Below are positions 1 to 28,998 of a DNA stretch of 28,998 nucleotides, piece after piece. The notes beneath the pieces were generated by a model, which made no database searches, was not told where the DNA came from, and worked only from the letters and a program-made list of their open reading frames with translations. Both the position numbers and the translations under genes were made by a program. The stretch lies in assembly GCA_030643515.1 (NCBI GenBank), contig DAOWLH010000100.1:1-28998 (forward strand), read 5' to 3'. The DNA comes from Dehalococcoidia bacterium. GTDB lineage: Bacteria > Chloroflexota > Dehalococcoidia > Dehalococcoidales > DAOWLH01. Positions within the stretch are counted from its first letter, which is position 1, and each line of letters opens with the position of its first letter.

Positions 1-33
1 AAGAGAAATGTATTTGGGGTGAGCGGTGTTCAT
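1..33 (-). CDS. 5' end of an unknown gene running off the window (MNTAHPKYISL...)
   Basis: Minus-strand ATG at 33, preceded by CAGGAGA-N7. Only 11 codons are visible and the product cannot be identified. Confidence 0.4.
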   Translation of the reverse strand, partial: MNTAHPKYISL

Positions 34-77
34 CTTATATTCTCCTGCCATAGCTGTAGCAACCCTATTTACCAGGG

Positions 78-155
78 TGTTTAAGAGGGGTGAAGCCCCT
101 CTTTGTCTATCCCTCCCCCTCTCCTTCAAAGGAGAGGGGGGATAAAGGGGGTGAG
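78..155 (+). repeat. REP-like double-hairpin intergenic repeat, copy 1
   Basis: Hairpin A: AAGAGGGG(83-90)/CCCCTCTT(96-103). Hairpin B: TCCCCCTCTCCTT(114-126)/AAGGAGAGGGGGA(129-141). Tail: GGGGATAAAGGGGG. Same architecture as 19466-19546 in the opposite orientation. Confidence 0.8.
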
Positions 156-178
156 GTGGATATTTACTTCCTTAATTT

Positions 179-1657
179 TCACATCTGGCGGAGTTGGGCC
201 AGAGCCTCCCTGATTCTACTCAGGCAGCGCTCCTTGCCCAGCACCGCCATCGTCTGGAAAAGCGGCGGCGCCACCGTCCGGCCGGTGACAGCCACCCTGA
301 GTGTGCCGAAAAGCTGCCCCGTCTTCAGGCCAAGCTCCACGGCCAGTGGCCTGAGAACAGCCTCCAGCTGCTCCTCATCAAAGGAAGCAAGCAGCTCAAG
401 CCTCTCCATAGCCATTGATAGTGCCCATCCGGCTGCCTCCCTGTCCATCTTCTTGCCTACCAGAAGCTCGGTTCCGTATTCAAGCTGTTTGGCAAAGAAA
501 AAGTCGGTAAGCCCCGGTATCTCGGCCAGGGTTCTGGTTCGCTCCTGAATCAGGGGCATTATTCGCCTAACGTAGTCGTCAGATAGAGGCACTTCTCTCG
601 GCAATCCTTCCTCCAGAAAGGGCATAGCTCTTTTTATAAAGTCCTCAGGGCTAAGTTTGCGGATATAGACCCCGTTCATCCACTCCAGCTTTTCCCGGTT
701 GAAGATGGCCGCCGTCTTGCTCACCCGCTCCAGGGAGAAGTTCTTTATTAGCTCCCGGCGCGACATAATTTCCGTCTTGTCGTCCAGTGACCAGCCCAGT
801 AAAGCCAGGAAATTGACCATCGTTTCGGGTAGATAGCCTTTCTCCTTGTACTCGGTGATGGAAACCGCACCGTGCCTCTTGCTCAGCTTGGAGCGGTCGG
901 TGCCCAGCAGCATGGGCAGGTGGGCGAACCGGGGCGGTGTAAAGCCGAGGGCCCGGTAGAGCTGAAGGTGACGGGGAGCGCTGGACAGCCACTCCTCTGC
1001 CCGAAGGACATGGCTAATCTCCATCAGGTGGTCGTCAACCACGCTGGCCAGGTGATAGGTGGGATAGCCATCGGACTTCATCAGGACGAAGTCATCAATA
1101 CGGGCATTTCCAAAGGTGACCTCTCCCCGCACCATATCGGTAAAGGTGGTCTTGCCTTCCGTTGGGAATTTAAAGCGAACAACCGGGTTTTTGTTCTCCA
1201 GCCGACAACTGACAATTTCGCTCTGGCTCAAATCACGGCATCTGCGGTCATAGCCCGGCGGCTGCTTGCGCCTTGCCTGCTCGGCACGCATCTCCGCCAG
1301 GCGCTCGGTAGAGCAGTAGCAGTAATAGGCATCTCCCTGTGCCACCAGTTTCGCAGCAGAAGTACGGTAGTTCTCCAGACGTTGCGACTGATAATAAGGC
1401 CCGTAGCTGCCTCCTGCTCCCGGCCCCTCGTCCCAGTCCATCCCCAGCCACTTAAGACCGTCCAGGATAGCCTCCACCGCTCCCTTAACAGACCGGGCTA
1501 CGTCGGTGTCCTCAATGCGGACGATAAAGCTGCCGCCGTGGTGCCGGGCAAAGAGCCAGTTGAATAAGGCCGTCCTTATGTTACCCACGTGGGGGTATCC
1601 GGTGGGGCTTGGCGCGTAGCGCACACGGACATGGTTTTTCATCTCAGCTTTGCTCAT
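179..1657 (-). CDS. gltX: glutamate--tRNA ligase
   Basis: RVRYAPSPTGYPHVGN (HIGH-like motif), RIEDTD, KLSKRHG (KMSKS-like motif), C-terminal anticodon-binding region. Confidence 0.97.
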   Translation of the reverse strand: MSKAEMKNHVRVRYAPSPTGYPHVGNIRTALFNWLFARHHGGSFIVRIEDTDVARSVKGAVEAILDGLKWLGMDWDEGPGAGGSYGPYYQSQRLENYRTSAAKLVAQGDAYYCYCSTERLAEMRAEQARRKQPPGYDRRCRDLSQSEIVSCRLENKNPVVRFKFPTEGKTTFTDMVRGEVTFGNARIDDFVLMKSDGYPTYHLASVVDDHLMEISHVLRAEEWLSSAPRHLQLYRALGFTPPRFAHLPMLLGTDRSKLSKRHGAVSITEYKEKGYLPETMVNFLALLGWSLDDKTEIMSRRELIKNFSLERVSKTAAIFNREKLEWMNGVYIRKLSPEDFIKRAMPFLEEGLPREVPLSDDYVRRIMPLIQERTRTLAEIPGLTDFFFAKQLEYGTELLVGKKMDREAAGWALSMAMERLELLASFDEEQLEAVLRPLAVELGLKTGQLFGTLRVAVTGRTVAPPLFQTMAVLGKERCLSRIREALAQLRQM

Positions 1658-1663
1658 TGGGTT

Positions 1664-1669
1664 ATTATA
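1664..1669 (-). promoter_or_regulatory. -10 box of a probably leaderless gltX transcript
   Basis: TATAAT lies 6 nt upstream of the ATG at 1657, with no SD in between. Confidence 0.55.
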
Positions 1670-2581
1670 TTACCTTACCGGCTTATTTTCTATCGCCTTT
1701 AGTGCTTGCTCCAAATCCGCCTGAAGCTCCGAGACAAACTCAACATTCTCACCACTGGATGGCAGCTTGAAGCCCAGCCTGTGGGCATGGATAAACTGCC
1801 GCGACAGAAAGTCTGTTTTTCCTCCATAGGTAGCGTCGCCTGCTACCGGGTGTCCAATAGCCGCCAGGTGAACCCGTATTTGGTGAGTACGTCCGGTCTC
1901 CGGCTTAACTTCAAGCAGCGTGTAGCCGCCGATGTACCTGACAACCTGATATTCAGTGCGCGCCGCCCGCCCTCCAGCTACCACTGCCATTTTCTTGCGG
2001 TTTCGCGGATGCCGCCCTATAGGGGCATCGACGAATCCCCTATCGGGATACAGTACCCCCCTGACCAGCACCAGATAAGTCTTGGCCACAGTTCGAGACT
2101 TGAACTGGTCGGCCAGCTTGCCAAGAGACGCCTGGTTCTTGGCTACCAGTATCAGCCCGGAGGTGTCTTTGTCCAGCCGGTGCACTATGCCGGGCCGCAC
2201 CCAATCATCACCAAAGGGTAAATCAGGTAATCTGGCAAGAACGGCGTTAACCAGGGTATGACTGCGATGTCCCGGTGCCGGGTGGACGATCATACCCGCT
2301 GGCTTATCGATAACCAGCAGGTCATTGTCCTCATAGAGTATATTTATCGGAATATCTTCCGGTTCCAGCAAACTCGGCTCGGCAGGCGGTATTATCACTT
2401 TCAAACGGTCACCGGCAATAAGCTTCAGGCTGGCCTTGGCCACCCGGTCATTTACGGTGACAAATCCGCCGTCAATCAATTTCTTGGCCAATGTCCGTGA
2501 AGTTCCCGAAACCTCTTCAGCGATAAAGACGTCAAGGCGGACACCTGTTTTGGCCGCCACCAGGTCCACTACCTTATCCAT
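1670..2581 (-). CDS. rluD: RluA/RluD-family pseudouridine synthase with N-terminal S4 domain
   Basis: RLDVF S4 start, DKPAGMIVHP, GIVHRLDKDTSGL, TGRTHQIRVH. Start placed at MDKVV (2581) behind AAGGAG/GGTG; the exact start is uncertain. Confidence 0.92.
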   Translation of the reverse strand: MDKVVDLVAAKTGVRLDVFIAEEVSGTSRTLAKKLIDGGFVTVNDRVAKASLKLIAGDRLKVIIPPAEPSLLEPEDIPINILYEDNDLLVIDKPAGMIVHPAPGHRSHTLVNAVLARLPDLPFGDDWVRPGIVHRLDKDTSGLILVAKNQASLGKLADQFKSRTVAKTYLVLVRGVLYPDRGFVDAPIGRHPRNRKKMAVVAGGRAARTEYQVVRYIGGYTLLEVKPETGRTHQIRVHLAAIGHPVAGDATYGGKTDFLSRQFIHAHRLGFKLPSSGENVEFVSELQADLEQALKAIENKPVR

Positions 2582-2588
2582 ACCAGCA

Positions 2589-3074
2589 TCACCGCTCCTT
2601 AATGAGCAGGAAAGCCAGCAGTAGGGCACCGACGACTACTGACGAATCAGCAACATTGAAATTCGGCCAGATACCAATATCGATAAAGTCGGTGACATGG
2701 CCTACCCTCAATCGGTCAATCAGATTGCCCACGGTGCCACCGAGGATTAGGCCCATCGCCAGCTTTCCCGGCGTGTTGCTTAACAAATGGACACGGCCAT
2801 GCAGAAATATTATCAAAAAAAGCAGAAGGCAAATGCCAACGATAGCAAACGCTGTCCACAAACCAGGCAGGTCGGGAAATAAACCAAAGGCAACCCCGGT
2901 ATTGTGGCTACGGGTTAAGCGAAAAAAACCGGTTTCAGGCACCGACTGGCCAACGCCAAGGTAGGACCTTATCAAGAGCTTGCTAAGCTGGTCAGCCGCC
3001 ACCACCACCAGGGCAGTGATAAAAGAAACCGGATTACGATGCCAGAAACCAAAAAGGTTACTTAGCTTTTGCAT
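2589..3074 (-). CDS. lspA: lipoprotein signal peptidase II
   Basis: DQLSK, HNTGVAFG, GNLIDR and FNVADS motifs; hydrophobic segments. Confidence 0.93.
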   Translation of the reverse strand: MQKLSNLFGFWHRNPVSFITALVVVAADQLSKLLIRSYLGVGQSVPETGFFRLTRSHNTGVAFGLFPDLPGLWTAFAIVGICLLLFLIIFLHGRVHLLSNTPGKLAMGLILGGTVGNLIDRLRVGHVTDFIDIGIWPNFNVADSSVVVGALLLAFLLIKER

Positions 3075-3423
3075 TCTTTGTCTTGGTGGCACAGCTCATA
3101 CATAATTTGGCCTGAGGTAGTGCCTCCAACCGGGCCGGTGCTATGGCCTGTCCGCACAGTTCGCATAATCCATATCGTCCTTCATCAAACTTCCTGAGTG
3201 CGTTGTCCACCTCGGCCATCTGTTCCAGTATGCGCTTCTCCAGCGCCATTCGATTCTCTAACTCAGCAGTCTCGGTGGCTTCTTCTTCTCTTTTACCAAA
3301 GGGGCTACCCTCACGCCTCTCAGTTGTTTGCTGGCTGGCTCTTATCTGCTCCAGACGCTCCACCAGACGCTTGCGGTCATTTTCCAGACGAAGGCGTATT
3401 ATCTTAAAATTTGTCGTGGTCAC
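3058..3423 (-). CDS. DksA/TraR C4-type zinc finger protein
   Basis: Coiled coil followed by CELC...RLEALPQAKLCMSC. GTG start at 3423 behind GGAGG. The dksA-like/lspA/rluD order resembles B. subtilis ylyA-lspA-ylyB. Confidence 0.88.
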   Translation of the reverse strand: MTTTNFKIIRLRLENDRKRLVERLEQIRASQQTTERREGSPFGKREEEATETAELENRMALEKRILEQMAEVDNALRKFDEGRYGLCELCGQAIAPARLEALPQAKLCMSCATKTKNAKAK

Positions 3424-3747
3424 TTGCTGATTTCCTCCATTTAACCATCCTATCAACTAACCTGTGCCTGTGAATCTTTTGAAAAGCTGAGAGTAGGTTT
3501 AATTCCTGTGATGACTGTCTTGAATAAGACGGTGTTACCGGTCTACCAGATGGGCGACTCTGGCGCCAGCCTACTGGCATACAGTATCTTGAGCTGGCCT
3601 AGCCAGCCTTTGATTCCAATAAAGCTCCCTTCAGCGCAGCCGATAGTCATGACTATAGCCTTAGTGTATCCTATTTGAGCCATATAATCAATACCCCAAC
3701 TGATTTTATAGCAAATTATTTACGAGGCCTCACTCCTGCGGTAGTTA

Positions 3748-3777
3748 TTGCTCCAGGCTATTAAAATAGCTTATAAT
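3748..3777 (+). promoter_or_regulatory. sigma70-like promoter of pyrD
   Basis: TTGCTC(3748-3753)-18 nt-TATAAT(3772-3777). The spacer contains the inverted repeat GCTATT-aa-AATAGC (3757-3770). Confidence 0.45.
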
Positions 3778-3799
3778 CATGGATATCACTGCAGGACCT

Positions 3800-4753
3800 A
3801 TGAACCTTTCAGTTCAGTTAGCACCACAGAACAGGAACGGGCTGCTCTTAGCTAACCCGGTAATGACAGCTTCGGGCACTTTTGGCTATGGTACCGAGCC
3901 AGGCCAAATATCCGATGTTCAAAGGCTGGGGGCTATTGTCTGCAAGGGAACCACCCTGGAAGCACGGGACGGCAACACTCAACCGCGCCTGTTTGAGACA
4001 GCAAGCGGCCTGCTGAACTCCATCGGGTTGCAGAATATAGGCGTCGAGGCGTTAATCAGGGAGAAAGCACCAATCTGGGCCGGGTGGCAGGTACCAGTCA
4101 TCGTCAACATCGCCGGAAAGACCGTTGATGACTACGCCAAACTGGCCGGCATGCTGGATGGAGTAGCCGGAATAAGCGCGTTGGAGGTGAACATCAGCTG
4201 CCCCAATATCAAGGCCGGAGGCGCTGAGTTCGGGGTCGATGCCCGTTCGGCGGCAAGCGTAACCAGCGCCGTCAGAGAGACCACTACCCTGCCGGTACTG
4301 GTCAAGCTAACCCCCAACACCGGCAACATAGCCGAGATAGCCGTCGCCGTTGCTGAAGCCGGAGCTGATGCCATCTCACTGATAAACACATTAAAAGGCA
4401 TGGCCATAGACACGGACAAGCGGTTACCACTGCTGGGCAGTATCACCGGGGGCTTATCCGGGCCGGCCATCAAGCCGGTGGCGCTGGCCATGGTCTACGA
4501 AGTAGCAGGAGCAGTGGACGTGCCAATCGTCGGTTGTGGCGGCATTACCACCGCCGGCGACGCCATCGAGTTCATCATGGCCGGTGCCAGCGCCATCCAG
4601 GTGGGGACAGCTACCTTCACCAACCCCCACGCCCCCATCGATATACTGGAGGGCATAACGAATTTCATGGTCGAACGAGGAATCGAAGACACCGCACAAC
4701 TCATCGGTGCCGCCCGTCGCGAGCCAGAAGGCCATCCAGACCTCCCAGATTAA
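3800..4753 (+). CDS. pyrD: dihydroorotate dehydrogenase family 1B, catalytic subunit
   Basis: NPVMTASGTFG, GNTQPRL, LLNSIGLQN, EVNISCPN, KLTPN, GGLSGPAIKP, GCGGI. Start moved to MNLSV (3800) behind AGGA. Confidence 0.95.
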   Translation: MNLSVQLAPQNRNGLLLANPVMTASGTFGYGTEPGQISDVQRLGAIVCKGTTLEARDGNTQPRLFETASGLLNSIGLQNIGVEALIREKAPIWAGWQVPVIVNIAGKTVDDYAKLAGMLDGVAGISALEVNISCPNIKAGGAEFGVDARSAASVTSAVRETTTLPVLVKLTPNTGNIAEIAVAVAEAGADAISLINTLKGMAIDTDKRLPLLGSITGGLSGPAIKPVALAMVYEVAGAVDVPIVGCGGITTAGDAIEFIMAGASAIQVGTATFTNPHAPIDILEGITNFMVERGIEDTAQLIGAARREPEGHPDLPD

Positions 4754-4770
4754 AAAAGGACTGACAAAAG

Positions 4771-6339
4771 GTGGCTATTAAGGGAAGCCTATCAATTCTG
4801 CCCCTCGTTCTCTCTTTATTAGCCTGGGGTCTCCTGGGCTGCAGCCAGCCGCAGCCGGAAGTAGTGTCCAACCGCAGCGAGCCTTTCCCCAAGATAGATG
4901 AATATATCCAGCAGCAGATGGAGTATGGGGACATCCCCGGCCTGTCGGTAGCCATAGTTCAGCACGGCGAGATTCTTTATCTCAAGGGGTTCGGTGTCAC
5001 CAGCCTTAGCAACCCTTCGCCGGTGACCCCTCAGACGGTCTTTGACCTGGCATCGATAAGCAAGTCATTCACCGCTCTCGGAGTGATGCTGCTGGCCAAC
5101 GAAGGTCTTATTGACCTGGATACCACCGTGCAGCACTATCTGGCCGACTTCCAGCCAGACGACCCGCGAGCATCACAAATCACCGTACGCCAGCTACTCA
5201 ACCAGACCAGCGGTTTGCCGGGAACCTTCTCCGAGCCTCTAATCTATTATCAGGGCAGCGATGCCATGAGGAAGATGCTGGCTGCCGTAAACCGTGTGCA
5301 CTTAAACCAGGAGCCGGGTTTGTCTTTTGAATATGCCAATATTAACTATGCTATCCTGGGGGCACTGGTAGAGAGATTATCGGGGGTCACCTTTGAAGAC
5401 TACATGCAACAAGAAGTCTTCACGCCGATGGGGATGACCAGTACCACCCTCTATCCCGAGGAAGCGGCCAAATTAGAGCGGGCTGACGGCCACCAGCCCA
5501 TGTTTGGCCAGGTAGTTGCCCGCAACATCCCCTATTTCAGGAGCGCCTCGCCCGTCGGCTGGGTGATGTCCAGTGCCGAGGACATGGTCCGCTGGCTCAC
5601 CATGCTTCTAAATAAGGGAGGCATAGACCAGAGACAAATCTTCCCGGCAGCTGTAATTTCGGAGATGCAAACCCCGGCAGCCACCTTTGTAGAAAATGAC
5701 CAGGTTTTAAGCTACGGCATTGGTTTATACATAAAGCAGGAGCCTGACCTCACGCCAATAATCTGGCACGGCGGCGATACGCCTAACTTCCTGAGTGATA
5801 TGCTCCTCATTCCTGATCAGCAGTTTGGCGTGGTGGTTTTAACAAACAGTCAGGCAACCACCATAGGCCATAATATCGCCCCAGGAGTAGCCAATCTTAT
5901 TCTGGGGCTGGAATTGAAAATGGGAAATATCCCCTGGTGGGCACACTGGGAAGCCATTGACAACATAGCCACCGGGGCACTGAGCTTTATAACTTTACTT
6001 GCGCTTGGCGGTGTCGGTTACGGCTGGTACATCTGGCGCCAGTTCAGAAATAAAAACCGGCATTTCATCGGTTCTGCTCAGGCGGGTGCCATGCCGCCGG
6101 CCTGGCAGGCGGCTCTCAATATGACGCCCCTAGCAATTTTCATCCTGTTTGCCCTGGCCGGCTATCTGGTGCTACATACTCTGTACGGATATAACCTGTA
6201 TGAAGTGCTTGTTCTGTTTCAGGCAGGATCACCGCCGGGCATCTATATCGTCGGGGTAGCCCTTGTCCTCGTCGTCTTTCTGTGGGCGTTGCTGCTGGCC
6301 TTTATCACCCTGTTTACACGCAGCAGCAAGACAACCTAG
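4771..6339 (+). CDS. beta-lactamase-family (AmpC-like) serine hydrolase; predicted lipoprotein with C-terminal transmembrane helices
   Basis: Lipobox LLGC; FDLASISKSFT (SxxK), YANINY (YxN), WHGG; hydrophobic C-terminal segments. Confidence 0.85.
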   Translation: MAIKGSLSILPLVLSLLAWGLLGCSQPQPEVVSNRSEPFPKIDEYIQQQMEYGDIPGLSVAIVQHGEILYLKGFGVTSLSNPSPVTPQTVFDLASISKSFTALGVMLLANEGLIDLDTTVQHYLADFQPDDPRASQITVRQLLNQTSGLPGTFSEPLIYYQGSDAMRKMLAAVNRVHLNQEPGLSFEYANINYAILGALVERLSGVTFEDYMQQEVFTPMGMTSTTLYPEEAAKLERADGHQPMFGQVVARNIPYFRSASPVGWVMSSAEDMVRWLTMLLNKGGIDQRQIFPAAVISEMQTPAATFVENDQVLSYGIGLYIKQEPDLTPIIWHGGDTPNFLSDMLLIPDQQFGVVVLTNSQATTIGHNIAPGVANLILGLELKMGNIPWWAHWEAIDNIATGALSFITLLALGGVGYGWYIWRQFRNKNRHFIGSAQAGAMPPAWQAALNMTPLAIFILFALAGYLVLHTLYGYNLYEVLVLFQAGSPPGIYIVGVALVLVVFLWALLLAFITLFTRSSKTT

Positions 6340-6905
6340 TCCTCTACCAGCTTCTGTCCGGCCAGACAGGCACTCTTTAGAGCATCAAGATGCCTGGCGA
6401 TGGCACCCTTCTCATCGATACCGGGGAAAACCAGTTCGCCGGCGTAGCCTACATCCAGACTGGTGAAGAGAGCCTTTACCGTTGTTATTGCCGGTTTGAA
6501 GTCCGCCGTTTTGAGTCCACCTACCCCGATAAATATCCCTTTTCGCCTCCTTAAATCTCCTAACGGCGGCCTTTGTAATCGATACTTACGTGCCCACAAA
6601 GCCTGACAGCGGTCTATCATGGCCTTCATCTGGGCAGTTATCCCCATGAAAAACAGTGGTGATGCCAGTATCAGCCGGTCAGCCCCCTCCATCTCCCGAT
6701 AGACATGGTGCATGTCGTCATCAAGGCTACAGTCACCGGTCTCCAGACAATCATCACAATGCCGACAAGGGGCGATATCGAGGTCGCAAACATTAATTGT
6801 TTTGACCCCGGCCCCCTTGCCGGCGGCACATTTCAGCGCTTCAGCCAGCAGCAAGCCCGTGTTGCCACCCCGCCTTGGGCTACCGGCAATGCCAAGCACC
6901 CTCAT
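6336..6905 (-). CDS. iron-sulfur flavoprotein / NAD(P)H-dependent FMN reductase family
   Basis: GSPRRGGNT FMN loop, CRHCDDC...C cluster motif, ASPLFF...KAMIDR. Start overlaps the ybeY stop (ATGA). Confidence 0.88.
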   Translation of the reverse strand: MRVLGIAGSPRRGGNTGLLLAEALKCAAGKGAGVKTINVCDLDIAPCRHCDDCLETGDCSLDDDMHHVYREMEGADRLILASPLFFMGITAQMKAMIDRCQALWARKYRLQRPPLGDLRRRKGIFIGVGGLKTADFKPAITTVKALFTSLDVGYAGELVFPGIDEKGAIARHLDALKSACLAGQKLVED

Positions 6906-7378
6906 CGCCTTTTGCCCTCCACACAGTTTAGAATGGCAATCTCCCTGGATTTCATATTTTGTGCTGCTTCCGGTTCATCGTGGTCATATCCCAGCAGGTG
7001 AAGCGTTCCGTGAATGATGAGAACGGCAATCTCTTTTTCTATCGGATGCCGGTGCTCCCTGGCCTGCTCAACTGCCCGAGGATAATTTATAATAACCTCG
7101 CCCAGGTGATTGATACCATCGGGCGGAGTGGCAAAAAATAACTCCCCATCGCCAGAAGAACCAGGCAACATGGCAAAGGCGAGGACATCGGTGGGCTCAT
7201 CCTTGCCCAGGTAGGCTTTGTTCAACTCCCGTATCTTCTCCTCGCCGGTGATTACCACGCCCATTTCCACCCCGGGATCAACACCCTGTGCGACCAGGAC
7301 TGCTTCCGCTATACTTCTCAACCAGCCGGTATCAAGATTATTCTCAAATTCCGGCTCCAGCAGAACACCAATCTCCAT
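6902..7378 (-). CDS. ybeY: rRNA maturation endoribonuclease YbeY
   Basis: LNKAYLGKDEPTDVLAF, LGEVII, IHGTLHLLGYDH metal-binding motif. Confidence 0.95.
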   Translation of the reverse strand: MEIGVLLEPEFENNLDTGWLRSIAEAVLVAQGVDPGVEMGVVITGEEKIRELNKAYLGKDEPTDVLAFAMLPGSSGDGELFFATPPDGINHLGEVIINYPRAVEQAREHRHPIEKEIAVLIIHGTLHLLGYDHDEPEAAQNMKSREIAILNCVEGKRR

Positions 7379-7484
7379 ACCGGCCAATCATAGCACAGAG
7401 ACTTAAGCAGCCTCAAACAGCTTTGAGCAAAGCAGGGCATTGTGCTATAGTTAAGCCGAATACAGTCGTTAAACCGCCGGCATG

Positions 7485-7576
7485 GGAGGGATCGCATAGT
7501 GGTCTAGTGCGGGCGCCTGCTAAGCGCTTACCCTGGGAAACCGGGGTCGAGGGTTCGAATCCCTCTCCCTCCGCCA
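7485..7576 (+). tRNA. tRNA-Ser(GCT)
   Basis: Acceptor stem GGAGGGA/TCCCTCC, discriminator G, encoded CCA. Anticodon GCT at 7519-7521, long variable arm, GGTTCGAATCC T-loop; 92 nt. Confidence 0.97.
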
Positions 7577-7630
7577 CATTGTGAATAATTGTCCCTTGGA
7601 CAAGAGGCTGCGTTTTCAAAAAGCAGAATT

Positions 7631-8875
7631 ATGCCCAATTACTACATATGGACCATCGGCTGCCAGATGAACAAGGCGGAGTCGGAGCGTCTTGGCAGCC
7701 TGTTCGAGCAGTTTGGTTACCAGGCCACCGCCACTCCCGAAGAGGCCGACCTGATTGTGCTCAACAGCTGCGTCGTGCGCCGCAGTGCCGAGGACAGGGT
7801 GATCAACAAGCTTTGTAACCTCCGCCCGCTAAAACAACGACGCCCCTCTCTAAAAGTGGCGCTAACCGGCTGCCTGGTCAACTCCGATCTCAAGGGGCTA
7901 AAGCGGCGATTTCCTTATATTGACTTCTTCTTCAAGCCCGGCGACCAGCCAGGCTGGCTCACTCACCCGGAGCCAATCAGCATATTACCCCGGCAGCCAC
8001 AGGTGAGCACCTTCGTGCCCATCATTCAGGGGTGTGACAACTTCTGCTCTTACTGCATTGTCCCTTACCGGCGTGGCCGGGAGAAGAGCCGCCCTCTGCC
8101 TGAAATAGTCTGTGAGGTAAGGGAACTGGTGCGGCGGAGAGTAAAAGAGGTGGTCCTGCTGGGGCAAAACGTGGACTCCTACGGTCACGACCTGCCGAAC
8201 AAACCCGACCTTGCCCGACTGCTCTACGAGCTAAACGAGATAGGCGGCCTGGCCCGCATCAGGTTTCTGACCAACCATCCCAAGGACTTAAGCCAGCGGC
8301 TTATTGAGGCGATAGCCTCCCTGGATAAGGTCTGCGAGCAGATTAACCTGCCTGTCCAATCAGGTGACAACCAGATTCTGGGGAGTATGAGGCGAGGCTA
8401 CACGGTGGAGAACTACCGGCAACTGGTCGCCCGGCTGCGCCGCCACGTGCCCCGGATATCCCTGAGCACCGATATAATCGTCGGCTTCCCGGGGGAGAGC
8501 GAGAAGCAGTTTCAGGCTACGGCCAGTCTGCTTTGTGAATTGAGGTTTGACAGCGTCCATATCGCCGCCTACTCGCCGAGGCCGGAGACCATCGCCGCCC
8601 GCCAGTTCGAGGACGACATCCCCGATGAAGAAAAGGAAAGGCGGCGGCAACTGGTGGAAAAGCTCCAGGAAAATATCGCCACCGAAATAAACGCCAATCT
8701 GCTTGGGAAGACGGTTGAAGTCCTGGTGGAAGACCGCAAAGGAAATAAGTGGCACGGAAGAAGCCGAAATGGTAAACTGGTGTTCTTCGTGAGTGACGAT
8801 AACCTGCTGGGACGGCTGGTGCCACTAAGAATAGATAAAACCAGCCCCTGGTCACTTCAGGGTAAAATTGAATAA
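7631..8875 (+). CDS. miaB: tRNA-2-methylthio-N6-dimethylallyladenosine synthase
   Basis: TIGCQMN, LNSCVVR...A, LTGC, radical SAM GCDNFCSYC...RGREKSR, C-terminal TRAM domain. Confidence 0.92.
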   Translation: MPNYYIWTIGCQMNKAESERLGSLFEQFGYQATATPEEADLIVLNSCVVRRSAEDRVINKLCNLRPLKQRRPSLKVALTGCLVNSDLKGLKRRFPYIDFFFKPGDQPGWLTHPEPISILPRQPQVSTFVPIIQGCDNFCSYCIVPYRRGREKSRPLPEIVCEVRELVRRRVKEVVLLGQNVDSYGHDLPNKPDLARLLYELNEIGGLARIRFLTNHPKDLSQRLIEAIASLDKVCEQINLPVQSGDNQILGSMRRGYTVENYRQLVARLRRHVPRISLSTDIIVGFPGESEKQFQATASLLCELRFDSVHIAAYSPRPETIAARQFEDDIPDEEKERRRQLVEKLQENIATEINANLLGKTVEVLVEDRKGNKWHGRSRNGKLVFFVSDDNLLGRLVPLRIDKTSPWSLQGKIE

Positions 8876-8896
8876 GCCCGGATTTAAGGAGGCATA

Positions 8897-9262
8897 ATGA
8901 AAAAAACAACAGCCTTGATAAGCGTGCTGCTGGCTGTGCTCCTTATCGGCGCAGTAGCTCTCGGCGGCTGCACCGCTGCCGATGGCACCGACCCCACCAG
9001 CCTGTGGACCATGGTCATTTTTTTAGTACTTCTATTTGCCGTCTTTTGGTTCCTCATTATTCGGCCACAGCGCAAAAGGCAGCAGGATCAGAAGGACCTT
9101 CTTTCAAACCTGAGGCCGGGAGACAAAGTGGTCACCATAGGCGGGATTTACGGCCAGGTTGAAAGCCTCAGCGAGACCAGCATCATCCTCAAGGTAGAAT
9201 CAGGGACAATGATACGCCTAGCCCGCCGCAGCATCGCTTATAAGCAGGACCAGATGGTATAG
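8897..9262 (+). CDS. yajC: preprotein translocase subunit YajC
   Basis: FWFLIIRPQRKRQ...LRPGDKVVTIGGIYG; strong SD AAGGAGG. Confidence 0.92.
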   Translation: MKKTTALISVLLAVLLIGAVALGGCTAADGTDPTSLWTMVIFLVLLFAVFWFLIIRPQRKRQQDQKDLLSNLRPGDKVVTIGGIYGQVESLSETSIILKVESGTMIRLARRSIAYKQDQMV

Positions 9263-9298
9263 CAGTCTTCTCCATATCACCACCCTGGAGGTGGCTTC

Positions 9299-10864
9299 AT
9301 TAAGCGCTACGATTATATTATCGTTGGCAGCGGCATTGCCGGGCTTTACTGTACCCTGCTGGCCCAGAAATATGGCAGCGTGCTACTTGTCACCAAGGGC
9401 AGTATACATGACTGCAACACCAGACATGCCCAGGGGGGCATCGCCGCCGCCATCGGTAAAAACGACTCACCCCAGCTTCATTACAAGGATACCATAGCCG
9501 CCGGAGATGGCCTGTGCAACGAAGAGGCAGTCAACATACTGGTTACTGAAGCCCCGGACAGAATCGCGGACCTGGTCGGCTTTGGTGTACCCTTCGATAC
9601 CGTAAACGGGGAAATTGACCTCACCCTGGAGGCGGCCCACAGCGTGCGCCGCATCCTCCACGCCGGCGGCGACGCCACCGGCGAACACATAGAACTGACC
9701 CTGAGCGAAAGGGTGCGCTCCTTAAGCGTCCCCCTCCTCGAAGGCTACCTGGCGACTGAAATCATATTGGAAGAGGGCAGAGTCAGGGCATTAAAGACCC
9801 TTAACTGCGCCAGAGGCACCACTACGGAATTTGAATGCCATTTCCTCATTCTGGCCTCAGGTGGCTGTGGCCAGCTTTTCAAGTTCACCACCAATCCTGA
9901 GGTGGCCACCAGTGATGGCATTGCCCTCGCCTTTAACGCCGGTGCCGATGTCGTCGACATGGAGTTTTTCCAGTTCCACCCGACTACGTTGCATCTCCCC
10001 GGGGTGGCCACTTTCCTCATCTCGGAAGCAGTCAGGGGTGAAGGCGGCATCCTGCGTAATGCTAAAGGGGAGCGTTTTATGACCCGGTACACGCCACAGG
10101 CCGAGATGGCACCGAGGGATATCGTCACCCGCAGCATAGTTGCGGAAATGTCAAAGACAGGCGAAGACAATGTATTCCTGGACATCACCCGCCTGCCACC
10201 CCATGTCACTACCACGCGCTTCCCCCGGATATACCGCTTCTGTCTGGAACATGGCCTGGACATCACCAGGCAGCAGATTCCGGTGGCACCGGCAGCCCAT
10301 TATATGGTCGGTGGCATAAAGGTTGATAGCTGGGGGGAAAGCACCATATCAGGGCTATTCGCCGCCGGCGAGGTCGCCGGCACCGGTGTCCACGGCGCTA
10401 ACCGGCTGGCATCAAACTCATTGCTTGAGGTGCTCGTTTTCGGCAAGAGAACTATCCAAAGGACCCGCCACCAATATGAAACAGCCTCGGCTGGTTTTGG
10501 CAACGATGTCCTTACCCGTATTAAACCAAGAGAGCCGGCGCAGAACGCACCCCATGCCAGCCTCGCTGCCTTAAAACAGCTTATGTGGGATAAGGCAGGC
10601 ATTATCCGCAATAGAAAAGACCTGACCGAAGCTGCCAGTATGATATCTGCCTGGCAACAATCTCTGCCAGCTGTCAAGAACCGCGCCTCACACGAGCTTT
10701 CAAACCTGATACTGACCGGGCGGCTGGTCACCGAGGCCGCCCTGCTAAGGGAGGAGAGTCGCGGTGCCCACTTCCGTTCCGACTTTCCCCGGCACTCCAC
10801 CGGATGGCACCGTCATATCGTGCTGCAGGGTAAAATCAGGAGCCAAAATGAGACAACCATCTGA
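9299..10864 (+). CDS. nadB: L-aspartate oxidase, with predicted ATT start
   Basis: YDYIIVGSGIAG FAD motif lies upstream of the ORF-track start at 9380. AQGGIAA, HAGGDATG, QFHPT, EAVRGEG, HGANRLASNSL, REESRGAH. No ATG/GTG/TTG in frame between the stop at 9260-9262 and the FAD motif. Confidence 0.93.
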   Translation: MKRYDYIIVGSGIAGLYCTLLAQKYGSVLLVTKGSIHDCNTRHAQGGIAAAIGKNDSPQLHYKDTIAAGDGLCNEEAVNILVTEAPDRIADLVGFGVPFDTVNGEIDLTLEAAHSVRRILHAGGDATGEHIELTLSERVRSLSVPLLEGYLATEIILEEGRVRALKTLNCARGTTTEFECHFLILASGGCGQLFKFTTNPEVATSDGIALAFNAGADVVDMEFFQFHPTTLHLPGVATFLISEAVRGEGGILRNAKGERFMTRYTPQAEMAPRDIVTRSIVAEMSKTGEDNVFLDITRLPPHVTTTRFPRIYRFCLEHGLDITRQQIPVAPAAHYMVGGIKVDSWGESTISGLFAAGEVAGTGVHGANRLASNSLLEVLVFGKRTIQRTRHQYETASAGFGNDVLTRIKPREPAQNAPHASLAALKQLMWDKAGIIRNRKDLTEAASMISAWQQSLPAVKNRASHELSNLILTGRLVTEAALLREESRGAHFRSDFPRHSTGWHRHIVLQGKIRSQNETTI

Positions 10865-11696
10865 CGAACTGGCTAATATAATAGACCTTGCCCTGGAAGA
10901 GGATGGCGGAAGCGGTGACATCACCAGCGATATTTTGCTACCCGAAAACCAGCAGGGGAAAGCAGCCATTATAGCCAATGCCGAAGGCGTGCTGGCCGGT
11001 GGTGACACCGCCAGACTGGCCTTTCTTAAGGTTGACCCCTCCCTTGTAGCAACCTTTTCCATCCCAGACGGCAGCATGGTAAAACCGAAAGATATAGTTG
11101 CCACCATCGAAGGCAATGTGGCCGGCATCCTTAAAGCGGAACGGGTAGCCCTTAATTTCCTGTGTCATCTCAGCGGCATCGCCTCGGAGACGGCCAGATA
11201 TGTCGCCGGGGTTAGGGGAACAGCCACCGTCATTACCGATACCCGCAAGACTTCACCCGGTCTCAGGCTACTGGAAAAACAGGCCGTTCGTAGCGGTGGC
11301 GGCCACAACCACCGCCTCAATCTAGCCAGCGGAATCCTCATTAAAGACAATCACATAGCGGCGTTGCGCCACCTTGGTATGAGCCTGAAGGATATCGTGG
11401 CCAAGGCCAGGCAGAACGCCCCCAGGGGTTCAACGATTGAGATAGAGGTAAACACCACCGCCGAAGCCATTGAAGCAGCCAATGCCGGGGCCGACATCAT
11501 TATGCTGGACAATATGACTCCCGATGACGTCAGACGGGTTGCAGGGCTGGTTTCAACCCGGACAAAGCTTGAGGCTTCAGGCGGCATCAACCTGGACAAT
11601 ATCAAAGCCTATGCCGCCACCGGCGTTGATTATATCTCCATCGGCGCCATCACCCACTCAGCCAGGGCGCTTGATTTTAGCCTTAAACTCAGTTAG
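10848..11696 (+). CDS. nadC: nicotinate-nucleotide pyrophosphorylase (carboxylating)
   Basis: ALEEDG..GDITS, AERVALNFL, DTRKT, NHR..L...ILIKDNH, IMLDN, EASGGI. ATG 10848 behind AGGAG, overlapping the end of nadB. Confidence 0.95.
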   Translation: MRQPSDELANIIDLALEEDGGSGDITSDILLPENQQGKAAIIANAEGVLAGGDTARLAFLKVDPSLVATFSIPDGSMVKPKDIVATIEGNVAGILKAERVALNFLCHLSGIASETARYVAGVRGTATVITDTRKTSPGLRLLEKQAVRSGGGHNHRLNLASGILIKDNHIAALRHLGMSLKDIVAKARQNAPRGSTIEIEVNTTAEAIEAANAGADIIMLDNMTPDDVRRVAGLVSTRTKLEASGGINLDNIKAYAATGVDYISIGAITHSARALDFSLKLS

Positions 11697-11949
11697 CCAA
11701 TAACCCGGCGTATACCACTGCTCAAGTCCGATTCAAGCTTCATTGGTCGCATGCATTTACAGACATATTATTCCCGTAATCGCGCTGTGGATATTCGCCA
11801 TTTGGCCACAGGCAGTACCATTTTACCCCTATCAAAGACCAATATTGTGACTTTTGGGTGATTGTAAAGCATCCTTCTATCCCTAAAAATAGATATTGCG
11901 AATAACTTGATGTAGTTGGAAGCAAGAATAAACATATAGGAGAAAAACG

Positions 11950-12510
11950 ATGGATACCATAAAAACTTCTAAAGAGCTCGGCAAAGGCGATAACAACGGA
12001 ACGACTGATATTATGGCCGATATGGCCAAAGAGGCAGACCAAATCATCTCCAATGCTCGTCAAGCAGCCCGCCAGGAAGCGGAGCAGGAGATAGAGCGGA
12101 TCCTCAAGCAATACGAAGAGAAGGCAAAGCAAATCGTTTCCAGGATTCGGGAAGAGACAAATACAAGGGCCGCCCAAATCGCCGACAGCGTGCGGGAATC
12201 AATTCTGACGAGAATCGAAAAGGCTTCATCGGATGCCATAGCTGAAGCAATTGCCGATTCCAGCCGAAAAGTCGAGGAGATCGTCAAGAGCCAGCCAGAT
12301 TTAGCCGCTGATAAGCCGGAGCCAGCACCCGCCAAGGCCAAGATTGACCAGGAAAGCAGTCCCCCGCAACCCCAGGTGGATAATCTGGCCGAGCAGGATA
12401 ATGGCGATGAAGCTAAAGACAAGAAGAGCCCTACTGAGGCGGAAACCAGTCGAGGAGCACGTACTGACGTTAGATTTGAGCAGGATTTTGACCAGTGGCT
12501 TAGCCAGTAA
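11950..12510 (+). CDS. hypothetical coiled-coil protein with an acidic, Pro-rich C-terminus
   Basis: SD TAGGAG; Ala/Glu-rich heptad region followed by a low-complexity tail; no family recognised. Confidence 0.65.
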   Translation: MDTIKTSKELGKGDNNGTTDIMADMAKEADQIISNARQAARQEAEQEIERILKQYEEKAKQIVSRIREETNTRAAQIADSVRESILTRIEKASSDAIAEAIADSSRKVEEIVKSQPDLAADKPEPAPAKAKIDQESSPPQPQVDNLAEQDNGDEAKDKKSPTEAETSRGARTDVRFEQDFDQWLSQ

Positions 12511-12524
12511 GCAAGAGACCAGAC

Positions 12525-12917
12525 ATGGAAGCAGGCAACGGCAGAAGAAAAGAGTTTGGCCTGATGCTACGACAGCAACGGCTGATGATTCCTATGACCC
12601 TTCATGACCTGACATTAAAATCGGGCGTATCGCCTTCTTACCTGGGCAGGATAGAGAGAGGGGAACGCTTCCCTTCCGCCACCATATTGCAGAGAATCGC
12701 CCGGCCTCTAGGTTTTGACATCGATGAGCTTTTTACCCTGGCTGGTTACCTATCGACGCAACCTGCCGCTGTATCCGAAGCGAGTCCAGATTATTCCGGC
12801 AACCACCTGGACCCGTATGTCTACCGCGTCCTGTCTCAGGAACCAATCGCTGCGCAACGGGCGGTCATCGGCATCATCTCCATACTGAGAAGTATCGCCA
12901 AAGTGGATAACGCCTAG
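12525..12917 (+). CDS. XRE-family helix-turn-helix transcriptional regulator
   Basis: FGLMLRQQR...SGVSPSYLGRIERGERFPS...LQRIARPLG HTH_3 pattern. Confidence 0.88.
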   Translation: MEAGNGRRKEFGLMLRQQRLMIPMTLHDLTLKSGVSPSYLGRIERGERFPSATILQRIARPLGFDIDELFTLAGYLSTQPAAVSEASPDYSGNHLDPYVYRVLSQEPIAAQRAVIGIISILRSIAKVDNA

Positions 12918-12954
12918 CGGTGAGTCTAAAAAGAGACTGCCAACTCCACCGCCT

Positions 12955-13890
12955 TCAGGCTGCTACCTCCTGAACGCTAATTTGCGGCAATAGCCATTCC
13001 ACGTCAGCCCGGCGGCAGAGCTCCGTCCCCGGCGTCAGCACCGCAGCCGTGCCCATCGCCGTAGCCAGGCGGCAGGCCTCCCAAAGAGATCCCCCTTTGG
13101 CTAGCTTCATGGCGAGGCCGGCAACAGAGCAATCGCCGGCACCGACGTCACTGACGCCCTTCACCCTCGGGGGCACCGCTCTTATGACCTTACCCTCACC
13201 GGCGGCAATGAGACCATCTTTGCCCCTGGAGATAACGGCGATTTCAATACCACCGGCAACCAGTTCAAGGCAAGCCGTAATAATATCGGCTTCAACTTCC
13301 AGTTCAACGCCAAGAAGCTCTTCAGTTTCCCTGACATTGGGCTTTATGAGGTAGGGCTTCCCCTTAACCCCCTCCTTTAGATATACCCCTGATGAATCCA
13401 GTATGGTTTTTACGCCATGCTCCCTGGCTTTGAGAATAATCGTGCGGTAAATATCCGCCGGGCAGCCCGGAGGCACGCTGCCGCCAGCAACTATCAGGTC
13501 CGGAACCCGGCTACTGCCCCAGAGTTGCCCAAAAAAGCGGGCTACTTCTTCCTTTGAGACAAGCGGCCCCGCAGTGCTAATCCTTGTCTGCTGCGAGGTC
13601 TTAACGTCATTAATAATAATGCAGGAGCGCGTTTCCCCGCCAATCGGAGTGAACCTGAAGGGCACCCCCTGCTCGGTTAGCAGCGTTGCCAGTATTTGGC
13701 CGTCATGCCCGCCGATGAAGCCATAGGCCACACCCAGGCCACCCATCTCATGTATCGCCCGCGATACATCTATGCCTTTGCCCCCGGCATCATGACGCAC
13801 CCCGGCACTGCGATTGGTCTCGTCCAAGTTCAATCCTTGAACAGTGATGTGCTTATCGACACAGGGGTTCAGAGTTATGGTAGCAATCAT
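12955..13890 (-). CDS. 1-phosphofructokinase / tagatose-6-phosphate kinase family (PfkB) kinase
   Basis: MIATITLNPCVD start, AGGKGIDVSR, ILDSSG, IKPNVRE, VGAGD PfkB signature. Confidence 0.9.
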   Translation of the reverse strand: MIATITLNPCVDKHITVQGLNLDETNRSAGVRHDAGGKGIDVSRAIHEMGGLGVAYGFIGGHDGQILATLLTEQGVPFRFTPIGGETRSCIIINDVKTSQQTRISTAGPLVSKEEVARFFGQLWGSSRVPDLIVAGGSVPPGCPADIYRTIILKAREHGVKTILDSSGVYLKEGVKGKPYLIKPNVRETEELLGVELEVEADIITACLELVAGGIEIAVISRGKDGLIAAGEGKVIRAVPPRVKGVSDVGAGDCSVAGLAMKLAKGGSLWEACRLATAMGTAAVLTPGTELCRRADVEWLLPQISVQEVAA

Positions 13891-13906
13891 AATCCGCCGC
13901 ACGACA

Positions 13907-14899
13907 TCAGTATTCCAGGTACCAGTCTTGCGAAACACCAGCCAGTGCATCGGCAGATAGCCCCAGCTTCCGGTACCAGGGTACAGCATATTTGCCGGCT
14001 ATCTCATTAAGTTCCTTTAGCCTTTCGACAGCTACGGTACCCAAATATTCGCTTCTTTGGCGGACGTTTTCAATGGCAACCGCTTCCTGCCAGATGGCAC
14101 GGCCAGCCAGAAACCCGGAAGCCCCCGCCCGGCAGGCAATCTCGACCTGCCTGCGAAAGAGTTCGTAGTCAACACCAGCGCTGAGTATAACCCAGGGCAC
14201 CGGTGAAGCAGCATCCAGTTCACGGCAATGCTCGCTAAGCTCGGACTTATCTGCTTTATAGCGCAGGTCATCCGGAAACTCAGCCTTGAGGATATCTATG
14301 GGCAAACCGGTGATATCCCTTGCGGTATCAATCACCAGCCGCGCTTTATGCTCAGCGAATAACCTCGGATTGGACACCTCGTCACCCACAGGATAAGACA
14401 CCGCTTCCACCAGCAGGGGAATGTCATGCTCGATGCAATCCCGGGCGACAGCGTTTACCGTATCCAGCTGCTGGGCGGCTAATTCATTCAAATCCGGCCG
14501 GTAATAGAGCAACAGCTTGACCGCCGAGGCGCCCATACGCTTAGTTTTGGCCACACTCCATCCCTCAAGCAGCCTGGTTCGACGGTTTTCCCTATCTCCA
14601 GCATAGCCGGTAGCCTCCAGCGACACCAGAAGACCGCTGTCTTTTGGTATCACGCCGTGACTGATGCATTGAGCGGCCCCGTATATCGGGTCAAGAAGGA
14701 CAGCGCTAGCGTAAGGAGCCAGGTGAGAACACAGCTCCAGCTTGAAGTCAATCATCGCCCCATCGCAGACTTCGTCTTCCTCCTGGCAGATAAGCTGGCG
14801 CAGTGAGCCGCGGTGGTCAATGGCACACATGTTGAAGATACCCGACTGGTCGGCAATCTGCTGCAGCCCCTTTAGCTTGCCAATGCTCAACCGTTTCAT
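13907..14899 (-). CDS. lacD: tagatose-1,6-bisphosphate aldolase (LacD-type class I aldolase)
   Basis: AIDHRGSL, ASAVLLDPIYG, ASAVKLLLYY, DILKAEFP (Schiff-base Lys), WVILSAGV, SGFLAGRAIW. Confidence 0.85.
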   Translation of the reverse strand: MKRLSIGKLKGLQQIADQSGIFNMCAIDHRGSLRQLICQEEDEVCDGAMIDFKLELCSHLAPYASAVLLDPIYGAAQCISHGVIPKDSGLLVSLEATGYAGDRENRRTRLLEGWSVAKTKRMGASAVKLLLYYRPDLNELAAQQLDTVNAVARDCIEHDIPLLVEAVSYPVGDEVSNPRLFAEHKARLVIDTARDITGLPIDILKAEFPDDLRYKADKSELSEHCRELDAASPVPWVILSAGVDYELFRRQVEIACRAGASGFLAGRAIWQEAVAIENVRQRSEYLGTVAVERLKELNEIAGKYAVPWYRKLGLSADALAGVSQDWYLEY

Positions 14900-15006
14900 G
14901 GCTCTCCTCGATTATTATGGGTTATCAGCCGTTAATAATCAAGGCGTTTGTTTTTATCTACAGCCACAATTATAATATAGCCGGTTAAGCCTATATTTGA
15001 GGGGTC

Positions 15007-15654
15007 TTGCATTTCTTGCTTTATCGCACCATCCAGCTAGCATTGAAGCTGCTCTTTTCCCTGCTGACCCGCCGCCGGGTCACGGGTAGAGAGAATATTC
15101 CCCGCCACGGACCGGCTATCTTTGTCGGCAATCACATCCACCTGTTCGACTCGCCACTGCTCTGGGTCACCCTGGGTTCAAAAGCGAAATTCATAGCAAA
15201 AGAGGAGATGTTCAACTCCAGGATAACTGGCTACATCATGCGCACTTGCGGCGTCTTTCCGATAGCCAAGGAGCGCCTTGATATGAAGGCTTTTCGTCGG
15301 GCAATGCGAACCCTGTCCCGCGGGCAACATCTGGTCATGTTCCCTGAGGGAATGAGAAGTAAGAACAAGCGCCTCAAGCTGGCTTTCCCCGGAGCCGCCC
15401 TCATGGCCTCGCGCAGCGGAGCACCGATTGTTCCGGTAGTCATTACCGGTACGGAAAATCTCCAGGGGATAAAGTGGTTATGGCGACGTCCCCGGATATC
15501 AGTTCATTTTGGGCCGTCTTTTTTACTGCCGCCAGTGGAGGACCGACTTACCAAGTACAAACTGGCCAAGTTGACCGACATTATTATGGAAAGTATTGCC
15601 CATTTGCTGCCAGAGGAATATCATGGCCAGTACAAACCCAGGAAGGTAGAGTGA
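15007..15654 (+). CDS. plsC: 1-acyl-sn-glycerol-3-phosphate acyltransferase
   Basis: NHIHLFD (NHxxxxD), FIAKEE, FPEGMR, GAPIVPV; TTG start. Confidence 0.9.
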   Translation: MHFLLYRTIQLALKLLFSLLTRRRVTGRENIPRHGPAIFVGNHIHLFDSPLLWVTLGSKAKFIAKEEMFNSRITGYIMRTCGVFPIAKERLDMKAFRRAMRTLSRGQHLVMFPEGMRSKNKRLKLAFPGAALMASRSGAPIVPVVITGTENLQGIKWLWRRPRISVHFGPSFLLPPVEDRLTKYKLAKLTDIIMESIAHLLPEEYHGQYKPRKVE

Positions 15655-15655
15655 C

Positions 15656-16507
15656 TTGGAGATTAAACGGGCGCCTGATATCGGTTTCTGTACGGGGGTC
15701 AGGCGGGCGATAGATATCCTGGAACGCGTCGCCCGCGAGCAGGGTGGCGTGGAGACGCTGGGGGCGGTGGTGCACAACCAGCAGGTGCTGCGCAAACTGG
15801 CTGATATCGGGGCCAGCATCGTCAATAGCGTCGATGAAATTAAGGGGAGCAGGGTAGTCATTCGCTCTCATGGTGTTGGTCCGCAGGTAATCAACCAGAT
15901 TCAGTCCCGTGGTATCGACATAATTGATGCCACCTGTCCCTTCGTTAAACGAGCCCAGGTAGCCGCCAGAAGGCTGCACCAGTCTGGTTTTTATACCATC
16001 GTCTTCGGCGATGCCAGCCACCCCGAGGTCAAGAGTATACTCGCCTGGGCCAGTGACAACGGCCTGGCGACCCAGGAAGCTACAGTTCTGTCCAGCCTCG
16101 ATAATCCGCCCCGCCGCCTGGGGATACTGTCACAGACAACCCATGTACCCGCCCGCTACGCCCGCTTCATCAAAGATATCATTGACTATGCCCTGGTCAA
16201 AGACTCGGAGCTACGCATCATCGACACCATCTGCCACGATATAAGGCGCCGACAGGAAGATAGTGTGAAGCTGGCCAGGGAATCTGAGCTGGTGTTTGTC
16301 GTCGGCGGCCACGCCAGCGCCAACAGCAAGCACCTGGTGGAGCTGTGCTCCGAGATAACCACTACCCGTCTCATTGAGACCGCCCGCGAAATCCGGAGAT
16401 CCTGGTTGCCGGAGAAGGGTATTATCGGCATCACCTCGGGGGCTTCCACCGGCGAAGAGACAATAGATGACGTGGTAACCAGGCTCAAGTCCTTCACCCG
16501 GGATTAG
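15656..16507 (+). CDS. ispH: 4-hydroxy-3-methylbut-2-enyl diphosphate reductase
   Basis: GFCTGVRRA, IRSHG, DATCPFV, HPEV, SQTT, TIC, SANS..L, GITSGAST. Confidence 0.95.
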   Translation: MEIKRAPDIGFCTGVRRAIDILERVAREQGGVETLGAVVHNQQVLRKLADIGASIVNSVDEIKGSRVVIRSHGVGPQVINQIQSRGIDIIDATCPFVKRAQVAARRLHQSGFYTIVFGDASHPEVKSILAWASDNGLATQEATVLSSLDNPPRRLGILSQTTHVPARYARFIKDIIDYALVKDSELRIIDTICHDIRRRQEDSVKLARESELVFVVGGHASANSKHLVELCSEITTTRLIETAREIRRSWLPEKGIIGITSGASTGEETIDDVVTRLKSFTRD

Positions 16508-16566
16508 GTAGACTTTACCATTGTCGCCGCCTTAGAATTTATGTTACACTGCCCTGTTAAGAAGCC

Positions 16567-17544
16567 ATGACAAGACGCCGCATTTTTTCCGGAGCCCGAC
16601 CAACCGGTCGTCAGCACATCGGTAATTACCTGGGAGCCTTACAGAACTGGGTCAAACTGCAGGATAAATACGAGTGCATCTACTGCATCGTTGATATTCA
16701 CGCCCTGACCTCACTGGAAGACACCAAACAACTCCAGGGCAACATCCATGAGATGATTCTTGACTGGCTGGCGGTCGGCCTCGACCCGGAAAAGAGTATT
16801 CTGTTTGTCCAGTCCCATGTACCACAGGTGATGGAGCTGCACACCCTGCTCAGTATGATAACCCCGCTGGGCTGGCTATTACGAGTGCCTACCTTTAAAG
16901 AAAAGGTCAAGCTCCAGCCCAACAATGTCAACTACGGCCTGGTCGGTTATCCAGTGCTACAGACGTCCGACATAGCCCTCTATAAGGCCGAAGTAGTACC
17001 CGTTGGCGAAGACCAGTTGCCCCACCTGGAACTGGCGCGGGAGATTACCCGCCGCTTCAACAGCCTGTTCGGCTATACCTTCCCCGAACCTCAGGGCAAG
17101 CTGACATCCTATCCGATGGTGGTCGGGCTTGACGGCAAGGACAAGATGAGCAAACAGGCCGGCAACGACATCGAGCTGGCGCTGACACCGGAGGAAACCA
17201 GGAAAAAGATAATGACCGCCTTCACCGACCCCGCCCGCCGCTACCGCACCGATGCCGGGCATCCCGAAGTGTGCAACGTCTATAAGCTGATGACCTACTT
17301 TGACCGCCTAAAAACAGAGGGCATCGCCGGGCAGTGCCGTTCTGCCGAGATTGGCTGCGTCGACTGCAAGCTGGCGCTGGCCGAGGCGATAAACAGCGAA
17401 CTGAAGCCTGTCAGGGAAAAAAGAGCAGAGCTTGCGGCCGACCCGAAATCTATAGCCGCTATCCTTAACGACGGCGCCAAAAAGGCCCGGAGTATCGCCA
17501 GGAAGACCTTAAAAGAGGTCAAGAAGAACATGGGGCTTATTTAG
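16567..17544 (+). CDS. trpS: tryptophan--tRNA ligase
   Basis: SGARPTG..HIGNY, DIHALT, YPVLQTSDI, VPVGEDQ..HLE, KMSK. Confidence 0.96.
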   Translation: MTRRRIFSGARPTGRQHIGNYLGALQNWVKLQDKYECIYCIVDIHALTSLEDTKQLQGNIHEMILDWLAVGLDPEKSILFVQSHVPQVMELHTLLSMITPLGWLLRVPTFKEKVKLQPNNVNYGLVGYPVLQTSDIALYKAEVVPVGEDQLPHLELAREITRRFNSLFGYTFPEPQGKLTSYPMVVGLDGKDKMSKQAGNDIELALTPEETRKKIMTAFTDPARRYRTDAGHPEVCNVYKLMTYFDRLKTEGIAGQCRSAEIGCVDCKLALAEAINSELKPVREKRAELAADPKSIAAILNDGAKKARSIARKTLKEVKKNMGLI

Positions 17545-18736
17545 CCCGGTGTTTCTTTACAAACCGCTTCATGCGCACCAGCGCCTCCTCTATTTCGTCA
17601 AGTGAGGTGGCGTAGCAGCAGCGGACGTAGCCCTCACCGCCCGGACCGAAGGCACTACCGGGAACGACGGCCACCTTCTCCTTAATAAGCAGTTTTTCGG
17701 CAAAATCCTCGGAGTTCATACCGGTGCTTTTGATTGAGGGGAAGGCATAGAAGGCACCCCTGGGCTCGAAGCAGGACAGGCCGATATCGCACAGGCCCTT
17801 GACCATGACCAGCCGTCGGTGGTTGTAGTCCTCGACCATCTTAGCAACGCTGTCCCCTCCCGATTTCAGAGCCTCGATGGCGGCTACCTGCCCCATGGTT
17901 GGGGCGCTCATTATGGTGTACTGGTGTATCTTGGTCATGGCGGCGATGATTTCTTCGCTGGCTGCGGCATAGCCGATGCGCCAGCCGGTCATAGCATAAG
18001 ACTTGGAGAAGCCACCGAGTAATATGGTGCTCTCCTTCATACCGGGCAGTGCCGCCAGACAGGTGTGTTCCACACCATAGACCAGCCCGGCATATATCTC
18101 GTCGGATACAAGCAACAAATGGTGGCGACGGGCTAGCTCGGCTACTGCTATCAGTTTGTCCCGTGGCATAACGGCGCCGGTTGGATTGGCCGGATAGCCA
18201 AGCATAATGGCCCTGGTACGGCTATTTATCTTTGGCTCTATATCGGCGGCATCAAGCTGAAAGCCGCTCTCCTCCCCGGCGGGCACCAGCACCGGTTTAC
18301 CACCCGCCAGAATAACGCATGCAGGATAAGAAACATAGCTTGGGTCGGGCATGATGACCTCATCCCCGGGGTCAATGACAGCTCTCATGGCCAGGTCCAG
18401 TGCTTCACTGACACCGACGGTTATCAGAAGCTCGGTATCGGGTTTGTATTCCAGGCTATATCTATCCCGAAGATGCACCGCCAGCTGATGTCGCAGCGCC
18501 GGCATCCCCAGGTTAGAGGTGTACATGGTGTTGCCCTTCTCCAAAGAGTAGATAGCAGCCTCACGTATATGCCACGGTGTAGCGTAGTCCGGCTCGCCAA
18601 CGCCGAGCGAAATGACCCCCTCCATCGAGGCCAGCAGGTCAAAGAACTTGCGTATGCCGGAGGGCGAAATCTGCCCCACCCTCTGCGCCAGAGGTCCGGC
18701 GTGTCTATCTAACTTTGCCAACGGTTCCGCTGCCAT
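17537..18736 (-). CDS. class I/II PLP-dependent aminotransferase (YugH/AlaT-like)
   Basis: ISPSGIRKFFD, SLGVGEPD, NPTG, SDEIY, GFSKSYAMTGWRIG; paired with an Lrp regulator. Confidence 0.92.
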   Translation of the reverse strand: MAAEPLAKLDRHAGPLAQRVGQISPSGIRKFFDLLASMEGVISLGVGEPDYATPWHIREAAIYSLEKGNTMYTSNLGMPALRHQLAVHLRDRYSLEYKPDTELLITVGVSEALDLAMRAVIDPGDEVIMPDPSYVSYPACVILAGGKPVLVPAGEESGFQLDAADIEPKINSRTRAIMLGYPANPTGAVMPRDKLIAVAELARRHHLLLVSDEIYAGLVYGVEHTCLAALPGMKESTILLGGFSKSYAMTGWRIGYAAASEEIIAAMTKIHQYTIMSAPTMGQVAAIEALKSGGDSVAKMVEDYNHRRLVMVKGLCDIGLSCFEPRGAFYAFPSIKSTGMNSEDFAEKLLIKEKVAVVPGSAFGPGGEGYVRCCYATSLDEIEEALVRMKRFVKKHRAK

Positions 18737-18751
18737 TACAATATCTCACAA

Positions 18752-19234
18752 TTACAGAATTACCGGTTGCCTTTTAGCCCCCTCGTTGCCCTCCAGTATC
18801 TCTCCATCCTCCTTGTAGCACTTGAGCAGAAAGTGGGTAGCCGTCCCCTGCACCCCTTCAATGGGCGCCAGCTTCTGGGTAACGAAGTCCGATATCTCGT
18901 GCATGGATTTACCCGTAGCCAGAACCGCCAGATCATATGCCCCTGAAACCAGATAGACGGCACGTGCCTGCGGGAAACGATAGATGCGCTCGGCGATAGA
19001 GTCAAAGCCGACGTCCCGCTGCGGTGTAAGCTTGACCTCGATAAGTGCCCGCAGCCGCTCGTCGCCCACCTTATCCCAGTTGACCAGCGTCTTGTACTTG
19101 ACGATTGTCCGCTCCGCCTCCGCCTGCTTGATTAGCCTGGCGACTTCATCCTCGGAGAGTCCGGTCATGGTGGCTATACGCTTGGTGGAAGCATGGGCAT
19201 CGCTCTCAAGTATCTTAAGGACTTCTTTAAGCAT
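18752..19234 (-). CDS. Lrp/AsnC-family transcriptional regulator (YugG-like)
   Basis: N-terminal HTH, INWDK-like LVNWDK, IEVKLTPQRDVGFD, VYLVSGAYDL, THFLLK. Confidence 0.9.
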   Translation of the reverse strand: MLKEVLKILESDAHASTKRIATMTGLSEDEVARLIKQAEAERTIVKYKTLVNWDKVGDERLRALIEVKLTPQRDVGFDSIAERIYRFPQARAVYLVSGAYDLAVLATGKSMHEISDFVTQKLAPIEGVQGTATHFLLKCYKEDGEILEGNEGAKRQPVIL

Positions 19235-19472
19235 TTTCCCGCTCCTTATCGCTCAACTCCTTAAGCGACCATTCTTCTTGGTCCTCATTATAGCAGAGTT
19301 GGAACGATTTGCTATCCCCGGTTTTAACCCGAAAACACTTTTTGCCCGGCTGCCGCCATTCCTTTTCCACCTCCGCCACCTGATATTCAACGCCCCGCCA
19401 GGTGAAAGAGATCGGCCTTTCGGCATAGGTGTGGCCGGAATAGCAGCTTACTTCGAGGTTTTCCAACCCCAT
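19227..19472 (-). CDS. small conserved protein, DUF6504-like
   Basis: EVSCYSGHTYAERPISFTW...W..PG...FRV.T pattern. ATG at 19472 sits inside the repeat tail; the stop overlaps the Lrp start. Confidence 0.7.
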   Translation of the reverse strand: MGLENLEVSCYSGHTYAERPISFTWRGVEYQVAEVEKEWRQPGKKCFRVKTGDSKSFQLCYNEDQEEWSLKELSDKERENA

Positions 19473-19968
19473 CCCCTTTATCCCCTTCCCCTTGATAAGG
19501 GGAAGGGGAAACAATTTTAATAGAGGGGCTAGCGCCCCTCTTAAACTCCGGCTCTCTTACGGCCTTCTTGGAGTTGCAGGATTTACACAGCGTTTGGAGA
19601 TTGATTAAAACTGTCTCTCCGCCCTTGGATTCTGGATATTTGTGGTCAACTGACAGACTTCGTCTGGACCCACATTGTACGCAAGTAAAATTATCTCGCT
19701 CCCATACTTCCCACCTTAATTCACTGGGTATGGGTATTTTTTTGATTGAGTTAGTTGAGTTAGGCATCCGATTTTTTGGAGAACTTGAACCAAAGGAGGA
19801 GTCGTGGAGTTCCATTATGCAGTCACAGCATAATGAAAAATCTTTTTCAGCCCAGTAAAAGTGTCCTGGCCATCCAAACTCCCCCTTATCGCTTTCTAGC
19901 TTACACATATCGCATTTATGTACATCTACCATATCACCGCATAGAAACATTTTTCTGTCTAATTTCAT
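19387..19968 (-). CDS. HNH endonuclease with N-terminal Cys-rich (Zn-binding-like) segment; C-terminal tail read through a repeat
   Basis: LRWEVWERDNFTCVQCG...VDHKYPESKGG...NLQTLCKSCNSKK; N-terminal CDMC...CCDC; SD GGAGGGG directly after the gatA stop; visibly AT-richer than flanking genes. Confidence 0.85.
   Translation of the reverse strand: MKLDRKMFLCGDMVDVHKCDMCKLESDKGEFGWPGHFYWAEKDFSLCCDCIMELHDSSFGSSSPKNRMPNSTNSIKKIPIPSELRWEVWERDNFTCVQCGSRRSLSVDHKYPESKGGETVLINLQTLCKSCNSKKAVREPEFKRGASPSIKIVSPSPYQGEGDKGDGVGKPRSKLLFRPHLCRKADLFHLAGR
19466..19546 (-). repeat. REP-like double-hairpin repeat, copy 2
   Basis: AGAGGGGC(19522-19529)/GCCCCTCT(19534-19541) and TCCCCTTCCCCTT(19481-19493)/AAGGGGAAGGGGA(19497-19509). 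Shares GTTTAAGAGGGG and GGGGATAAAGGGG with copy 1. Confidence 0.8.
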
Positions 19969-19981
19969 TTCATTCCCCTCC

Positions 19982-21442
19982 CTAAATCCCCGGTCTCATC
20001 TTATGCCAGTCCGTTGCCTGCTGGTAGGCGTGGGCGATTTTGAGTATCGTTTCCTCGTCAAAGGGCTTGCCGATAATCTGCAAGCCTATGGGCAGCCCGT
20101 CGGCGAAACCGGCGGGGATGGAGATGGCCGGAAGGCCAGCGATGTTTATCGGCAGGGTGCAGACATCGGAGAGGTACATCTGGAGCGGGTCGTCAACCTT
20201 TTCGCCAATCTTGAAGGGAACGGTGGGTGAGGTGGGCGTTATCAGGGCGTCATAGCTCTCAAAGGCCCGGTCAAACTCCCTACGTATCAGGGTGCGCACC
20301 TTCTGCGCCTTGAGGTACCAGGCATCATAGTAGCCGGCGGACAGGGCGTAGGTGCCCAGCATGATGCGCCGCTTCACTTCAGGGCCGAAGCCGTACTGGC
20401 GGGTCTTTTCCATTGCCCGCCACATGCTGTCAGCATCCTGATATGAAAAACCGTACTTGACGCCGTCATAGCGGGCTAGATTGGCCGAGGCCTCGGAGGG
20501 GGCGATAATATAATAGACAGCCAGGGCATAGGGTGTGCTAGGCAGTGAAACCTCCCAGTCAATGACGGCACCAAGCCCTTCTAGCCTGGCGATAGCAGCC
20601 TGTATCGCCCGGATAACCTCTTCCTGCATCCCCTCGACGAAGTATTCCCCGGGCACGCCGAGGCGAAGCCCCTTGATGTCGCCGTTCAAACCACAGGTAT
20701 AATCGGTCACGGGCAAGGGGACCGAGGTAGAATCCCTCCTGTCAAATCCGGATATAGCATTCAATACCAGGGCGGCATCGGTGACATCGCTTGTCAACGG
20801 GCCAATCTGGTCAAGGGAGCTGGCAAAGGCGACCAGGCCGTAGCGGCTTACCCTGCCATAGGTCGGCTTCAGGCCGGTAACGCTGCAGAAGCTGGCCGGC
20901 TGGCGGATACTACCGCCGGTATCCGAGCCCAGGGCATAGATGGCCTCACCGGCAGCCACCGCCGCCGCCGAGCCGCCGCTGGAGCCCCCGGGCACCCGGC
21001 CCAGGTCCCAGGGGTTATGGGTGACAAAGAAGGCCGAGTTCTCGGTGGAAGAGCCCATGGCAAACTCGTCCATGTTGGTCTTGCCGACCATCACTGCCCC
21101 GCAACCGCTCAGCCTCTCCATCACCGTGGCGTCGTAGGGAGGGACATAGTTCTCCAGCATCTTTGATGAGCAGGTAGTCCTCACCCCCCTGGTGCTGATG
21201 ACATCCTTGATTAGCACCGGGATACCGCAAAGCGGATTGCCGTTACCACTGGCTATCCTCTGGTCGGCTGCTCTTGCCTGCTCCATAGCCATCTCCCCGG
21301 TGACGGTGACAACTGCCCTGACACTGGGCTCTATTTTATCAATGCGCTCAAGCGCCGCCCGGGTAAGCTCCACCGATGACACCTGCCTGTCCGCAAGCAG
21401 CCGGTGTGCTTCATGAATGGTCAGTTGCTTTCCGTCTGACAA
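19982..21442 (-). CDS. gatA: Asp/Glu-tRNA amidotransferase subunit A
   Basis: [61 protein letters not shown]; TTG start behind AAGGAG. Confidence 0.97.
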
Positions 21443-21466
21443 TGTTTTCTCCTTATATATAAGCTC

Positions 21467-22177
21467 TCATTCCACTAACCTACCCACTGGCATTATGTAA
21501 AGTGGCACTTCATCCGCAGACAGTTTCAGGATTTCGGCCACCCTATCATCATCAAAAGCACCGATAACCACCGTGCCCAATTTCAGAGATACCGCTTGCA
21601 GATAGACATTCTGGGCAGCATGGCCGACCTCCATATGAACGTAGCGGATACCCCGCTCACCATACCTGTCCGTCGTTCTTTCATAGACGGCGGTAAAGAC
21701 AATATCTATGGCGCCATCAGCAATCCACTGCTGATTAAGGGCAGCCCTGGCCAAATCACCCCTCAGGTCACCGGCAACCACCCGCACCAGTTCGTGCTGC
21801 TCCGGCAGATAGCGGTATATCCCCGGTGCAACACCGGAAACGTCACCAACGACAAGATATACCTCCAGCGGATAGGTTGCTCCGGCCGAGGGAGCTGCCC
21901 TGAAAAAACCCGCGGGGTCAGTGATCCCCTGAGCCACCCACAGGAGTTGGGACACCGTTTCAAGGCTCAAGGGCTCCTCGGCATATCCCCTTACCGACCG
22001 CCGCTCGAGCAAAGCCTCCTCTACCGAGACAGTGCCATCATACTTCGGCTCGGGCAGGAATATCCTGACCTCGTCTCCGGCCTCTGGCAGCCCGCCATCG
22101 GCGCCTGCGCAGGCCGAGAAATTGAGGGATAGAACTATCAGAGACATCATAGCTGCCAATCCTCTGCCAATCATCAC
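21467..22177 (-). CDS. SagB/ThcOx-family dehydrogenase (nitroreductase fold) with lipoprotein-type signal
   Basis: LPEP...VEEALLERRSVR, RAAPSAGATYPLE, RYVHMEVGHAAQN, GTVVIGAF; N-terminal hydrophobic stretch ending FSAC. Confidence 0.88.
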   Translation of the reverse strand: MMIGRGLAAMMSLIVLSLNFSACAGADGGLPEAGDEVRIFLPEPKYDGTVSVEEALLERRSVRGYAEEPLSLETVSQLLWVAQGITDPAGFFRAAPSAGATYPLEVYLVVGDVSGVAPGIYRYLPEQHELVRVVAGDLRGDLARAALNQQWIADGAIDIVFTAVYERTTDRYGERGIRYVHMEVGHAAQNVYLQAVSLKLGTVVIGAFDDDRVAEILKLSADEVPLYIMPVGRLVE

Positions 22178-22215
22178 CAGCCTCCCTGCCCGCCAATCAA
22201 GGCTATAGAATCGCC

Positions 22216-22503
22216 CTATTCCAGTACGGCTTTTACCCGGAAGAAGTCCCCCTCCTTATTCGGCGCATTTGCCAGTACCTGTTTCGTGGGCAAAGAAACC
22301 TCGGCCTCATCATCTTTCATTACATTCCGCATTATATTGGGCTGGGCTGTAGGCGGGATACCTTCTGTATTCACTTGCTGCAGCACTTCAAAGTGCCCCA
22401 GGAGATGGGACAACTGCTCGCTGAGCCTGTCCACCTCTGCTTCGGTCAGACCCAGCCGGGCCAGCCGGGCGATGCGCAGCACCTCTTCACGGCTTAGCTT
22501 CAT
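22216..22503 (-). CDS. gatC: Asp/Glu-tRNA amidotransferase subunit C
   Basis: MKLSREEVLRIARLARL...VNTEGIPPT...FFRVKAVLE; SD GGAGG. Confidence 0.95.
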   Translation of the reverse strand: MKLSREEVLRIARLARLGLTEAEVDRLSEQLSHLLGHFEVLQQVNTEGIPPTAQPNIMRNVMKDDEAEVSLPTKQVLANAPNKEGDFFRVKAVLE

Positions 22504-22526
22504 TTCTTGCCTCCTACCCTGCCGCC

Positions 22527-22575
22527 ATTATAGCACCCGAATTTGACAGCGGGCAAACAGGCCCCGTGCTATAAT
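22527..22575. promoter_or_regulatory. back-to-back extended -10 promoters for gatC (-) and nfeD (+)
   Basis: Perfect 10-bp inverted pair ATTATAGCAC(22527-22536)...GTGCTATAAT(22566-22575). The nfeD ATG follows 7 nt after TATAAT. Confidence 0.6.
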
Positions 22576-22582
22576 AACAGGC

Positions 22583-22966
22583 ATGAGCGGCCGTCTGATA
22601 CTGGCCATTATTAGCGTTCTTGTAGAAGAAGCCGCCCTGGCGGTTATCGTTCTGGTTGGTCTGCCCGGGCTGGACATCAACATACCTGTGGCCGGCCTCA
22701 TAGCAATTATGATAGCCTGGCTGGCAATCTCGGTGCTCATCTACCGGGCAGGCAGCCGCGCCCTGAAGAGGAAGCCGTTAACCGGCCTGGAGACAATGGT
22801 AGGCACCAGGGGCAAGTCCTTAAGTCCGCTGGACCCCGATGGGCTGGTCAGTATCGGCGGCGAGTACTGGCAGGCCAGAGCAGCCTCGGGTAAGATTGCC
22901 GCCGGCGATAGGATTATTGTCGTCTCCCAGAGAGGCAGCAAGCTGGTTGTCCGCTCCGGTGACTAG
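22583..22966 (+). CDS. NfeD-family membrane protein (short form, C-terminal OB fold)
   Basis: N-terminal TM segments, MVGTRG...LDPDGLVSIGGEYWQARA...GDRIIVV. Confidence 0.85.
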   Translation: MSGRLILAIISVLVEEAALAVIVLVGLPGLDINIPVAGLIAIMIAWLAISVLIYRAGSRALKRKPLTGLETMVGTRGKSLSPLDPDGLVSIGGEYWQARAASGKIAAGDRIIVVSQRGSKLVVRSGD

Positions 22967-23044
22967 GCTTCTGCACCGCTGAATTGCTCTTAAACCGGCG
23001 GAGATGATATAATGCCCACTCACAGGACTCACGGAGGACAAGAT

Positions 23045-23758
23045 ATGGACATCATCCCGGCTGTAGATATAAGAGATGGCAAGTGTGTCCGCCTCTACCA
23101 GGGCGACTACGGCATGGAGACCGTCTTTTCTGACGACCCGGTGGCAATGGCCTTGAAGTGGCAGTCACTGGGGGCAACCAGACTCCATATTGTTGACCTC
23201 GACGGAGCCGCCGCCGGTAAGCCGGGCAACCTTAAAGCAATTACCGGCATCGCCAATACAGTGGTCGTCCCCATCCAGGTAGGCGGCGGCATCCGCCAGC
23301 TGGAGACAATGGAAAATCTACTCAAGCTTGGCGTTGAACGCATCATTCTGGGCACAGTCGCCATCGAAAACCAGGACCTTGTCCGCCAGGCATGCCGCCG
23401 CTTCGGACAGGCGGTGGCCGTTAGCATTGACTCCCGGGAAGGAAAGGCGTCAACACATGGCTGGCAGCAGGATACAGAAGCTGGCGTCTTAGACCTGGCC
23501 CATTCGTTGATAAAACTGGGAGTGAAGCGCTTTATTTTTACCGATATCAGCCGCGATGGCACCCTGACGGAGCCAAACTTCAGCGCCATCCTGGAACTGG
23601 TGGATGCGGTCAGGTACCCGGTTATCGCTTCTGGTGGAGTTTCATCAATCAGCCACCTCAAGGTGCTGAAAAAGCTCGGCGTTGAGGGAGCCATAATCGG
23701 TAAAGCCCTCTATACCAATGACATTAACCTAAAAGAGGCACTGGCAACAGTCAATTAG
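23045..23758 (+). CDS. hisA: ProFAR isomerase
   Basis: IIPAVDIRDGKCVRLYQGD, HIVDLDGA, QVGGGIR, FTDISRDGTL, ASGGV; SD GGAGG before ATG 23045. Confidence 0.95.
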   Translation: MDIIPAVDIRDGKCVRLYQGDYGMETVFSDDPVAMALKWQSLGATRLHIVDLDGAAAGKPGNLKAITGIANTVVVPIQVGGGIRQLETMENLLKLGVERIILGTVAIENQDLVRQACRRFGQAVAVSIDSREGKASTHGWQQDTEAGVLDLAHSLIKLGVKRFIFTDISRDGTLTEPNFSAILELVDAVRYPVIASGGVSSISHLKVLKKLGVEGAIIGKALYTNDINLKEALATVN

Positions 23759-23774
23759 CGAGGTTTTTTCCATT

Positions 23775-24110
23775 ATGAAGTTTGACAGCAAAGGACTTGT
23801 TCCAGCCATCATACAGGACGCCGACACCAGTGAGGTACTGATGCTGGGCTACATTAACCAGCAGTCACTGGAGCTTACCCTTTCCAGTGGTGAAGTCTGG
23901 TTCTACAGCCGCAGCCGAAAGGAGCTATGGCACAAAGGGGCTACTTCGGGCAACCGCCTCATAGTGCGCCAGATGTGGCAGGACTGTGACAGCGACACCC
24001 TTCTGATAAAGGTAAATCCGGCGGGGCCGGTGTGCCATACAGGTGAAAGGAGCTGCTTCTTCCGACAGCTGGATTCCGCCAGTCCAGGGCATCAGGAAGA
24101 GTCCGGCTGA
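23775..24110 (+). CDS. hisI: phosphoribosyl-AMP cyclohydrolase
   Basis: GLVPAIIQD, FYSRSR.ELWHKGATSGN, DCDSD, CHTGERSCF. Confidence 0.95.
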   Translation: MKFDSKGLVPAIIQDADTSEVLMLGYINQQSLELTLSSGEVWFYSRSRKELWHKGATSGNRLIVRQMWQDCDSDTLLIKVNPAGPVCHTGERSCFFRQLDSASPGHQEESG

Positions 24111-24991
24111 GCCTCCTCTTCTCCCTCCCCATCAACGACCAGCGCCTGCTGTAGTGCTGCCACGGCAACCTCAATCTGTTTATCGTCCGGCTCCCGGGTT
24201 GTCAGGCGCTGCAGCCACAGGCCGGGGGCAACCAGCGCCCTAACCAGGACATTATTCATATGCCGGGCGCCATACTGGGTCGCTTCGTAGCCCAGAGCGG
24301 CGATAACCGGCAGCAGCAGCACACGCGACAGCACCATCAACCAGACCACCTGACGCCCGATGAGGGCAAAAACGATGATGGCAATAACCAGCACCGCCAG
24401 CAGAAAGGCGGTGCCGCAACGGGCATGGGCAGTGCTGTATTTCTGTACCGCCTCCGCCTCCAGAGGAACGCCATCCTCATAGGCATGTATAGTCTTGTGC
24501 TCGGCGCCATGGTAGGCAAATACCTTCCTTATATCAGGCAAAAAGGATATCGCCATCATGTAGCCCAGCAAAATAACCAGCCGGATACCCCCCTCAATCA
24601 GGTGAAAGACCAGGGATGAGTTGATATAGGGGTCAATAACTCGGGTTAAGAACAGGGGGGCTAAAAAGAAAAGACCAACGGCAAAGGCTATCGAGACCAG
24701 CAGTACCAGCCAGGTGGCTCCCCGGGATAGCTCTTCTCCTTCTTCCTCAAGGGATACATTGGCCGAGTAAACCAGGCTACTAATACCCAGTACCAGTGCT
24801 TCCAGCAGAACGATGACACCACGGATAAAGGGAACTTGCCTTAAACGACCGGTATATATGGCCGGTAGCGGCCTGATATTTAAGGCCAGCTCACCGTTGG
24901 GGCGGCGGACAGCTACCACAGCCGCCTTCTTTCCGCGAATCATAACCCCTTCCATAACCGCCTGCCCGCCGTAGTGAAACTCTCTTGCCAT
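24092..24991 (-). CDS. DUF1385 family membrane protein (YqhQ-like)
   Basis: YGGQAVMEGVMIRG, FAYHGAEHKTI, HARCGTAF, LWLQRLTTREPDD. Confidence 0.9.
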   Translation of the reverse strand: MAREFHYGGQAVMEGVMIRGKKAAVVAVRRPNGELALNIRPLPAIYTGRLRQVPFIRGVIVLLEALVLGISSLVYSANVSLEEEGEELSRGATWLVLLVSIAFAVGLFFLAPLFLTRVIDPYINSSLVFHLIEGGIRLVILLGYMMAISFLPDIRKVFAYHGAEHKTIHAYEDGVPLEAEAVQKYSTAHARCGTAFLLAVLVIAIIVFALIGRQVVWLMVLSRVLLLPVIAALGYEATQYGARHMNNVLVRALVAPGLWLQRLTTREPDDKQIEVAVAALQQALVVDGEGEEEAQPDSS

Positions 24992-25001
24992 ACTTACTCC
25001 A

Positions 25002-25033
25002 ATAAAAAAGGAGCGGAACCGGTGAGCCGCTCC
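25002..25033 (-). terminator. intrinsic terminator after rpmE
   Basis: Minus strand: GGAGCGG-ctcaccggtt-CCGCTCC followed by TTTTTTAT. Confidence 0.75.
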
Positions 25034-25053
25034 TCGGTCTGCTTGCACACCTG

Positions 25054-25260
25054 CTAGTCCTTAATCTTATAGCGCTGCTTGAAGCGCTCAACGCGTCCGG
25101 CGGTATCAATCAGGCGGCGTTCGCCGGTGAAAAACGGGTGACAGGCGCTGCACAGCTCCACTTTCAGTGTTTTCCTGGTAGAGCCAATGGTGAAAGTATT
25201 GCCGCAGGAGCAGATTACCTGGGCGTCTTCATAATACTTGGGGTGAATCTTCTCTTTCAT
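25054..25260 (-). CDS. rpmE: 50S ribosomal protein L31 (Zn-binding form)
   Basis: [29 protein letters not shown]. Confidence 0.97.
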
Positions 25261-25265
25261 ATGCC

Positions 25266-25520
25266 TTAACCAGAGTATACGCTGGCCCTTTTCCTGTCTT
25301 TTCCCGCCGGCTCGTATTTGACGTTTCCGTCAATCAGGGCGAACAGCGTAAAGTCCCGTCCCATGCCGACATTGTTGCCCGGATGAATTCTGGTACCTCT
25401 CTGGCGTACCAGAATGGTGCCCGCATTAACAGTCTCGCCAGCATACCGCTTCACTCCCAGCCGCTTCGACTGGCTGTCACGGCCGTTTCGTGTAGAGCCG
25501 CCGCCCTTCTTATGTGCCAC
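25266..25520 (-). CDS. rpmA: 50S ribosomal protein L27
   Basis: [28 protein letters not shown]. Confidence 0.98.
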
Positions 25521-25890
25521 TTTCGGTTACCTCTTTCTTGCGCCGGCGGGGCTTCTTTGCAGGTGCTGCTTCAGCCCCCGGCTGGCTTATCTTGTCTATG
25601 GTCAATCTGGTAAAAAGCTGGCGATGCCCCGTCTTCTTGCGGTAACGAACCTTCGGCTTGTACTTGAAGACAACAATCTTACTCCCCTTACCATCACCAG
25701 TTGAGGTAGCCACTACTTTCGCCCCCTCAATGGTGGGCTTGCCAACAGTAACCTTTTTGCCATCGGCTATCAGCAAAACCCGGTCCAGCTCCACGGTATC
25801 ACCCTCGGCCACGCCGAGACGGTCTACCTCTATGCTCTGACCAGGAGCTACCGAATACTGCTTGCCGCCAGTTTCAATAACCGCGTAAAT
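25510..25890 (-). CDS. rplU: 50S ribosomal protein L21; probable ATT start (alternative ATG at 25911)
   Basis: [25 protein letters not shown]; GGAGGT-N6-ATT-TAC-GCG. Confidence 0.95.
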
Positions 25891-25930
25891 GTGAGCACCT
25901 CCATATAGCATAAACCGTTCATTCTACCAG

Positions 25931-26539
25931 CTACTTTTGCCGGCTGTCAAACTGCCGCTGCCGCCACTGCCCTTCTACCCTGCCTTTAAGCTCACCCAGA
26001 CTGCAATCGGTGTCTATGACCGCAGTGGCATGCTTAACCTTCTCCTCCTGGGATAACTGAGCGCGTATACGGGCCTCCGCCTCCTCATGGGACAGCCCCA
26101 TTCCCTGCTCAAGACGCTTAAGAACAACATCCTCAGGGGCGACGGTAACCCAGAGTTCATCAACCAGCGCAGTCCACCGGGCTTCGATAAGCAGCGGGGC
26201 TTCAATGACCACCACCTCAACCCCCTGCCCTTGGTATTGCTCCATTCTTGAGCGCACTTCGTCACCAATAAGCGGGTGCATTATTCTGTTCAGGTAGGCC
26301 AGGTCCGGTGGACTGTTAAATACAATCTCAGCCAGCTTCTGTCGGTTAATCAGACCATCGGGCTCCAGCACCTGCCGGCCGAAAGCGCCCGCTACTGCCT
26401 GATATGCCTGACCCCCGGGCTTAAGAAGCTCATGTCCAATCTTATCGGCATCTATGACCACTGCCCCCAACTCCTTCAATAACCGGGTGACGGTAGTCTT
26501 GCCGCTGCCGATGCCGCCGGTAACACCTATCACTCTCAT
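25931..26539 (-). CDS. coaE: dephospho-CoA kinase
   Basis: IGVTGGIGSGKTT, DADKIGH, HPLI, EAPLL, RIRAQ. Confidence 0.95.
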   Translation of the reverse strand: MRVIGVTGGIGSGKTTVTRLLKELGAVVIDADKIGHELLKPGGQAYQAVAGAFGRQVLEPDGLINRQKLAEIVFNSPPDLAYLNRIMHPLIGDEVRSRMEQYQGQGVEVVVIEAPLLIEARWTALVDELWVTVAPEDVVLKRLEQGMGLSHEEAEARIRAQLSQEEKVKHATAVIDTDCSLGELKGRVEGQWRQRQFDSRQK

Positions 26540-26630
26540 AGCTTAGTCAGTCTATCTGCTCCCAGGCAGGCAGTCAAGGTTTGGCTGATAGCCTGTCATA
26601 GTGTAAACTTGGTTACCGACAGGATGCTCT

Positions 26631-27539
26631 ATGGAAGTTAGCTGGATAAACATAGCCGTAATAAGCGCCGCCCTCCTGGGACTGGTAAACATCGTTGATA
26701 GCCACCTCCTCACCAGGCGGATGCCCAGCTTCCAGGTGTATCTGTTGCTGGTCAGCCCCTTTATCCTGTTCTCCGGCATCGTCTTTGCCTTTCTCTTCCC
26801 CCTGCCGGACAATCTTAGCGCCTGGCAGATACTGGTGGCCGTAGGTGCCGGTTTGCTGCGCGCCGTATCGGTCATCATCCTGCTATATACGCTAAAAAAA
26901 GAGGAGGTGTCACGGGCTATTCCGGTGGTCGCCATCTACCCCATCTTCGTTGCCACCATGGCGGTACCGCTTCTTGGCGAAGTATTGACCGGGGTACCAC
27001 TCGCTGCCATTGCCGTTGTCGTCGTCGGTGCCGTAGTGATCTCGGCAAGAAGGATGCCAGGCCGTCCAACCAAATGGCTGGGGACTACTTTCTTCCTCCT
27101 TCTGGCTTCCAGCATCCTGCTGGCGCTGGCCGACTTAACCAGCAAGTACGCCCTAGGCTACCTCTCCTCCTGGAACATCTACTGGATTAGTATACTTGTT
27201 TTGAGCGTAATTGCTGTTCTCTTATCGCTACGTCGCCACTCGGTAGCGCAACTTACCAGGATTAAAAACCCCCGTACTTCGCTGGCACTCGTCATCCTCA
27301 ATGAGACGCTGGTGGTGACCGGGGCGCTAATGCTCTTCTGGGCGATGGAACGCGGGCCGGTATCACTGGTGTCCACCATCGCCAGCACCCGCCCCGTCTT
27401 TGTGCTTATCTACGTCCTCATCCTGAGCCGTTTCCGGCCGGCGTTTCTGCTGGAAAGGATGGGAAGGACAACGCTGGCAATCCGGTTGGCCGCTACCGCC
27501 CTGATTGCCGGTGGAATCGCTATGATATATCTGACCTGA
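26631..27539 (+). CDS. EamA/DMT-family transporter
   Basis: About 10 hydrophobic segments in two repeated halves; EVSRAIP and PVSLVSTI motifs. Confidence 0.85.
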   Translation: MEVSWINIAVISAALLGLVNIVDSHLLTRRMPSFQVYLLLVSPFILFSGIVFAFLFPLPDNLSAWQILVAVGAGLLRAVSVIILLYTLKKEEVSRAIPVVAIYPIFVATMAVPLLGEVLTGVPLAAIAVVVVGAVVISARRMPGRPTKWLGTTFFLLLASSILLALADLTSKYALGYLSSWNIYWISILVLSVIAVLLSLRRHSVAQLTRIKNPRTSLALVILNETLVVTGALMLFWAMERGPVSLVSTIASTRPVFVLIYVLILSRFRPAFLLERMGRTTLAIRLAATALIAGGIAMIYLT

Positions 27540-27849
27540 AGCTCCACCATCTTGCCCGAGGTATTCAAAGGTAAGCCACACTTAGAAGAGCTTCTACAGC
27601 GAAAGCATTCCATCTAGCTAGGTCTTCCCCCATGTAGTAACTTCCTGATAAGATAAGTAAGGTTGACATCAGACATTTCCTACACTATTACTACCATAAT
27701 CCTACATTGAATAGGAATATCTAATTAGTTTATATGCTTACCTATGTAACATAAGGAGGTGCTGATAATCAATATAATGCAATAAGGGGCGGTGAAGTGG
27801 TGTTCATCACTTAGAAGCTCATTAATCAAGATAAGGGGGAAACTAGATA

Positions 27850-28446
27850 GTGAAAAGAAAGGTACTAGGAACAGCACTATCGCTAGCACTGTTATCCGGT
27901 CTGTTTATGTTTACAATTCCAGTTAGTGCTGACCCAGATGGGGCAGCAGACCAGGCAGGGTTTATTAATTTTGAAATCAAGTTAGGTTCGTGAGCAGGTG
28001 GTGCCGACCCTGGATGGGTCGATATATGGGAAGGTGAGCCAGGGGAGTATTTCGGGAGAGAACTGCTTGGTCATGTGAGACATTTACGAAATTATACCTG
28101 ACATTTCACGATAGCCGAAAGTTCTTTCGGCACGGGTACAGCAACTAGTATTTTTAATGTGAACGATAATTACCAAGCGGGAAAACGTCAGGTAATTCAA
28201 ACTTGGATATTTGAGTTTGATGATGAGTATGAGGGTTCGATTACCATAAACCGACGGGCGAATGGTGATTTTCTTGGTTGGAGAAGCACCAACCCAGCAA
28301 GCACTCTTGCTAATTGGGATTACAAAGCACACAGAGTGATAACGGAAGGTACAGGTGATTTAAAGAATTTCCACCTCAGTGACTTTGACAATAATTTAGG
28401 AACCAGATGGTGGTGGGGCATTGGTCACTTTGCCCCAAGGGATTAG
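27850..28446 (+). CDS. secreted hypothetical protein with two in-frame TGA codons: candidate selenoprotein (alternative: pseudogene)
   Basis: SD-like AGGGGG then GTG. MKRKVLGTALSLALLSGLFMFTIPVSA signal peptide. Single frame to TAG at 28444-28446, broken only by TGA at 27991 and 28099, each followed by a SECIS-like hairpin. Confidence 0.6.
28005..28021 (+). promoter_or_regulatory. candidate bacterial SECIS element 1
   Basis: CGACCC-TGGAT-GGGTCG, a perfect 6-bp stem starting 11 nt after TGA 27991-27993; G at loop position 2. Confidence 0.55.
28114..28131 (+). promoter_or_regulatory. candidate bacterial SECIS element 2
   Basis: GCCGAAA-GTTC-TTTCGGC, a perfect 7-bp stem starting 12 nt after TGA 28099-28101; loop begins GT. 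Confidence 0.55.
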
Positions 28447-28484
28447 CCATTGTTAGTTTGAAACTGTATTGATAGTGATAGGGG

Positions 28485-28521
28485 AAAGGGGGCAGGGTTC
28501 AGGCTCTGTCCCTTTTCTTTT
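28485..28521 (+). terminator. intrinsic terminator after the 27850-28446 gene
   Basis: AAAGGGGGCAGGG-TTCAGG-CTCTGTCCCTTTT (13 bp with G.U pairs) followed by CTTTT. Confidence 0.65.
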
Positions 28522-28564
28522 ATAGCCGATGTTTCGTGTTATAATGAAATAGAAGGTAACCGAA

Positions 28565-28998
28565 ATGCACCCGGCAATGCTCTCAGAGGAACTGCCCGGC
28601 GACAGAGTACGCTGCAATATCTGCCAGTGGCGCTGCAGCATAGCTTCCGGTAAAGCTGGTGTTTGCAAGATGTACCACAACAAAGAGGGTGCTCTCTACA
28701 ACATGAACTATGGCCTGGTATCCTCGGTGGCCGCCGACCCCATTGAGAAGAAGCCGCTGTTCCATTTCCACCCCGGCAGCCTCTGTTTCTCTCTGGGCAG
28801 CTGGGGCTGCAACTTCCACTGCCAGGGCTGCCAGAACTGGCAAATCTCCTGCGTTGATGCCGTCAACATCGGACGAATCTCCCAGGAGATTTCACCCCAG
28901 GAAGCAATCCGCAAGGCCAGGATGACCAACTGCCAGGGCATCTCCTGGACCTACAACGAGCCTGCCATCTGGTTTGAATACACCCTGGACTCGGCCAA
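28565..28998 (+). CDS. amrS: AmmeMemoRadiSam-system radical SAM enzyme (PFL-activating-enzyme-like), 5' part
   Basis: Not in the ORF track because it runs off the end. MHPAML...VRCNICQWRC...GVC...DPIEKKPLFHFHPG...GCNFHCQGCQNWQIS...ISWTYNEP. Extended -10 TGTTATAAT at 28537-28545. Confidence 0.9.
   Translation, partial: MHPAMLSEELPGDRVRCNICQWRCSIASGKAGVCKMYHNKEGALYNMNYGLVSSVAADPIEKKPLFHFHPGSLCFSLGSWGCNFHCQGCQNWQISCVDAVNIGRISQEISPQEAIRKARMTNCQGISWTYNEPAIWFEYTLDSA

Follow-up and report, generated by a model that had tools for sequence, protein, structure and literature searches.

The 28,998-nt stretch of Dehalococcoidia DNA analysed here (the window) contains, at positions 27850-28446 of the forward strand, what is almost certainly one functional gene of a cold-seep Dehalococcoidia bacterium, encoding a precursor of ~198 residues with selenocysteine (Sec) at two positions. 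A signal peptide (codons 1-27) would export a mature all-beta barrel of ~171 residues with a DUF3224/allene-oxide-cyclase (AOC)-like fold, and both UGA codons, at positions 48 and 84, would specify selenocysteine through the canonical bacterial pathway. An intragenic SECIS hairpin of its own, 11-12 nt downstream, would serve each UGA and recruit SelB-GTP-Sec-tRNA(Sec) to the ribosome. Judged by its orthologs, the gene is almost certainly functional with both UGAs recoded, and it very likely represents a real new selenoprotein family that uses a known decoding mechanism. Three of its traits are unusual, namely two distant candidate Sec residues each with a SECIS, a non-redox barrel fold, and the lack of Cys relatives.

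Reading frame and signal peptide

The segment is read as one frame of 198 codons followed by TAG (28444-28446), with no frameshift. Only two internal stops interrupt it, and both are TGA: TGA1 (27991-27993) is codon 48 in the context LGS*AGG, and TGA2 (28099-28101) is codon 84 in the context NYT*HFT. The features of the frame are as follows.

27833..27839 (+): Shine-Dalgarno-like AAGGGGG, 10 nt 5′ of the GTG start (direct sequence reading)
27850..28446 (+): complete candidate selenoprotein gene, predicted Sec at codons 48 and 84 (translation, orthologs, dN/dS)
27850..27930 (+): predicted Sec-type signal peptide covering codons 1-27, with the n-region KRK, a hydrophobic core and V-S-A before D
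27991..27993 (+): UGA-1, putatively read as selenocysteine 48 (TGA in 6/6 contigs reaching the codon)
28099..28101 (+): UGA-2, putatively read as selenocysteine 84 (TGA in 5/5 contigs reaching the codon)

Cys codons are absent from the gene, Trp is always TGG (eight codons) and Gly is always GGN. A first-pass annotation had extended the frame back to the GTG at 27850 with its Shine-Dalgarno-like sequence and signal peptide, had found the 198 codons broken solely by the TGAs at 48 and 84, and had counted no Cys codon and eight TGG codons; re-reading and translation bear out all of this. The signal peptide would be cleaved after VSA and the window protein exported, as predicted from the sequence. 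Across the family the signal peptide is near-invariant (MKRKILAIALSLALLSSLFVFAxPVSA; alignment A3, columns 1-35); conservation is far lower in the mature domains, at 28-41% identity.

Orthologs and selection on the interrupted frame

An exhaustive HMMER search and two word-index searches recovered orthologs as gene-caller fragments that begin or end exactly where the window gene is cut. The N-terminal fragments (P0010, P0019, P0029 and P0030) have 46-47 residues and terminate with ...FEI(K/R)LG(G/S/K), and the C-terminal fragments are P0001 and P0027. Three JGI metagenomes and two from ENA supplied the contigs. Besides the window gene there are four distinct orthologs, all from other metagenomes, with 66-69% amino-acid identity to the window protein, and P0030, which is 72% identical to it, likewise ends at residue 47. 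The collections searched hold ~5 distinct orthologs, all of them on short contigs. When 60 relatives and 400 genomes of the class were searched in six frames, the same-genus paralog alone was returned, and scanning the metagenome_contigs and genome_contigs collections with the ortholog alignment returned L015 again, or nothing.

When the contigs are translated through the fragment ends, L013/L016, L014 and L015 each keep to one frame throughout, in which TGA occupies both homologous codons, while L012 carries TGA1 on a contig that terminates 11 nt further on. The contigs bearing TGA1 are therefore the window, L012, L013, L016, L014 and L015, and both candidate Sec codons co-occur in 4/4 complete orthologs. 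At neither position does TGA alternate with TGG, GGN, TGY or CGA among the orthologs, which fits a codon with a unique meaning and not genetic code 4 or code 25. The first-pass annotation had named Trp, Arg, Gly or Ser at these positions in homologs as a sign against selenocysteine; the orthologs instead keep TGA at both. In one of them a Cys directly follows the second Sec codon, giving a U-C dipeptide (L014:124-132), and all other orthologs are Cys-free.

The codon alignment gives dN/dS values of 0.12-0.27 for the region 3′ of TGA2, where dS ranges from 0.7 to saturation (>2), and of 0.13-0.56 for the region between TGA1 and TGA2. No conserved in-frame start was found 3′ of either TGA in this alignment, and the GTG at 28159 that serves as start in the open-reading-frame track is GCA or GCC in the orthologs. 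Compared at the contig level, four other cold-seep or marine-sediment sequencing runs contain contigs identical to the window, across TGA1 in X2, X3, X4 and X5 and across TGA2 in X2 and X3. Because the TGAs are conserved, dN/dS is low, no downstream start is conserved and independent runs agree, a pseudogene, a sequencing error and a set of separate small reading frames are excluded as far as sequence can do so.

Candidate SECIS hairpins

Each TGA is followed by a short perfect stem-loop, at the coordinates and distances that the first-pass annotation had given.

28005..28021 (+): SECIS-like hairpin 1, CGACCC/TGGAT/GGGTCG (6-bp perfect stem, starting 11 nt after TGA1)
28114..28131 (+): SECIS-like hairpin 2, GCCGAAA/GTTC/TTTCGGC (7-bp perfect stem, starting 12 nt after TGA2)

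The loop of hairpin 1 is UGGAU (5 nt), at 17 nt from the UGA, and the folding energy is -13.4 kcal/mol; hairpin 2 has the 4-nt loop GUUC, replaced by GUAC in two orthologs, at 19 nt from the UGA, and a folding energy of -9.9 kcal/mol. The bacterial SECIS (bSECIS) criteria, as given in PMC13188914, are a loop of 3-9 nt, a stem of 4-16 bp, a UGA-to-loop distance of 16-37 nt, a G at loop position 1 or 2 and a minimum free energy <= -7.5 kcal/mol, and both hairpins fall within every one of these bounds. Such stems are uncommon in the same genome, where perfect stems of at least 6 bp starting 8-16 nt downstream occur at 1.6% of 197,258 sampled positions and those of at least 7 bp at 0.5%; from these per-site rates the joint chance expectation is ~1e-4. 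A permissive genome-wide scan for TGA followed by a hairpin yielded 99 candidates, mostly spurious, and was dropped.

The hairpins are constrained at the nucleotide level. Among alignment columns with an invariant, degenerate amino acid, and with both hairpins pooled, the codon is identical in all four sequences at 7/8 hairpin columns and at 23/69 columns elsewhere (Fisher p = 0.005). Hairpin 1 of the orthologs takes the form (C)AGAG-CC/GG-A-CUCU(G), in which the CC/GG top and the loop are the same as in the window, and the outer stem C-G-A-C/G-U-C-G is replaced through two double-sided compensatory changes plus a 1-nt bulge. Owing to this bulge, RNAalifold on the gap-free coding alignment returned no sensible common hairpin 1, and the comparison rests on individual folds of each sequence. 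The stem of hairpin 2 is invariant in the orthologs, all synonymous sites included, and accordingly shows no covariation. The compensatory changes that had been proposed as a check on the hairpins are thus present in hairpin 1, at two pairs, and hairpin 2 is conserved only.

Selenocysteine machinery and genetic code

The genome carries the full set of selenocysteine genes whose presence the first-pass annotation had suggested checking: selC, selD, selA and selB lie together on one strand of a single contig (G000 C40:4900-9450; L001-L003, L018), with tRNA-Sec at C40:9354-9448 and a TCA anticodon. The selD gene of this genome has its own in-frame TGA at the expected N-terminal site (YSG-U-AAK), and its SECIS, consisting of UGA, 9 nt and a 7-bp stem with the loop CGGGU, serves as a local positive control. 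TGA is otherwise an ordinary stop, as had been noted for neighbouring genes, and it ends 172/593 long frames genome-wide, 9/24 on the window contig, and the EamA gene directly upstream. The L013/L016 ortholog itself terminates in TGA. Since TGA is a normal stop both in the genome and in this ortholog, an origin from a code 4 or code 25 donor, the remaining circumstance that had been raised against selenocysteine, is excluded.

In its decoding signals the window gene resembles E. coli fdhF and the genome's own selD, all of which have an in-frame UGA, a G+C-rich hairpin within 9-12 nt and a G early in the loop, with selA, selB, selC and selD present and gene callers splitting the gene at the UGA. 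It differs from both in having two UGAs, separated by 36 codons and each paired with a candidate SECIS, and in its predicted product, an exported, non-enzymatic-looking barrel for which no Cys counterpart was found. Conservation of the codons, the hairpins, the sel machinery and stop usage all point to Sec as the residue very probably inserted at both UGAs, and they support the same reading as originally put forward.

Predicted fold and relation to known families

Pfam and NCBIfam models gave no match to the window protein or its 19 relatives in alignment A3, and no family was found by sequence-profile search of the PDB or in the ESM atlas; one paralog gave Dirigent with an E-value of only 0.056. 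An AlphaFold2 model built on a 20-sequence family alignment has a mean pLDDT of 84.4, exceeding 90 for most of residues 60-170. The model consists of a helix at residues 3-18 (the signal), a disordered linker at 22-35 and an all-beta structure thereafter. The first strand of the barrel (residues 39-45) precedes TGA1; Sec48 is placed in a three-residue break just past this strand and Sec84 in the middle of a long strand (76-91). A fold search with the model gave the following matches and scores.

2OOJ (DUF3224): 12.3 (128/134 residues, 2.8 A)
2Q03: 11.8
Dirigent protein: 9.5
Pyocyanin demethylase: 9.3
Allene oxide cyclase: 8.8
Barrel-type Diels-Alderases: about 8

The barrel model is therefore superposable on solved members of the DUF3224/AOC superfamily, and this confident model predicts a DUF3224/AOC-like fold for the window protein. 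The first-pass annotation had made the same guess from a sequence pattern; it holds at the level of fold (2OOJ, 2Q03), and at the level of sequence there is no match to PF11528. Neither DUF3224 (PF11528; PDB 2OOJ, 2Q03) nor the AOC, dirigent, PodA and Diels-Alderase barrels match the window protein in sequence. Unlike these families, it has a predicted signal peptide, two candidate Sec residues and, from the first strand to residue 76, ~30 additional residues. Barrels of the AOC-type superfamily bind small, mostly hydrophobic ligands. We know of no redox role for the DUF3224/AOC-barrel fold, and to our knowledge no selenoprotein is found among the known members of the DUF3224/AOC/dirigent/PodA/Diels-Alderase superfamily.

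Exported or multi-Sec bacterial selenoproteins of anaerobic hosts have been described, including SaoB/SaoX/SaoC, a UxxU metal-binding protein and a selenobacteriocin, and their Sec residues are proposed to bind metals or chalcogens or to pair in a diselenide (PMC13188914; bioRxiv 10.1101/2022.07.06.499078). The window protein shares with them a predicted extracytoplasmic location and an anaerobic host. Their Sec residues lie in short motifs (CU, UxxU, SGUG), mostly with Cys variants; the window protein is unrelated to them in sequence and fold, its candidate Sec residues are 36 residues apart, and no Cys variants of it were found. Comparison by HMM libraries and table excerpts gave no match to the catalogued families (119 families and subfamilies in PMC13188914, 111 in BSepDB). 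The original impression that the protein lies outside known selenoprotein families thus holds against Pfam, NCBIfam and the table excerpts of the 2026 review (PMC13188914).

TGA-free relatives and the absence of cysteine

The relatives that lack the TGAs are secreted, single proteins of 170-217 residues that are 28-41% identical outside shared motifs, and they have in common the C-terminal motif G-x-G-H-(F/W/M)-A-P and the near-invariant signal peptide. Cys at the Sec48 or Sec84 column, which the first-pass annotation had expected in homologs, was found in 0/16 TGA-free relatives in alignment A3 (15 full-length sequences and one partial, P0008). At these columns the relatives have aromatic, aliphatic or polar residues (F, Y, L, W, T, R) or else gaps. 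Neither the HMMER and word-index searches, nor the six-frame searches of 60 relatives and 400 genomes, nor the contig-collection searches returned a Cys ortholog. According to PMC13188914, nearly all selenoproteins have Cys homologs. As no relative has Cys at either column, the Sec pair apparently arose within a single small clade, and not by the usual replacement of Cys with Sec.

The closest setting for comparison is a same-genus Dehalococcoidia metagenome-assembled genome (MAG; G001) in which selA is present. Its paralog (L008, G001:C92) is TGA-free, 209 aa long and 34% identical to the window protein, has three Cys elsewhere in the chain, and is syntenic with the window gene, lying between EamA and radical-SAM genes. 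DNA identity between the two loci is 90% up to 27581 and 84% over 27635-27950 (5′ region and signal peptide), is undetectable over 27951-28488, and is 94% from 28489 on. From this loss of identity between conserved flanks it looks like the part encoding the mature domain was exchanged as a cassette, a view with which the lower G+C content of the di-Sec segment agrees (GC 0.38-0.45 against ~0.55).

Alternative readings of the UGA codons

The alternative that survives best, although it is improbable, is that near-cognate tRNAs read through the UGAs with a standard amino acid (Trp, Cys or Arg) and that the hairpins act as generic stimulators and not as SelB-binding SECIS elements. We know of no established bacterial mechanism in which a hairpin stimulates near-cognate readthrough. 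The absence of Cys homologs at either column would suit such readthrough, as would the F, Y or W that paralogs carry near the second Sec, and Sec insertion is itself deduced from sequence. It is opposed by the full sel cluster and the selD hairpin of the same design, by the agreement of both hairpins with the bSECIS criteria (PMC13188914), and by the fact that TGA never swaps with TGG, TGT or CGA despite near-saturated synonymous sites.

Less probable still is termination at TGA1, which would yield a 47-residue precursor and a secreted peptide of ~20 residues, with the downstream frame untranslated or expressed separately. Gene callers do predict exactly such fragments (P0010, P0019, P0029, P0030; P0001, P0027), but purifying selection acts on the 150 codons downstream within the same frame, no start codon or Shine-Dalgarno sequence is conserved past either TGA, and the TGA-free paralogs exist as undivided proteins of 170-217 residues. 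The downstream part is also predicted to fold into one barrel together with strand 39-45, which is encoded before TGA1.

Least probable of all is a pseudogene, a sequencing or assembly error, or a donor with sense UGA (code 4 or 25), for which the AT-richer island, the swapped cassette relative to the same-genus genome and the MAG's completeness of only 62% might speak, and against which stand the recurrence of both TGAs across five independent assemblies and in four further runs, dN/dS well under 1, TGA as stop in neighbour genes and in the L013 ortholog, the invariable use of TGG for Trp and GGN for Gly, and a divergence of 30% that excludes the orthologs being copies of one contaminant.

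Neighbourhood and possible function

Downstream of the gene lies a strong stem-loop that a simple terminator scan missed, the structure being outside the pattern of that scan.

28478..28523 (+): intrinsic-terminator hairpin and U-tract (-28.7 kcal/mol, z -7.1); core GGGGCAGGGUU..CUCUGCCCC common to all family loci

That the gene has its own downstream terminator, as first suggested, is supported by these values. The core (GGGGCAGGGTT..CTCTGCCCC) is kept after every family gene despite differing contexts (window 28485-28520, L013:985-1012, L015:945-972 and L008). The genome contains only two copies of it, the second being at C82:7385-7403, and near this second copy lies an open reading frame (L031, G000:C82, 1783-2502) for a collagen-like putative lipoprotein with a GPAGPQG repeat. 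In cold-seep runs the core is covered at 5-10x the local depth and numerous contigs diverge to either side of it, which marks it as a shared community element.

Rhodanese-domain genes stand directly upstream of the di-Sec gene in 2/6 orthologous contexts (L012 and the P0030 contig), and none adjoins it at the window's own locus. The product of the rhodanese gene at L012:1245-1958 is predicted to be a lipoprotein and combines a lipobox and a Thr-rich linker with a CxxGxR rhodanese domain, and a Crp/Fnr-type regulator gene also adjoins; the P0030 contig has two rhodanese genes. This adjacency hints at sulfur or selenium transfer outside the cytoplasm or at the cell surface.

Any specific function assigned to the di-Sec protein is tentative. 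In a sulfidic, anoxic cold seep, the two selenols of an exported barrel could form a diselenide cross-link that is stable where disulfides are not, or could provide a selenium-based site for the binding or transfer of metals or chalcogens, and both proposals are made with low confidence. A more elaborate and speculative scheme, to which only a small probability is given, places a U48-U84 diselenide, structural or redox-active, or a Se-S(n)-Se carrier site on the extracellular ligand-binding barrel and has it act with cell-surface rhodanese lipoproteins in polysulfide, sulfur or selenium trafficking within sulfidic cold-seep sediment. If such a scheme were true, Sec would serve as an extracellular cross-link or chalcogen carrier and not as a stand-in for a catalytic Cys.

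Implications

The family would be one that escapes both standard routes of selenoprotein discovery. Searches for Sec/Cys pairs miss it because it has no Cys homolog, and annotation pipelines cut the gene into fragments of 46-47 and 67-95 residues. The finding would place Sec in a DUF3224/AOC barrel, outside the cell, in a fold without a known selenoprotein member, and the gene would be a clean case in nature of a short coding sequence that holds two independent SECIS elements. At the same chromosomal site, the TGA-free paralog provides a ready comparison for the contribution of Sec. Marine-sediment members of the Dehalococcoidia with 46-49 selenoprotein genes are recorded in BSepDB, and the di-Sec family would extend this picture of marine-sediment Dehalococcoidia as selenoprotein-rich.
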